DNA of 64,000 nucleotides from Candidatus Thorarchaeota archaeon (lineage in GTDB: Archaea; Asgardarchaeota; Thorarchaeia; Thorarchaeales; Thorarchaeaceae): the NCBI GenBank assembly GCA_963726195.1, contig CAVSBO010000007.1, positions 1-64,000 on the forward strand. The letters are read 5' to 3'. Positions 1 to 64,000 of this stretch are shown piece by piece. The notes under the pieces were generated by a model, which saw nothing but the letters and a program-made list of their open reading frames with translations, searched no databases and had not been told where the DNA came from. Within the stretch, counting starts at the first letter, position 1, and each line of letters begins with the position of its first letter. The position numbers were made by a program, and so were the translations under genes.

Positions 1-57
1 CTAGGCAACGCTTAACAGCAAAGGCGAAAGAAAGCGGTCCAGAACAGATGCTGGGAT

Positions 58-936
58 GTGTCAGGCATGATTGAGGAGAAGCCTCAGATTCTATCTGAAC
101 GCAGAACGGTGGGTCTCGTATGCAGAGCAGGTAGGGCAGAGGCTGACCGGCTTGGTCAAGATGTCGTAGACTTCCTGCTAGACCGTGATATCGAGGTGCA
201 GGTCAGCCCGGGATCGTGCAGAGTAAACAGTCGCAGAGCAACCCCTACATCCGTTGACGAGATGGATGTCGATTTTGTGACCGTGATTGGCGGAGACGGA
301 ACAATTCTCGATACACTATCGAGACTGAAGGACAAGGCGACTCCTCTGTTTTGTATCAACATGGGGACGGTAGGTTTCATGGCAGAGAGCGACGTAGCAA
401 GCTCTCTGGCCGCACTAGAGAAGATTCTCGCTGGCGACTGCATAATCGAGAGATGCACCAACCTGAACTCGGGTATTGGCGACAGGTCTTTCGAGGATGC
501 CCTGAATGAGGTATATGTCGCCTCTTCCACTCACGGCCGTCTGCTGACCTTCAATATCTATCTCGATGGAACGAACATCAGCTTCGGCAGAGCAGACGGA
601 GTGATGGTTGCAACTCCCAGTGGGTCGACAGCGTATGCTCTTTCGGCGGGCGGTTCAATACTCTCCCCTTCGCTTGGAGCGTTCATCGTTGTACCAGTCT
701 GTCCTCCAAGATCGGAACTGCGGCCGCTTGTCATCCCAGACTACGGCCTTGTCGAGATAGAACTGGTGAAGCCGGGAGCCCCGGGGATAGTGGTTATTGA
801 TGGTCAGATTCGGTGGGATGTTCAACCATCAGAAAGGGTCTGGGTGAGAAAGTCAGAGGGGGTTACCCGTTTCATTCGCCTATATGACAACTACTACGAC
901 CGACTCCGGACCAGATTGGTACCTAGTAGCGTCTAG
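58..936 (+). CDS. nadK: NAD(+) kinase
   Basis: GGDGT, NE and DG..ATPSGSTAYALSAGG motifs. Confidence 0.93.
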   Translation: MSGMIEEKPQILSERRTVGLVCRAGRAEADRLGQDVVDFLLDRDIEVQVSPGSCRVNSRRATPTSVDEMDVDFVTVIGGDGTILDTLSRLKDKATPLFCINMGTVGFMAESDVASSLAALEKILAGDCIIERCTNLNSGIGDRSFEDALNEVYVASSTHGRLLTFNIYLDGTNISFGRADGVMVATPSGSTAYALSAGGSILSPSLGAFIVVPVCPPRSELRPLVIPDYGLVEIELVKPGAPGIVVIDGQIRWDVQPSERVWVRKSEGVTRFIRLYDNYYDRLRTRLVPSSV

Positions 937-1458
937 GTGAGTTCGGTGCAGAGAGTATACTTGCTCGATACAGGGGCACTTCTCTCCACATGGACAGAAC
1001 AGAATCCGAACGTGGACTTCATGACAGTCCCCTCAGTGTTGGAGGAACTCCACAACAGGCCATCGCAGACCCGCGCTGAAACACTAATCTCGACAGGGCG
1101 ATTGCGTGAAGAAGCCCCCACTGCAGCGCTAATAGCTCAGGTCCGGAAAGTTGCGCAAAGGAGCGGCGATGCCACATCGTTGTCAGAAAATGATGTTGAG
1201 CTTCTTGCGCTGGCACTGCTGAAGAAACAGGCCGGCTATGCAGTGACTGTGGTCTCCACGGATCTTTCTCTGTTGAATACTGCGAGCTTTATGCAAATTG
1301 ACGTGCTCGACACAGCATCCAGATTCAGTCACAAGATTACATGGGTTCTGAAATGCCCTGCATGTGGCCATACGTCTGAGGCGGGTGCCGAATCTGAGTG
1401 TCCAGTTTGCGGCACAAAAATGCGCAGAAGCGCCATTCAAAAGAAACGTATCCGTTAG
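937..1458 (+). CDS. nob1: NOB1-family endonuclease (PIN + Zn ribbon)
   Basis: LLDTGALL PIN start, LSENDVELLAL, STD, CPACG...CPVCG. Confidence 0.85.
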   Translation: MSSVQRVYLLDTGALLSTWTEQNPNVDFMTVPSVLEELHNRPSQTRAETLISTGRLREEAPTAALIAQVRKVAQRSGDATSLSENDVELLALALLKKQAGYAVTVVSTDLSLLNTASFMQIDVLDTASRFSHKITWVLKCPACGHTSEAGAESECPVCGTKMRRSAIQKKRIR

Positions 1459-1472
1459 GAATCTCGTAATAT

Positions 1473-1799
1473 ATGAGGAATACACCTCGTTATTTGTCAT
1501 CACTTGCCAGTAGTAGTAGACAGAGGCTTCGCTCGATGACTGACCGCAACTCTCTCACAATCGACCGCGAAATCGAGGACATCAAGGACCAAGTCCGGCG
1601 TGAAATCAGCACGATACGCGAACTCATGGCATCGGTTGGCTATCGTGACAGTTCGCCAGGCTGGAACGCGCCAATTCAGGTGCAGCGGTTGAGACGAGCT
1701 CTTCGTATCCACTATCTTGCCATGAAGATTAGAGAGTCAACGCCTATTCCCAGCGGCACTCGAGAACTCACTTGGTCACTGGAGAACGATGACGAGTAG
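1473..1799 (+). CDS. hypothetical helical protein (start may be ATG 1536)
   Basis: ORF fills the intergenic gap; coiled-coil-like composition; no motif recognised. Confidence 0.5.
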   Translation: MRNTPRYLSSLASSSRQRLRSMTDRNSLTIDREIEDIKDQVRREISTIRELMASVGYRDSSPGWNAPIQVQRLRRALRIHYLAMKIRESTPIPSGTRELTWSLENDDE

Positions 1800-1805
1800 G
1801 TCTCG

Positions 1806-2225
1806 CTACTCGCCTATTAGTACTACCTCAAGCAATCGGTTTCTGCTGACGTTGTCGAAGTCCACGAATACAACCTGCTGCCAAGTTCCAAGGCACGGTT
1901 TCGAATCTACGAACGGTATCGTCAAGCTAGGACCCAGAATCGAAGCGCGAATATGAGAATGCCCATTTCCATCATGCCACCTCAGTTGATGCTCGTAGAC
2001 TGCATTAGATGGTGCGATTCTTTCCATTGCCACAGGAAAATCCTTGAGCAAGCCGCCCTCGAACTCGATTGTCGTTACCGACCCAGTTGAACCTGCACAG
2101 AACACATTGCAGAGGCCAGTCATGAGTCCGCTGTTTGAGACGCATTTCTTCACATCTTCGGTTATGTCAATGATGTCACAATTGCCTTTGGTCTTCAGAG
2201 GAACAGTTGTGTGGTATGTGGCCAA
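1806..2225 (-). CDS. YjbQ/UPF0047 family protein
   Basis: DGNGHSHIRAS and LGTWQQVVFVDFD motifs; GGAGGT RBS before TTG at 2225. Confidence 0.9.
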   Translation of the reverse strand: MATYHTTVPLKTKGNCDIIDITEDVKKCVSNSGLMTGLCNVFCAGSTGSVTTIEFEGGLLKDFPVAMERIAPSNAVYEHQLRWHDGNGHSHIRASILGPSLTIPFVDSKPCLGTWQQVVFVDFDNVSRNRLLEVVLIGE

Positions 2226-2322
2226 TCTGATGGACCTCCGTCGTGTCTTATCCGGATAGCTGTCCATCTGGCACTACATTTGTCTTCTGTTTGTCAACAG
2301 GATCTAGTAGCAGCAAGTGAGA

Positions 2323-4125
2323 CTAGGCGGCTTTTCTTCTCGTCTTGCAGAGTTCGACCAGCTTCCTAATACGGATCACTTTGGGCAATAGGTCCTCTTC
2401 CGTGGCCTGCAGCGTAAGAAGTGCTGCATGATAATCCCCTCTCTCAAGGATGCGCAGGACTGTGACCAACGATAGCATGTACTTCTTTCTGGTCGACTTG
2501 GCTATGTCTTCCATTTCCTTGATCAAGGATGAAATCTGGTCGCGTGCTTCTGGATGCCTTCCGAAGGTAATCTCAAAAACCTGAAAGAAGTCCTCAAAGG
2601 CATCGTCGTTCTCGTTGAATTTCTTAAAGCCCTCGGCGGATTGTCTGAAGAATCCGATGGCTTTCTCTGCCATCTCCGGGTCATTCGTGCTGAGCGCCTC
2701 AGTACCTGCATTCCTCATCCAGACCGTAGCCAGCTCAGGCACAGACATACTCTCGTAGAGGTTTGCCGCGTCTAGCGCCCTTTCGCAGGCCATCTTGTGA
2801 AACGTGGAATGCTTCTCGTTATCACCGAGCTTGTCTGCACAGTCGCCAGCCTTGCTGTAGAACTTAGAAGCATCCTCCATCTCGGCAGATGCAACTTTCT
2901 CCTCAGCCAAGCTCAGATAGATATCCTGAGCCGTCGAGAGGTATTTGCGCGAGGCTGCTGCATCTCCCATTTCACTGAGCACATCGGCGAGTTCCTCAAG
3001 TGACACTGCTTGCTGCTCTCTGTTGCCATTCTTTTCCTCTGTCTGAGCCTGCGCAAGGTAATAGTCGATTACCTGCTGGTATGTCACCGCAGATTCGCTC
3101 TTGGAACCCCACAGCTTCAGGCACATTGCCTGATGTCTGAGGTAGTCCTTCTGGGCGTCTGATTCATTCTCTTCTGCGGCCTTTGCGGCGAGAACACCAA
3201 AGAGCTCGCCAGCTCTCTTGTAAGCCCACTTGGCCTTCACGTTGCCGAGTTCCGCAAATTTGCCGCCTGCCTTGACCAACAGCGGCGCGACGACTTCTGG
3301 TGCTCCATCCATCTTGAGGTAGGCTTCTGCTGACTTGAGAAGAGCCTGCTTGCGGGCACCTGTGAGTCTCTGTTGCTGGAATGCCTCCTCAGCCGCGTCG
3401 TAAATATTCCCGGCCTTTTCAAAGAGACTAGATGCTTCGTAGAGCTCCCCTGCCTCTATCATGGTTCGGGGAGCTTCGGACAAATCTCCACGGAGTTGCA
3501 TTATTTGTGCAACCTCTGCAAGAGCGTTCCCCGCAGAGAGTAGATCCCCTGCGTTCTTTGCGGCTTCTGCCCATCTGAGCGCAATTCTCTGGGCACGATC
3601 GTCAATACGCGCACCGAGCTCGTTGTCACCCGATGCGTAGTAGAGCCTGCCAACTTTCTTCAGAAGCGCCACTGCTTCGCTGAAGTTCTTCTCGTCTTCC
3701 CGTGCGTCCGCTAGGCCCTCAAGAGCATCAGCTGCCCTTGTGTTGAAATCCGTTCTGCTGTCTTCAGTCGCTGCGAACTCCGCAGCCCTGAAGTAGAAAT
3801 CAGCGGCACGTTTGTATTGGGTCGCTCTCTCAGCAGTCTTAGCAGCTGCTACACTGAGCCTGACTATCTCGCTATATGCCTCTGCCTTCGCTTCCTGCCT
3901 GACTAGCATCAGAATTGCTTTCTCAATTGCGTCGTAATACTGCTGGGCTTTGTTCAAATCTCGATAGACTTGTGCTCCCTGTTCGTAGAGCTTGGCCGCT
4001 GCACCATGAGCACCCTTTGATGAGAGCGCATCCGCAGCCTGAACAAGAAGCGCACTGGCGGCCTCCTTATCTCCGCTTGAGAGTGCTTTCTTAGCCTTCT
4101 CTATCAGGTCATCTGTGGGGGTCAC
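2323..4125 (-). CDS. alpha-solenoid TPR / alpha-SNAP-like repeat protein
   Basis: Repeated A..Y..AA..Y helical pairs over 600 aa. Confidence 0.7.
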   Translation of the reverse strand: MTPTDDLIEKAKKALSSGDKEAASALLVQAADALSSKGAHGAAAKLYEQGAQVYRDLNKAQQYYDAIEKAILMLVRQEAKAEAYSEIVRLSVAAAKTAERATQYKRAADFYFRAAEFAATEDSRTDFNTRAADALEGLADAREDEKNFSEAVALLKKVGRLYYASGDNELGARIDDRAQRIALRWAEAAKNAGDLLSAGNALAEVAQIMQLRGDLSEAPRTMIEAGELYEASSLFEKAGNIYDAAEEAFQQQRLTGARKQALLKSAEAYLKMDGAPEVVAPLLVKAGGKFAELGNVKAKWAYKRAGELFGVLAAKAAEENESDAQKDYLRHQAMCLKLWGSKSESAVTYQQVIDYYLAQAQTEEKNGNREQQAVSLEELADVLSEMGDAAASRKYLSTAQDIYLSLAEEKVASAEMEDASKFYSKAGDCADKLGDNEKHSTFHKMACERALDAANLYESMSVPELATVWMRNAGTEALSTNDPEMAEKAIGFFRQSAEGFKKFNENDDAFEDFFQVFEITFGRHPEARDQISSLIKEMEDIAKSTRKKYMLSLVTVLRILERGDYHAALLTLQATEEDLLPKVIRIRKLVELCKTRRKAA

Positions 4126-4355
4126 CAGTTCAACCCTCGAGCTTATCCAGTAGGTGCTGTATTGAGTTGATAGCTTTCGCTCTCCTCATAACAGTTGTTC
4201 TGATAATGTCTGCTTGTTCTGAGCACAATTGCAGAATGGCCTGCAGTAAGATTGTCCTGATTCTGCAAGCCCTCATAGTACAAGTTGAGTCCAACAGGAT
4301 TTTGAATCGCGCTTCAAGGAGAAAACAACCTTAAGACGGCAATCTTCCTGAAGAA

Positions 4356-5732
4356 ATGGCACTCATGAAAGAGATATCCCTTGACAGAGTCGATGAATCG
4401 GACTATGACGTAGTCATCGCCGGTTCTGGCGCTGGGGGGCTCCTGACTGCGTTGGGACTCTCTGAAGATGGAAAGAGAGTATTGATGCTTGAAAAGGAGA
4501 ATCATCTAGGGGGCGTTTGGTATGGATACAAAGTGGGCGGATATCGAGTCGATCAAGGCCTCCACGTGATAACACGGGCGAAGAGAGGACCTTTTTCCCG
4601 TTTTCTGAGGAAGTACCTCAGGCCTGCTCCTGAAATCGTAATGCATGATGGTTGGTATTTTCGTGTTAATGATAGAGTGGGCACCATTCCATCGAGCATC
4701 GCTGACGGGCTTCGTTGGCCGCTTACAGGTATGGGGGGCCGCTTGTCCCTTATTCGGATAGGCGCTAGAATCAAAATGATGAAGCTCCGCCAAATGCGCT
4801 CGTATCGACACTTGACTTTCCTTGAGTACTTGCGAATGAAGGGCGTTACGAATCAAACAATTATAGACGTCTTGCAGAGTGCATTGTATCTAGCCGCCGG
4901 TGTGCCTATCGAGCAAGCTTCAGCTTACGAGGCGCTCAGGACTCTCAAGGACACAGACAAGGAGACGCCAAAAATCCAAACTCTGAAGAACCTGCTACTC
5001 GGGTCGCAGGAATTCGACGAAGGCGTCGCAATTGGTGGCATGCAAGGGCTCCTAGAAAGAGTTGTTTCGGCTATTGATGGAGACTACGTGTTGAATGCTC
5101 CAGTCGAGCGGATAGCCGAAGATGAAGGCAGCGTTGGAAGTGTCACTGTTCATGGGAAGGAGATTCGCCATTCCAAGATAGTCAGCAACATACCTCTGTG
5201 GTCACTACCCAATACGGTTGAATCGCGGCGCCCCGAGGTTACTTCATTCTTCGAAAGCTGGAGCCACATGAGACCCACAAAAGGCGTGACACTCTGGCTT
5301 GGACTCGACAAGGTTGTAGTAGGCGATAGGAAATCTCGTGTGATTGTGCATCCAACTCCAAGCAGGTGGGTTCTCTCACTGTCCAGCTTTGACCCCTCGT
5401 GCGCTCCCGAGTGGAAGGAGCTCGTGGGCATTGCCATGATCTTCATCGAGGGCAAACCGTTAGATGAACAGGTTCGGATGATGAAGGGCAACGGGCTTTC
5501 AAGATATCATCCTGGCATAGTCGAGCACATAGAAATGGAGCATGTCCAAGTATCCTATGCGACACGTGCAGCACTCATGCCCGGCCAGACTGCCCTCGAA
5601 CGACCCGGCCCTCGTACGCCTATGAGGGGTTTATACATCGTAGGTACAGATACCGCCGGGGAAGGCGTTGGGTTGCAGCAGGCTGCGAATTCTGCAGAGG
5701 GTGCATTGGCAGCAATAAGGTCTGATTGGTAA
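4356..5732 (+). CDS. FAD-dependent oxidoreductase, phytoene desaturase-like family
   Basis: GSGAGG..LEK...GG dinucleotide fold; C-terminal TP..GLYIVG.....G.G. Confidence 0.8.
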   Translation: MALMKEISLDRVDESDYDVVIAGSGAGGLLTALGLSEDGKRVLMLEKENHLGGVWYGYKVGGYRVDQGLHVITRAKRGPFSRFLRKYLRPAPEIVMHDGWYFRVNDRVGTIPSSIADGLRWPLTGMGGRLSLIRIGARIKMMKLRQMRSYRHLTFLEYLRMKGVTNQTIIDVLQSALYLAAGVPIEQASAYEALRTLKDTDKETPKIQTLKNLLLGSQEFDEGVAIGGMQGLLERVVSAIDGDYVLNAPVERIAEDEGSVGSVTVHGKEIRHSKIVSNIPLWSLPNTVESRRPEVTSFFESWSHMRPTKGVTLWLGLDKVVVGDRKSRVIVHPTPSRWVLSLSSFDPSCAPEWKELVGIAMIFIEGKPLDEQVRMMKGNGLSRYHPGIVEHIEMEHVQVSYATRAALMPGQTALERPGPRTPMRGLYIVGTDTAGEGVGLQQAANSAEGALAAIRSDW

Positions 5733-5810
5733 TCGTTCTTGCCGAAAGAGTTTTGTTCAGCACCCGCAGTCAGAAGCCGACAACAGAGCATCTGTCAGGA
5801 GCCATTTGAA

Positions 5811-6372
5811 ATGACCATGATTGAAGTCAGATGGCATGGGCGAGGAGGGCAAGGCGGAGTTACGTCTGCCGAACTCTTAGCTGAAGGCAGCGTATCTTGA
5901 TGGATACAAGGGAGTTCAGGCTTTCCCGTTCTTTGGTTCTGAGCGCAGGGGTGCACCTGTGAAAGCATTCACCCGAATCTCCACCAAGGAAATCAATGTT
6001 AGAAGTCAGATATACGAGCCTGACATAGTTGCGGTTCTTGACTCAAGCATACTCGATTTGATTGACGTCACAGAAGGCCTCAAAGAGGGAGGGAAGGTGA
6101 TAGTGAATACCTCCTCAAGAGCAAGTGAGCTTACCCTGAACAGGGGGCACGTATACGCTTACGACGGCACAGGGATTGCTCTCAAGCTAGGTCTCCTTGT
6201 TGCTGGCTTGCCGGTTGTCAATACCACGATGCTTGGTGCGTTTGCCAAGGCGACCGGACTGGTCAAGCCAGAAACTGTCCAACAGGTCATCTTGTCTAAG
6301 TGGCCGGGCAAAGCAGGCGAAAAGAATGCTGAGGGTGCTCGTCAGGCCTACGAGACCTGTAGCGACCTCTGA
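5811..6372 (+). CDS. porG: pyruvate/2-oxoacid:ferredoxin oxidoreductase gamma subunit (frameshift ~5885)
   Basis: MIEVRWHGRGGQG read from ATG 5811; FPFFGSERRGAPV and NTTMLGA in the shifted frame. Confidence 0.88.
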
Positions 6373-6465
6373 AGGTTCCTTGACTCTGTCGACAGTCGCC
6401 ACACTCCATTGAACAGAGAACGCGCACCGTTCTCTGAACCGGAACTCGCTGGAGGATACTGGTAC

Positions 6466-7281
6466 CTATGCATACATCCTTTCGTAGCCGGGTACACCAC
6501 GCTGCTGGGGCGACTTTCGCATTCCTTCAACCTGTTGAGCGACTTGCTCCATATGCTTGCGCACTTCCTCGGCCGACGCCTGCAAATCCTTGACATCGAT
6601 TCCCATTCGATACAGCTTGTTCAGGGCCTGTATCAACTGAATGGCAGCGTCTGGGTCAGGAACTTCTGCAATCGCAGGTGTCAGCAGAGCGAATCCAACC
6701 ACTGACCTGCACAGGGTCTCTGCCAGTACTGATCCGGCAATTCCGGTAATGATGCCCTTGTTGAGCATCTCCATATCCTTGAATTTCTGGAGTTCTGGTA
6801 TTTTCTCTTCTTCGGCCACAAACAGGACCTTGCGTTCTTCCGGCAGGCCTTGGACCGGAATTCCATCCAACACCACAGTCTCCTTGACGCCCATTGTTGC
6901 GGCCCAGTCCAGAAGTGAAGAGCTGATTGCATACATGCCTTCTTCCGCAATTGGCAACTCCGTCGTCACAACGAGGAGATTCTTAGATTTGGCTGCATAG
7001 ATACGGAAGGGATGACGCAGTCTGCCGTCCAGAAACACGGCAGCAGATGGCACATACTTTGATCGCACAAAGGCGATTTCTTCCATCTCGAGCTGTTCGA
7101 CTATAGTGTTTGCAACGATTATGCCAACGACGCCGGCTGACGGGAAACAGCAGACGAGGAGAGGCTGGTTAAGCTTCACTTCCTTCGTCTGTACGATCTC
7201 TGCATCCGGAGAACCCAAAGCCTTACCAACACATGCGCTTGCCACTTTTGAGGACCTAACAAAACCTGCCTGATACACCAA
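6466..7281 (-). CDS. PAC2-family proteasome assembly chaperone
   Basis: FPSAGVVG.I, HPFRIY, G.ITGIAG, PDP.AA motifs; true start probably slightly downstream. Confidence 0.85.
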   Translation of the reverse strand: MVYQAGFVRSSKVASACVGKALGSPDAEIVQTKEVKLNQPLLVCCFPSAGVVGIIVANTIVEQLEMEEIAFVRSKYVPSAAVFLDGRLRHPFRIYAAKSKNLLVVTTELPIAEEGMYAISSSLLDWAATMGVKETVVLDGIPVQGLPEERKVLFVAEEEKIPELQKFKDMEMLNKGIITGIAGSVLAETLCRSVVGFALLTPAIAEVPDPDAAIQLIQALNKLYRMGIDVKDLQASAEEVRKHMEQVAQQVEGMRKSPQQRGVPGYERMYA

Positions 7282-7283
7282 TA

Positions 7284-8688
7284 TTAATCTTCGGTCAGAG
7301 GCTCTAGATGCACGAAGACCTTGTTTACCTTTGGAAAGGCCTCCTTAATCAGCCTCTCGACTCTTTCGGCAATCGTGTGACTCTCTATCAGAGATATGCT
7401 CCCACTAGCTCTGCAGTCAAGAGACAGAACTAAGCCGTTTTCGTCCTCTCTCACGATGATATCGTGGCAGTCGCGTGCCGGTGTCTTGCTCTCCACAGCT
7501 GTTTTGATGAACTTGACGATGGCTTCGGTCTCTTCAGTGGCGTTCCGTACGACAGTCTCATTGCGCACTGACTCAAGATGAAGAGTCAAGTTTCTGACGT
7601 TGGGTATCTGTTCACGTAATGTCATCTCGAATCTATCGGCCGCTTCGTGTGCCTCATCTAATGTGAGACTAGGTGGCATCTCCAAGTCAGCTGCTAGGTG
7701 CAAACCGTCAGACATATCGTAGACACGCACATTGTGAAGGCCTCGAACTGTTGGATCCGTTTCCGCCAAATATTGGAGTTTCGAGTATATGTCCATCTGT
7801 GGACCGACCATGCCGGCTCTCTTCTTGGGCTCCATGTGAACCACGACATCTACCCTCTCCACTCGTCCAGCCAAGCCTTTCTCGATTGCATCGGCTATCA
7901 CGTGAGTCTCCACTTCTCGCCAATAGTTCGTCCACAATCACTACCACATCCACGAAGAGCTGCGGTCCGGCAGTCCTCGTGCGCACTCTCCTGCATTCAA
8001 TGACACCCGGTACTTGGGTACAAATCTCTCCTATTCTCTCGCGCACGCCAGCAGGAGCACGGTCAGTCAGCATATCATACGATCTCTTCCCAAGACTGGC
8101 AGATACGAAGAAGATCACAATCGCAACCCCCATTGCAGCTGATGGGATCTGCTTGCGGGACACCGAGCCATACGAACGTCAGCCCACCCAGCACAACTGT
8201 AGAGCTTATCATGTCCGTGCTGAAGTGCAAAGCATCAGCCTCAAGGGCTTGGCTGCCATGTTTGTGAGCTGTCCTGTACAGCATCCTACTTCTCTCATAG
8301 TCTACTACAATGCTTGTCGCCATGACAAAAACTCCGACAAGCGTCGCTTCAGGCCATTCATGGACTTGGATCCTCCGAATTGCTTCGTAGATAATCCAAG
8401 CAGAAGTGAACCAGAGAATAAGTGTCTCCGCAAGTGCTGAGAAGTTCTCGACTTTTCCGTACCCATAATTGTGGTCAAGATCGGGAGTCTGGCCGCACTT
8501 TTCACCGCTGTGTAAGTGATTCCCGCAGCGGACATGTCCAGCCCGCTATGCAGAGCCTCAGACATTATCCCGAGCGAACCGCTAACGATACCAATTACGA
8601 GCTTGATGGATGTTAGAAAGGCGGCCGCTCCTACCGAAATCGACGCTGCTCTGTTGACATCTCGTCTATCCGTTATATTGGAAACCAT
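7284..8688 (-). CDS. cation diffusion facilitator with repeated C-terminal dimerisation domains (several frameshifts)
   Basis: Fragments SEALHSGLD, ALEADALHFSTD and repeated H.EP motifs spread across frames. Confidence 0.82.
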
Positions 8689-8802
8689 TCACTATAACCG
8701 ATTCCTGAGGCGGCACATTTCACCATGGGCTGCTTTTCAAGTAATCTGTCCAGCAACATGATTTGCAGAAGAGATTGTTCACGAGAGGCTTTTCAAGACA
8801 GC

Positions 8803-10112
8803 TCAGATGTATGAGTACTTATCCCATTCCCAGTCCGTGACAGACTTGCTGGTGTATTCTCTCCATTCTTCTTGCTTGAGTTTGAGGTATGCCTCGAAGA
8901 GATGCTGGCCTAGGGTGTCCTTGATCACTGTGTCCTGCTCGAGACATCTGAGGGCGTCGTCAAGTGTCGCTGGCAGCATACCAATTCCAAACCTTTCTCT
9001 CTCGTCATCTGTGAGGCTGAAGATATCCTCTGTGCGAGGTTCAGGAGGTGAGATACCTCGTTCGACCCCATCCATGCCTGCGGCGATTATTGCAGAGAAC
9101 AGAAGGTAGGGATTACATGTTGAATCAGGTGATCTGATTTCGACGGCGGCTTTCTGACTGTCCTTGAAGAGAGGAATCCTTACCAAGGCTGTGCGATTCC
9201 TGTATCCCCACGAAATGTACACGGGGGCTTCCATGCGAGGGACTAGCCTCTTGTAGGAATTCACGGAGGGATTTGCTATTGCAGTAATTGCCTGTGCATG
9301 CTCAAGGAGCCCTGCAACGAAGCTCTTTGCGGTCTCAGAAAGGCTAGACCCTCCTCCTGAACCGAACACGTTCTGGTTTCCATCCCACAGCTGAAGGTGA
9401 GCATGAAGACCACTTCCTGGTGCTTCCAGAAAAGGCTTGGGCATGAACGTGACATCCAATCCATGATCACGAGCAACAGCGTGGGCGATATTCCTGAAAG
9501 ATACGGCAGAATCGGAAATCCTTCTCACATCGTCGAAGTCGATTTCGATTTCTTGTTGCGCTTCTCCAGCCTCATGGTGTGCAACGAGAGGATGTATCCC
9601 CACCTGTCTGAGTGATGTGGCAATCTCCATTAGAACATCAGCTGCTGGGTTAGCAGGATAGGTATCTGCGTAGTGCCCAGAATCCAGCTGGTCACCCTCT
9701 TCCGTTATGAAGTAGAACTCGGGCTCAACCTTGACGTTAAGATGCATCTGACCCGGCAAGAGGTTGTTGCATACTGAGTACAGCAACCCGCGAGAATCCT
9801 TTGGATGGTAGAGTCCGCTCTCGGACGAGGTTGCCTTCTCTTTGATGAAACACATAACCGCGGGCAGTTCTCTGTGAGGTATAGGGCAGTTCGATTAGCG
9901 TAGAGATATCAGGGTCGAGTCTCAAGTCCGACGACTCAACAGTGGCCATACCTGCAATTGAGTCTACCATCAATGCTTGCGCCCTTTCTCACCGACGGGT
10001 CTTTGCTCACTGCTTCCAGAGAGTCTGCTGGTTCACAAGGCACAATCATGGCCTTGAGTCGTCCCAGCAGGTCTACGAATCGCATCTCTACGTAGTCAAT
10101 GGTTTCGGACAA
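8803..10112 (-). CDS. glnA: glutamine synthetase type I (two frameshifts near 5' end)
   Basis: N-terminal YVEMRFVDLLGRLK from TTG 10112; EPEFY, HHE, FMPKP, GSGLH, NSYKRL, EIRSPD. Confidence 0.9.
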
Positions 10113-10186
10113 TCTCGCTCTGCCCCCGAGTACTGCGTTCGGTCGGCCAGAGAAAGGGCTATTTTAAGCCTCCTCTCAGGTTGATT

Positions 10187-10498
10187 TCAGCCCCAGAGTT
10201 CTTTGTACCATGCGTCAGCTTGGTCACCGATTTCGATTCTTATGGACCCGCTGGCAACGTTCGTGGCTCCTCCCTCAACAATCTCAAAGTTCAGCGCCGC
10301 AATTCTGATTGCTTTCTTCTCAAGATGCACGTTGTCTATGTTCCTTGCATGAACTCTTGCGACCCTGTTCCCACCGTCCATTGTGAGAAGGAGATTCTCA
10401 TACGTCAGGTCGCACTTCATAATGAATTTTGTTTCCTTGAAGTCACCGACACTAGTCTGAAGATTGGCGAATTCGGCTTTAACCTTCTGCGCTTTCAT
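10187..10498 (-). CDS. small beta-rich hypothetical protein (possible PH-like fold)
   Basis: ATG 10498; beta-strand pattern ending in helix ADAWYKELW. Confidence 0.6.
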   Translation of the reverse strand: MKAQKVKAEFANLQTSVGDFKETKFIMKCDLTYENLLLTMDGGNRVARVHARNIDNVHLEKKAIRIAALNFEIVEGGATNVASGSIRIEIGDQADAWYKELWG

Positions 10499-10616
10499 AG
10501 CACTGCACGACCAACGACCACGACTCTCATGTCTTATGAACTTCTGTGTCCAAGCCGGAATGCTTCTGCGAAGGCCGTAAGACAGAAACGCTTCCGGTGC
10601 ATGTTCTAAGACGCGT

Positions 10617-11435
10617 ATGATACCAAAAGGCTTGCACATTGGTACTTCTGGGTGGAGCTGCAAGAAAGACTGGGCTGAAGTCTTCTATCATGGTAATCTG
10701 CCTATGCTCCAGCAGTATCTCGACTACTTTGACACTGCCGAAATCAACTCAACATTCTATGCATTGCCAAAGCCGGCCTTTGTACAGCACTTGGCCAGTT
10801 CTCTCAGGTCCCGTGTCTTCTTCACAGCAAAGATTCCACGCGCAGTAACGCACGACAACAGATTGAATCTCAGCGGTGACGGAGCCAGAGTTCTGAACGA
10901 TTTCTTCTCACTCATTGCGCCCCTGGAGAAACACTTGGCGGTGCTGCTGGTTCAGTTGCCGCCATGGGAGCCTTCGAGACTAGGCGACTTGGAGTCATTC
11001 CTCGCAGGTCTCGACCCAAAGTTCAGGTATGCTGTCGAGTTCCGACATGAATCTTGGTTGAACGAACATGTCTGGAAGATTCTTGAAGACTACAATGCTG
11101 GATACGTGATCGTGGATGAGCCCAAGCTTCCAATCGACATTCGTGTAACGACTGATTTTGCATATGTCCGATGGCACGGGCATGGTATTAGACCATGGTA
11201 CAACTATCGTTACTCGATTGAGGAGCTCCAGGAATGGCAGCCTCGGCTAACACAATTGAATGATATGACAAAGGCAGTTGTAGGCTACTTTAACAACCAC
11301 TTCAGTGGGAACGCTCCATTGAATGCCCTTCAAATGCTGAAACTGATGAATATGGCCACTCCACCTCAAGAGGGAAAGCTTGAACGCATTCTGGGCCGCG
11401 GCACTGCCGTTCAGGCGTCCCTTAACGAATTCTGA
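10617..11435 (+). CDS. DUF72 domain protein
   Basis: IGTSGW, EINSTFY, VQLPP, EFRHESW, YVRWHG, YFNN. Confidence 0.93.
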   Translation: MIPKGLHIGTSGWSCKKDWAEVFYHGNLPMLQQYLDYFDTAEINSTFYALPKPAFVQHLASSLRSRVFFTAKIPRAVTHDNRLNLSGDGARVLNDFFSLIAPLEKHLAVLLVQLPPWEPSRLGDLESFLAGLDPKFRYAVEFRHESWLNEHVWKILEDYNAGYVIVDEPKLPIDIRVTTDFAYVRWHGHGIRPWYNYRYSIEELQEWQPRLTQLNDMTKAVVGYFNNHFSGNAPLNALQMLKLMNMATPPQEGKLERILGRGTAVQASLNEF

Positions 11436-11517
11436 ATCGGGCCGCGTTGCACTGCGCTTCTTGGAAAGGCTAATAAGGGCACTCTAGGGTCGGGTGCCGA
11501 GTCAGGTGAACCGGCAC

Positions 11518-11964
11518 ATGAATTCTGATGCAAGAATCGAACCTACAGTCAAATCATCGAGGACCTCACAGTCCCGGACAGGGCGCGGTTTCAGTATAGA
11601 TGAGATTAATCAGGTTGGACTGCCCCTCAAGGCCGCAAGAAGCATGGGTCTCATTGTGGACATGCGCAGAGATACTTCGCACGAGGACAACATCGAAGTC
11701 CTCAAGCAATACATGAAGAATGCGGGCAAACGTGCATCGGCTAAGCCTGCCGTGTCAGTACCGAAAGTTGATACTGACGCCGCAATCGCGGAACTGACTA
11801 CGATTCGAGCTGTGAAAAAGGCAGATGCAGTCAAGCTTGTCAAGGCGGGAGTAAAGTCGCTCGCGGAACTTGCATACTGCGATGTCGGCAAGATATCAAG
11901 AAAGACTGGAATTGACGAAGACAGCCTTACTGCAATGGTGAAGGCTGCCCTCAAGAAAGCCTAG
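11518..11964 (+). CDS. rpl13e: ribosomal protein L13e with C-terminal helix-hairpin-helix extension
   Basis: R.GRGFS..E...GL....AR..G..VD.RR....N L13e signature; HhH-like tail; AGGTGA RBS. Confidence 0.85.
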   Translation: MNSDARIEPTVKSSRTSQSRTGRGFSIDEINQVGLPLKAARSMGLIVDMRRDTSHEDNIEVLKQYMKNAGKRASAKPAVSVPKVDTDAAIAELTTIRAVKKADAVKLVKAGVKSLAELAYCDVGKISRKTGIDEDSLTAMVKAALKKA

Positions 11965-11991
11965 AACTATGTCTCGTTCTCCTTTTGGAGT

Positions 11992-13101
11992 ATGAGCACT
12001 TTGGACCCCAGCAAATTGGTAGAGGCGTTGCGCAAGCCGCCGCAGCTTGGGCGTCCGACGATTCTTCCCGACTTCTTTCTGGATCATTTCGTTGTGACCG
12101 GGTCTCTTGACGAGTTCATACAGGGTCTCAGGCGCTTAGCAGAGCAAGGGGGAGGGAATCTAACTGGTACCAGCCACTTGATTCGGCGGGGTGGCAACTC
12201 AGTGAATACAGCCTCAGCTTTGCTGACGCTCGGACTGAACCCATGTCTAATTGTGAAGACTGACGAGCAAGGGGCTTCTTTGCTCAGGAGTCTAGTAAGT
12301 CCTCAGCTTGATCTCAGTCATCTGCACGTTGACGGGCGCCTTTCTGCTACCGTTTCCATTGAAGCTGAGAATCGAGGCAGGAGAGTAGACCTAATGGTTA
12401 GCGACAGCGGGTCTGCTCTTGACTTCTCCTATTCTGATTTGACGGAGTCTGACATTAGGGCGATTCTAGGAAGCCCGCTTATAGCTCTGCTTTGTCTGAA
12501 CCACAACAAGAATGCGCCTCGCCTTGCAGAAGACCTGTTCTCGATGGTGCACTCCAACTCGAAAGCGCTCACCTTCATGGACATGGGCGACCCATCATCA
12601 AATCCTAGTATTGTCGAGCCGCTTGCGAAGAGAGTGGTGTCACAAGGTCTGGTTGACGTCCTTGGAATGAATGAGAATGAGGCCGGATGGTTTGCTCAAG
12701 CATTGACAGGTGACATCGACAGCTGGCGCGACACGCCGTCCAAGCCGGAGAAGTGGCTGTCAGCTGCCGAGCTTGTCTCACACGAAACTGGAGTCCGCAT
12801 AGATTTCCACACCCCTTACTTCACAGCGACCATAGAAGAAGACGTGGTCACCGCGCTGCCTACATTTGATGTGCCTGTAAGGGTCACGTGTGGTGCTGGA
12901 GATGCATGGAATGCGGGAGATATCTTCGGAACTCTCGCTGGGCTAGAAGCCAAGAATCGTTTGCTCCTCTCGAACTCTGTTGCTGCCATGTATGTCTCGT
13001 CTTCTTCAGCGGCCCATCCTACCCGAGAGGCCCTGATTCAGTTCCTGAAGGGGAAGCAGGCACTGTCGAATGTCGGCATTAACCTAATTAGACCTCTCTA
13101 A
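11992..13101 (+). CDS. PfkB-family carbohydrate kinase
   Basis: GGNSVN, MNENEA, GAGDAWNAG. Confidence 0.88.
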   Translation: MSTLDPSKLVEALRKPPQLGRPTILPDFFLDHFVVTGSLDEFIQGLRRLAEQGGGNLTGTSHLIRRGGNSVNTASALLTLGLNPCLIVKTDEQGASLLRSLVSPQLDLSHLHVDGRLSATVSIEAENRGRRVDLMVSDSGSALDFSYSDLTESDIRAILGSPLIALLCLNHNKNAPRLAEDLFSMVHSNSKALTFMDMGDPSSNPSIVEPLAKRVVSQGLVDVLGMNENEAGWFAQALTGDIDSWRDTPSKPEKWLSAAELVSHETGVRIDFHTPYFTATIEEDVVTALPTFDVPVRVTCGAGDAWNAGDIFGTLAGLEAKNRLLLSNSVAAMYVSSSSAAHPTREALIQFLKGKQALSNVGINLIRPL

Positions 13102-13146
13102 CCAACGTGCTGCAGTGTTTGCAGGTCAGAGGAAGGAAGTGCTCTC

Positions 13147-14079
13147 TTGGCGCTTGAACGCATCCTTGGCAAGTTGAAGTACGACGGCACGGTCACGGGG
13201 TTCGCGCTCTTGACCAATGACGGCCAGCCGTTTCTGTCCTTCTCCCTGCCAGAAGACCTGCTTCCTCAGATTCATGGTGCCCTGAAGATTCATGCATCAT
13301 CACTGAAGCTGGTCAATGTGATGACGAAACAAGGGACTCTGATTCTGGCCCGAGTGGATCCCAACTGGATACTGGCTGTGCACTTCTCCGAGGAGTCGCT
13401 GGGCTCTGCTCTTCAAAAGACTAAGGCGGTTGTAGAGATGCTCGGGCAAATCGAGCTACCTCCGCCACCGTCCAACATTGAGACTGAGCTGGCTCCCGCG
13501 GCTTTCGAAGATTCGCCTGAAGACCTCGGGGTCGAAATCGAGCGAATGAAGACTGATTTGGCAGCGAAGGTCACAACGGCTGGTGTAGCTGAGACCCGCC
13601 CCATTGTTGTTAAGCATGGTTGTATTGTTCATCGTGGACCCAGATACATTGATGCTGTAACCCTCGGCTCAGCGCTTAACCAGCTGATCAAACAGAAGTC
13701 AGCCAAGTTCGCGGTCGACGTGCTCTTGCTGGCAGACGAGAAGTCGACGGTCTTCAAGATATCTCAAGCACTCGGGAAGTCTGTCGAACAAGTGATTGAC
13801 GTCGTTACTTGGTGTGTCTCAGAGCGTGTCTTGACAGTCGAATGCCCAGAAGAACAGGAACCTGGCGTCACAACGATAGTAGAGTATCCGCTATTCGAGG
13901 GTGACCTGAAGAAAGCAAAGAAGGAGCATCAGCCCGTTCTGATGTTATGTGATGGCACACGCACTGTTCAGGGCATAGCGACGGAGCTCAACATGCCGTA
14001 TTTCAAGGCGCTGCAAAGCATCGTGCCTTACCGGGGCAAGACCCTGAGATTTGTCGGCAAAGACAAGGCCGCCGAATAA
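13147..14079 (+). CDS. roadblock/LC7-like N-domain + tandem winged-helix protein (paralog A)
   Basis: V.GFALLT.DG roadblock pattern; two L.DG..TV..IA-type wHTH segments; aligns by eye with 16010..17011. Confidence 0.65.
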   Translation: MALERILGKLKYDGTVTGFALLTNDGQPFLSFSLPEDLLPQIHGALKIHASSLKLVNVMTKQGTLILARVDPNWILAVHFSEESLGSALQKTKAVVEMLGQIELPPPPSNIETELAPAAFEDSPEDLGVEIERMKTDLAAKVTTAGVAETRPIVVKHGCIVHRGPRYIDAVTLGSALNQLIKQKSAKFAVDVLLLADEKSTVFKISQALGKSVEQVIDVVTWCVSERVLTVECPEEQEPGVTTIVEYPLFEGDLKKAKKEHQPVLMLCDGTRTVQGIATELNMPYFKALQSIVPYRGKTLRFVGKDKAAE

Positions 14080-14102
14080 CAAACGGAATGGAGGACTAAG
14101 AA

Positions 14103-14609
14103 ATGGGTGTCAAAGGCTCATTGGCTTGGAGTCTGAAGATAGAAAAGGTTTCGAAACCACTGTTTCAGGCAACCTACAGAGAACTCATGAACTACCTGAT
14201 TGAGACGAGCTCGAACGTTGATGAGATAAATCAGAAGCTGAAGGAAATAGGCTTCAAGGTCGGGGAGTATCTGCTCGTGGACTACGCAGAAAGGATAAGA
14301 AAGCATGCGCAGGCTTTTCACGAATTCGCCTCGACTCTTCAGCTGGCCTACAAAGTGAATTCTGGTCAGGAGTTTACCTCAATCTGGATCAGCGACGACA
14401 AACGCACAATCAAGTTCACAGACACGAAGTGCCCAATATGTGAGGGCGTTGAGATAAAGGACCTACCAGGTCTGCAATACTGCAATCTGGTAAGTGGCGT
14501 GTTCCAAGCTGTTCTGACGCTCAGGGGCTTCAACGGTGATTCCTACCAAGAGTCCTGTAGAGCGATCGGAGATGAAGCATGCACGTGGACAATCAGGCTA
14601 CTTGAGTGA
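14103..14609 (+). CDS. Bet3/TRAPP-like V4R-domain protein
   Basis: LFQATY..L...VDEINQKLKEIGFKVG resembles the Bet3 N-terminus; CPIC..YC..SC...GDEAC V4R cysteines. Confidence 0.8.
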   Translation: MGVKGSLAWSLKIEKVSKPLFQATYRELMNYLIETSSNVDEINQKLKEIGFKVGEYLLVDYAERIRKHAQAFHEFASTLQLAYKVNSGQEFTSIWISDDKRTIKFTDTKCPICEGVEIKDLPGLQYCNLVSGVFQAVLTLRGFNGDSYQESCRAIGDEACTWTIRLLE

Positions 14610-14733
14610 CCACGCTGCTTGTCAATTCACACTCTGCTGTCATGATTCGGTACCTTGCCCATAACAGATGGCATATCTTAAAATGGTTTGAGTGCAAGAC
14701 AGGGTATAGCACGCGCCTAGGGGTGAATTCAGA

Positions 14734-15249
14734 ATGGGTCAGTTCATTGGCACGCTTGTGGGTTTGGTCGTCGGCTTTGCCCTCTGTTTTGCCATTCTGA
14801 CACTGGGAACTATAATGCCAGACGCGCTCATTCCCTCCAGCATAGTAGCTGACTTCCTATCTCGCCCTGACCTGGAACTGAGACTGGCGATTGCGGGCAC
14901 TGTAATGTATCCTTCAGCATTTGGGTCGGCAAGCCTTGGCGCAATGCTCAGCATGGGAGCTAAGAATGCAACAGTACTGATGTTCCTAGCTTGGGGAACA
15001 AGTGGGCTCGTTGCAGGTCTTCTCGCGCGCGGGCCGCTGCAGGGCATATTCGCCGGGGTTTTCTCTGTCGTTATTGGCGCTTTTCTAATCTGGTTGCTGG
15101 TATTCTTCATCCAAACTCCAGACTTCGGTGCCATTTTTGGTGCGGCATCCATGTTCATTCTTGAGGCAGTATTCGAGGGCTCAGTCTATCCCCTCATTGG
15201 CGTTGGAGTGGGAGGACTTCTGGGCGGCGCAATCAGCCGAGAACGCTAA
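14734..15249 (+). CDS. Gly-rich integral membrane protein
   Basis: About 4-5 hydrophobic helices with GxxxG motifs. Confidence 0.7.
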   Translation: MGQFIGTLVGLVVGFALCFAILTLGTIMPDALIPSSIVADFLSRPDLELRLAIAGTVMYPSAFGSASLGAMLSMGAKNATVLMFLAWGTSGLVAGLLARGPLQGIFAGVFSVVIGAFLIWLLVFFIQTPDFGAIFGAASMFILEAVFEGSVYPLIGVGVGGLLGGAISRER

Positions 15250-15839
15250 CCTGTTCGACTAGTGCGAGTTGTCTCGTCTGCGCCAAGCACTGCGAGTTGT
15301 CTGCCGCATTCAGAACACAACATGGGCCGCGACTTGAAGACCGCACCGCACTCACAGACCGTTTCAATCTTCTCAGGCGGTTTGGCTTCGCTGCTGAACA
15401 ACCATGCTGCAAGAATGCCGATTGGAATACAACTAACTAGAGAGAGAAGTGCCGTGATCAGGCTGGTCATGAACAGACTGACCAAGTTAATATTCCTGGT
15501 CGGCGAGGACCAAAAGTATGGGTCCGTAATCAGAGCAGAGGCTGTTGCGAACAGTGCTAGAAAAACCCCTACCCAGAGAGCAGTTCTCAGCGCGTTCCAG
15601 TTCGGTCTCGAGAAAGGAGCAATAGCGATGCCGACGATGAGCCATGTAGTGAAATATCGCATGAAGGTGTTCCAAGCTAGCGGATCCGCCAGTGTTGTTT
15701 GAAGCAGGGAGCTGCCGGTGAAAAGAAACCATACAATATCAAAGGGTTTCGGATAGACAGGTTGAGGGGTTTTCTGCAGCCAGACAATAACGAAACAACC
15801 GATTGCTGCTCCAACCAAGCCTCCAAGCAGATTTCTCAT
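15246..15839 (-). CDS. membrane protein with C-terminal Zn ribbon
   Basis: About 4 TM segments, then CECG...CSECG. Confidence 0.7.
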   Translation of the reverse strand: MRNLLGGLVGAAIGCFVIVWLQKTPQPVYPKPFDIVWFLFTGSSLLQTTLADPLAWNTFMRYFTTWLIVGIAIAPFSRPNWNALRTALWVGVFLALFATASALITDPYFWSSPTRNINLVSLFMTSLITALLSLVSCIPIGILAAWLFSSEAKPPEKIETVCECGAVFKSRPMLCSECGRQLAVLGADETTRTSRTG

Positions 15840-16009
15840 TTCAATCGTGCACCGAAACGACTCGTCGCGTGGTCCGTACTACAAGAACACTTAACGCTTT
15901 TCGTCCGTAATCGTAACAATCACCACAATCCTTTTCAGACCAGCATCAAGAAGATGCTTGAAAAGACGTGGGGACAGGCTTGCGCTGAAGAGACTTGAGG
16001 TGTTGAATC

Positions 16010-17011
16010 ATGGCGGGAGACCTTGAACGTGCTCTCTCGAAGCTTAGAACTGACGATCAGGTACTTGGGTATTCGATGGTGACGAAAGCCGGGCGACCGT
16101 TTGTCAGCTTCTCTTTCCCCGGAGATCTATTCCCGCGTGTAAAAGACAGCATCAGACTCTACAAGTCGGACCTTCGGCTCATGACAATCGATACCGACAA
16201 GGGCCTTGTCGTGCTTTCGCCGGTGGATACCAACTGGATCTTGACCGTGCTCTATGTGCCTGAGCTTCAGCTTGGGCTCGCCATAGCCAAGACGAAGAAT
16301 GTCCTGAGGCTGTTGGAGGGAATTGAGTTACCTCCTCCTCCTGAAGAGTTCGAGGATTCCGCTGAGAGTAACCTTGAGGTCCTTCAAAGTATCGCGATGA
16401 AGGCTGCGTCAACAGCTCCTGTCACTACTGAATCTGCAGCGATACCTTCTCGAGCGAAGTCTGCGCTACCTTCTACACTGGTTTCAAAAGCAGCGACAGA
16501 GGCAAAGCCACTCGGCCCAGACGACTACCACGTGCTGCCTACCACGGTCCCGAGAAAGGGTGAGACTAATTCCAATGCTCTCTCTCTTGATTCAGCACTC
16601 AACTCCGAGATGAAGAAGGCATACCGTAACTTTGGATTCGATGTGCTCATGTTGGTCGATGGCAACAGAACAGTCACACAGATTGCTGAGTCAATGTTTC
16701 AACCAAACGAAAGAGTCGCTTCTTTCCTGAAGTGGGCTGCTTCGAAGGGCATCATAACTGTGCCCGAGACCAAGGAGAAGCCCTCTGAAGAGAAACCGAC
16801 TCCGCCGATGGGTCACTTTGTGAAATGCCCTGTTTTCGAGGGAGACCTAAGCAAGGTCAAGAGTGAAGATGTGCAGATACTGTTACTCTGTGATGGCTCA
16901 AGAACAGCTGAGGAAATTGCAGCGTCCACCAACAACCCGCCTGCGAAAGTCATTCAGGTGCTGGCACAGTATCACCGACTCGGCCTGAAAATGATTGGAA
17001 AAACACTCTAG
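16010..17011 (+). CDS. roadblock-like + tandem winged-helix protein (paralog B)
   Basis: Same architecture as 13147..14079; VDGNRTVTQIA and CDGSRTAEEIA. Confidence 0.65.
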   Translation: MAGDLERALSKLRTDDQVLGYSMVTKAGRPFVSFSFPGDLFPRVKDSIRLYKSDLRLMTIDTDKGLVVLSPVDTNWILTVLYVPELQLGLAIAKTKNVLRLLEGIELPPPPEEFEDSAESNLEVLQSIAMKAASTAPVTTESAAIPSRAKSALPSTLVSKAATEAKPLGPDDYHVLPTTVPRKGETNSNALSLDSALNSEMKKAYRNFGFDVLMLVDGNRTVTQIAESMFQPNERVASFLKWAASKGIITVPETKEKPSEEKPTPPMGHFVKCPVFEGDLSKVKSEDVQILLLCDGSRTAEEIAASTNNPPAKVIQVLAQYHRLGLKMIGKTL

Positions 17012-17043
17012 ACATTCTCAGATTGCTTGGAGAGGTTTGACAC

Positions 17044-17517
17044 ATGCCAAAGATAGAGAACCCGCTTCTTCTCAGCCTCTACTCAAAGATGGTCGATCAG
17101 ATTCTATCCGAGACCAACAACATTGACGAAGCAAACCGGCGGCTGAGAGACATCGGACGCGAGATGGGATCGCAGATATACTTGACAACGGACATTGTCG
17201 ACAGAACCAAGGAGACAATCACGACTCGCGAAGATGTGGCAAAGCTCCTGGAGATTATCTTCAAACTGTTCTACGACAAAAAGCCGACATCAGTGGACAT
17301 GGAGACAGCTCGTGGTTCTGTGAGGGTGACAGACGAGTCTTGCGTCTGGTGCCAGGAAGTCCATCTTGAGGGAATGGTAGGCTTTGGTTATTGCGAGGTG
17401 TTCAGCGGCATACTGGAATCAATATTGGCTTTCAAGGGTGTCGAAGCAAAGGTATTCCAACAAATGTGTCGTGCAACAGGCGCTGATAGCTGCGAGTGGA
17501 ATATCCGATTGCTGTGA
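17044..17517 (+). CDS. Bet3/TRAPP-like V4R-domain protein
   Basis: NIDEANRRLRDIGREMG; CVWC..YC..SG..MC..GADSC. Confidence 0.8.
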   Translation: MPKIENPLLLSLYSKMVDQILSETNNIDEANRRLRDIGREMGSQIYLTTDIVDRTKETITTREDVAKLLEIIFKLFYDKKPTSVDMETARGSVRVTDESCVWCQEVHLEGMVGFGYCEVFSGILESILAFKGVEAKVFQQMCRATGADSCEWNIRLL

Positions 17518-17578
17518 GAAAGCCATCACAAAGAACTTAACGCCGGATGCGAAACGGCGTCTGACGAGAGTTACTGTT

Positions 17579-18133
17579 ATGTCCAAGACTCCAGAGATTG
17601 TCCCTTGGTGGCTGGGTAAGCTGAAGGAGCGCGACCTCATGCGGGCCTTGTTTGCGAAGACCTGGTCAAAGATTGGCAGCAGGATTGAGGTCATGTTCCC
17701 AGACAAGGTACGCGACCTCTATTACAGCGCTGGTCGGCTCGCAGGTCTTGAAGCACAACGTGAATACTTCAAACTTGGAAAGCAAAAGCCGCCCGGCGAT
17801 TTTAAGGGCATTGTTGAATTCGTCAAGATGGTACTGTCCACACTTATCGTACCCTTTGGTGATGTCAAGATATCCCGCCTCTACAAGCTGTTCTTGGATG
17901 AGGAAGCAGTGATAGAAATCAAGGACAATCCTTATGCGTCCGGAGTGGCCACACCCGAGCCTTCATGCTACTTCCTGAGAGGATTCATTGAAGCAGTCCT
18001 TGAGTATCTTACTGATTCGAACAGAATAATATACGAGAAACTCGTCGTCGTGGAAGAAACATGTATGGCTTCGGGCGGAGAATCCTGTACTTTCAAAATG
18101 ACTCTCACCTATCCAGCACGTGGTCCAGCATAG
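17579..18133 (+). CDS. V4R-domain protein
   Basis: LYYSAGRLAG, PSCYFLRGFI, EETCMASGGESCTF; ATG 17579. Confidence 0.8.
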   Translation: MSKTPEIVPWWLGKLKERDLMRALFAKTWSKIGSRIEVMFPDKVRDLYYSAGRLAGLEAQREYFKLGKQKPPGDFKGIVEFVKMVLSTLIVPFGDVKISRLYKLFLDEEAVIEIKDNPYASGVATPEPSCYFLRGFIEAVLEYLTDSNRIIYEKLVVVEETCMASGGESCTFKMTLTYPARGPA

Positions 18134-18184
18134 TACATCCTTACCACAAACACATGTCTTAATTGCACTTGATGTGAGCCCGAG

Positions 18185-18956
18185 ATGAGGCAAAGCATGG
18201 ACGTAAGTCAGATTAGAAAGGCAATCGTTCTGCTGCCTCTCTTGCTCTTTTTCTCCGGGATGCTCAGCGTCTATGTGTTTCAACTAGGAGACAAATCTCA
18301 GGTTCCGTCTGTTCAATCCCCCAGCACACTCGCGTCCACTGTCCAAGTAGTCGATGCTATTGCAATAGCTGCGCCGGTAGGTGCTGGAACATCTGTGGTA
18401 CTTGGGACAGGACTCGTCCAATCGCAGAATGCCCAATTTGCGATTGTCCTGGCCGTCGGGACAGTGATTGCAGAGGCCAAAGAACAGGAGCGGACCTCCC
18501 CGCTCCGTGAGCGCATCTTGGACGAGGTCTCTTCAAGTCCCGGCATACACCTAAGAGAGCTTCACAGGAATCTTGGCTGTGCAATGGGCGCCCTGCAATA
18601 CCATGTAAGACAGCTTGAGCAACAGAGATTGGTCACCTCAGTGAAGAGTGGCAACACAAGGCACTTCTTCGCCTCTGAATACTCTCGTGATGAACAAGTC
18701 CTAAGGTTAACGGCATTAATCCGGAATCCGGTGATTCAGCTCCATAGTCATGAAATGCTTGGCCAGCGACCGGACGACACAAGCCGACTTGAGCAGGCTT
18801 TTGTCAATGGACAAGAGTTTGGTGTCATACTACGTTAGTCATCTGATTAGGGCGGATGTGTTGAACACGGTTCGCGTATTCGGTCGCGAAAAGCCGTTAG
18901 TTGTTTCAGATTGGGCGCGATGTGTTCTGTCAACTTCGGGCTCAGTGGTGCAGTAG
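18185..18956 (+). CDS. membrane-anchored double winged-HTH regulator (frameshift ~18740)
   Basis: N-terminal TM; PGIHLRELHR..G.LQYH; second HTH TQADLSR..KSLVSYY in the shifted frame. Confidence 0.75.
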
Positions 18957-18997
18957 CTTACCGACCTCTATGCTTAAGGCCCAATCATCAATAGGGT

Positions 18998-19807
18998 ATG
19001 AACATCACACGAGCGATTCTCTGGGTTCTACAGGGCATTTCGTGTTCGAGAGGTGACTCAACGCCAAAGAAATCAGGGCCTCCCAAGGACTTTTTCAGCG
19101 ACATTGAAGAAGCAACTTCCGACGAGGTTCACTACGCTGTTCGTCTTGTGAACGTGTCCCGTGTCTATGCCATGGATAACACAGAGGTAGTTGCTCTGAA
19201 TGATGTGAGTTTGAATGTGGCCTCTGGCGAGTTCGTGGTTGTTTCTGGGCCATCGGGTTCGGGAAAGACAACTCTTCTTAACATAATTGGTGGCCTTGAT
19301 TATCCATCTAGTGGAAGGGTTCTTCTCATGGACGTACCAATAGGCGATTATGACGAATCCTTCAGGGCGACTTTTAGGCTCACGAGCACTGGCTTTGTCT
19401 TCCAGAGTTACAACCTGATTTCCACTTTCACTGCTATTGAGAACGTGATGTTTCCAATGCAGTTGTCAAGCAAAGATGTGAGAGAGATTCGCAAAGATGC
19501 CACTGCCCTTCTTGATCGCGTCGGGTTGTCAAATCGACTTGGTCACCTGCCTTGGCAGCTCAGCTCGGGAGAGCAGCAGAGGGTAGCCATGGCTCGCGCG
19601 ATGGCAAACGATCCGCCCATAATCATTGCAGATGAGCCCACAGCTAACCTGGATTCTGAAAGTGCAGAGATGATTCGAGGCCTGCTTGTCAGTCTGAACA
19701 GCGCAGGTAAGACGGTTTTTGTGGTAACCCATGATGAGAACATAATCAATCTGGAGGGCGTGCGCCATCTGACCATGGGTAAAGGAGTGCTGTCAGCCAA
19801 TGCGTGA
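18998..19807 (+). CDS. ABC transporter ATP-binding protein (LolD/MacB type)
   Basis: GPSGSGKT, LSSGEQQRV, ADEPTANLD. Confidence 0.92.
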   Translation: MNITRAILWVLQGISCSRGDSTPKKSGPPKDFFSDIEEATSDEVHYAVRLVNVSRVYAMDNTEVVALNDVSLNVASGEFVVVSGPSGSGKTTLLNIIGGLDYPSSGRVLLMDVPIGDYDESFRATFRLTSTGFVFQSYNLISTFTAIENVMFPMQLSSKDVREIRKDATALLDRVGLSNRLGHLPWQLSSGEQQRVAMARAMANDPPIIIADEPTANLDSESAEMIRGLLVSLNSAGKTVFVVTHDENIINLEGVRHLTMGKGVLSANA

Positions 19808-21651
19808 TTTGGACTATGCGTCGACTGATCTGAAACGCCGGCCTTTCAGGTCCACTACTGTTCTTCTGTCGATGACGACGGTCGTTGCGTTCACGAGCTT
19901 TCTGTTCCTTTTCGCGAATACTCTCTTAGATGTCACATCTGCGGTGACATCTGTTGGACTGACCTCGCCACTCGGAGTGCTTTATGATGCGTTCATCTGG
20001 ACAACACTGGTTCTAGTACTGATTCTCGGAGCGGTGGTTGTTTCGAGCACAGTATCGCTAGAGATGGTAAGTCGGAGGAAGGACATAGGCCTCATGAAAT
20101 CCATCGGGACTCTGACGGACACGATTTTTGACCATTTCATGGCGCAGGCCGTGATATTGCTGCTGGCAAGCGTCGTGCTCGGTATAGCATGCGGGACGCT
20201 CATGTACCTAGGAGGCATGATGTGGCTCGCGTACTCCGTCTCGAATCTTCAGTTTACATTCAACTATCCCATTCTGCAGGTAGGGATACTTGCTCTGATT
20301 TACGTATTCGTCGGATATTTCGCCGCGCAGAAACCCATCTACGATGCAGTGCGAGAGTCGCCAATTTCAGCTTTGAGTCCCGATACAGTTGTGAGAGCCG
20401 CGACACCCGGTTTCCTCGACGGTTTCGGTCTTTCTTTTAGGATTGCAGCGCAAGGCCACGGGACGACAAATCAAGGGATCGAGGAGGGTGTTGGTCTCTC
20501 TCTTCCTCAGCATCTGTCTCGCTTCGTTGCTATGGATTGGTGGAGGAGTTGTCCAAAACACAACGGACGCCTATGTGGCTCGAGCGATGGGTAACAACGT
20601 TATCGCTATTGGTCACCCTGTCATGTTGTCCGAATACTACAGCACCTATTCGCTTCAGGGGGCTCCACTTAACGACAGTGTCACTCTTCTGAACGGCTCG
20701 TATATGGTGCCCTCTTCGCTTGTTCACCAAGTTGCCAATGCTCCCGGTGTAGTTCAGGCGGAGTCGAGGTTGGTCGTTTCATCAAATGTTAAGGAGGGCC
20801 CGGCAATAGTGTGGAATCCCACTTTGTCCAGATACGAACGAATCGGCAACGATCGGGTCGCGCGTGCAATTCTGGTCGGCGTGAACTGGTCCCATACGAT
20901 ATCAAACTGGTACTACGAAGGAGACCCTGTGAGCACAGGCGATGAAGTCTGGATTGGAGGCAAGATGGCAACGTCGATGTACGTGGATCCGCTGGTACAG
21001 ACGCTGCAAGTTCAAGGAGCCTCTCTCAGTGTCAGGGGGATTGCGTTTGACGTCCTCAATGGTGGTATGGTCGCCATGATGGACTTGTCCTCGATGCAGT
21101 CTCTTTGGAATGTCTCTGGAGTCAATCTTGTTCTGGTTCAGTTGTATTCCTATGATGAGTCGTATATATCGCAGATACGCGCAATGGCCAGCGCGTACGG
21201 ATTGGATATCTATAGACAGCAAGATGTTCTGTTGGGCAACGAACGCACGATAGGCGGAATCTGGCTACTGATGCAGCCTCTGCCTGTGATGGCCCTTTTC
21301 AGCGCGTTCCTGAATCTCATGTATTTTCTACTTGTTTCCGTTTTTGGAAGATTCCGCGATTACATCATAATGCAGTCTGTTGGTGCTAAACCTTCATTCG
21401 TGGCCAAGACCATGATTGCGGAAGGACTGGGCCTGGGATTGAAAGCAGGACTGCCGGCCGCTCTCTTGGCAACACTATTCAGCATCTACGGTCTCATACC
21501 CGATGCGACCATACCATCACTGCTTTATCTTCCGGAAATGATTGTCCTCATTCTGTTATCATTGATTGGGACAGTCTTGCTTGCGTCCGTACCTGTGTAC
21601 TTCATATTCAAGGGCCAGTCGGGTGTCAGAGTTTCCGAATTCTCATCTTGA
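19800..21651 (+). CDS. FtsX/MacB-type ABC permease (frameshift ~20450)
   Basis: RRKDIGLMKSIG and RFRDYIIMQSVGA FtsX motifs in the two frames. Confidence 0.82.
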
Positions 21652-21699
21652 AGGCAACCTTCATTAGACGAAGCCACCGGCTGACGCGGGGATGCGTAG

Positions 21700-23368
21700 A
21701 TGTCAGATATGCCTCATGAAGAGGAATACTCGATTCACTGGATTCGAGAAGTTGTCGACAGGGTTCTGGAGAGAGATGTATCAGACTATCTCATATCGAC
21801 AGGTAAGAGTCCCAGCGGAAGCATCCACATCGGGTCGCTCCGCGAACAAATCATAGCCGACGTGATAAAACGGCAGCTGACAGGACTTGGGAAAGAAATC
21901 ACGGACCCTGTTCATTGTAGACGACTATGACCCTGTCCGATCATTTCCTCCGGGCATATCTTTGCCGCTCAAGGAATGGGCCGGAGTGCCTTACTCGGAT
22001 GTCCCTGACGAGTTCGGTTGCCACGAAAGCTTCGGTTCCCACTGGGCAAACGAGTTCATTGACACTTTTGCTGAGTTTGGGCTAAGCCCTGAGATCGTCT
22101 GGGCTCACGAACTCTATGAGAAGAAGGAGATGCAAGATGCCGTTCGCATTTGTCTCGAGAATACTGAGGTCATCCGCGAGATTATGATTGAGTACGTTGC
22201 TCGTGACTTCGACGAAGAGCAGAAAAGACAATACATCGAGTCGATGAGAACGTGGTATCCAGCATCAATCGTGTGCCCAAAATGCGGGCATCTTCAAGCT
22301 GGAGTGAAAGGTGAGATAGTCCCGAATAGGATTACTCAATACAATCGAGAGACTGAAGAGGTCTCGTTTGAGTGCCAAGCCTGCGGCCACTCAGACACTC
22401 TTCCGTTGAGCGACCTCCGACTGAAGCTCACTTGGAGGATTGACTGGCCGGCGAAATGGTTCATCTTCAAGGTTACGTGTGAGCCTGCAGGAAAGGACCA
22501 CGCAGTGAAGGGTGGTTCATATGATACTGGGCTTGAGGTCTCAAAGCGCGTATTCGGCTGGTCCGGACCTGTGAAGGTACCATACGAGTGGGTGCAGATA
22601 GGAGGCCGAGACATGGGAACTTCAAGGGGCGTTGTGTTCAGGCCCAACACTTGGTTGCCGGTAGCACCTCCTCAGCTCTACAGGTTCCTGATGCTCAAGA
22701 CCGACCTGCAAAGAACAATCAATGTTCAACCAGAGAGAATCCCTGACATGTGCGATGAATACGAAAAGTTTGAGCGAGTCTACTATGGCATCGAAAATGC
22801 AGACGATGCACGAAAGGAGCTGACCAAGCTGCTTTACCCCGTGTGCGAACCAAATGGAGCTAGGCCCACTTATGTTCCCAAGCTTCCTTTCAAATACGCC
22901 GTGCTCATGTCACAGCTGCAGGGCATGTTGGGGCGCGATACTGTCGTTGCACGCTGCGAAGAGGCCCTAAAGAAGCAGTATAATATAAAGAAAATCTCAA
23001 AGGCAGTCCAGTCACTCATGCTTGCTCGTTTGGAGATGGCAAAGAATTGGGCAGAGCAGTTTGGTTCCCCAAACGACAGAATCCAAGTTCAGTCGATAGT
23101 TCCCGAGGAAGTGCGTGTATCTCTTACTGAATTAGACAGGAACTTCTTGTCTAGGATGGCCAAGGCTCTAATGTCTGGATCGCTGAGTGATGATGAGATT
23201 CAGGCAGCAATGTTTCAGACAGCAAGAGACTCAGGTCTGTCTGAGAGACAGGCATTTGTTGTCCTGTACCGCGTGCTGGTTTCTCAGAAGTATGGGCCTC
23301 GACTAGGTCCCTTCATCAATATGCTGGGCAAAGACTGGGTGGTCGATCGTATCCAGAGCGTCCTGTGA
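21700..23368 (+). CDS. lysS: lysine--tRNA ligase class I (frameshift ~21895)
   Basis: HW, SPSGSIHIG, DDYD, WRIDWPAKW, EPAGKDH, GPRLG. Confidence 0.93.
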
Positions 23369-23451
23369 TTGCAGGCTCTCGCTAGCTTTGCTTCGTCAGC
23401 ACGTTTATTAGCACCCCAACGTGGGCATCGGAGAATCTTGGTTCTGGGTGT

Positions 23452-24193
23452 GTGTTATTAATGCTGGGCAGACTTCGAGAACGCTATCAGAGGGCCATGA
23501 TGCCTTTTGGCAGAGCACTTGCGAGAACTGGCATCACTCCTAACCGGATAACTGCCCTGTCACTTCTTGTCGCTTTCTTCAGTGCATATTTCTTCTATCT
23601 GGGCGAATTGCTTGTGGGTTTGGCCATAATGCTGTTGGCAGTCTTCATGGACATGCTTGATGGTGCTGTGGCCAGAGCCGCGAACATGGCATCCAAGTTT
23701 GGAGCGACATTCGACCACACGCTTGACCGATATGCCGAATTCCTGTTCATCATGGGGTTCATGATGGGACCTATCGGTCATGTCTCTATTCCATGGTGGC
23801 CAGTTGCCATCGGTGATAGATTCGTTCCTTGGTTCTGGGGCGTTCTTGCCCTGTTTGGTATGGTAATGGCTAAGCTTCACGCGAGCTAAGGCCGAGTCGG
23901 TGGGTGGAATGAAGAGTTGTGCCGTAGGCATAGCGGAACGCCAAGAGAAGCTGATTCTCATGATAGCTGGCATTCTTTTGCTCGCAATTCCTCAGTCGAA
24001 CGTGTGGATGGGTTTTCTCAACATGTTACCAGACCCACTGGCTGACGTTATGATCGCACTAGGCATTACAAACATACTAACCGCCTGTTTGGTTATAGTT
24101 GCAGTCTTATCGCATGTGACAGTCGTACAGAGGCTTGCGTATGCGCGCAAGGTCATAGGCGAGTCTGAAAGGCAAGCACAGGCCAGTGCATGA
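23452..24193 (+). CDS. CDP-alcohol phosphatidyltransferase (archaetidylinositol-phosphate synthase-like; frameshift ~23872)
   Basis: TPN.IT and D..DG.VAR.....S.FGA.FD..LDR; RAKAE..G.AER in the shifted frame. Confidence 0.85.
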
Positions 24194-24242
24194 GATATAC
24201 GGCAATGATGATCAAAACCGAACCGTGCCGATTGACTGCGAT

Positions 24243-24602
24243 TCAGGAGCTGGTCTTGTCAAACACACTCTCAACAGTCTCATTCAGAAATCCTTTGGCG
24301 GTTATCATCGCTCTTCGGCCCTTCTCAGTTATGCTGTAGTACTTCCTCGGTGAACTGGCTGTCTCCATTTCTTGAATGAGGCCGTCCTTCACCAAGCGAT
24401 ATATGATCGCGTAGCCGCTAACAGTGGCAGGCGAAAAGCTGAACTTCTTTGTGACCAGCTCCTTGATTTCATATCCGTAGTGCGGTCGTTCTTGCAGCAG
24501 GCGGAGAATATAGATCCAAAGCATCTCCTTTGTCAGTTTGTTCACGAGTCTAGTAACTGCCTTTGGCTCGACCGAGGACTCGGGGTCCGGCGTTCGCGGC
24601 AT
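24243..24602 (-). CDS. PadR-family regulator
   Basis: ILRLL..RP.YGYEI...Y..L.RL...GLI...RKYYSITEKG. Confidence 0.9.
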   Translation of the reverse strand: MPRTPDPESSVEPKAVTRLVNKLTKEMLWIYILRLLQERPHYGYEIKELVTKKFSFSPATVSGYAIIYRLVKDGLIQEMETASSPRKYYSITEKGRRAMITAKGFLNETVESVFDKTSS

Positions 24603-25207
24603 TATCGATCCATCCTCTCGTATTCTGATATGACAGCTGCCACGCAATGGCTGCTCAAGTAGCTGGCTTTCCCCAACGAAACACGAGCTATTGCGTATTC
24701 GTCAGCGGTCTGAAGTGTGTTTGAGTCAAAGCCTTGGTGGTCTCCAAGAATAAAACTGTTCTCAGCTCTTTCGTTGAGGTCGGAGGCCCCAGAGAACGGT
24801 CTACCCCCGGCTTCAAGAAGCCAGACTGAAGAATCAGCAGAAATTGTGCAATCCTTGATGGTCTGCTTCATTCCTGCACGCTTGACCTGTACGAAGCCCG
24901 GCGGCCTGCCTGCGAGTGAGTCCCTGATGACTTGAGCCCATCTCGCCTCACCTGTGGGCAACAAGGAACCGGGGTTTCGAAAGGTGAGGACGACCGAGTC
25001 CCCGAGGACGGCTCTGAGCTCCAGATTGAATCTCGACCACACATCTGGCCCCCAGTCGAAGCATGCACTGAGGTCGCGACAAAGTATGTCTATCCTTTTT
25101 CCTGAGCTTGGCAAGTCTTTGACAGAAAAGTCCCCTTGAGTGGGCGCCGTGGGCAGTATCTGAATGAATCTCAACAGCCGAAGCGGTTTTGTCATTCGGC
25201 GTACCAT
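24602..25207 (-). CDS. trmY: tRNA (pseudouridine54-N1)-methyltransferase TrmY-like
   Basis: DLPSSGKRIDILCR, FILGDHQG, VSLG...SSHC SPOUT motifs. Confidence 0.8.
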   Translation of the reverse strand: MVRRMTKPLRLLRFIQILPTAPTQGDFSVKDLPSSGKRIDILCRDLSACFDWGPDVWSRFNLELRAVLGDSVVLTFRNPGSLLPTGEARWAQVIRDSLAGRPPGFVQVKRAGMKQTIKDCTISADSSVWLLEAGGRPFSGASDLNERAENSFILGDHQGFDSNTLQTADEYAIARVSLGKASYLSSHCVAAVISEYERMDR

Positions 25208-25274
25208 CTATGATAGTGAGCTTGAAGTTTTCGAACCGGGCGGTGTCAGAGGCGCTAACATGTCGATAGCAAAC

Positions 25275-25560
25275 CTAGTGCTTGGGCTGGTCCTTTCTGT
25301 CTACCTGTTGCCTAATCTGGAGTTTGCCCGAGTGAATTGCACAACTGATGCAGTAGTAGCTTGTCAGACGTCTCGTTTCTATGTAGCTGCCCTGCGCTCT
25401 AAGCTCTCGTGCTAGCCTGTGGGTCCACGGAGGAGACCCGCTTGGTAAACTTCTTGGCCTTGTCGGCTGGCACGAGGCGTCCACACCTAGAACACTGCAC
25501 GTTGTGTGACGCACCGCTGCCACCCTGATGTCGACCACCAGACTTTCTTTTCTTTACCAA
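25275..25560 (-). CDS. rps26e: ribosomal protein S26e (frameshift ~25415)
   Basis: From TTG 25560: MVKKRKSGGRH..VQCSRCGRLVPADKAKK; continues in the shifted frame as LARELRAQG..YYCISCAIH. Confidence 0.9.
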
Positions 25561-25646
25561 AGTCTTGCCCCACAAAAAGTGGATTCTGGCCCCGCCTCCT
25601 CGAGGGCCCTTAAAACCTTGTGCCTACTAACAGTTCCAGTCTATAT

Positions 25647-27064
25647 GGGTTTACTAGGTATAGGTCATACAAATTCAGGTATACCTGAAAGACCTTGCAC
25701 ACTGAGAGAGTTCTGTATTCTCTGAAGCGTGGACGCCACGGTCTCGGGAGCCACAAGTACGAGGAGGTTGTTGAAAGCGCTAAAGACCTGTTCACTCAGC
25801 CATGACCAGGGCGAAGCACTCAACGGTCTGATGGCTGCCTACAATGCCATCCTCAATACCATGTTGCAGTCCATCTGGCGGACGACAGAATGGAAGAAGC
25901 ACCAGATCAAAGGCAAGAAGCAGTACAGGCTCTACCCAAGGTACAGGAAAGACAATGCCTTCAAGCGCGAGTTGAGAAACAAGTGCCTGGAAGAGTGGTG
26001 CTATGCTGCTCACTGGGTTGACTCCGCCATGAAGACCGCCTTCAGCATCATGGCTTCGTGGAAGAGGAACTATGACAGGGGTGACAGAAGAAGGGCTTGT
26101 CCACATTCGGGCAGACTCTTTTTACGGGTCAAGCAGACCCTCCTCAAACTCGAGGGAGACACGCTCAGAATCACCCTCAAGCCACGTGAATTCGTCTATG
26201 TCGACCTCTCCCGGCGTTACTTCAAGCTGCCTGACAACGTGTCCTCCGCGGGCCTGGGTGAACCCGTCATCACACCCGATAGAATATACCTGCCCATCCA
26301 TGTCGCAGAGGACGAGAAGGAGAGACCTGCCGAGGCGGTGGCGTGGGACTCGAACATGCTATCGATGGATGGCTACAGCCCTGAGACAGGATGGGTGAAG
26401 ATAGACACGAGAAAACTCGTGTCGGCGCATGTATCGAGCTTCGAGAAAAGGCGCAGCGTGCAGAGAAAGGCTTCGAAGTCTAAGAGGATGAAAAGAGTCC
26501 TCACAAAATACGCGAGAAGGGAGAGAAACCGTGCGAGGAAGCATCAGATTGAAATTGCGAGAGCAATTCGTGTGCTCTCGAAGAGGAGCGGCTTCGAGGC
26601 ACTGAGAAAGGAAAAGCTGTACAGGCGCTCAAGGACGTGGAACCGTAGGCTGGCGAGAACGGACTGGCGGGGAATCATGAGAAGGGTTGCAGAAGGTGGC
26701 GCTGTTGAAGAGTTGCCTCCACAGTTCACCTCGAAGAAGTGCTCCAGATGCGGGTGTGTAAACAAAGACCTAAGAACAGGAGCCGTCTTCGAGTGCGGGA
26801 ACTGTGGGTTAAGGATAGACAGACAGCTCAACGCAGCGATTAACCTGTACCTGAGGATGGAGGGCGTTCCCCATGAGAAGGAGCGGTGGGATACAAACAT
26901 TCTACCGACGCTCCTCGTGGGTGGGTACGTCCTGACGGGGGCGGAGCGGAAGGGAGCCGATGAACTCGTGAGGCTCCTGGATGATGCGGTGAAGCCCCAG
27001 ATCTACGTGGGATACGATAAGTATGCTGACGCATACCTACCTGTACCTACGTAGATTGAAACCC
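25647..27064 (+). mobile_element. non-autonomous tnpB-only insertion element
   Basis: tnpB without tnpA; GGGTTT/AAACCC inverted termini, subterminal TAGGTAYAGGT in inverted orientation, TAT on both flanks; boundaries inferred. Confidence 0.6.
25729..27054 (+). CDS. tnpB: TnpB-family RNA-guided protein
   Basis: RuvC-I AWDSN, RuvC-II GFE, TSKKCSRCG/FECGNCG Zn finger, DRQLNAAIN. Confidence 0.9.
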   Translation: MDATVSGATSTRRLLKALKTCSLSHDQGEALNGLMAAYNAILNTMLQSIWRTTEWKKHQIKGKKQYRLYPRYRKDNAFKRELRNKCLEEWCYAAHWVDSAMKTAFSIMASWKRNYDRGDRRRACPHSGRLFLRVKQTLLKLEGDTLRITLKPREFVYVDLSRRYFKLPDNVSSAGLGEPVITPDRIYLPIHVAEDEKERPAEAVAWDSNMLSMDGYSPETGWVKIDTRKLVSAHVSSFEKRRSVQRKASKSKRMKRVLTKYARRERNRARKHQIEIARAIRVLSKRSGFEALRKEKLYRRSRTWNRRLARTDWRGIMRRVAEGGAVEELPPQFTSKKCSRCGCVNKDLRTGAVFECGNCGLRIDRQLNAAINLYLRMEGVPHEKERWDTNILPTLLVGGYVLTGAERKGADELVRLLDDAVKPQIYVGYDKYADAYLPVPT

Positions 27065-27108
27065 TATTGCACTGACATCACTGATGTGGAGTGGCTCATC
27101 GTGCTCCA

Positions 27109-28182
27109 CTAGGAATAGGTGTCCAGAGTCTCTAACACCTGTTCGATGATGCTCTCATTTGTTTCAATGACAGACTCATTCTTCTCTCGTTCGATTTGAT
27201 CATCTAGTTTGGGTAGAGAGTGTCCTGCCAAGCCTTCTAGGCTCGCCTCGATGCAAGGCCCAATCATCATAGGATTGTATCCTCCCTCTAGAACCCAGAA
27301 AGACCCCGAGCATTGAAGTCTCTCGACAAGTCCCATCACAGCACTGCCCAGATACCAGTATGCCTTTGTTGTCAAGTCCATATTACCTACTGGATCGGCA
27401 TAATGTGAATCATATCCAGCTGACACAGCAAGAATCTCGGGGCTGAATCTCTCTATCGCGGGAATCACAACACGATCCATCGCTGAGATGTAGGATGAAT
27501 CAGGTGTCATCTCCACCAATGGGATGTTGATTTTGGTGCCCATTGCCTTACCATGGCCCACTTCCATGTAGTGACCTAGACCGAACTCCTCGTAGTCATA
27601 CTCATGAATGCTGATGTACTGGACATTCGGGTCGGAGTAGAATATCTCTGCTGTTCCGTTTCCGAAGTGGTCATCAAAGTCGAGTATGGTGACTCTTCCT
27701 ACTCCCAGATGTTTCATCGCATGGCGGACCGCAATGGCTACATTATTGAAAAAGCAGAGACCTGATGGTGTTGATGTGGAGGCATGATGCCCGGGCGGCC
27801 TCATTAGTGAAAATGCATGAAGTGCCTCTCCTTTCGCCACAAGCTCGGCTGAACGCATTGCTCCACCCACGGCTAGAAGTGCTGTCCGGAAGAGCTCCGG
27901 ACTGACGTAAGCGCTCTCGCCAACTTGGCCCATTCCTATTTCTGACATGAGCTTGACAGAGTCCACTAGGTAGGGGCTGTGGACAAGAAGCGCGGCTGCC
28001 TCCTTGGCGCGGGGAGACTTGAAGCAAAGCAGGTTATCGAGTATCCCTCTGCTTCTTAGATACGATTCGGCCATCTGCGTCCTCAAGGGGCTCTCGAATG
28101 ACTCTAGATTTGGTCTCGGAAAAGGGGCCGTGTGAGCGCTTGACGCCGGGTGAGAGATGAATGCTATCTTGTCTTCACGCAT
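27109..28182 (-). CDS. histone deacetylase family protein
   Basis: RPPGHHA, GLCFFNN, DFDDHFGNG, SAGYD, LEGGY. Confidence 0.93.
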   Translation of the reverse strand: MREDKIAFISHPASSAHTAPFPRPNLESFESPLRTQMAESYLRSRGILDNLLCFKSPRAKEAAALLVHSPYLVDSVKLMSEIGMGQVGESAYVSPELFRTALLAVGGAMRSAELVAKGEALHAFSLMRPPGHHASTSTPSGLCFFNNVAIAVRHAMKHLGVGRVTILDFDDHFGNGTAEIFYSDPNVQYISIHEYDYEEFGLGHYMEVGHGKAMGTKINIPLVEMTPDSSYISAMDRVVIPAIERFSPEILAVSAGYDSHYADPVGNMDLTTKAYWYLGSAVMGLVERLQCSGSFWVLEGGYNPMMIGPCIEASLEGLAGHSLPKLDDQIEREKNESVIETNESIIEQVLETLDTYS

Positions 28183-28184
28183 GG

Positions 28185-29676
28185 TTATCGTCGGTCTAGT
28201 CTGGCGTCGGCCTGCTTAAACTCTTCTTCGCTCTCCAGAGAGAACTCAGTCTCTAGAGGCATGACGTACCTGTAGAGAACAAAGAGGACTCTTCTGGAAA
28301 CCTCGGAAAGACTGCTTGACGGGGTTAGTCCCCGTACCTTATTCTCTTCCATAATTGCTCGAGAAAGGTCCAATGCCGATATCCACTGCCGTCGTTCGTC
28401 AACCCATAGGTGGCCGTCTTTCTCGTAGGCGGTGGGATGTTCTTTCCTGAATTCAAGACATGGCCCATCCAGGCTCATAGACGGTCCTCTTCTAGGATAG
28501 ATGCTAGGTATCGTGTGTCTTTCCACGAGGACGCCAAGCGAGAATCTGTTTCCTTCGAAATGCACCTCCGTCAGCGTTCTTCCGAATCGTCTCTCTCCAT
28601 TCTTCTCTCTCTCAAGGTCCGATTCGATCCTGGCAGCGACTCTGTAGAGCTTGTCCCTGAGAACAGTGTAGTGCTCGCTTTCATCGGAAACGAACTCAAA
28701 GGCTAGTCCGTGTGATGCTGCCTGCTCGGGTAACGGTTCTACGGGGATTGGTTTCTCCACGAAGAACTCCATCACATCAGCTTGGCCGCTATTCAGCTTT
28801 CTCGGTCAGTTCGTCAATACAATGTGACAGCCATCGGCAAGTGCGTTGGGTGAAACTAGAGGCGACATTCCTTCGTGTATCGGTCGGATCAATGATGAAG
28901 ACGTAATCGTCTCTGAACTGAGGCACGGCACGAAGCGTTTCTAAAGGTCTTCCAATGGGGTCGAGCGGTGATTCTTCAAGACTTCTTATTGCCGCAAGTG
29001 CAGAATCCAGCCCGTCCCTCATTATCACTGCCAACTCAAGAGAATAGCCCGTGAAGCCCATCTTCCCAAGCGCTGCGATGTCTCCATAAGCATGAGCTGC
29101 CCTCACGAAAGACTTCAGGATCCTGACATCTTCGCGGAGTCTATCGTTCATGTGAGCAACAACATATCGTGTGTGATGGACGGTCCTGTCGACCGCAGTT
29201 ACTGGTCCGTTGCGAGCAAGCTCGTCTGCAGAAATGTCGAAGCATCCAATGATATCGACGTCAAGCCCTTTCAACACAAGTGACAGGTATGGGTGCTGCG
29301 AGTACGTCTTTCGAATACTGGTTGCGCCAGAGCCTTTCAGGGCTGGGATGAACCATGTCTCAACGAATCGGTTGAGAAGTTCATCTAATGACTGATGTCT
29401 CTCTTTGAGTCCCAAAGCCAATATGTCCGAGAAGTCGTCGGGCTTAAGACCTACAAACAAGTCAATGTCCGCCGCTCCGCGAAGCTGGGTCTGTTTCTTT
29501 CCCGTAGACCCCTGCGGTTCAATGAATGAGTACCGCTGACTCAAAGCCTTTGAACGCCGGGCGAGCCCATCGACCAGTATGTTGGTGACCTGATGTTGTG
29601 TCCTAATCTCCTCGCTCGTGGGCACTATTCTTGCAAGGAGTTTCTCTCGAAGGACCTGACTCAGAATCTCACCCAA
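28185..29676 (-). CDS. cca: archaeal CCA-adding enzyme (frameshift ~28790)
   Basis: GSTGK.T.L...DIDLF, HPY, AVDRT..H, GF.GY..E, DP.D..RNVA. Confidence 0.88.
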
Positions 29677-29828
29677 GGGTCTAACCTATTCTGCAGGGGG
29701 ACCGGTCTCGCTAAGAACCTTCGCCTCAGAACTGCGTGAAATGCACTTGCTTGCACTGGGCCGCGGGCCTTCGTGGAAGTCCGCATGTTTAAAGAGAGCC
29801 CCTAGACCTTTTCTTGACTTGGTGATGT

Positions 29829-30350
29829 TTGAAGGAACTCCTTCAGGAGTGGCCTGATGTGACCCAGATATTACCGATAGTAATCACGATTCTCGAGTGT
29901 GACAATCGCTATCTCTTTCTCAAGCGTCGGAAAGAGCCCTACGCGAATCTTTGGAGTCTTGTTGGCGGCAAGGTGAACGCAGGGGAGCATATACGTGCCG
30001 CCGCAATACGAGAGATCATGGAGGAAACTGGTGCCCCTGAAGTTATCGACTACACCTTCAAAGGAATGGTTTCAGAGAGGCTGGTCGGACCCACTGGCAG
30101 CCTCCTATCACACTTCTTGATTTTCGTGGGTCGCGCTAGTATCGATGAATACCAGCCCCACAATCGGGAAGGCGATCTTTCTCTATTTACAAAGGACGAC
30201 ATCGATTCAGGACGCTATCCGTTTCTGCCTTCAGACCGTCACATGTTCGATTGTTTTGTAGGCCGAGAGTCATCGTCTGAGATCCACGAGGCAGAGATGG
30301 TTCAAGATAACGGATACAGTCTGACCTACTACAGGAAGTCTGAAGGGTGA
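29829..30350 (+). CDS. NUDIX hydrolase
   Basis: GGKV..GE....AA.REI.EETG Nudix box. Confidence 0.92.
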   Translation: MKELLQEWPDVTQILPIVITILECDNRYLFLKRRKEPYANLWSLVGGKVNAGEHIRAAAIREIMEETGAPEVIDYTFKGMVSERLVGPTGSLLSHFLIFVGRASIDEYQPHNREGDLSLFTKDDIDSGRYPFLPSDRHMFDCFVGRESSSEIHEAEMVQDNGYSLTYYRKSEG

Positions 30351-31325
30351 TCGTCGGAGACATCGAGATTAAGCCGCTCGCAGCGGAGAGCATGGGAACT
30401 CGGTCAATGTGCACGAAGGTAATCACTCCTGATTTGACCATCGTTTTCGACCCGTCAGTCTGCGTTGTCGGGAAGATATGGTCTCGAGCCCCACCCCGCC
30501 GAGTACAGGCAACTGGAACAATCTCTTCAGTCGATCTTCGCTTCGACAAGAAGCGCAGATGTCGTCTCCGTCAGTCACTATCACTACGACCATGTCAGAC
30601 CAGGTTTCACCAACTTCCGGTACAATTTCAGTTCATTGGAAGAGCTGCAACGATTGTTCGAGGACAAGATAGTGCTTGCAAAGGACAACCGTGAGAACAT
30701 TAATGCGTCTCAAAGACGTCGCGGCTTCTATTTCGAGCGCGACATAAAGGTCGTTGCCGACGATATCAGATGGGCCGATGGCCAGAGCTACACATTTGGG
30801 GCAACTAAGGTCACCTACTCTCCTCCTTTGCCGCACGGGCCAAACTCCTCGGAGCTGGGATACGTTCTTGCAACAACCGTGTCGTATGAGGGCAAGCGCT
30901 TTCTCTTTGTTCCGGATGTCCAAGGCCCGGTGGACCGTGACTCACTTTCCTATTGCATGTCTGTTGAACCTGACGTAGCGATAGTAGGCGGGCCGCCCAT
31001 CTATTTGAGCCAATTTCAGGAATCGCATCGTCAGACCGCCCTTTATTCTCTAGTTAGATTGGCATCCACGATTCCTGTCCTGACGGTGGACCACCATCTG
31101 ACACGATCGTCTGACTGGGAAAAATGGATTTCTCCGGTAATAGAGGCTGGATCTAGGGCCGGCAACAGAGTACTGACGATGGCCCAACTGGCTGATACCA
31201 ACGACAATTGCATGGAGGCCAATAGAAAGGAACTCTACTTAGACCAACCTCCCGACGAGGAATTCATGCAATGGGTTGCGTCAGATGATGAGTACAAGGA
31301 GCAGAACCGCCCGCCTATCGGCTAG
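30347..31325 (+). CDS. UPF0282-family MBL-fold hydrolase (frameshift ~30460)
   Basis: PLAAESMGTRSM, SHYHYDH, DVQGP, DHHL.R. Confidence 0.85.
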
Positions 31326-31430
31326 AATGCGGTTGTTTCTCATTGGACCGCTCGTTCCCAGTCGTAGTCGAGGCAAGCAATATTCAAGAGTCCATCATAC
31401 TTCAAGAAACCATCTGGATTGCAGGCCTGA

Positions 31431-32042
31431 GTGCAATTGGTCGATAATGTAACGAATGGTGAAATCGTGACTGGCGACGTAGAACCTTCGGCATCCGATA
31501 GTGAGGGCAGTTCTACAAAGTCGATTCTTGAGAGGTACCAGAGATCGACCAAAGAGGCTGACCTTTCGCTCATTAACGGAGAGTACCAGCAAGCAATGGC
31601 CCACTATTATGATGCCAGTCAGTCGGCAGATGATATGTGTGAGCGATTCTTGGCACTGCTAATCAAGACGTCCCCGAGCGCCGCTCACAAGACTCTATTG
31701 GTAGAGGTTCTGAGCTGGCGCCTTCGCTACTACACTTCGCAATATGACTACCACTTAGCTGTAGCTCAAACTCTCGCCGGCCTTCCTCGCGAGGAGTGGC
31801 TCGCGCGTCTTGAGACTATCCTTGTTCTTTCGCAAAGCCTTGTGACGAAGCTAACTCCTATCCTTAAGTCAACCGATGACATAGGTATCAGAAGCAGGAT
31901 TCAGAGTGTACTCGGCGATTGGGTCTCAGGCATTCGAAACCTCGTCTCAAACCTAAGGACGTGGGGGATGTCAAGCGCTCAGGCATCTCGCGTTTTAGAA
32001 TGGGCTCTAGACAACGATCTCGATTTTCGAAGCCACAGTTAG
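31431..32042 (+). CDS. hypothetical all-alpha protein
   Basis: 203-aa ORF with helical composition; no motif recognised. Confidence 0.6.
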   Translation: MQLVDNVTNGEIVTGDVEPSASDSEGSSTKSILERYQRSTKEADLSLINGEYQQAMAHYYDASQSADDMCERFLALLIKTSPSAAHKTLLVEVLSWRLRYYTSQYDYHLAVAQTLAGLPREEWLARLETILVLSQSLVTKLTPILKSTDDIGIRSRIQSVLGDWVSGIRNLVSNLRTWGMSSAQASRVLEWALDNDLDFRSHS

Positions 32043-32090
32043 CGCTCGAATATGCATGCGATTGCAGGTATGAAACACAGAGGACGACAG

Positions 32091-32306
32091 CTACTCTTTT
32101 GCTTGGGCTTCAAGGAATGCGGAGACAATCTCAGTATCTGCGACTTGAAAATGGCTGTCAACATAGCAGACAATATAGTGCTCGTCGTGCTTTATGATGA
32201 CCGGGGTGGGGAATCGCTTAACGCTCTTCAGGACCTTCTCCGGGACTTTCCAGTAGATAGTCTGCTTGCATATGGGGCATTGCAGCCACTTTAGCCCGTT
32301 ACTCAT
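32091..32306 (-). CDS. small CxxC hypothetical protein
   Basis: MSNGLKWLQCPICK...HDEH...YVD; ATG 32306. Confidence 0.65.
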   Translation of the reverse strand: MSNGLKWLQCPICKQTIYWKVPEKVLKSVKRFPTPVIIKHDEHYIVCYVDSHFQVADTEIVSAFLEAQAKE

Positions 32307-32440
32307 CAATACCACCAGTGGTCCGGAGGGCCGAGCCAATGGCGCAGACAACAATCGGACTAAAAACGTTTTCCTGTCAATTAGCCCGTGCTTGACGAAT
32401 AGGTCATCAGGAATGAGCAACGATGAATCACAGGATGCTA

Positions 32441-33271
32441 TCATTCATCAAGGTCAGCATCCCACGCTCCGGGGTCCTTCAAGTCTCTGCTCAATATGGG
32501 ACCTTTCCTGAGATTCAAGCTTTCGGAGTCGTACCTGCTTGCATCGATTACGAGTTCTTCTGTCTCTTGGTCGAATGAAGCAGGTATTAGTCCTTCGTCT
32601 ATGCCTCTTTTGACGAGTTCCTTTAGTCTAGGCTGACTGAGCCCCGTGCTTTCGGCGAGACTCGCGATTGTGATTGCCGCCTCCGACTCCAGTGAGGTGC
32701 GGATGAACTCTGACAGAATGAGAAAGAAGTCCCTCTCGACTTTGCTCAGTTCGGGTTGGTCTAGTAACCCTGTGAGCACAGATTCAATGTAAGTATCTGC
32801 TTTGCCAAACTCATACTCACTCAACATGAGAGCGAGATCAATCAGTTCCTTTGATTTGCCTCTTGTCGTCTCCGATGCTCCGTGGATGAGTCGCCTTGCC
32901 ATGTCAAGGTCCCCTCCCAGAATGGAGCAGAATGCGGCATCAACAAAACACTGTGGATCCTTCTCTTCGTCGGCTGCGGCTATGTAGGCATCAGAAGCAA
33001 TCTGGCAGTCCAGTTCGAATTTCTCGTGCTCCCCCTGCTTTACCCATGCCCAAGCCGCTTTCAGTATGGTTTCGGCTGCTGATCTGTATTGGTGGCACAG
33101 CATGCCGTGTTCGTAAGCTCTTTCGTAGCACATCGCAGCTTTTGAGGAAGAGTCCCAACTGTTCCAGCACTCTGCGGCTTGCAGGAACCCATACATGGCC
33201 TCCTCATTCAACCCATTCTCGGCCATTGTTTCAGCCGTTGTTTCGAGCTTCTGGCACTCTTTGCTGGGCAT
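32441..33271 (-). CDS. TPR/SNAP-like solenoid with C-terminal PCI-like winged helix
   Basis: ITIASLA....L..LV...I.EGLI.A.FDQ....L.I PCI pattern. Confidence 0.7.
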   Translation of the reverse strand: MPSKECQKLETTAETMAENGLNEEAMYGFLQAAECWNSWDSSSKAAMCYERAYEHGMLCHQYRSAAETILKAAWAWVKQGEHEKFELDCQIASDAYIAAADEEKDPQCFVDAAFCSILGGDLDMARRLIHGASETTRGKSKELIDLALMLSEYEFGKADTYIESVLTGLLDQPELSKVERDFFLILSEFIRTSLESEAAITIASLAESTGLSQPRLKELVKRGIDEGLIPASFDQETEELVIDASRYDSESLNLRKGPILSRDLKDPGAWDADLDE

Positions 33272-33372
33272 TTTCGCTCAATCCCCGAGAACACCCCAGT
33301 CGACTGGTTCGTTTCCACCAAAGGAGCTGGTGAAGGTCACCTGCATTACCTAAAGGGCATTTCCAACTGATT

Positions 33373-34059
33373 TCACTTGTCTGCAACGATTGCCCCATCT
33401 CTCATCCGCAATATGCGCCTGGCATACTTGATGAGCTCCTCGTTGTGGGTGACAAGCACGACAGTCATTTTCCTGTCCTTGTTCAGGCCTGCGATAATCT
33501 TCATGACCGTGTCGCCTGTCTTGGAATCGAGATTGCCAGTAGGCTCGTCGCAGAAGAGGATTGGTGGGCTATTCACGAGAGCCCTTGCGATTGCGACTCT
33601 CTGTTGCTCTCCTCCGCTCATCTGCCTTGGGAAGTGGTCCTTTCTTTCGAGCATGTCAACTTCGCGCAGAACCTCAAGTGCCATGGCTTCCTCTTTTTCC
33701 TTCTTTAGGTCAGTACTGGGCCATAGCACGGCCTCGATGTTCTCGAATGCTGTCAGGTCCTCTATGAGCAAGAACGACTGAAAGACAAAGCCAATCTTCT
33801 GGGCTCGGACCTTCGGCATATCTCGTTCGCTTATGAGCGTCACATCAACTCCATCTATCAGGATCCTTCCATTGGTTGGCGCTTCTAGGCCTGCCATCAC
33901 ATGAAGAAGAGTGGACTTGCCGCAACCGGATGGTCCTACTACGGCGACGAAGTCACCGGGCATTATCTCTAGGTTTATGTCCTTTAGTGCGGCGACTGTC
34001 TTCTTTCCTTTGCCGTACTCTTTGTTGACACCCTGAACTTGGATTATTGGGTTCGCCAT
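33373..34059 (-). CDS. ABC transporter ATP-binding protein (LolD type)
   Basis: [26 protein letters not shown]. Confidence 0.92.
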
Positions 34060-34061
34060 CT

Positions 34062-34586
34062 CTATTCCTCCCTTATCGCCATCATTGGCGGAATGTGGTT
34101 TGCTCTGAATTGTGCTAGTATTAGACCCGGTATCTGAAGGATTACAATGAGGAATAGGGCGATGAGCATGGGTCCGGCACTGATTGTTATATAATTCGTA
34201 AGCCACGTGACAAGCGGCGTGTTCGTGGTACCAATGGCATATTGTGTTACGCCTAGGACCTCAACAGTCAGCTGGAACACGACAAGGAATGCAGAGACCG
34301 AGACAACCACGACCTCGCCAACAAGGAGCAACATGACATCCGGATTGCTCCAAGAGACGCATTTCAGGATTGCAATGTCTCTTCTTCTGAACTGACTAAT
34401 CAGAATTGCATACACCGATGACACCGCAAAGGCTACTATAGGCCAGAGCCACCAATCTGCAGCCCCATGCTCTAAGCCCTTGCCAACCATTATGTACAGT
34501 ACGGCGTAGATTATGATGAACGCGAATATGCGTCGGCGTGACCGAAACGCGAATCTCATACTCTTGAAAAAGATCCTAAGGTTCAA
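34062..34586 (-). CDS. minimal FtsX-like permease
   Basis: RRRDIAILKCVSW; 4 TM; C-terminal PM.AIREE. Confidence 0.75.
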   Translation of the reverse strand: MNLRIFFKSMRFAFRSRRRIFAFIIIYAVLYIMVGKGLEHGAADWWLWPIVAFAVSSVYAILISQFRRRDIAILKCVSWSNPDVMLLLVGEVVVVSVSAFLVVFQLTVEVLGVTQYAIGTTNTPLVTWLTNYITISAGPMLIALFLIVILQIPGLILAQFRANHIPPMMAIREE

Positions 34587-34741
34587 GCTTCTCTTGCTCC
34601 TACGGACTGTCAGATAGTTGGCTGTTGCACATCTGAATCCTTAAAGTGTCTTCCGCGTATCTAGACACGGCATATGAGAACTGCAGAGGTACATCACTGG
34701 CACAAATCAATGGAGTTCGGTAAATCTAACACATCTACACA

Positions 34742-34978
34742 CTAGCCCTCGATCTTTGCATCAGAATGCTTTGGCATCGGTACACCATCAACCCAGAGTT
34801 CTTTCATGAGGAGATCTCTGATTGCGACTCTGATGGCTTCACTGCGCGACGGGTACATCCCGCGTTCGACCAGCTTGTCGAGTGCACTCACGTAGATGTC
34901 GCTCATTTTGACGGTGACGAGCTGCAACTTTGTTTCCTCCCGACTTGCGCTAGCGGCCACCCAAGTCGAATATAACAC
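34742..34978 (-). CDS. ribbon-helix-helix (CopG-like) regulator
   Basis: LVTVKM....LDKLVE.G.YPSRSEAIR.AIRDLL. Confidence 0.88.
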   Translation of the reverse strand: MLYSTWVAASASREETKLQLVTVKMSDIYVSALDKLVERGMYPSRSEAIRVAIRDLLMKELWVDGVPMPKHSDAKIEG

Positions 34979-35187
34979 CTTCTAGTGTCGAATGTCCCAT
35001 AGCGAAGTGTGTGCCACTGATGGAACACTGCGTCACATTCTGGTGGACATGGCTCGCCACTGCTGACGAAGGCTTGAGGTGCAATGCTAGAAAGGCTAAA
35101 TAGCAATAACTAGCAAGTCCTCGTTGTTCCCATATTCTCTGGACAGCAATGAATGGATTCGGCAAAACGAAGATGGTAGGGACCGCT

Positions 35188-35748
35188 ATGTCACAGGCGA
35201 AGGCGATGGTGTCAGTGTCTGCGAATTTTGACTTCATGAGAAAGGTCGTCATGATTGGCGCAGGCGGCAGCGGGAAGACAGCACTCGTCAATCGCTTTCT
35301 GACTCAGAAGTTTTCGGAGCAGTACATTGTGACCATAGGTTCCCAGTTCGCAGTTAAGACGGTCACCGTGGAGAACTTCAATGGACACAGTGTGGTAGTG
35401 AAGCTCCTCGTGTGGGATTTGGCGGGCCAGGAACGTTTCGATTTCATTCGCAGCAGTTACTACAAGGGATCCAAAGGAGGGCTGCTCGTGTTCGACACGA
35501 CACGAAAAAACACTTGGGCCGAACTGCCGAAGTGGATTGAAGAGACAGACAACGCGCTCGGGCTGCGAATACCAATCATATTGCTTGCGAACAAGGTCGA
35601 CTTGGCAGACGAGCGTATCATTACAGCCGAGATGGGTAAGGCGTTTGTCCAAGAGCATGGCCTTGTTGGTTATTTGGAAACCAGCGCACTCACCGGACAG
35701 AATGTGGAAGAGGCGTTCAGTCTTCTGGCGAGGTCGAGCATATCGTAG
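35188..35748 (+). CDS. Rab-like small GTPase
   Basis: GAGGSGKT, YIVTIG, WDLAGQERF, NKVD, ETSA; start uncertain. Confidence 0.9.
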   Translation: MSQAKAMVSVSANFDFMRKVVMIGAGGSGKTALVNRFLTQKFSEQYIVTIGSQFAVKTVTVENFNGHSVVVKLLVWDLAGQERFDFIRSSYYKGSKGGLLVFDTTRKNTWAELPKWIEETDNALGLRIPIILLANKVDLADERIITAEMGKAFVQEHGLVGYLETSALTGQNVEEAFSLLARSSIS

Positions 35749-35847
35749 TCGCGAGAACGCCGCTATCAGTCTGCTGCAATTTAGTTAGCGCAACACAAAC
35801 GGTGTCCCCGACGAATCGATGATACCACGATATTGGCCAATTGGTGC

Positions 35848-36969
35848 CTAACGATCCCTCTTGCCTTCGATGTATTCATCGACACGCTTCCGTCCCTCGA
35901 AATCATCTATCTGGTATCGAGGATGCTTGAAGCTGTAAGAGCTGATACTTGAGAGTTCTCCCCCGATTCCTCTATCCAAGCCAATCTTCACTGCCCTTGC
36001 CACATCGATGATTACGCCTGCGCTGTTGGTGGAGTCCTGGACTGAAAGCTTGAGGAAGAGATCTATCTGCTGGTCGCCGAAGGATTTCGCCCGCATGGTG
36101 ATATAACATACCTTATTGTTGTCGAGGAACGGCACGTAGTCGCTCGGTCCTATCTTAGTGGGAAGCTCGTAGTCGACACAGCTCGTGACCGCCGCGGTCT
36201 TGCTGATCCTCTTTGACTTCAATCTCGCTTCGACTTGCATATTTTCAAAATCTGTATCGCCCCCGATGTTCAGCTGATATGTGTTCAGCACGACCAGACC
36301 TCTCTGGTCAAAAAGCTGCGTCAGCACACGATGGAGAATGGTGGCTCCGAGCTGACTCTTCACATCATCGCCAGCGCAGGGCAATCCCTTTCTCAGAAAC
36401 TCCTTCTCATGAGGACTATTCGGGTCTGATACTATGAATTCCGGCATTGCATTAATGAATCCTATACCAGCATCCAACGCGGCCTGCGCGTACGTTCGCG
36501 CACCTACCTCACTTCCGACTGGAAGGTAGTTGATGAGAAGATCTGCCTTTGTTTTTCTTAGTTCTTCTGTCACATCTACGGGCTGAATTTCGCTCTCGTC
36601 GTATGTGAAGAAGGACTCTCTCATGTGGGGGGCCACGCCATCCATAATGGGAGCAGGCATAACCTCAACCCCCATCTTCGGAACATCAGGAGCGAAAATC
36701 GGAGCACAGTTTGGCTTCACCCACATTGCCTCTGCAATGTCATGCCCTATCTTGTTTCTGTTGACTTCAAACGCCGCAACAAACTTCAGGTCTCTTGGGA
36801 AATATCCTCCAAAATCAACGTGCATGAGACCTGGGACATCCTCATCGGGTCTTGCATTGCGATAGTAGTGCACTCCTTGGATAAGTGCTGACGCGCAGTT
36901 GCCGAGTCCAGCTAGTGCGACACGAATCTCACCCATTATGGTCATCTCTCGGAAGTATTCTTCAGTCAT
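35848..36969 (-). CDS. ino1: myo-inositol-1-phosphate synthase
   Basis: GLGNCAS, YLPVGS, GDDVKSQLGAT, YQLNIGG.TDF, DS.NSAG. Confidence 0.93.
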   Translation of the reverse strand: MTEEYFREMTIMGEIRVALAGLGNCASALIQGVHYYRNARPDEDVPGLMHVDFGGYFPRDLKFVAAFEVNRNKIGHDIAEAMWVKPNCAPIFAPDVPKMGVEVMPAPIMDGVAPHMRESFFTYDESEIQPVDVTEELRKTKADLLINYLPVGSEVGARTYAQAALDAGIGFINAMPEFIVSDPNSPHEKEFLRKGLPCAGDDVKSQLGATILHRVLTQLFDQRGLVVLNTYQLNIGGDTDFENMQVEARLKSKRISKTAAVTSCVDYELPTKIGPSDYVPFLDNNKVCYITMRAKSFGDQQIDLFLKLSVQDSTNSAGVIIDVARAVKIGLDRGIGGELSSISSYSFKHPRYQIDDFEGRKRVDEYIEGKRDR

Positions 36970-36999
36970 AGAATAGTCTTATCTTTTAAAACTATCGAG

Positions 37000-37851
37000 T
37001 TAGGACAACTCTGTAGCGTCGTCTGCCTTTGGTTCGCCTTCCGCTGTCTCCTCCTTTGGGGACACACTTGAGTAATCCGAGAACAGGATTCTCCGGGCTG
37101 ACGCCACCGTCTTCGGTCCAATGCCGGACACAGCAGTCCACTCGTCCGTCCGACTGACTACTTCGATTGGTGAGTGAAAATGCTTGAGTAGGCTCCTTGC
37201 GCGCACAACATTGATTCCTGGCAAACCCGCGACGAAGAACTCCTGTTCGTTATCGAGCGTGTCTAGGCCCTTTCGCGTACGAATCACTGGGAGCCTACTT
37301 GTCTGCTCGTCATGCGTGTCGTCTCTTGTTGTTAGTAGCCCAAATAGAAGACCAGCTGAGTGCAACGAGTTGAATCCCTTAAGCAAGTGTATTCCTCTCT
37401 CACTTATGCTCTCAAGAAGCGCATCCAAAGCATGCGGATGAATGTAACTAACCCTCTCCATTGTTACTGCATAGGGCTTGCCCTTTGTCTGTCGTGTCTT
37501 GAAAGGAATGTAGATGCATCCTTTCACGGGGTCTCTTCTGATGGCGAGTATGTCCTCGACAAGTAGGTGAGGTCTTTCGTACTTCATGAGCCCGTCAAGC
37601 TGTTTATTGAGACGAGGAACTCCAAGATTGCTGCCACCGAGAGTATTCACGAGATCGCTCACAGTCTTTCTTTCTATCGCTATTCCATCCGGTCCTAAGA
37701 CGTCTCCAATTGGTATCTCCTGAACTGCATAAATGATACCTTCCTTGTCCAGCATCGACATCAAGTGCTTGCTAGCATTCATACTCTTCCCAGTTGTCTC
37801 GTGCACATCGACGATTACTTGAGGAACGTTTCCAAACACATCTGTCTGCAT
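37000..37851 (-). CDS. ERCC4/XPF-family nuclease with HhH2
   Basis: VDVHE, GD, ERKT..D nuclease motif; GLPGI..GIGPK HhH. Confidence 0.85.
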   Translation of the reverse strand: MQTDVFGNVPQVIVDVHETTGKSMNASKHLMSMLDKEGIIYAVQEIPIGDVLGPDGIAIERKTVSDLVNTLGGSNLGVPRLNKQLDGLMKYERPHLLVEDILAIRRDPVKGCIYIPFKTRQTKGKPYAVTMERVSYIHPHALDALLESISERGIHLLKGFNSLHSAGLLFGLLTTRDDTHDEQTSRLPVIRTRKGLDTLDNEQEFFVAGLPGINVVRARSLLKHFHSPIEVVSRTDEWTAVSGIGPKTVASARRILFSDYSSVSPKEETAEGEPKADDATELS

Positions 37852-37853
37852 GG

Positions 37854-38492
37854 CTATTCCACATCAAAGAGCGTCATGACGGCTGCCATTGAGACTTCTC
37901 TCGCAAGGTTGGCTTCAATGGCTGATCCAATAACGACCGCGTCGCCATCTTCGGGTTTCACGCTGTCGACTACCAATGCGACTTCGTCCCCGTACTCCGA
38001 GAGTATGTCGAAATCGCCCGGCGGCATCGTCAGCGCGCCTCGTTTGTAAGTAAGGGTTGTGACACCCGCCTTGCCGTAGCCTCCTTGGATGATTGCCTCA
38101 TCTCTCTGTCTGATTCCATCGGTCACCTTCTGTGCCTTGCTCTTTACGAGATTTGCATACGCATGGTGATACATGACGAGTCTTGGCACGTCCAAGAACA
38201 AGCCCAGAGGAATGTCACCGGTCATTTGATCGAAGAGCGCAAGTCCTTTGCGTGTTAACTTCTGACCTTGCTTTCCGTTGGCAGTTGTGTAGTCAGCCTC
38301 TGTCAGTCTCTTGAGCAGAGTCCTCGCGCTTCCTTCACCGATTGACATGTTCTCGCACAATTCATAGCGTCCTAGAGGTTGTTGTCTGCCGATCATAATC
38401 AGCGCCACGGCGGGATGGTGTGCCTTGAAGGCATGAGGAACACGCCCGTCGGCAGGTTCAGCAAGGCGAATGAGTTCTTTCTTCCAGCTCAA
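37854..38492 (-). CDS. DUF4443-like wHTH protein
   Basis: GRYEL...IGEGSARTLLKRL; GI.QRDEAI..G. Confidence 0.75.
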   Translation of the reverse strand: MSWKKELIRLAEPADGRVPHAFKAHHPAVALIMIGRQQPLGRYELCENMSIGEGSARTLLKRLTEADYTTANGKQGQKLTRKGLALFDQMTGDIPLGLFLDVPRLVMYHHAYANLVKSKAQKVTDGIRQRDEAIIQGGYGKAGVTTLTYKRGALTMPPGDFDILSEYGDEVALVVDSVKPEDGDAVVIGSAIEANLAREVSMAAVMTLFDVE

Positions 38493-38529
38493 ACCACATA
38501 CGCTCCAGTATTCAGATTCTCATCCTCTT

Positions 38530-39144
38530 TTATCCTTCACTCAATGAAGCAGGATATTGAATCGGTACGTCCCAGATTGCATCCTTGAATGACTGATCGA
38601 CTAGGTGCCCTATCACCGGCACGACGAGTAGAAAAATGAAGAAGTTCGAAACGATGTGCACCACCATGAAAGGCAACCCAAAGACAACTGCACCGTAATA
38701 TGGAACTTCGAAAGCCCATGAATAGCCCAAGTCAGTGACAAGATCGAAGAACAGGGTTGTAATGGCGCCTAGCGTGCCGAATCCGATTGGATTCATCTTT
38801 TCGCTCCTCTTTTCCTCACGATTCCTGCCTGCAATCGATCCGACCGCAACCACGAACAGCCACCCCACTATCTGACTGAGGTAGATTTGAGGCACGAGGC
38901 CTCCCCAAGGATTGAGGGTGCCGAAGATTGTTGACATGATTAGAGTGCACCAAAATGCCATGTGGAATCCGAAGACGTAGGCCGTGACGAAGAGAATGCA
39001 TGAGCCCAGCTCCACGTTTGGCAAGCCTGCTAGCGCATAGTTTCCAAGCAGGGCAAGACCGCTCATCATTCCTGTAATCGCTAGCCATTTGCTCCGCCTG
39101 ATCTTGCGCCCGCCGGTTGAGCGGTACATTTGGTCTTGCGTCAT
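38530..39144 (-). CDS. ECF transporter S component (CbrT-like)
   Basis: LPNVE motif, about 5-6 TM, GLPF...HIVSN. Confidence 0.75.
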   Translation of the reverse strand: MTQDQMYRSTGGRKIRRSKWLAITGMMSGLALLGNYALAGLPNVELGSCILFVTAYVFGFHMAFWCTLIMSTIFGTLNPWGGLVPQIYLSQIVGWLFVVAVGSIAGRNREEKRSEKMNPIGFGTLGAITTLFFDLVTDLGYSWAFEVPYYGAVVFGLPFMVVHIVSNFFIFLLVVPVIGHLVDQSFKDAIWDVPIQYPASLSEG

Positions 39145-39153
39145 CAGGTCCTG

Positions 39154-39894
39154 TCATCTCCGCCTCAAAAGAATCAGCACCATGATGACAGCCACGCCTA
39201 GCGAGAGTCCGACTATGACAAGCGGAACAACCGACGCGGGAGCATAGACCGACGCGAGTTCAATTGACAACTCATAGGGCGTCCCGAACGAATAGGATGT
39301 ATTGCCTATCACGAGCAAGCCACTCGCGGTGTCATAAGCTAGCAGAGTTCTCTGAGGCTCGCCAAATGATGTGTTGTCCTGCCGATACTCAAACACCATG
39401 CAGCTGTAGGCCACACCGCTCGCGGTAACCGGACCGTAGTATGATGACATAGTGCCATTGAGGAAGTTTCCCGGGACTCTTTGAGCTGAATCGTAAGCCG
39501 TTTTGTTTAGCTGCTCAAGGTCTTGGTGTCCGATTTTGACTACCAGTCCCGGAAGCCATGGCGTGAGTCCCCATACCCCTAAGGCTAGATCCTTAGCGAT
39601 GTCAGTGTCATTAGCGTTCCACGTCCTGTTACCGAGGGTGATAGTACCCTCGATGTCTTCCTTCACGGCAAGAATAGTCAAAGTCATTCTGCTGTTGGGC
39701 TGAGCGAGCCAGTAGCCCCTGCCCGACCAGTATAGACCGAAGGGAGTGACAGGGCAGTCTACGACTCTCCAAGCAATCTCTGTGTCACCCAAAATGCTTG
39801 GACTCAGAACTCCATAGCCATTGCTTACGTAGATGTTGCCGCCGTTGATGATAACCACAAGGATTAGCGCTGCCATCAGAGATCCTTCTTTCAT
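39154..39894 (-). CDS. exported protein with C-terminal TM anchor
   Basis: N-terminal signal, YD..SG.L, C-terminal TM + RRR. Confidence 0.65.
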   Translation of the reverse strand: MKEGSLMAALILVVIINGGNIYVSNGYGVLSPSILGDTEIAWRVVDCPVTPFGLYWSGRGYWLAQPNSRMTLTILAVKEDIEGTITLGNRTWNANDTDIAKDLALGVWGLTPWLPGLVVKIGHQDLEQLNKTAYDSAQRVPGNFLNGTMSSYYGPVTASGVAYSCMVFEYRQDNTSFGEPQRTLLAYDTASGLLVIGNTSYSFGTPYELSIELASVYAPASVVPLVIVGLSLGVAVIMVLILLRRR

Positions 39895-40403
39895 TTCTGA
39901 TTGACCCTCGATCTTCTCTGAAGTATGCCCAAGAACGCTAGTGCGAAAACCCCCAGAGCCGCTGCTCCGAACAAGGCCGTGTAGTTGAATTGGCCTCCTG
40001 GATTCGTGCTGTACTCAGAAGGTTCTCTTCGCCATTGGATAGAGTCATTACTCTGAAGCTGATACTTGTTTGCGGCTACGGGACCTAGTTGCCCATCTAC
40101 CCAATACTGCCACCACAATCCCTGTGCAGCATCATTCGAAACTCCATCAATCGATACGACAAAAGCCAGGTCGCCATACCAGTTTAGTTCTATCCGCGCG
40201 ATTGCCTGCGTGGCGTTCAATACATTGGATGCCTGAAGACCCGCGTAAGTCACATTCGTGCCGTTGCCAAAGTCGATATTGACGACGATTCCGGAGGAGG
40301 CCTGAGCGTGCTTGTGAGCGTCTGTCACAGCACCAGCCACGGGCAATGCACATACGGGGACACAGACGAGCAGGAACGATGCGACTAGAGCGACGGTCCT
40401 CAT
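39891..40403 (-). CDS. DUF4430 (transcobalamin C-terminal-like) surface protein
   Basis: FVVSIDGV.N....WQYWVDG....AA.Y.L...D.I.W; signal peptide and TM anchor. Confidence 0.85.
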   Translation of the reverse strand: MRTVALVASFLLVCVPVCALPVAGAVTDAHKHAQASSGIVVNIDFGNGTNVTYAGLQASNVLNATQAIARIELNWYGDLAFVVSIDGVSNDAAQGLWWQYWVDGQLGPVAANKYQLQSNDSIQWRREPSEYSTNPGGQFNYTALFGAAALGVFALAFLGILQRRSRVNQK

Positions 40404-40411
40404 TGTCCTTC

Positions 40412-40433
40412 TAGGATAGGATATCCTATCCTA
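40412..40433. promoter_or_regulatory. perfect 22-bp palindrome, putative operator
   Basis: TAGGATAGGATATCCTATCCTA lies between a minus-strand TATA-like element (~40439-40445) and the start at 40403. Confidence 0.65.
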
Positions 40434-40651
40434 TTTCGATATAAGCGTTGCCTCTGAAATGATGCGCCCTGACGAGTCCAGCCAAATGGCTAGCAATGGT
40501 CTCAGCCCCAAATGCAGTTTGTATTATGCATTGAACCCAGTGGTAGTGATTTTGTCGCAAGAGCCGTCAGATTATGCCTATACTTCAACGAGGAACGCAA
40601 CACATTAAAAACGGGCACGAGGTCAACCTTCATTCGAAGGCATCTAGCCAA

Positions 40652-41305
40652 ATGAAGAGTCGCAGGAGTCGCAAGGGACTGCTGTTTGTGCTGGAGGGGA
40701 TTGATGGTTCTGGGAAGACCGCTGTAGCAGAGCTAGTTGTTGCACGTCTTACCAAGGAGGGAATTGATGCTGTCAAGCTTCACGAGCCCACAAGCGAGAG
40801 TAAATGGGGACGCGAGATTAGAGCCCGATCTCCACGCGGCGAATTGAGCCCGGCTGAAGAACTTGAGTTCTTCATACGCGATAGGGACTGGCATATCCGT
40901 AACCGCATACAACCTGCTCTGGATGCAGGGAAGATTGTGGTGTTAGACCGCTACTACTTTGCCAATGGAGCCTATCAGAGTGCCAGCACCGGAATTCCTT
41001 GGAAGGAAATCGTCCGAAGAAACATAGAAGAAATACACGCGCCATTGCCCAACCTAGTATTCGTACTGGACGTTCCAGCAGAGACAGGTCTTGCAAGAGT
41101 GCTCGGTCGTGATTATGTAAGCAACGAGCAATTCGAGAAGATTGAGCGGCTTGTGAAGGTCCGGCAGGCCTACTTGGAAATGGCACGTGAGTATTCGAGT
41201 GTTTTCGTGGTCGTAGACGCTACTCGAACGTTAGAACAAGTCGTAGACGAAGTGTGCAGGAGAATACTAGGTTTCTTAGGACGGAAGGGGACGAAAGCGG
41301 GTTGA
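40652..41305 (+). CDS. tmk: thymidylate kinase
   Basis: EGIDGSGKT, EP, LDRY....AYQ. Confidence 0.93.
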   Translation: MKSRRSRKGLLFVLEGIDGSGKTAVAELVVARLTKEGIDAVKLHEPTSESKWGREIRARSPRGELSPAEELEFFIRDRDWHIRNRIQPALDAGKIVVLDRYYFANGAYQSASTGIPWKEIVRRNIEEIHAPLPNLVFVLDVPAETGLARVLGRDYVSNEQFEKIERLVKVRQAYLEMAREYSSVFVVVDATRTLEQVVDEVCRRILGFLGRKGTKAG

Positions 41306-41459
41306 GAGCTGGCCGCTTGGCGGCTTCACAACCAAAACCGATGCTTGCGGTGGAAATAATGTGACGATTTTGTCACAAGCTTTTTTAATACGGACCCACG
41401 CAGCGGAAAAAAGACAAGCTCCTAAGAGACCAGCGAGCAAGGGACCGGAGTAGAAGATC

Positions 41460-42648
41460 ATGCCCACAGCAATGCTTCTGATTGATTGGGACAGTAAGAT
41501 AGGTGCTGTTTTGAAAGCAAAGGTTCCCAAGGATTTTGCTGACTATTACAAGGAAGACCTGAACACAGAAATCATGCGTATCTTCACGTCGCATGCTATG
41601 GGTGACGCCACTGCAGGATTCTCGTCTCTAAGTATTCGAATCGGCGGCGAGGAGTATGGCGTCGCATCATACTATACAGGAATCCTTCGCGAGGAGGAAC
41701 AGTACTGTGTGTCGCTGCTTCTGACTCCTTCTGAAGATCCGAAGATGTATGAAGCGGCAATAACCTCCATTGTTTCTCCGCTCACGAATGCAGTTGTCTC
41801 AATGACTGATGCTGAGTTTCAAGCAGAGTTTGAGAACACCTACCGTAGAATAATCAGATTGGCTGGCATGACCGATGAGTCGCGTCTTGCTCGACTATTC
41901 GCTGACGAAGTCTCAAGGGCTGTCTTTCCCAAGCTTTGGAAGGGAGGCATATCCAAAGAGGATCTTGAGGAATGGCTGAAGATGGTCACAGGCCTACCTA
42001 GCGTCAGCGTGGACTCCATACTATCACCATTTGAGGAGCTGAGGTATCATCAAGACCGACTGGGTCGACGAGATTGGTAGGACCTGTATCTTCATGATAA
42101 AAGACCTCGAAGTTTTCCGTGCCCCGCCACTACAAGCCATGGAGGCTGCTGGTTCAATCCTGGATCCTGAGCTTGCAGCTGAGTACAAGGGCGAGGTGCT
42201 TGAGTTCCTGACAGAGTGGCAGAAGACACCTGACGATACAGTGGCCGTTGCTCAGGTTTTGGCAGACCCCGATTGTTATGATATGATGAATGAACTGAGG
42301 CGTCGGCCTGCAAACATATCTGAGCTTGAGGCCACACTTGGGATTCCGCCCAAGGAACTGAAAGAGGCAATTCAGACTCTTAAGAAGTACAGAATTGTCT
42401 CTGAGAAGAGACGGAAGGGATCCTCCGGGGAGTTCGACAAGTGGCTGTTCCTCCTGAATGATATCCGTGTACGGCTCTTTTTCCCTGAGTATTTCTTGCA
42501 GTCTCTCATAGTCGACCTCGAGAAGACGCCAGACGATCCGAAGGCAAGGGAGATGGTACATCACCACCTGCGCCTGCTACGAGAACAACTTCCCACGATG
42601 AGAGTATTGTCAGCGTTGGTGAGCGTTACCTGTTTGGTGTTCGCCTAG
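41460..42648 (+). CDS. uDENN/longin-like N-domain + winged-helix protein (frameshift ~42045)
   Basis: LIDWDSKIGAVLKAKVP uDENN-like start; two wHTH-like segments. Confidence 0.6.
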
Positions 42649-42729
42649 GTCAGAAGCCTTCTGCGTATTCTCTGGCCCATTAGAACGTAGTTGGCGTCAG
42701 GATTCTAGAACAGGAATAGAAGAAGGGCT

Positions 42730-43605
42730 CAGGCGAGGAATTCGGCGAATTATGACTAGACACCGGCTCCGCTCGCCCGATATGTTGTCTTCCTGCTATA
42801 TGAGCTCCTCCATTCTTGGGCTCGTGATTGGCAGTTATTGGTTCTCTAGTTAGGAGATATCGTTGAAGACTGTCTGTCGGTTGATTGAGGGTTGGGGGCT
42901 GAAAGCATTTTCGGTGAAAACCGAATGAACGCAAAAACAGGCGGACTACCAATCGTTCCTCCGGGCGGTCCTTGGTAAGACCCTCTGAGAGGAGCCAATG
43001 CCCTCCTGTGGACAACTACGGTTCACAGGACCGCAACTAGTTTAGAGCCCGGTGCCAGTTCCAGAATTGGGACTGGCACCCGCAACATCTTCTTATGATT
43101 GGGCTTTCGCCCTGCCGATTCCTGAGCAACCATCCTCAAAGTCTCACCCAAACACCGGATGAACCGGGTTCGTTGTAGGCACCGGCAAGATAGGAAAATC
43201 TGACCATTGACAGACCGTTTAATGCAGCCTTTGTGAGAGTCGGCTATCTGTCGACAACTTCGTGATAAACGCGACAAAGAAGATCCCACAATCGGTTGAC
43301 GGCGAGGGGAAGTTCCTTTTGCTTTCGAAGACTAGGTAAATTCATAAGCTTCGTTTGCCAAGGATGCTTGGTTGATTCGGGTTTCCGGCCTGAATCAATT
43401 CCGTAAGAGTGGTTATGTCGAGGAGCGCGGTTCCCGTCTGGAACTCGCTTAAAAAACGGTCCCTAATCTCCGAGTTTCCAATTGGTCCCCCTTGCCATTG
43501 CAAGTACTTGCGCATTACCGGTTTTTGCCGCGCGCCCCGACAATCGAGCTCACGGAAGCGGGAGCTGCACGATGTGGGCTTAGGCCTAGCGGCTTCCGCC
43601 CACCT
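42730..43605 (+). ncRNA. putative large structured ncRNA, unclassified
   Basis: No credible ORF; more than 10 helices whose G-U pairs favour the + strand; a GAAA tetraloop; long-range pairings. Confidence 0.55.
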
Positions 43606-43615
43606 TTGTCTCGGC

Positions 43616-44524
43616 TCATCTCATCGCATTTTGGTACCAGATTCGTCTGTATCTTTCCTTGTAGCCAGCCGCACAGTACATCTTCATGGCAGGAACGTTT
43701 CGGCTGTCCGTGATCAACTCTGATTGCATCACGCCCATAGAAGCCGCGCGAATCAACACCTCGCTGAGAATTGAAGCCCAAAAACCGTGATGTCGGGAAC
43801 GAGCTGTCACAACAATCCCATCCATGACCAAACGTCTCATTTGGACAGGACTGCCCGTCGGTCCGAGCAGCGTTCCAACGCAATATGCTGCAGTACGTCC
43901 CTTGTGCAAACCAAAGACGGCCAAGTCTTGGCAGAACGTGTCAAGTTGAATCATTCTAAGGTAGTCGTCAGGGGTGACCTCTTTGTAGTTGAATAGACCC
44001 TTGAACAGACTGTTCTGGAGAGATGCCCATGTGCCCGCGTCTTCCTCTCCTATGGATCGGTAGGTCAGTTCACTCGGACGAGCTTGAACTTGACCGATGT
44101 CAAAATGAACAAGCTTGACCCACTCCAGCATGGGCTCGAAGCCCCGTTTCTCCAAGAAAGACATTGTATCAGGTCTGAAGCTTGGCACATTGCAGATGAC
44201 CTTCTTTGCTCCCAACTCTTCGGCTCTTGCAACAAGATTGGCGGGCAGCTGCGCCCCGATGCCCGCCTTCCTGAATTTTGGATGAACGTACATGGTCAGA
44301 AGAACGATGGATTCAGTTCTCTCTGTACCCTTGACAGTCACTCCGAATGCCGCGACCTGTCCTTTGTTGCGTACTAGGACTATATCACGTGCGATATCGA
44401 TACCGGGGACCGAATAGATTTGCCTGAAGTAATCTCAATCTAGGTCCATGTGGTCGGGATTGTCAAGGCCATTGGCTGCATTATAGATTGCCGCAATCCT
44501 TTCAAAAATGGATGAATCAACCAT
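43616..44524 (-). CDS. tandem GNAT acetyltransferase (5' frameshift; start approximate)
   Basis: VHPKFRKAGIG..FLEKRGF; second domain N.PA.KMY...GY. Confidence 0.8.
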
Positions 44525-44728
44525 GTGTGGCACTGACGATTCTTCCTACATATTCTCATGGTATCCTCGCAAGACGTTGGGCCTTCCATGGATTAAAGTA
44601 CCACAGTATGCACAGCATAAGAGATTCAATGGCATAAATCGCGAGAAGCTTTAATTTGCATCAAGCCCCTGAATGACTTGCTAGGATTGACCCGCGGGGT
44701 TTAGTTCAGACTCTTGTTGGTGCCCTGT

Positions 44729-46473
44729 ATGATTCACAACACTTTCTTGGTATACGCTGGAACGGTTCTCGCCTCGTCACAGTACTGGCCGACCACCGTC
44801 ACCCCTGACGAGATTGACGAGTTCATTACAACGAGAGCAGACCTTCTAGCGGAACACGGCGGCTCCATGGACCTCCCGCTCATAATCGGGGACAAGAAGT
44901 TTCTCGCGCGAACTGTGGAGTCTGACATGCTTCTCATCTTTGTCACCGACAAGGGTGAGGATGAGCGTGTTGTTGCCGAGAGACTCGACACAGCGGCAAA
45001 GGAGCTGGCAAAGAAGATCAGAGCGAGCGGGATTCGTGGTATTGCAAAACAATATGCCACACTCATTGAGCCCATGATCACTACTAGGCTCAAGATTGCC
45101 CTTGTGGGAGAGGGTGGTGTTGGAAAAACAACAACTCTGCAACTACTCTTGGGCAACAGTCCTCCATTGTCCTATGTGCCCACGATTGCATTGAACCTTG
45201 AAACGGTCGAGAACATCCGCTTCGGCAGCTACTCTCTTGTCCTATGGGACTTTGCAGGTCAGGAGCGTTTCAGAACTCTGTGGAAGTTCTATTTCCATGG
45301 GGCGGATGTCATATTCTTGGTATGCGATTCGACCCTACGTAATGTGATTGTTAGCAAAGACATACTGAAGCTGATAAGACGCGACGCGCCCAAGGTCCCG
45401 GTGTTTGCGTTGGCAAACAAACAGGACAAGCCCAATGCGATGAAGCCCGAGGTTATCCAGAAGATTCTCGGCATTCCCACCTATCCTATGGTGGCCATCG
45501 ACAGGGACCGCAGAGATGAGATGCTCAAGATACTGCTGACAGCCGCTGCTCAGTTCGTCGGTGTGACTTTGCCCGATGTACCCACTTCCGAGCTGTTTCG
45601 ATTCAGTGACCAAGCCGCAAAGAGCACGATGAAGGGTAAGGCAGCCGCTCGCGAACCGCCACAGCCAGAAGAAGCAGAAGAGGAAGTTATCGAAGAAGTG
45701 CTGGTTGACGAGCAGGGCAATGTGGTTGAGGGCTCAGAGGAATACGAAGTCGTGGAGGAAGTCGTCGAGGTCGTCGACGAAGAGACGGAAAATGAGGCCG
45801 AAGCGGCCCGACAGCCGCAGAGGAAGCACCTCTGGAACAGGAGCAGGGAGAAGCACCCCTGCAAGAAGAGCCGGAGGAGACGGCCGAACAGGAGCAGGAG
45901 GAAGCACCCCTCCAAGAAGAGCAAGAGGAGCCGGCTGAGACCGAACCGGAGATTGAGACAGAGAGCGAGTCTGGTTTCGGAGTCACAGAAGGCGAGGTGG
46001 AATCATCGGCAGAAGAGGAGCAACCGGTGGATAGCGCCTATCCCGAAGAAGAACCCGAAGAACAATTCTCGAGCTCAGAGGTTGCTAGTGATTCTTCCGA
46101 TGTTGCCAAACAGCTGATTGCAGATGCCTTGGACGCAGACGACATAGTCGCCGCAGAGATAGACCGGGTCCCTAGTGAGCATCTAGGCGCAGCTCTGGAC
46201 GCTATACGATGCGATGAGACACTGTCAACAGAACCTGAGAACGATAACGTCCATGCGGTGGGCAACAAAGCCCGACGAGACTTGGACAAGGTCCTAGGTC
46301 CTTCATCCGGCAAGGAAAGCGGCGCCTCTGATCGTCGTAAGATATCTGAGAGCCCGATGGCAGTGGATCAAGATACAATCCGTGAGCTAGACAAGATTAT
46401 CGATAACTCAAACACAGAAGAAAAGCCAAAGTCTACTCGCACAAGGCTGTTGTATGACGACGAGGACGAGTAG
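44729..46473 (+). CDS. longin-like domain + Arf/Rab-type GTPase + acidic tail (frameshift ~45810)
   Basis: MIHNTFLVY longin-like start; GEGGVGKT, PTI, WDFAGQERF, NKQD; Glu-rich tail. Confidence 0.8.
45835..45936 (+). repeat. two imperfect 51-bp tandem repeats within the acidic tail
   Basis: GAACAGGAGCAG..GAAGCACCCCT.CAAGAAGAG at 45835 and 45886. Confidence 0.8.
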
Positions 46474-46632
46474 CCATTCTGTCAATTGGCTCAGTATAAT
46501 ATCATGTGTTCTTGCTTACCTGAGTCGCGTTGTCATTGATGAACCCGTGAACTGCTGGCAGATGGCGTGGTTGAATCCTGCTTTCTCCATGCTCCAGCAT
46601 CCCACGCTGCACGACACGGAAGACTAAATTGC

Positions 46633-47007
46633 ATGTCAGAGTATAGTCAAGTACGGGGTTCTATATTGAAGCTGAAGGACTTGGAAGCCGGCAAGAACAT
46701 CTCTGAGCTTCTAGTTAGGGTTGTGTCCGTTGCACCAGGCCGGATAATCTCAACACGAACTGGTCGCAAGACCCAGCTCACAGAGATCTTGGTGGCAGAC
46801 GAAACCGCCACGGCGATTTTCTCCTTGTGGGGCTTCGGCGAGGGTGCATCTGTTTCCGCAGGGAAGGTGATAAGAATCACGAACGGATGGGCAAAAGAAT
46901 GGCAGGGAAAGATACAGTTGTCGCTGGGACGTTCCGGTAGTTTCGAAGAGGTACCGGATGACGGAACGCTTCCATCTATAAGCGAGCTCAAGGCCGATAA
47001 GAAATAG
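46633..47007 (+). CDS. single OB-fold ssDNA-binding protein
   Basis: VADETA....LWG, I.I.NG.....G..QL..GR.G. Confidence 0.85.
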   Translation: MSEYSQVRGSILKLKDLEAGKNISELLVRVVSVAPGRIISTRTGRKTQLTEILVADETATAIFSLWGFGEGASVSAGKVIRITNGWAKEWQGKIQLSLGRSGSFEEVPDDGTLPSISELKADKK

Positions 47008-47030
47008 AACGTGGTCTGAAAGAGTACAGT

Positions 47031-47531
47031 GTGATGCATATGGTTGAGGCATACCTCTCGGGACCTATCGTGGACGCTAGCCTTAGGAAAGATGAATTCT
47101 ACCGTGTCGTTGTCGAGATACTGGAGGAGCTCGGCATCACAGTCTTTGCGCCGCAATTCAGTCCGAGACTCAATCCCATCGAGACTTTCAAACGTGACAC
47201 AAATGCGCTAAGAATGTGCGATTTTGTTGTCGCAGAGATCTCAAGCCCCTCTCTTGGCGTTGGTATGGAGATCATGCTCGCGATTGATTTGGTAAAACCA
47301 GTTCTCATGTTCTGCAGTAAGGGTTCTAAGGACGTTTCCTATATGGCGTTAGGAGCTGAGGGGAAAGCGCTCTTTGAGTATGAGTCGGCAGGCGATGTGC
47401 GAACCATCCTGCTGGAACGCAATCTTGATAGCTTGATGGTCCAGCAATGTCCGTCGTGTTCCTCGCAAGTTGTCGAGATCACTGATGAAGGACTTCGGTG
47501 CGTGGTGTGCTTGCGTAAGTTCGCGGTGTAG
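47031..47531 (+). CDS. nucleoside 2-deoxyribosyltransferase-like protein + Zn ribbon
   Basis: YLSGP, D....CDFVVAE...PSLGVGME; CPSC/CVVC. Confidence 0.8.
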   Translation: MMHMVEAYLSGPIVDASLRKDEFYRVVVEILEELGITVFAPQFSPRLNPIETFKRDTNALRMCDFVVAEISSPSLGVGMEIMLAIDLVKPVLMFCSKGSKDVSYMALGAEGKALFEYESAGDVRTILLERNLDSLMVQQCPSCSSQVVEITDEGLRCVVCLRKFAV

Positions 47532-47534
47532 AGA

Positions 47535-48482
47535 ATGACGGAGCCTGGGGCAGTTCATGCCCGGTATCGTCTTCGGGTCGTTTTGCTGCTTATCCTATCC
47601 ATCTCGATGGTATCCACCGCGAGTATTCTGATACGCCTCAGCACATCGCCGCCACTTGTTAAGGTATTCTGGAGAACCTTGTTTGCTTCGATGATTATGA
47701 CATCGGTGGGTGGTCTCCGCGGGAATCTTCATGCGGTTAAGGAGCCGACTCTTAGGAGCAGATGGAGCTGGCTAGTGTTCATAGGCATGATGCTCTCGCT
47801 GCATTTCTCATCTTGGTTTGTATCACTTTCCATGACGAGCGTCGCAGCGAGCGTCGTATTGACAGACTCATCGCCAATTTTCACAGCTGTTCTTTCAGTT
47901 CTCATATTACGCGAGCCACCTCGGCGAAGAGCATGGGCAGGAGTCCTTATCGCCTTCACAGGGGCGTGTGTTCTTGCAATAGGTGACGTTGAATCCGGCG
48001 GGACTGAGGCGCTCTCGGGGGACCTCCTTGCTCTTCTCAGTGCTTTCTTCGTGTCAGTGTACTTCATAGGCGGCAGAAGGTACGCTAGGGGAATTCCGAA
48101 TTCAGTTTACACCGCTGTCGTCTACTTGTCCGCTGCTGGAACGACGCTGGTACTGTGCGTGATATCTGGATCTGACATAGTAGTCCTAGTCCCGTCCGAA
48201 GTGGCGTTGTTCATTGCACTTGCAGTGTTCCCGACTGCTTTGGGCCACTCAGTGAACAACTATCTTCTAACCTTGGTTCCGGCTTACGTCGTGTCGTCTG
48301 CAATGCTCGGGGAGCCCATAGGTGCGACACTCTTGGCAGCACTAATCCTGCGAGAGACCCCGTCTGCAGTCACTCTTGGGGGATTCGTGGTCATCCTTCT
48401 GGGAGTTGCACTTGTGTTGATGGGGCTTCCTAGGGATGAAACGACGATTCACTCAGCCCTTGATGACTCCGATGGGCCGTAG
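47535..48482 (+). CDS. EamA/DMT transporter
   Basis: 10 TM in two repeats; HF..W..SL..TSVA, GEPIGA. Confidence 0.88.
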   Translation: MTEPGAVHARYRLRVVLLLILSISMVSTASILIRLSTSPPLVKVFWRTLFASMIMTSVGGLRGNLHAVKEPTLRSRWSWLVFIGMMLSLHFSSWFVSLSMTSVAASVVLTDSSPIFTAVLSVLILREPPRRRAWAGVLIAFTGACVLAIGDVESGGTEALSGDLLALLSAFFVSVYFIGGRRYARGIPNSVYTAVVYLSAAGTTLVLCVISGSDIVVLVPSEVALFIALAVFPTALGHSVNNYLLTLVPAYVVSSAMLGEPIGATLLAALILRETPSAVTLGGFVVILLGVALVLMGLPRDETTIHSALDDSDGP

Positions 48483-49904
48483 TCTGACGGCCTTTGTGGC
48501 AATTCCAATCTCATGTGAGACTCTGACGACCTCGTCAACGTCTTTGTAGGCTCCGGGGGCTTCTTCAGCTATACCTATCGCCTGCGGCGACTTCACGATG
48601 ATGCCGCGACCCGCAAGCTCTCGCTGTACCTCGCCGCCCCTGAACTCCTTTGTTGCTCTCTCCCGACTCATGAATCGTCCAGCTCCGTGGGCGGTTGACC
48701 CGAAGGATAGCTCCATGCTTTTCGGATTTCCAAGAAGAATGTAGGAAGCAGTACCCATGGTACCTGGGATTAGAACGGGCTGACCAATGTTCTTGTACTT
48801 TGCAGGAGTCTCCGGATGACCGGGCGGAAAGGCACGAGTTGCTCCCTTTCGATGAACCAATACCTTCTTCCTCTTGCCATCTATGGTGTGTTCTTCCACC
48901 TTGGCCACGTTGTGACAGACATCGTATATCATGTGCATGTCTAGATCTTCACTGGATCTTTGCAGTAGCTTGGCGAAAACCTCCCTTGTCCAGTGCATCA
49001 TGCACTGCCTGTTCGCCCAGGCGAAGTTAGCTGCGGCACTCATTGCACCTAGATATGCTTGCCCCTCGGGTGACGTTGTAGGTGCACTGCAGAGTTCTCT
49101 ATCAGGCACTTGAATGTTGTATTTCCTCATGGCTTGGGTCATCGTCTTGATATAGTCGTCACAGACTTGGTGACCGAGCCCGCGAGAGCCACTGTGTATC
49201 ATCACAGTGACCTGTCCCTTTCTTGTAATTCCCATTGCCTTTGCAGCACTTGGGTCATAGATTTCGTCAACGAGCTGGATTTCAAGAAAGTGATTGCCAG
49301 ATCCCAGCGTTCCGACTTGATTCCTTCCTCTGGCCTTGGCTTCTCCCGAGACTTTCGTTGCATCGGCAAACGGTAGTTGTCCCCCAGCCTCGGTGTATTC
49401 CGAATCTTCTTCCCAGCCAAAACCATGTTCGACTGCCCACTTAGTCCCCCCGTTGAGCACCTTGTCGACCCCTCCTAGGGCCTGCAAGTCAATCTTGCCA
49501 GTTCGGCCGACGCCCGTGGGAACATCTATGAACAGGCGGTCGATTAGGTCCTTCAGTTTAGGTCGAACATCGGCCTCATCAAGATTCGTCCTAATGACAC
49601 GGACTCCACAGTTGATATCATAGCCGACTCCGCCAGGTGATATGACACCCTGCTCGTAGTCAGTTGCTGCAACTCCGCCGATTGGGAATCCATACCCTTG
49701 GTGCCCATCTGGCAATACGATGCTGTGAGTGTAAATGCCCGGAAGACACGCAACGTTGACGCCCTGTTCGAAAGTTGCGTCCTGCTGCATTTTCTTTACG
49801 AGCGATGCTGAGGCATACACCCTAACGGGCACTTTCATGCAATCCTTCGTGCCCTTCGGAATCTCGTACACATTCTCAGCAATCTTCTTTATTTCCAAGG
49901 TCAC
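48453..49904 (-). CDS. rtcB: RNA-splicing ligase RtcB
   Basis: PDGHQGYGFPIG, GYDINCG, GSGNHFLE, HSGSRG, HRKGAT, HGAGR. Confidence 0.96.
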   Translation of the reverse strand: MTLEIKKIAENVYEIPKGTKDCMKVPVRVYASASLVKKMQQDATFEQGVNVACLPGIYTHSIVLPDGHQGYGFPIGGVAATDYEQGVISPGGVGYDINCGVRVIRTNLDEADVRPKLKDLIDRLFIDVPTGVGRTGKIDLQALGGVDKVLNGGTKWAVEHGFGWEEDSEYTEAGGQLPFADATKVSGEAKARGRNQVGTLGSGNHFLEIQLVDEIYDPSAAKAMGITRKGQVTVMIHSGSRGLGHQVCDDYIKTMTQAMRKYNIQVPDRELCSAPTTSPEGQAYLGAMSAAANFAWANRQCMMHWTREVFAKLLQRSSEDLDMHMIYDVCHNVAKVEEHTIDGKRKKVLVHRKGATRAFPPGHPETPAKYKNIGQPVLIPGTMGTASYILLGNPKSMELSFGSTAHGAGRFMSRERATKEFRGGEVQRELAGRGIIVKSPQAIGIAEEAPGAYKDVDEVVRVSHEIGIATKAVRLRPIGVIKG

Positions 49905-50048
49905 TCATTCCGTCCTTCTGGCACTCTCTTTCTCGGATGTGCTATAAGTATTGTGAACGCGTCTCGTCCCGCGCCTTTATTACTTAGGTGCTCTCATCGT
50001 TGCTTGGGGCTGTTGGCCCACGCACGAACAGGAGGTCGATGTAACTAA

Positions 50049-51083
50049 GTGGCGAAGGTACGTCTGACTGCAATGGTTACTCAGCACGGATGATCATGCA
50101 AGGTCCGTCAAGAGGATTTGACACGACTTCTGCAGGCCGCGGGTCTGCTTCCACCTGGTGCCTCTCATGCGGGGGACATCGGTCGCGATGCAGTAGTTCG
50201 CATCCTGAACGATGACATAGCTGTCGTCGAGAACGTGGACGTTTTCACACCAATCCACGACGATCCTCATGCTCAAGGAGAGATCGTTGCCTGCAATGCG
50301 ACTAATGATGTCTACGCAATGGGCGCGGTCGATGTGATTTCTCTTCAGGCCTTTCTCGGGTATCCGGCAGAGCTTCCCGAAGAGATGGCTGCCGAAGTAC
50401 TGAGGGGAATGAACGACTTCATGACTGCAATAGGCTCACAGGTCACAGGTGGCCAGACGATAAGGAATCCTTGGCCTGTCTTCGGAGGGATATGCCTCGG
50501 TGTCGCTCACCCGCGCGATATCGTGTACCCAAATGGTGCGAAGGTCGGCGATGCTGTTGTCTTGACAAAGCCTCTTGGAATACAGCCTGCAATGAGATCC
50601 TACAGGGAGCTGAATGACGAAAGGCGTGACCGCCTACTTGAGCGATTCAAAGAATCCGCCTTGCTGGCGGCTCAAGAAATTGCTGTCCGGGTGATGACAA
50701 AGAGCAACCTCGAAGTTGCCAAGGCGATGAGGGTTGTGAGAGTGAACGCAGCGACCGACGTCACAGGCTTCGGCTTGATAGGTCATGCAAGCAACATCGC
50801 ATCGATGAGCGGTGTTGATGTTGTGTTCGACAAGATTCCTGTAATTCGAGGAACCCTTGAACTGGCTGAGTTCTTCGGTCACAAACTCTCAACAGGCCTT
50901 AGCGCGGAGACGGCTGGCGGAATGCTGTGTTTCATGCATCCGAGCAAAGTCGAACGGTTCAAGGCTATTCTGAGTCAGTCCGGTCTTCCGTGTTGGGCAG
51001 TTGGCAAGACAGAGAAGCCAAAGGTATCTCCAACCGCGAGGCTTGCGGAAGGGGTACAGTTTATTGAGACCGAGTTCCCGTGA
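50049..51083 (+). CDS. selD: selenophosphate synthetase, selenoprotein (Sec at TGA 50091-50093)
   Basis: From GTG 50049: MAKVRLTAMVTQHG-U-SCKV, in frame with the ORF at 50118; DVFTP, NDVYAMG, TDVTGFG, ETAGG. Confidence 0.92.
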
Positions 51084-51120
51084 AGCCGCCAAAAACCGTG
51101 AGGGAAAAGCGGCTGAGGAC
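51074..51120 (+). promoter_or_regulatory. SECIS-like element (eukaryote/Asgard type)
   Basis: GUGAA/UGAG tandem G.A core, GCCGC/GCGGC stem, A-rich internal loop, CC-GUGA-GG apical hairpin. Confidence 0.7.
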
Positions 51121-51210
51121 TGCCGTCGTGAGCGGCCGGTTTCATTTGATTGAATGCACTTGTGAGATTGCAGTGAAACGCACACGCTATGCGGGGACAG
51201 GAGATGCTGT

Positions 51211-51381
51211 TCAGCTGAATCTAGGAGATGTTCTCAGTTTGTACAGCAAGTCGTCGATTCCCTCAAGCGGCTTCGTATCTATCTCAGGATCTATGAACTT
51301 CCTAAGTTCCTTCAGTTCACTCTCGTCTTGTTCATGAAAGAGCCAAAAGACCTCAGGGGATGTTACTTCAGACTCGGTCAT
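51211..51381 (-). CDS. small acidic hypothetical protein (56 aa, absent from the ORF track)
   Basis: AAGGAG RBS; MTESEVTSPEVFWLFHEQDESELKELRKFIDPEIDTKPLEGIDDLLYKLRTSPRFS. Confidence 0.55.
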   Translation of the reverse strand: MTESEVTSPEVFWLFHEQDESELKELRKFIDPEIDTKPLEGIDDLLYKLRTSPRFS

Positions 51382-51796
51382 TTCGATTCACTCTCCTTTC
51401 CAGTTCTGAAGAAGGGCACACAATCTGTCAATATAACCATTTTCGCGGAAAACACGGTGTTTGTCGACATGAATAGGAGCATCCAGCTTGGTATTTGTCG
51501 ACAATTCTGGCAACAACCCGCTGCTCCAATTTCCCTACCCGGCTCATAGATTGCAGAGGTTATCGTTCGTAGTCTTTGCTTGCCCTTATGCTGTGCCCCG
51601 GTATTCGCTCTGTGACATGAAGGCCAGCGGCCATTCGAGTTCTGCTCACGGTTTGCCCTTGGCTTGAAATCGCGCAACTCTGTGCCTCTGACTACTAAGG
51701 CGACACGGATGTAGTGGAGACATGACAAACCCTTTATGACTGAGCAGAACACTGAAGCAATACATTGGAAAGGCAAACGTTAGCCTCGCGGCTCAG

Positions 51797-52507
51797 GTGC
51801 ACAGAATGAAGATAGTTGTTACGGGCCCCCTCGCGTCTGGCAAGAGTCAGATCATCAATAAGATTACTGATGGAGCATGTATAAACATAGAGCGAAGAGG
51901 GACCACTATTGCTATGGACCATGGTGTGGCGCACGTTGATGGCATGACGGTCTTCATGTTCGGAACGCCAGGGCTTCTTAGGTTCAGAACAATGAGGAAG
52001 ATACTGAGTTCCGGAGCTGATGGCATCATATTTGTTGTGGATTCAGTTGATCCGGAATCCGATGCTAGAGCGAAGCTGTTCTTCAGGGAAGTTGCATTCT
52101 TTCTCCCAGGAGTCCCATGCGTTGTGGCTGCCAACAAGCAGGACATGGAAAACGCAAGGCCCGTTGACAGGTTGAGGAGCAGCATGAGCTTTCTGGCGGG
52201 ATTGCCGGTCTTTCCGTGCTCTGCTATAACTGGCGAAAATGTGGACATGATCTTGCGCACACTACTCTACCTGATAATGATGCAGTGGAGTTCTCTGTTC
52301 AGGAAGTTCGCAGAGTACAGCGGTGAACGAAACGGTCTAAGTCGGCTCATGGCTGATCTAAAGCTGGAACGTCAGCAGGCCGTGGGCTACTTGAGACGAT
52401 TCGAGCTTCGGAAACTCGTTGAGGTCCGGATAGGTGACGAGCAGTTCACTGTCAACGATTCAATCAGGCATCTACTCGAGAATCCTGTTCTAATCATGCG
52501 CCGTTAA
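51797..52507 (+). CDS. MglA/CvnD-like small GTPase with C-terminal wHTH
   Basis: GPLASGKS, TTIAMDHG, FGTPG, NKQD, CSA. Confidence 0.85.
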   Translation: MHRMKIVVTGPLASGKSQIINKITDGACINIERRGTTIAMDHGVAHVDGMTVFMFGTPGLLRFRTMRKILSSGADGIIFVVDSVDPESDARAKLFFREVAFFLPGVPCVVAANKQDMENARPVDRLRSSMSFLAGLPVFPCSAITGENVDMILRTLLYLIMMQWSSLFRKFAEYSGERNGLSRLMADLKLERQQAVGYLRRFELRKLVEVRIGDEQFTVNDSIRHLLENPVLIMRR

Positions 52508-52561
52508 ACCTGCAGAAAGAATCAAAAGCGACAAACAACGGCTCATTTGTGAGCCATAGAG

Positions 52562-53485
52562 GTGAGCCTCTTGAGTGACGAAGAAGAGCCGCTTGAAGAT
52601 ATGGACCCGGCTGAGCTAATGGAACAGGCGGCCGCGGCGAAGGAGTCAGGTGACAAAGCCTCAGCCGGTAAGCTGTACAACGCGGCAGGCAACATATACA
52701 TGTCAGTGGCTGAGTATACAGAGGCTCTGGACTGTTTCGAGAAATCATTGTCATTGTTTGCTGAGATCAAGGACGAGACCGGCACAAGTGACACCACGTA
52801 CAATCTGGGAGTAGCTCAAATCAATCTTGAGCGATGGGATGAAGCCATCAAGACCTGCGAGACCGCCATGAATACGTTCGAGAAGCTGTCGAACAACGAG
52901 GGTGCGGCTGATGCAATGTACGGATTGGCTCTAGCACATCTCGGCAAAGGAAACTTCGAGCAGGCTATGGAGTACTTCAACAAGGCCCAGAAAGCGTACA
53001 AGGCCGTCGGCAACGAACAAGGTGTTGCAAGCACCTTGATGGACATAGGCAATGCCTATGCCGATAAGGAAGACTGGGAATCCGCTGAAGCGTCCTTCAA
53101 GAAGGCTCTCAAAATCTACAGAGATCTCGATGACAAAGCCGGAATAGCTGATGCTTTGTCCTTGCTTGGCGACGTTTTTGAGACACGCAACAACCAGAGG
53201 AAATCGGCTGAATACTTTGTTGAGGCAGCCCAGTGTTACTTTGAGGCCGACATACTGGACATAGCAAGAGAGGTCGTAGACCGGGCCGAGCAGAAGCTTT
53301 GGGATCTACCAAAGGCGACACGCCGGCGACTGAGAAAGATGATTGATGACATCAAAGACGCATTACCAGAAGAAACTGAGGAAGCCGAGGAAGAAGGTGG
53401 CGATGAAGACCTCGATGAGGAGGCGCTTGATGCCGAAATCGAAGGCGGCGAATTAGACGACTCTGACATGGACGAAGAGAAGTAG
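52562..53485 (+). CDS. TPR protein with acidic tail
   Basis: Several TPR repeats; D/E-rich C-terminus. Confidence 0.85.
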   Translation: MSLLSDEEEPLEDMDPAELMEQAAAAKESGDKASAGKLYNAAGNIYMSVAEYTEALDCFEKSLSLFAEIKDETGTSDTTYNLGVAQINLERWDEAIKTCETAMNTFEKLSNNEGAADAMYGLALAHLGKGNFEQAMEYFNKAQKAYKAVGNEQGVASTLMDIGNAYADKEDWESAEASFKKALKIYRDLDDKAGIADALSLLGDVFETRNNQRKSAEYFVEAAQCYFEADILDIAREVVDRAEQKLWDLPKATRRRLRKMIDDIKDALPEETEEAEEEGGDEDLDEEALDAEIEGGELDDSDMDEEK

Positions 53486-53606
53486 GTTGGTAGTGTCTTG
53501 CGCATTGGCCGTTAGTGAACGGCATCGGTACAATTGCATCAATCCAGAATAACCCTATTTACGTGACAGCACTTAGAAACTCGGAAAAGTCAGGAGCTGC
53601 CGTTGC

Positions 53607-56600
53607 TTGAAGGGTCATACGAGAGCGGTCTGCACATGCGTTTTCATCGCTATCTTTGCCATATTCGCGATTCCCGCCATACCTGCTGGATTGGCGTCTA
53701 GCATCCTTGACGCATCATGTTCTTCAAACGAAAACCAAGCAGCGTCTCTCTCAGGGCTGGAGGTTGATCCCATTGGGAAAGTCACTTTCGTAGCGACGGA
53801 CTCCAGTTCACTTATTGACGAGTTCTCCTTCATGGCGTCTGTTCCTACTGCCGTGTTCAGGTACGGCGGTCACCAATACCTTTCTCCCGTTGTGTTTGAT
53901 ACTCAATCCGATTCTGAAAGATGGCTCATTGAGGATTGGGCTCATTACCTATCTTCTGATGGTGGCGTAGGCCAAGCTGTGAGCATCGGCAATATTTCCG
54001 ACTCAACCCTCTTCAATCTCGAGAAGCTCATCGGAGCTCAAATCTATCCAAGGGTGAAAGGAGCAACTTCCGCAGATATTGCATCACTGCTGGCTCTCAT
54101 GGACTGGAAGACATCTGACGTAGCCGTATTCGCTCTTGCAGACGATTCTCTTGCCCCCATGACCATCTCCCAAGGCAATGTCAATCACACGATTATCAAC
54201 GAACCCGTCACTGTCTATACACCCTCTGTCAGCGTTAGTTCGAGTGCCCCTGTCTACGTGACATTCACACCTCCCGCCGGGACTGGTTGGATCGAGGGCA
54301 GCTTCAATTGGACAGGTGACGAGTTCTTTACGCACACCCTGATTGACCCAGGAAATATGACAGTCGATTACTCTAGTCACGCTCAAGCATACGGGGAGCG
54401 GTTTTTTACGCAGAGTCCCATGCCGCTGTATTTCTGGGTGCCCAAGACTGCTGATGGGCAATGGCAGTTCGTTCTTCATCCTGAAACTGCAATTAGCCGT
54501 ACAATCCCTATTGACTGCCAAATCAAGTATCATACTGGATTCAGTCAGGCCATTAGTGTTCCATCGGACGCTCGTTGGCTTAATGTGAGCGTGAATTGGA
54601 ACAAGGCGGGTGCCAACCTCAATCTCGCCCTCATCGATCCAACAGGCCGACTTGGAGAGTGGGCGCCTTCTGGCAGCATTCTTTCCAGTCCCGGCCTCAA
54701 GTCAATCGCATTGCCTTATCCAATGCCCGGTGTTTGGACTGCCGTCGTCGCTTGGATGGACTCCACATCGCAACAAAACGATGTCAATCTCTCATGGAAA
54801 ATCCCGGCTCTGCCCACTCATCTCCAAGCCTATCTTGAGTCGGCGGCAAATGGGGCGGTCTTGGCCTCTCTTCTAAATGCGCCTCTTCTGTTTGTCTCAG
54901 CAAACTCAGTGCCTTCTGCGACAATGTCGGCAGCTGCGGCACTTGGTGTGAGCACCGCTTTCCTAGTGGATCCGGACAACATTCATTCCCTTGCTGTGTT
55001 GAATGAGCTACAGCTGTTTGCTAACGTCACCAATCTTGACACTGCCCCATTGGTTTCTACTACTATCCGGCAATATTCTGCAGTGAATGATGTTGTTGTC
55101 ACAGTGCCCACTGGTTCAGGAGACGAGACATTCGCGTCAGCAGCCCTTTCCGCGGCTGTACACGGTTGCCCCGTATTCTCCCTGTGCGGCAATGACAACG
55201 CGCTCACCACAAGGGCAGAGGAAACATGGGCGCCGTACCTCATAGGCCCTGACATCGAGGTGTACGTCACAAGCAGATACACAACGAGAACCGAGAATGG
55301 TTGGTACGACGAGAGGATTCCAAACAAGTACTCAATGACTGCCTCTGCGTTTAGTTTCAAGGGTTTCTTGGAGAACAGGGGTGCCTACAATGCCACGCAG
55401 ACGCAGCAAATCGTCGTCATCTCCTCCCTTGATAACCTAAAGCCCAGTTTCGATAGATCATTACAGTGCAATTTCTCTGTGGGGCGCATTCCCACCGATG
55501 ACCCTGCGATGGCTTCCGTGATGATATCGAGGGCCGCACTTCATCGATTCCTGTTCAGCACAGCCGAATCAGTGAATCAGGCTCTTCTTACAATGTACGC
55601 TTATACCAACGGTGCTGGATACGTTGACAATTTCCATAATGTGCATGAGATTTGGCAGATTGAGAACTCAACCAATGCGCTTCAATCTGCGGGGTTCGGC
55701 ATTGAAAGCCATGTAGGCTACTCCGAGGTCTTCACTGCACTTGCAGCACAGCCCTCATTCTGGTCGTTGAGCACTCACGGTACTCTCACAAGCTACCCGA
55801 CGGATCCTCCTGAGAGACCTGATGGGCTTGGGCTCTTTTCATTGAGGAATCAAGATGCTCCCTACGGTTTCGAAGTGAGTCTCACCCAACGTGAGAGCAC
55901 AAGCCACAGTGATCATATCGTGAACCCTGTAGCATACTCGCAAGAGAGCTTACATCACGTGATCAAGTCAACGAATGACCTTGAAGCCGCGATATCTGAC
56001 ATAGGTTCTCCGATTGTGATTCTTACTGCATGCCTGCTTGGAGGTAGCAGTCTTCCTGAGATGCTGATGAAGCACGGTGCAGTGGCGGTGATGGCCTCTC
56101 CACGAACTGTCTACTTCCAGCCTGCAGGTCTGTTGTCAGTCTTGATTACTAGTTCGTTGGCAGCGGGCAATACGACCGGCATTTCTCTTGCGCAGGCCTT
56201 ACGAGCTGTATCCTATGACTATTCGAATCCTCCTCTCGTCGATCCCACTGACTATGCCAACCAACAGATTCTGTTTGGCGACCCCGCTATCAGACTGTAC
56301 AACACGGTGAGCGATCCTCATGTTACTGCAATCAACCCAACAAGTACTTCGTTCGGAAGTCATTTGTCTGGCAGGGGCGTGCCTGCTGTCGCAGGCCTTG
56401 GGTCTTCCAGCTACTTGCCCGAATCACTCAATATGCTCGGAATAGGCAATGACTTCTACGGAACCAACAACTACAGCACGTTTCTCTGGTTGCTACCTCT
56501 AAGGCACGCTGTTCTGTTAGAACCTGGTTCGCTGAGCGCACTTGCGAAAAACATCTCTGGAAGCGCCAGTCAGCTCGACGATTACGTTCGCAGTGGCGGT

Positions 56601-57440
56601 ACTCTTGTGCTGTTTGGAATCTCGGGAGACACGAGCTGGATGCCTTGGTCCGTAGTGGTGGAAGACAGCCCACCGGGGAATCCTATAACTGTCACAGATG
56701 CGGCTCACCCTCTGATGTCTTTGCCCAACGTAGTCGGCAGCTCTACGGGATACCGTGGCTACTTCAGTTCCGTTTCAGCCAATCTCTCTGCTATTGCCAC
56801 TGATGGTTCACATCCCGTGATTGTTGCAGGAGTGCTGGGCTATGGCAAGCTGGCACTCACCACAACTTACCCCACGGGAGCAGAAGGTAATGCAACAATC
56901 CAGAATGCTGCGCTGTGGTATGAACAGCCCTCCCTCTGTCTCAACAGCGTGACGATGAACGAGTACGTGATCTGGGCGGGCGACCGCGTGATTATCACGA
57001 TCCATATCACTAATCTCATAGGCAACGAAATACCAAACGCGAGCATTCGGGTCTGGCTGAATTCCTCCCAGGTGGATGTTCTAGACACCGGCAACGGTGC
57101 CTATGTGGCGACACTCAGCGAACAATGGACCGGGAACAGGTCCGGCTACTATGATCTCAGAATCGAATCTACCAAGCCCGGCTACGATACTATGACGAAG
57201 CTGTTGCCCCGCTTCTTGTACGTTCGTCCCTCCCCTTGGCTCGCCCTCGGGATCATCGGTGCCGTAGTGGGGACTGTGTTTGTGGGCCTGCTATACATCA
57301 GGCATCGACGCGGAGCCAAATTGCTGCCTAGTCGTCACGGAGACCGTTCGAGTCGAGACCAGGAACGGGAGAGAAGGGAGAAGGAGCGTCAAAAAAAGGA
57401 GGACCAAAAGGTCAATCCCTCTGAGTTCTTTGGAGTGTGA
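53607..57440 (+). CDS. large membrane-anchored surface protein with peptidase C25 (gingipain-like) domain
   Basis: Signal peptide; VGRIP, STHG, TACL, LFGDP; C-terminal TM + charged tail. Confidence 0.7.
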   Translation: MKGHTRAVCTCVFIAIFAIFAIPAIPAGLASSILDASCSSNENQAASLSGLEVDPIGKVTFVATDSSSLIDEFSFMASVPTAVFRYGGHQYLSPVVFDTQSDSERWLIEDWAHYLSSDGGVGQAVSIGNISDSTLFNLEKLIGAQIYPRVKGATSADIASLLALMDWKTSDVAVFALADDSLAPMTISQGNVNHTIINEPVTVYTPSVSVSSSAPVYVTFTPPAGTGWIEGSFNWTGDEFFTHTLIDPGNMTVDYSSHAQAYGERFFTQSPMPLYFWVPKTADGQWQFVLHPETAISRTIPIDCQIKYHTGFSQAISVPSDARWLNVSVNWNKAGANLNLALIDPTGRLGEWAPSGSILSSPGLKSIALPYPMPGVWTAVVAWMDSTSQQNDVNLSWKIPALPTHLQAYLESAANGAVLASLLNAPLLFVSANSVPSATMSAAAALGVSTAFLVDPDNIHSLAVLNELQLFANVTNLDTAPLVSTTIRQYSAVNDVVVTVPTGSGDETFASAALSAAVHGCPVFSLCGNDNALTTRAEETWAPYLIGPDIEVYVTSRYTTRTENGWYDERIPNKYSMTASAFSFKGFLENRGAYNATQTQQIVVISSLDNLKPSFDRSLQCNFSVGRIPTDDPAMASVMISRAALHRFLFSTAESVNQALLTMYAYTNGAGYVDNFHNVHEIWQIENSTNALQSAGFGIESHVGYSEVFTALAAQPSFWSLSTHGTLTSYPTDPPERPDGLGLFSLRNQDAPYGFEVSLTQRESTSHSDHIVNPVAYSQESLHHVIKSTNDLEAAISDIGSPIVILTACLLGGSSLPEMLMKHGAVAVMASPRTVYFQPAGLLSVLITSSLAAGNTTGISLAQALRAVSYDYSNPPLVDPTDYANQQILFGDPAIRLYNTVSDPHVTAINPTSTSFGSHLSGRGVPAVAGLGSSSYLPESLNMLGIGNDFYGTNNYSTFLWLLPLRHAVLLEPGSLSALAKNISGSASQLDDYVRSGGTLVLFGISGDTSWMPWSVVVEDSPPGNPITVTDAAHPLMSLPNVVGSSTGYRGYFSSVSANLSAIATDGSHPVIVAGVLGYGKLALTTTYPTGAEGNATIQNAALWYEQPSLCLNSVTMNEYVIWAGDRVIITIHITNLIGNEIPNASIRVWLNSSQVDVLDTGNGAYVATLSEQWTGNRSGYYDLRIESTKPGYDTMTKLLPRFLYVRPSPWLALGIIGAVVGTVFVGLLYIRHRRGAKLLPSRHGDRSSRDQERERREKERQKKEDQKVNPSEFFGV

Positions 57441-57538
57441 TTGACTGATAACGCTAGCCAAATGGCATTTATGTATCACTAAGGTTTTAAGATGTGCTAC
57501 GTGACTGACGTATATTCCGAGGAGCTGAAGAACGAGCC

Positions 57539-57901
57539 ATGTCCAGTCGGGTTGACAAGATTAACAAGACCATCAGGGATTTCGAGACTGTGCCAGGAGT
57601 CGAGGGGGCCGCATTGGTCTCGCTGGATGGTCTCATGATCTCTTCTGCACTCCCTGAAAGCGAACAGGAAAGAGTGGCTGCTATTAGTGCCGCGCTGCTG
57701 TCGCTGGGCGAGAAAGCGACCAACGAGCTTGATCGAGGGCTCCTGCTCGAGATTTACGTCAAGGGCGACAAGGGTTACACCCTCATGACCTCGGTTGGAG
57801 ATACTGCTCTGTTGCTAGTGCTAGCGAAGGCCGATGCGCAGCTAGGTTTGATCTTTGTCGACATGAAACGGATGGCTGAGAACTTGCTCGATATTCTGTA
57901 A
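57539..57901 (+). CDS. roadblock/LC7 (MglB-like) protein
   Basis: PGVEGAALVSLDGLMISS, ERVAAISAA, LGLIF. Confidence 0.92.
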   Translation: MSSRVDKINKTIRDFETVPGVEGAALVSLDGLMISSALPESEQERVAAISAALLSLGEKATNELDRGLLLEIYVKGDKGYTLMTSVGDTALLLVLAKADAQLGLIFVDMKRMAENLLDIL

Positions 57902-57948
57902 CAAGGCAATGAATGTCTTGGCTGCTACCAATGCGCAGAACCAGTTTC

Positions 57949-59181
57949 TCAGATCCTTCGCACCATTTCGTCGACTATCGCGCGGGCTACTTCTCTCTTT
58001 GTTGCGAGAGGAATCTTCTTTGCGAACCCTTTCGACCCAACTATCACCACTTCGTTTGTATCTGCTCCAAAAGCCGCGCCTTTCCGACGTTCGTCATTAC
58101 CAATGACCAAGTTGCACACTCCGCCATCCACCTTGGTTCTAGCCCGAGCTTCAAGTTCTTCGTCGGTGACTCCTGATTCAACCTTGAAGCCAACTATGAA
58201 GAGGTCCTTGTGACGTTTCCGAACCTCCTCTATTATCTTGGGGGTAGATACGAGCTGGATCGCGTAAGGCTCACCGGATGGTCTCTTTCTGTCCTCGCGT
58301 TTGGCGGGAGCGAAGTCAAGTACTGCTGCCGCTGAAAGAAACGCAGTTGCCTTGTATGCAGCGAGAGCGTCAAGAACGGCCTGCAGCATTTCCTCTGACG
58401 TTTCTACGTGCTTTACCTCCGCGTCGTGAGGAACAGCTTGTGTGGTGGGTCCGATCACAAGTGTGACGCTCCCTCCCCTTCCTATGATTTCACGGGCTAT
58501 TTCGATGCCCATCTTGCCCGTAGAGGGGTTCGTCATGTATCTTACTCGGTCAATCCAACCTCGAGTTGGTCCTGCAGTAACGACGAAACGCTTGCCGCGC
58601 AAGTCGCCTGGACCGAGCACTGCGAGAACGTGGTCCACGATTTCTTCAACTTCGGGTATCTTTGCCTTGTCCTCTTCCAACCTAGGCGCAACCACACCAA
58701 CTCCCATTTGCTGCAGTTTGTCGATGTTGGCTCTGACAGCGGGATGGTCATACATGGACTCGTGCATTGCTGGTACAACAAGCACCGGAATGTGGGCGCC
58801 AATTGCGGAGGAGACGGTGGTCGTGACCGGTGTGTCGTCAATTCCGTTTGCGATTTTCCCTATCGTGTTCGCAGTGGCTGGGGCGACCAGGACAAGATCG
58901 ACGTGGCCTTCGTGTTTGCCAGCCAAACTGACGTGTTCTATCTGTCCCGTGAGCTCAGTCACCACACGATTGCCGGTTGCCCATTCAAGCAGGTAGGGAT
59001 GGAGAATCTTCTGAGCATTCGGGCTCATGACGCAATAGATGTCTGCTCCATGTCTCATGAGTCGCCTAGCAAGTGCCACGCATTCGACAGCCGCAACACT
59101 TCCGGTAATACAAAGGGCGATTTTGCGTCCTTCTAGAAGGCTGCTCAGAGTACCCCTGATGAGCTTGGATGTATGTTCCAT
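57949..59181 (-). CDS. coaBC: phosphopantothenoylcysteine decarboxylase/synthetase
   Basis: TGSVAA, APATANTIGK, PAMH, TAGPT...D.VRY.TNPSTGKMG, GFK.E. Confidence 0.95.
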   Translation of the reverse strand: MEHTSKLIRGTLSSLLEGRKIALCITGSVAAVECVALARRLMRHGADIYCVMSPNAQKILHPYLLEWATGNRVVTELTGQIEHVSLAGKHEGHVDLVLVAPATANTIGKIANGIDDTPVTTTVSSAIGAHIPVLVVPAMHESMYDHPAVRANIDKLQQMGVGVVAPRLEEDKAKIPEVEEIVDHVLAVLGPGDLRGKRFVVTAGPTRGWIDRVRYMTNPSTGKMGIEIAREIIGRGGSVTLVIGPTTQAVPHDAEVKHVETSEEMLQAVLDALAAYKATAFLSAAAVLDFAPAKREDRKRPSGEPYAIQLVSTPKIIEEVRKRHKDLFIVGFKVESGVTDEELEARARTKVDGGVCNLVIGNDERRKGAAFGADTNEVVIVGSKGFAKKIPLATKREVARAIVDEMVRRI

Positions 59182-59422
59182 TCGACCATTCCCATGAAAA
59201 GCCATTCTCCATCTGCTCATAAACTGAACGTCCACGGTGGCGTTCTGGTCCCATGCCTATTGTGCCTGCTTTGGGCAAAGGATATATGAGCCAGTTGAAA
59301 CAGACCTCTTCGCCAACGGTGGATTCCCCTGTGTTAGTCCAGACCGGGAGAGCACGCTTGGACCCTCGCACAGGAACACTACAGGTTGCATTGTGGAGAG
59401 TGAATACTCCCTCTAGAACTCA

Positions 59423-60283
59423 ATGGCGGTGCGATGTACTTGGCGGACTCTTCTCAAGACCGAGACGTTATCTACAGAAGACTGCCCGCCTGAGAAGAGG
59501 GCCCGATTTCAGGCCTATGATCGAACTGTGTCTTCGCTCGGAAGCCTAACGCAATCGATGTTCATTCTAGATAACGACAATGAGATTGACACTTTTCAGC
59601 ACGACTTCAATGAGTTCTTGAAGACGAGCGGCCGGTGGGATGACGAGTCAGATAAGTTGCCTTACTACGTCGTGCACATTGGCTACGACGGAGACATGCT
59701 TGACGACATGTTTAGGCTGGTGGTATCGGATGAGGCCAGCAATTTCGATCCAGCCAAACTGGACGCTAGCATGCTCTACTCAAAGCAGGCCATCTTTCAG
59801 CATCTCTACCACATAATAACGAAGGACAAGTTCGTTGTTTTTCATATCACGGAGTTTCCACTGGCCTACTATTTCGAGACCGCGGTCGTTGTTGACGTTG
59901 AGGATCTGTCTGACGTTATGGATCCCGCCGTGCATGATGAGACAATAGTCCGATACCTCAACGATTTGCGAGACCAAGGGACAGAGGAGCACCGAAAGAC
60001 CTACAGCTTCTTCTACAGAATCAGTACGTCGCTATTGATGGAGTTGTCCAACGCGTTCTTGGTGGTCCCAACTGCCGGAATGAACAGACATCTGGTTGTT
60101 ACGAGCTGGAGAACTCAGACTCTGCTGCTCGGTTTCAGCCCTCTCACCTGGTCGTCAGGTTCGTTCAATGTCTACGACCTATCCGGCCGCGATATAGATG
60201 CGCGCTGGGCCTACCCTGCTCGGCGCACTACTGACCCACGGATAAAGCAATACACGAGTCTGGTGCCGCTGAACAAGGTTTGA
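59423..60283 (+). CDS. hypothetical protein
   Basis: 286-aa ORF with globular composition; no family recognised. Confidence 0.6.
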   Translation: MAVRCTWRTLLKTETLSTEDCPPEKRARFQAYDRTVSSLGSLTQSMFILDNDNEIDTFQHDFNEFLKTSGRWDDESDKLPYYVVHIGYDGDMLDDMFRLVVSDEASNFDPAKLDASMLYSKQAIFQHLYHIITKDKFVVFHITEFPLAYYFETAVVVDVEDLSDVMDPAVHDETIVRYLNDLRDQGTEEHRKTYSFFYRISTSLLMELSNAFLVVPTAGMNRHLVVTSWRTQTLLLGFSPLTWSSGSFNVYDLSGRDIDARWAYPARRTTDPRIKQYTSLVPLNKV

Positions 60284-60397
60284 TGTTTCGCACCTAGATC
60301 CAGTCTTTTGAGAGCAGAGGACCCCAAACATATACAACATGTATGAGTTCTTTTATGTATAGTATACACTTATACAGCGCCTTTTCCATTTTATATT

Positions 60398-61333
60398 GTG
60401 AAGCGCGCTCCAACACCTAGTGCGATAGCTATCAGAGCCTTTGTTCCCGGGCACATAACAGGGTTGTTCAGGATTCATGATAGCGCTCCAGATACTCTTC
60501 ACTGCGGGTCTACGGGCGCGGGCTTCTCGGTGTCACTGGGTACGACAACGAGTGTCCGGACGGAAGAAGGCAACTCGCTGCAGGTAGAAGTTGAATACAA
60601 CGGAAAGCGCATCGATGCGCCAGTAACGACCACGGTCGTGATGACGATGGCAGAACAATACGAGTGCAAATTCCCAGTACATATCCAGCACCAATCAGAC
60701 CTTCCAATAGGCGTAGGATTTGGTGCATCTGGGGCAGGCGCCCTAGGCACTGCATTGGCACTCGGTAAGATGATGGATCCCAAAATGACTCCGGCGAAGG
60801 CAGCGGGTTTCGCTCATTCTGCAGAGGTGGTGAATCACACTGGGCTGGGTGACGTAATCGGTCAGTTTGAGGGAGGAGTTGAGGTCCGGGTTTTGCCAGG
60901 CGCACCTGGCATAGGTAGGATTGTCCATGTCCCTTACGATCACTCGATGCAAGTTGCACTTGCCGGCGGTCACGGACTCAAAGCAAAGAGAGCGGCTCTG
61001 GTAGATGCTGAATGGCATGAAAGAATCAACCGTGTTGCAGGAGACCTCATTGAAGAAATGAAGGCAAACCCGTCCATCTTGAGGTTCATAGACTGCTCTC
61101 GTCGTTTTGCAGATACGACTGGTCTCGCAACAGAGCGAGTCAGATCCACATTGAAACGTCTAGACTCAGCCGGGCTGGATCAATCAGGAATGGTCATGCT
61201 GGGCGACTCCGTCTTTTGTTTCTGTGGGGAGGAGAACTCCTCAGCCGCCACTGAGATTCTCTCACAGGAATGGAACACGGAAGAAGTCATGGTAACAAGC
61301 GTGGCCGCAAAAGGGGGTCATGTGCTTCCATGA
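60398..61333 (+). CDS. pantoate kinase (GHMP family)
   Basis: AFVPGHITGLF, GSTGAG, P.G.GFG.SGA, TGLGDV. Confidence 0.9.
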   Translation: MKRAPTPSAIAIRAFVPGHITGLFRIHDSAPDTLHCGSTGAGFSVSLGTTTSVRTEEGNSLQVEVEYNGKRIDAPVTTTVVMTMAEQYECKFPVHIQHQSDLPIGVGFGASGAGALGTALALGKMMDPKMTPAKAAGFAHSAEVVNHTGLGDVIGQFEGGVEVRVLPGAPGIGRIVHVPYDHSMQVALAGGHGLKAKRAALVDAEWHERINRVAGDLIEEMKANPSILRFIDCSRRFADTTGLATERVRSTLKRLDSAGLDQSGMVMLGDSVFCFCGEENSSAATEILSQEWNTEEVMVTSVAAKGGHVLP

Positions 61334-62142
61334 AGCAGACAGTCGTTCCACCGGACCACCCGCGGAAAGTCTCGCTTGAGATAAGGGAGCGAGTGATAGA
61401 AGGCCATGACAACCACATAGTGGCGACAGCTGGTCTTCTTGCACATGGCAGAGGCGAAGCATTCGACTACTTGATTGGAGAGAAGACTACTGACCAGGCG
61501 CGAGAATCGGCTCGCGCGGCAGTCGCTTCTCTTCTCTGGGCAAATCATCCAGTAATCAGTGTCAATGGAAATGCTTGTGCATTGGCCGCAAAGGAGTTGA
61601 CGGTTCTCGCGGAGCTCATTCATGCTCCCCTCGAGATCAATCTGTTCTACTATGCTAGAGAACGTGAAGATGCTATTTTCAAGGCTCTGAAGAAGGCAGG
61701 TGCGAAGAGGATCCTAGGTACTCACGACCGGCCGTCCTCGACGATACCGGAGCTGAGTAGCAACCGGAGAAAGGTGGACTCTGATGGCATAGCGATCGCG
61801 GACGCTGTGTTGGTCCCTCTCGAAGACGGCGATCGAACAGAAGCTCTGAGGGCCTTGGGCAAGACAGTGGTCGCCATAGACCTTAACCCAATGAGCCGAA
61901 CGGCTAGACACGCAAGCATCACTATTGTCGACAATATTGTGCGCATCTTGCCGGTGATGATAGAGTACGCTCAAGAAATGAAAGACCTGTCAAAGGAACA
62001 GCTCAGGTCAATAGTGTCCAACTATGACAATGGAGCCAGCCTGAGCAATTCTGTTCGTAACATGATGGACCATCTCGAATCGGAGGCTCATGATTGGGAG
62101 GCAGCAAGTGGGATGGCCCAAGAAGGAGGAATCGTCCGATGA
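61330..62142 (+). CDS. 4-phosphopantoate--beta-alanine ligase
   Basis: HPR..SL..RE, AHGRGEAFDYLIGE, VPLEDGDR, IDLNPMSRT. Confidence 0.93.
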   Translation: MKQTVVPPDHPRKVSLEIRERVIEGHDNHIVATAGLLAHGRGEAFDYLIGEKTTDQARESARAAVASLLWANHPVISVNGNACALAAKELTVLAELIHAPLEINLFYYAREREDAIFKALKKAGAKRILGTHDRPSSTIPELSSNRRKVDSDGIAIADAVLVPLEDGDRTEALRALGKTVVAIDLNPMSRTARHASITIVDNIVRILPVMIEYAQEMKDLSKEQLRSIVSNYDNGASLSNSVRNMMDHLESEAHDWEAASGMAQEGGIVR

Positions 62143-63128
62143 AGATAGTCATGATGGGCGCAGGTGCAATTGGGAGTCTGTACGGCGGCATGCTTAGTCT
62201 TGCAGGCGAATCAGAAGTGATCCTCGTGGCGCGCAGACCAAATGCGGATGCCATACGCCGCGATGGCCTGAAGCTCAGAGGTGTTCTGGGCGAGCACACT
62301 GTGCGTTTGAAAGCTACTGCTGATCCCCGACAGATCACTCGAGCTGACTTTGTGTTCATTACGACTAAGACGTACGATACTCTCACTGCTGCTTCTCGAA
62401 TTCGCCACCTGACAGACGATGGCGCTTACGTTATTGTTCTCCAGAATGGCTTGGGTACCGAGAACGAAGTTGAGAAGGTTCTCTCTACGACTCGAGTACT
62501 AAGAGCCACGACCTGTATGGGCGCTCTCGTGACTCGTCCGGGAGAGATCACAGTCACTGGCCGGGGCCTGACCGAGATTGGTTCCCATCATGAGGAGAAC
62601 ATGGAGGTTGTTGAGCGGGTTGCCGAACTGCTCAGACATGCTGGCTTCGAGGTCAAGACAAGCGATGACATAGACGGAGTCGTTTGGACAAAGACGATAG
62701 TCAACTGTGGCCTGAATCCAGTTGGTGCCTTGACGGGCCTAACAAATGGCGAGGTTTATGGAAACAAGGCTCTAAGAGGGCTTGTTCTTCGTCTGGTGAA
62801 GGAGGCAGCCCAGGTAGCTGAGGAACTGGGCGTAAAGCTCACTACTGAGGACCCTGTTCGCTATACCCTAGGCACAGCGAAAGCCACTGGGGCCAACGTC
62901 AACTCAATGCTTCAGGACATCCGAGCGAGGAAGAAAACAGAGATTGATTCCATCACTGGTGAAGTGATTCGCTTGGCTCATGAGATGGGCATCGAGACGC
63001 CCGCAAGTGAGGCAGTATGCGCATTGGTTAAGGCTGTCGAGTTGGAATACCTCAGAGATTCTGGTTCTCGGAGTGCTGCAGAGAGCACAAGCTTGGACGA
63101 AGTCACCGAGGTCACGACTAGCTCCTGA
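62139..63128 (+). CDS. panE: 2-dehydropantoate 2-reductase
   Basis: GAGAIG, LQNGLG, W.K...N...N, SMLQD...TEID. Confidence 0.92.
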   Translation: MKIVMMGAGAIGSLYGGMLSLAGESEVILVARRPNADAIRRDGLKLRGVLGEHTVRLKATADPRQITRADFVFITTKTYDTLTAASRIRHLTDDGAYVIVLQNGLGTENEVEKVLSTTRVLRATTCMGALVTRPGEITVTGRGLTEIGSHHEENMEVVERVAELLRHAGFEVKTSDDIDGVVWTKTIVNCGLNPVGALTGLTNGEVYGNKALRGLVLRLVKEAAQVAEELGVKLTTEDPVRYTLGTAKATGANVNSMLQDIRARKKTEIDSITGEVIRLAHEMGIETPASEAVCALVKAVELEYLRDSGSRSAAESTSLDEVTEVTTSS

Positions 63129-63806
63129 ACCAGCCGCGTGCCATTTCGTATGATAGGCGAGCTGAGCTCTTGGCATCTTGGGTTATCGCCTGCATATGAC
63201 CAGGCAGGGCAACGTCAAAATCGATCTGTGAAATCCTTCTGAGTGACTGCACTGAGCTTTGAAGAGTCTCCTGTGGGAAAATCCACTCGCCCGAAGCTGC
63301 CCTCAGCAAACATCGTGTCACCAGTAATCATCAGACCGAGGTCTTGGTCGTGTAGGCAGATGCTGCCGATAGAATGGCCGGGCGTGTGATACACCTGCAG
63401 ATTCACATCACCAAAGCTGAGGAATCGTCCCTCTTCGAGAGGGTCATCGATCCTTATCGGAGGCAGTTCCGCTCCGAATGTGTCCGCCAACGTGAGACTC
63501 CATGTCCCCGGAGTTGATTCGGTCCGCCTCCTCTCTATGCAAATGGATTGTCGGTGACGCCGATTCGAGAATCGGGATTAGACCTCCAATATGGTCGATG
63601 TGACTGTGTGTAAGAACGACATCAGTGATTGCCTCTGTGCTTGTCCCTAGTGTCCTGAGGTCCAAGTCGAGCTTGGGTGCGTTTAGGCCGGTTCCTGTGT
63701 CAACAAGCACATGGAGGTCGCCGCCATCGATGTATATTATATTGCTGTCAAATGATGTGCTTTCAAGGAAATAGACTTGGCCCGCTATTTTCTCAAACAC
63801 AATCAA
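63118..63806 (-). CDS. MBL-fold (glyoxalase II-like) hydrolase (two frameshifts)
   Basis: THSHIDHIGG, HTPGHS, TGD, LPGH across three frames. Confidence 0.85.
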
Positions 63807-64000
63807 TCACCTGAGGTGTTTGACTAACCTATCGACTTCCTCGTGCGTATTGTAGAAGTGGGACGAAACACGAAGTCTGCCGTTCCGGACCGAGCAATGG
63901 ATCTTTTCTTTTAGCATCGACTTCTGCAGTTCTTCCGCGTCTCGCGGAGCGCATGAGACAATTGCGGAGCTGTTCTTTGGTCCGAAGTCATAGTACTCTA
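63807..64000 (-). CDS. class V aminotransferase (cysteine desulfurase-like), C-terminal part
   Basis: ...VRNGRLRVSSHFYNTHEEVDRL; truncated by the window edge. Confidence 0.8.
   Translation of the reverse strand, partial: EYYDFGPKNSSAIVSCAPRDAEELQKSMLKEKIHCSVRNGRLRVSSHFYNTHEEVDRLVKHLR

Follow-up and report, generated by a model that had tools for sequence, protein, structure and literature searches.

OLE, GOLLD, and ROOL are structured intergenic RNAs of 500-900 nt that show covariation and whose function is unknown. The CsrB and RsmZ RNAs sequester proteins by means of a short motif that is repeated, in variable copy number, in loops and junctions. In type I toxin-antitoxin mRNAs such as ibs/sib, a short ORF present in multiple copies is combined with a sequestered ribosome-binding site (RBS). 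In RsaE, an unpaired UCCC binds mRNAs and blocks initiation (PMC2790875). At the level of the nascent peptide, the motifs listed as stalling strongly in E. coli include the triplets G/PP/G and D/PP/D (PMC5811046). Here, we describe a locus of an Asgard archaeon that was compared with each of these systems.

The window, i.e., the whole stretch of 64,000 nucleotides that was analyzed, lies on contig C7 of the 2.9-Mb genome of a Candidatus Thorarchaeota archaeon (G000). It contains a gap without a long gene, which begins where a longin-like/wHTH gene (41460-42648) ends and extends to the stop codon of a convergent GNAT gene (43616), beyond which lies an Arf-type GTPase gene. In the product of the longin-like/wHTH gene, the C-terminal ArsR-type HTH was identified with Pfam and the N-terminal longin-like domain was assigned by eye. 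This gene is split by a one-base insertion at 42040-42043 into two ORFs (41460-42080 and 42094-42648); it is full-length in most relatives, and the insertion is probably an assembly error. The acidic tail of the Arf-type GTPase shifts frame at ∼45790-45830, where the E-rich stretch goes on in a different frame as far as 46473; this is probably a second indel error. The product of the GNAT gene (43616-44500) has a pair of acetyltransferase domains; the gene's true start is probably upstream of 44341, the listed position, and G001, G003, and many other genera lack this gene at the locus. Elsewhere in this genome, there is a tRNA-Sec gene (C13:134005-134095).

The initial annotation had read positions 42730-43605 as one densely structured + strand ncRNA of about 0.9 kb, without a credible ORF and in the size class of OLE, GOLLD, and ROOL. 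Its local stems (43051-63/43068-80, 43004-13/43021-30, 42910-25, 43371-81/43389-99, and 43574-79/43598-603) are all present. The assignment to the + strand is consistent with both the base pairs in the stems of the homologs (82 G-U vs. 29 A-C) and the folding of the 876 nt of the gap relative to shuffled sequences (z = -4.58 for the + strand vs. -2.41 for the minus strand). The window gave no Rfam match at E ≤ 10, and the exclusion of RNase P, SRP, and rRNA was upheld, with the RNase P and SRP RNA genes (RF00373 and RF01857) located on other contigs. A broken coding sequence was not found either: overlapping ORFs of 88-122 aa lack a substantial Pfam match and, in relatives, are interrupted by indels that are not multiples of three. 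The absence of a credible ORF therefore holds for long ORFs, but the region does contain a probable ORF of 17 codons (Table 1).

Although the region folds better than shuffles, the signal is limited to two blocks, 42820-43095 (z = -4.2) and 43365-43606 (z = -2.7); no folding signal relative to shuffles was found in 42650-42820 (z = +0.7) or 43095-43340 (z = +0.1). The segments before and between the two blocks align poorly even with the nearest relative (G002). Here, we refer to the first block as unit B and to the second as RNA A. RNA A occurs without unit B in all of the family genomes examined other than G000 and G002, unit B occurs without RNA A at a second locus (upstream of a DapA-like gene), and each has its own TATA-like box and its own terminal hairpin. 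By their distribution, RNA A and unit B are two independent small units, each presumably transcribed on its own. Of the long-range helices proposed in the initial annotation, 42872-80/43207-15 and 43416-30/43528-42 both exist, but the former, which would bridge the two blocks, is not kept in G002 (-17.9 vs. -9.8 kcal/mol) and competes with the conserved 5′ hairpin of unit B, to which its own 5′ arm belongs. The third, AAAAAACGGT/ACCGGTTTTT, is not conserved across homologs. One large multi-domain ncRNA that spans the whole 0.9 kb would agree with the z of the whole region (-4.6) and with the two + strand blocks being adjacent in G000 and G002. However, a single large RNA is unsupported because A and B occur separately and the bridging helix is lost in G002; in addition, the linker has neither structure nor conservation, and block B bears a coding signature. 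We regard such an RNA as highly improbable, and the 0.9-kb gap is very probably a composite region. RNA A, the conserved unit, measures ∼235 nt, the two blocks are separate in relatives, and each has a TATA-like box and a terminal hairpin of its own; therefore, the size class of OLE, GOLLD, and ROOL does not apply. The coordinates of all features are summarized in Table 1.

Table 1. Features of the locus, in window coordinates.
Feature	Position	Strand	Evidence or remark
GGGACC in the 5′ leader of the longin-like/wHTH gene (ATG at 41460), candidate target of RNA A	41441..41446	+	Complementarity
TATA-like box of unit B	42795..42802	+	TATA-like word in the same column in 4/4 copies
Unit B, structured short-ORF transcript	42825..43094	+	z = -4.2
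Hairpin burying the GGUGA RBS (42913-17) of unit B	42910..42925	+	Predicted accessibility
17-codon ORF MNAKTGGLPIVPPGGPW, probable	42925..42978	+	Open in 4/4 copies
13-bp terminal hairpin of unit B and pyrimidine tract	43051..43094	+	4/4 copies, two compensated pairs
BRE/TATA-like promoter of RNA A	43332..43348	+	Family consensus CYAGAAAGCTTCWTATG; putative start site
RNA A, structured ncRNA of Thorarchaeota family f1	43368..43603	+	5′ end estimated within ∼5 nt
Variable 5′ hairpin of RNA A	43370..43400	+	Stem verified; kept in G002
Core domain of RNA A closed by P1 (43423-30/43528-35)	43423..43535	+	RNAalifold
C-rich unpaired junction CCCCGUC of RNA A	43431..43438	+	≥90% conserved
Helix P2 (43439-47/43471-80), loop showing GGUCCC (43458-63)	43439..43480	+	97.8% paired
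Second GGUCCC (43484-89) and conserved CUUGCGCA (43507-14), junction back to P1	43484..43514	+	Alignments
3′-terminal hairpin P4 (43558-68/43589-99), its 5′ strand conserved and CGGAUGCGG-like, and the pyrimidine tract that follows	43553..43607	+	Covariation, fold

The second copy of unit B (C3:725054-725325) was the sole match when the region was compared with its own genome by tblastx. The same two loci are present in G002, and these four copies were the only ones found with model R2 in 86 family genomes; metagenome contigs added only copies of the G002 type. Common to all four copies are the TATA-like word, a 5′ hairpin, the hairpin that buries GGUGA, and a terminal hairpin of 12-13 bp with a pyrimidine tract. 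GGUGA is a genuine Shine-Dalgarno (SD) word in this genome, its first three bases have an unpaired probability of ≤ 0.02 in every copy, and the ORF starts 7-9 nt past it, again in every copy. The peptides consist of 17 and 18 aa in G000, ending in PPGGPW or PPGGPWA, and of 15 and 17 aa in G002, ending in PPDGPW or PPDGPWVF. Matches to this pattern with PIFPPEGPW lie inside an ABC permease gene and are unrelated. In the 11 codons shared by the copies, eight of the 10 variable columns are at the third position (P = 4e-4, or ∼3e-3 allowing for six frames), and the sole indel among the ORFs measures 6 nt. We consider it likely that this ORF is translated. Unit B could instead be a structured RNA that does not code for protein, or a mobile element in decay, with the ORF being incidental, as its two loci per genome, its narrow distribution (two species), and the limited statistics obtained from few copies might suggest. 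This is unlikely, however, given the third-position bias, the triplet indel, and the SD word at the right spacing, and no transposase, terminal inverted repeat, or further copies were seen.

Unit B thus read as coding seems to be a young duplicated mini-gene for a Pro-rich peptide of 15-18 residues ending in PP(G/D)GPW. In the RBS region and ORF, the two copies of a species are the closest to each other (0.80-0.92 in G000 and 0.76-0.83 in G002, as compared with 0.55-0.71 across species), while past the ORF the closest sequences are those of orthologous loci. Judged from these alignments, the within-species likeness suggests that the copies undergo gene conversion or that the peptide is under joint selection. 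With its RBS hidden in a hairpin, unit B would most likely act as a translation-gated leader or a stalling peptide, or encode a microprotein. Like diproline leader or arrest peptides (of the MgtL type or with EF-P/aIF5A-dependent stalls; PMC5811046), it has a short Pro-rich ORF, a structured RBS, and a strong hairpin with a pyrimidine tract, and its PPG and PPD resemble the diproline stall motifs of E. coli (PMC5811046). Unlike those leaders, its two copies co-evolve within species, and neither locus shows an evident co-transcribed gene downstream, because both downstream units (the DapA-like gene and RNA A) have their own TATA-like box. The multi-copy short ORF with a sequestered RBS is shared with ibs/sib, but a type I toxin is unlikely because the peptides are Pro/Gly-rich, polar, and not hydrophobic; in a further difference from ibs/sib, no conserved antisense unit was seen. 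Unit B is therefore presented as a candidate archaeal stalling or leader micro-peptide, with two copies evolving in concert.

In collecting homologs of RNA A, the upstream longin-like/wHTH protein, which was found in 81 of the 86 family genomes, was used as an anchor, and the downstream spacer was read in ∼50 loci. DNA searches with the 3′ block gave matches in three congeners, and in the spacers of the anchored loci, RNA A lies behind a conserved BRE/TATA-like word. Covariance model R1 detected exactly one copy of RNA A in 24 of 26 family genomes. Of the remaining two genomes, one has a copy that turned up at the syntenic site, and in the other the sequence can be aligned despite a weak score; RNA A is therefore present in all 16 genera of family f1. 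A homolog also occurs in a Candidatus Thorarchaeota record, in agreement with the Asgard origin proposed in the initial annotation. RNA A is nearly always located between the longin-like/wHTH gene and the Arf-type GTPase gene. It is a stand-alone unit and not the leader of the Arf-type GTPase gene, because the latter has its own TATA-like box and the convergent GNAT gene intervenes in G000, G002, and others.

RNA A was not found in the 124 other Asgard genomes searched or, under looser filters, in five other Asgard genomes. Nor was it found at the syntenic junction in 19 loci from outside the family, in which the two protein genes are often directly adjacent. Two weak R1 matches in family f7 have no GGUCCC loops, look like the antisense of coding sequence, and were judged to be chance matches; loose DNA-pattern searches of genome and metagenome contigs were flooded by such matches. 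A search of 17 homolog loci against Rfam gave only four matches, all below the gathering score (E = 3.7-9.4), and the region had no match in a phage collection. RNA A has short words that we take to resemble group II intron domain V, U6, or U4, and these identities were rejected, with no Rfam match at E ≤ 10. No paper on an Asgard ncRNA of unknown class that is shared by a whole family came up in the literature searched. RNA A is thus an RNA family new to Rfam and to the literature searched.

The alignments of these homologs provided the evidence on the structure of RNA A. Helix P1 was returned without a prior by RNAalifold from a plain MAFFT alignment, with compensatory changes in seven of its seven pairs, and an unbiased scan of covarying column pairs placed P1 in all of its top six positions. 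Double changes were observed in 21 of the 30 pairs of P1, P2, and the 3′ hairpin; the upper helix of P4 is 93.7% paired, with double changes in six of its seven pairs. In an alignment of 52 distinct sequences that was fitted to the covariance model, 93% of the core cells pair and 14 of the 16 core pairs have double changes, with six of eight for P2, and P1 arose independently of this fitting. The real value of core pairing was reached by none of 500 shuffles, and slid controls were far lower. These counts are inflated by the relatedness of the sequences; nevertheless, the changes recur in many genera. We are therefore highly confident, with little room for doubt, that RNA A is a real ncRNA. 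The proposal of an unclassified structured + strand ncRNA, with homologs and covarying helices, is borne out for RNA A, but not the size and unity of a 0.9-kb RNA.

In homologs, the conserved promoter word of RNA A precedes the first GGUCCC by 85-128 nt, and it resembles the boxes upstream of the tRNA and SRP genes of this genome. An imperfect palindrome, TGCGA-N-TTYNCAA, occurs 47-105 nt upstream of the promoter in 12 of 28 loci (among L019-L040), all of genus g6, and was not seen in the window; from its sequence and position, it is possibly a transcription-factor site controlling RNA A. The RNA begins with variable 5′ hairpins, which in genera beyond that of G002 are replaced by other hairpins or are lacking. 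Helix P1 then encloses, in order, CCCCGUC, P2 with its GGUCCC loop, the second GGUCCC, a variable hairpin, CUUGCGCA, and a U tract, and the terminal hairpin follows. The variable hairpin of the core is kink-turn-like (GA/GAUGA) in L016-L018, L023, L025, and L208 (genera g3 and g16), a pattern that suggests L7Ae binding in those lineages. There are two to three copies of GGUCCC per RNA A, and additional copies in some genera. The CCC of the P2 loop is predicted to be unpaired, and unpaired UCCC motifs, by predicted accessibility, are conserved; CCCCGUC, CUUGCGCA, and the 5′ strand of P4 are as conserved as GGUCCC. No conserved internal partner was found for GGUCCC (43484-89) or CUUGCGCA, and no extra helix or pseudoknot in the core was better than shuffles. 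With no other conserved pairing detected, the invariant words are probably available for some other partner.

One candidate for this partner is the leader of the upstream gene. Tentatively, and somewhat short of calling it probable, we propose that RNA A is a trans base-pairing regulator with a UCCC seed, similar to RsaE. Helices P1, P2, and P4 would hold several C-rich motifs single-stranded, the GGUCCC loop would pair with GGGAC(C) directly 5′ of the GGAGA RBS of the longin-like/wHTH gene, and this pairing would lower the translation initiation of the target; other G-rich leaders are probable further targets. In 12 of the 16 genera, GGGAC precedes the start codon by ∼20 nt, immediately 5′ of the GGAGA SD word; it is found in none of seven orthologs from lineages outside the family, in which RNA A was not found. 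The candidate seed is only 6-9 bp long. When leaders of this genome were ranked by pairing, the target leader was 2/1733 for the P2 loop and 17/1733 for the second GGUCCC, but only 654/1733 for the whole of RNA A. In one clade of g6, AGUCCCU in RNA A faces AGGGACU in the leader. Across genera, there was no covariation between RNA A and the leader and no advantage of cognate over non-cognate pairs (p = 0.23 and p = 0.43 in two tests), GGUCCC is retained in genera whose leader has lost GGGAC (g12, g13, g16, and most of g5), and GGGAC is not enriched among leaders genome-wide. The longin-like/wHTH leader as a target leaves CCCCGUC, CUUGCGCA, and the 5′ strand of P4 unexplained.

Conserved, unpaired words of this kind might alternatively be sites for a family-specific RNA-binding protein, with RNA A acting as a sponge or scaffold (CsrB/RsmZ-like or a small RNP) through GGUCCC, CCC, and the other invariant words. 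The two to three GGUCCC copies, more in some genera, are kept whatever the leader, several invariant unpaired words have no RNA partner, and the kink-turn-like insertion in genus g3 may indicate binding of L7Ae. However, no partner protein has been identified, and a sponge fails to explain why GGGAC is conserved beside the RBS of the neighboring gene only within the family; we consider this role rather unlikely. The complementarity to the leader could also arise if RNA A were a 3′ element of the mRNA of the upstream gene that loops back onto its own 5′ leader, and wherever synteny is readable, RNA A is indeed co-directional with and downstream of the longin-like/wHTH gene. Its own conserved BRE/TATA, a distance from the stop codon that varies from < 100 to ∼770 nt, and the insertion of unit B with its terminal hairpin between the gene and RNA A in G000 and G002 make such an element improbable.

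Similarly doubtful is the idea that RNA A is not an ordinary mRNA-targeting sRNA but the core of an undescribed Thorarchaeota housekeeping RNP, e.g., a U3-like 16S chaperone or the scaffold of a new RNP. As a U3-like chaperone of ribosome assembly, RNA A would pair with 16S rRNA near the central pseudoknot: the CCCCGUC junction could pair over 10 nt, including G-U, with 16S positions 919-928, CUUGCG could pair with the CGCAAG loop at 863, all three 16S genes read contain both sites, and RNA A is single-copy and housekeeping-like. On the other hand, G-U-containing matches of such length arise for every motif in 16S and 23S, the GGGACC site of the 16S of G000 is absent in G022 and G012, the alignment of RNA A has no conserved C/D boxes, Rfam gave no U3 match, and RNA A was not found outside one family. 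A U3-like role is accordingly very improbable. Pairing of GGUCCC with 16S h39/40 was rejected because the target is not conserved, and pairing with tRNA 3′ ends because none of the tRNAs found has a matching end. A trans-acting anti-Shine-Dalgarno role was rejected because CACCUCC is present in the tail of the 16S and normal SD words show enrichment. The 16S genes (G000 C18 = L245 ∼2376-2405; L246, L247) have an insertion just past the h27 loop, which is ∼30 nt in G000 and ∼870 nt longer in G012, and the 16S of G000 has another short insertion (L245 ∼3020-3052) just before the anti-SD tail; these are possibly bulge-helix-bulge introns.

RNA A offers both an RNA backed by covariation and a precise candidate target in the leader of the longin-like/wHTH gene, which is highly conserved and lies beside an Arf-type GTPase gene. 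If the base-pairing reading is true, it would represent RNA-based translational control of a eukaryote-like signaling locus in a close relative of eukaryotes. Similar to OLE, GOLLD, and ROOL, RNA A is structured, intergenic, and covarying, but it is ∼235 nt long, archaeal, restricted to one family, and without an Rfam match. It resembles CsrB and RsmZ in having a repeated short motif with variable copy number, but the motif is GGUCCC and there are only two to three copies. With RsaE/RoxS of Staphylococcus and Bacillus (PMC2790875), it shares a stand-alone intergenic position and repeated unpaired UCCC complementary to a G-rich leader. In contrast to RsaE/RoxS, RNA A is archaeal and has no sequence or Rfam similarity to them, its motifs lie inside a domain closed by a long-range helix, and its putative seed site is located just 5′ of the SD word rather than on it.
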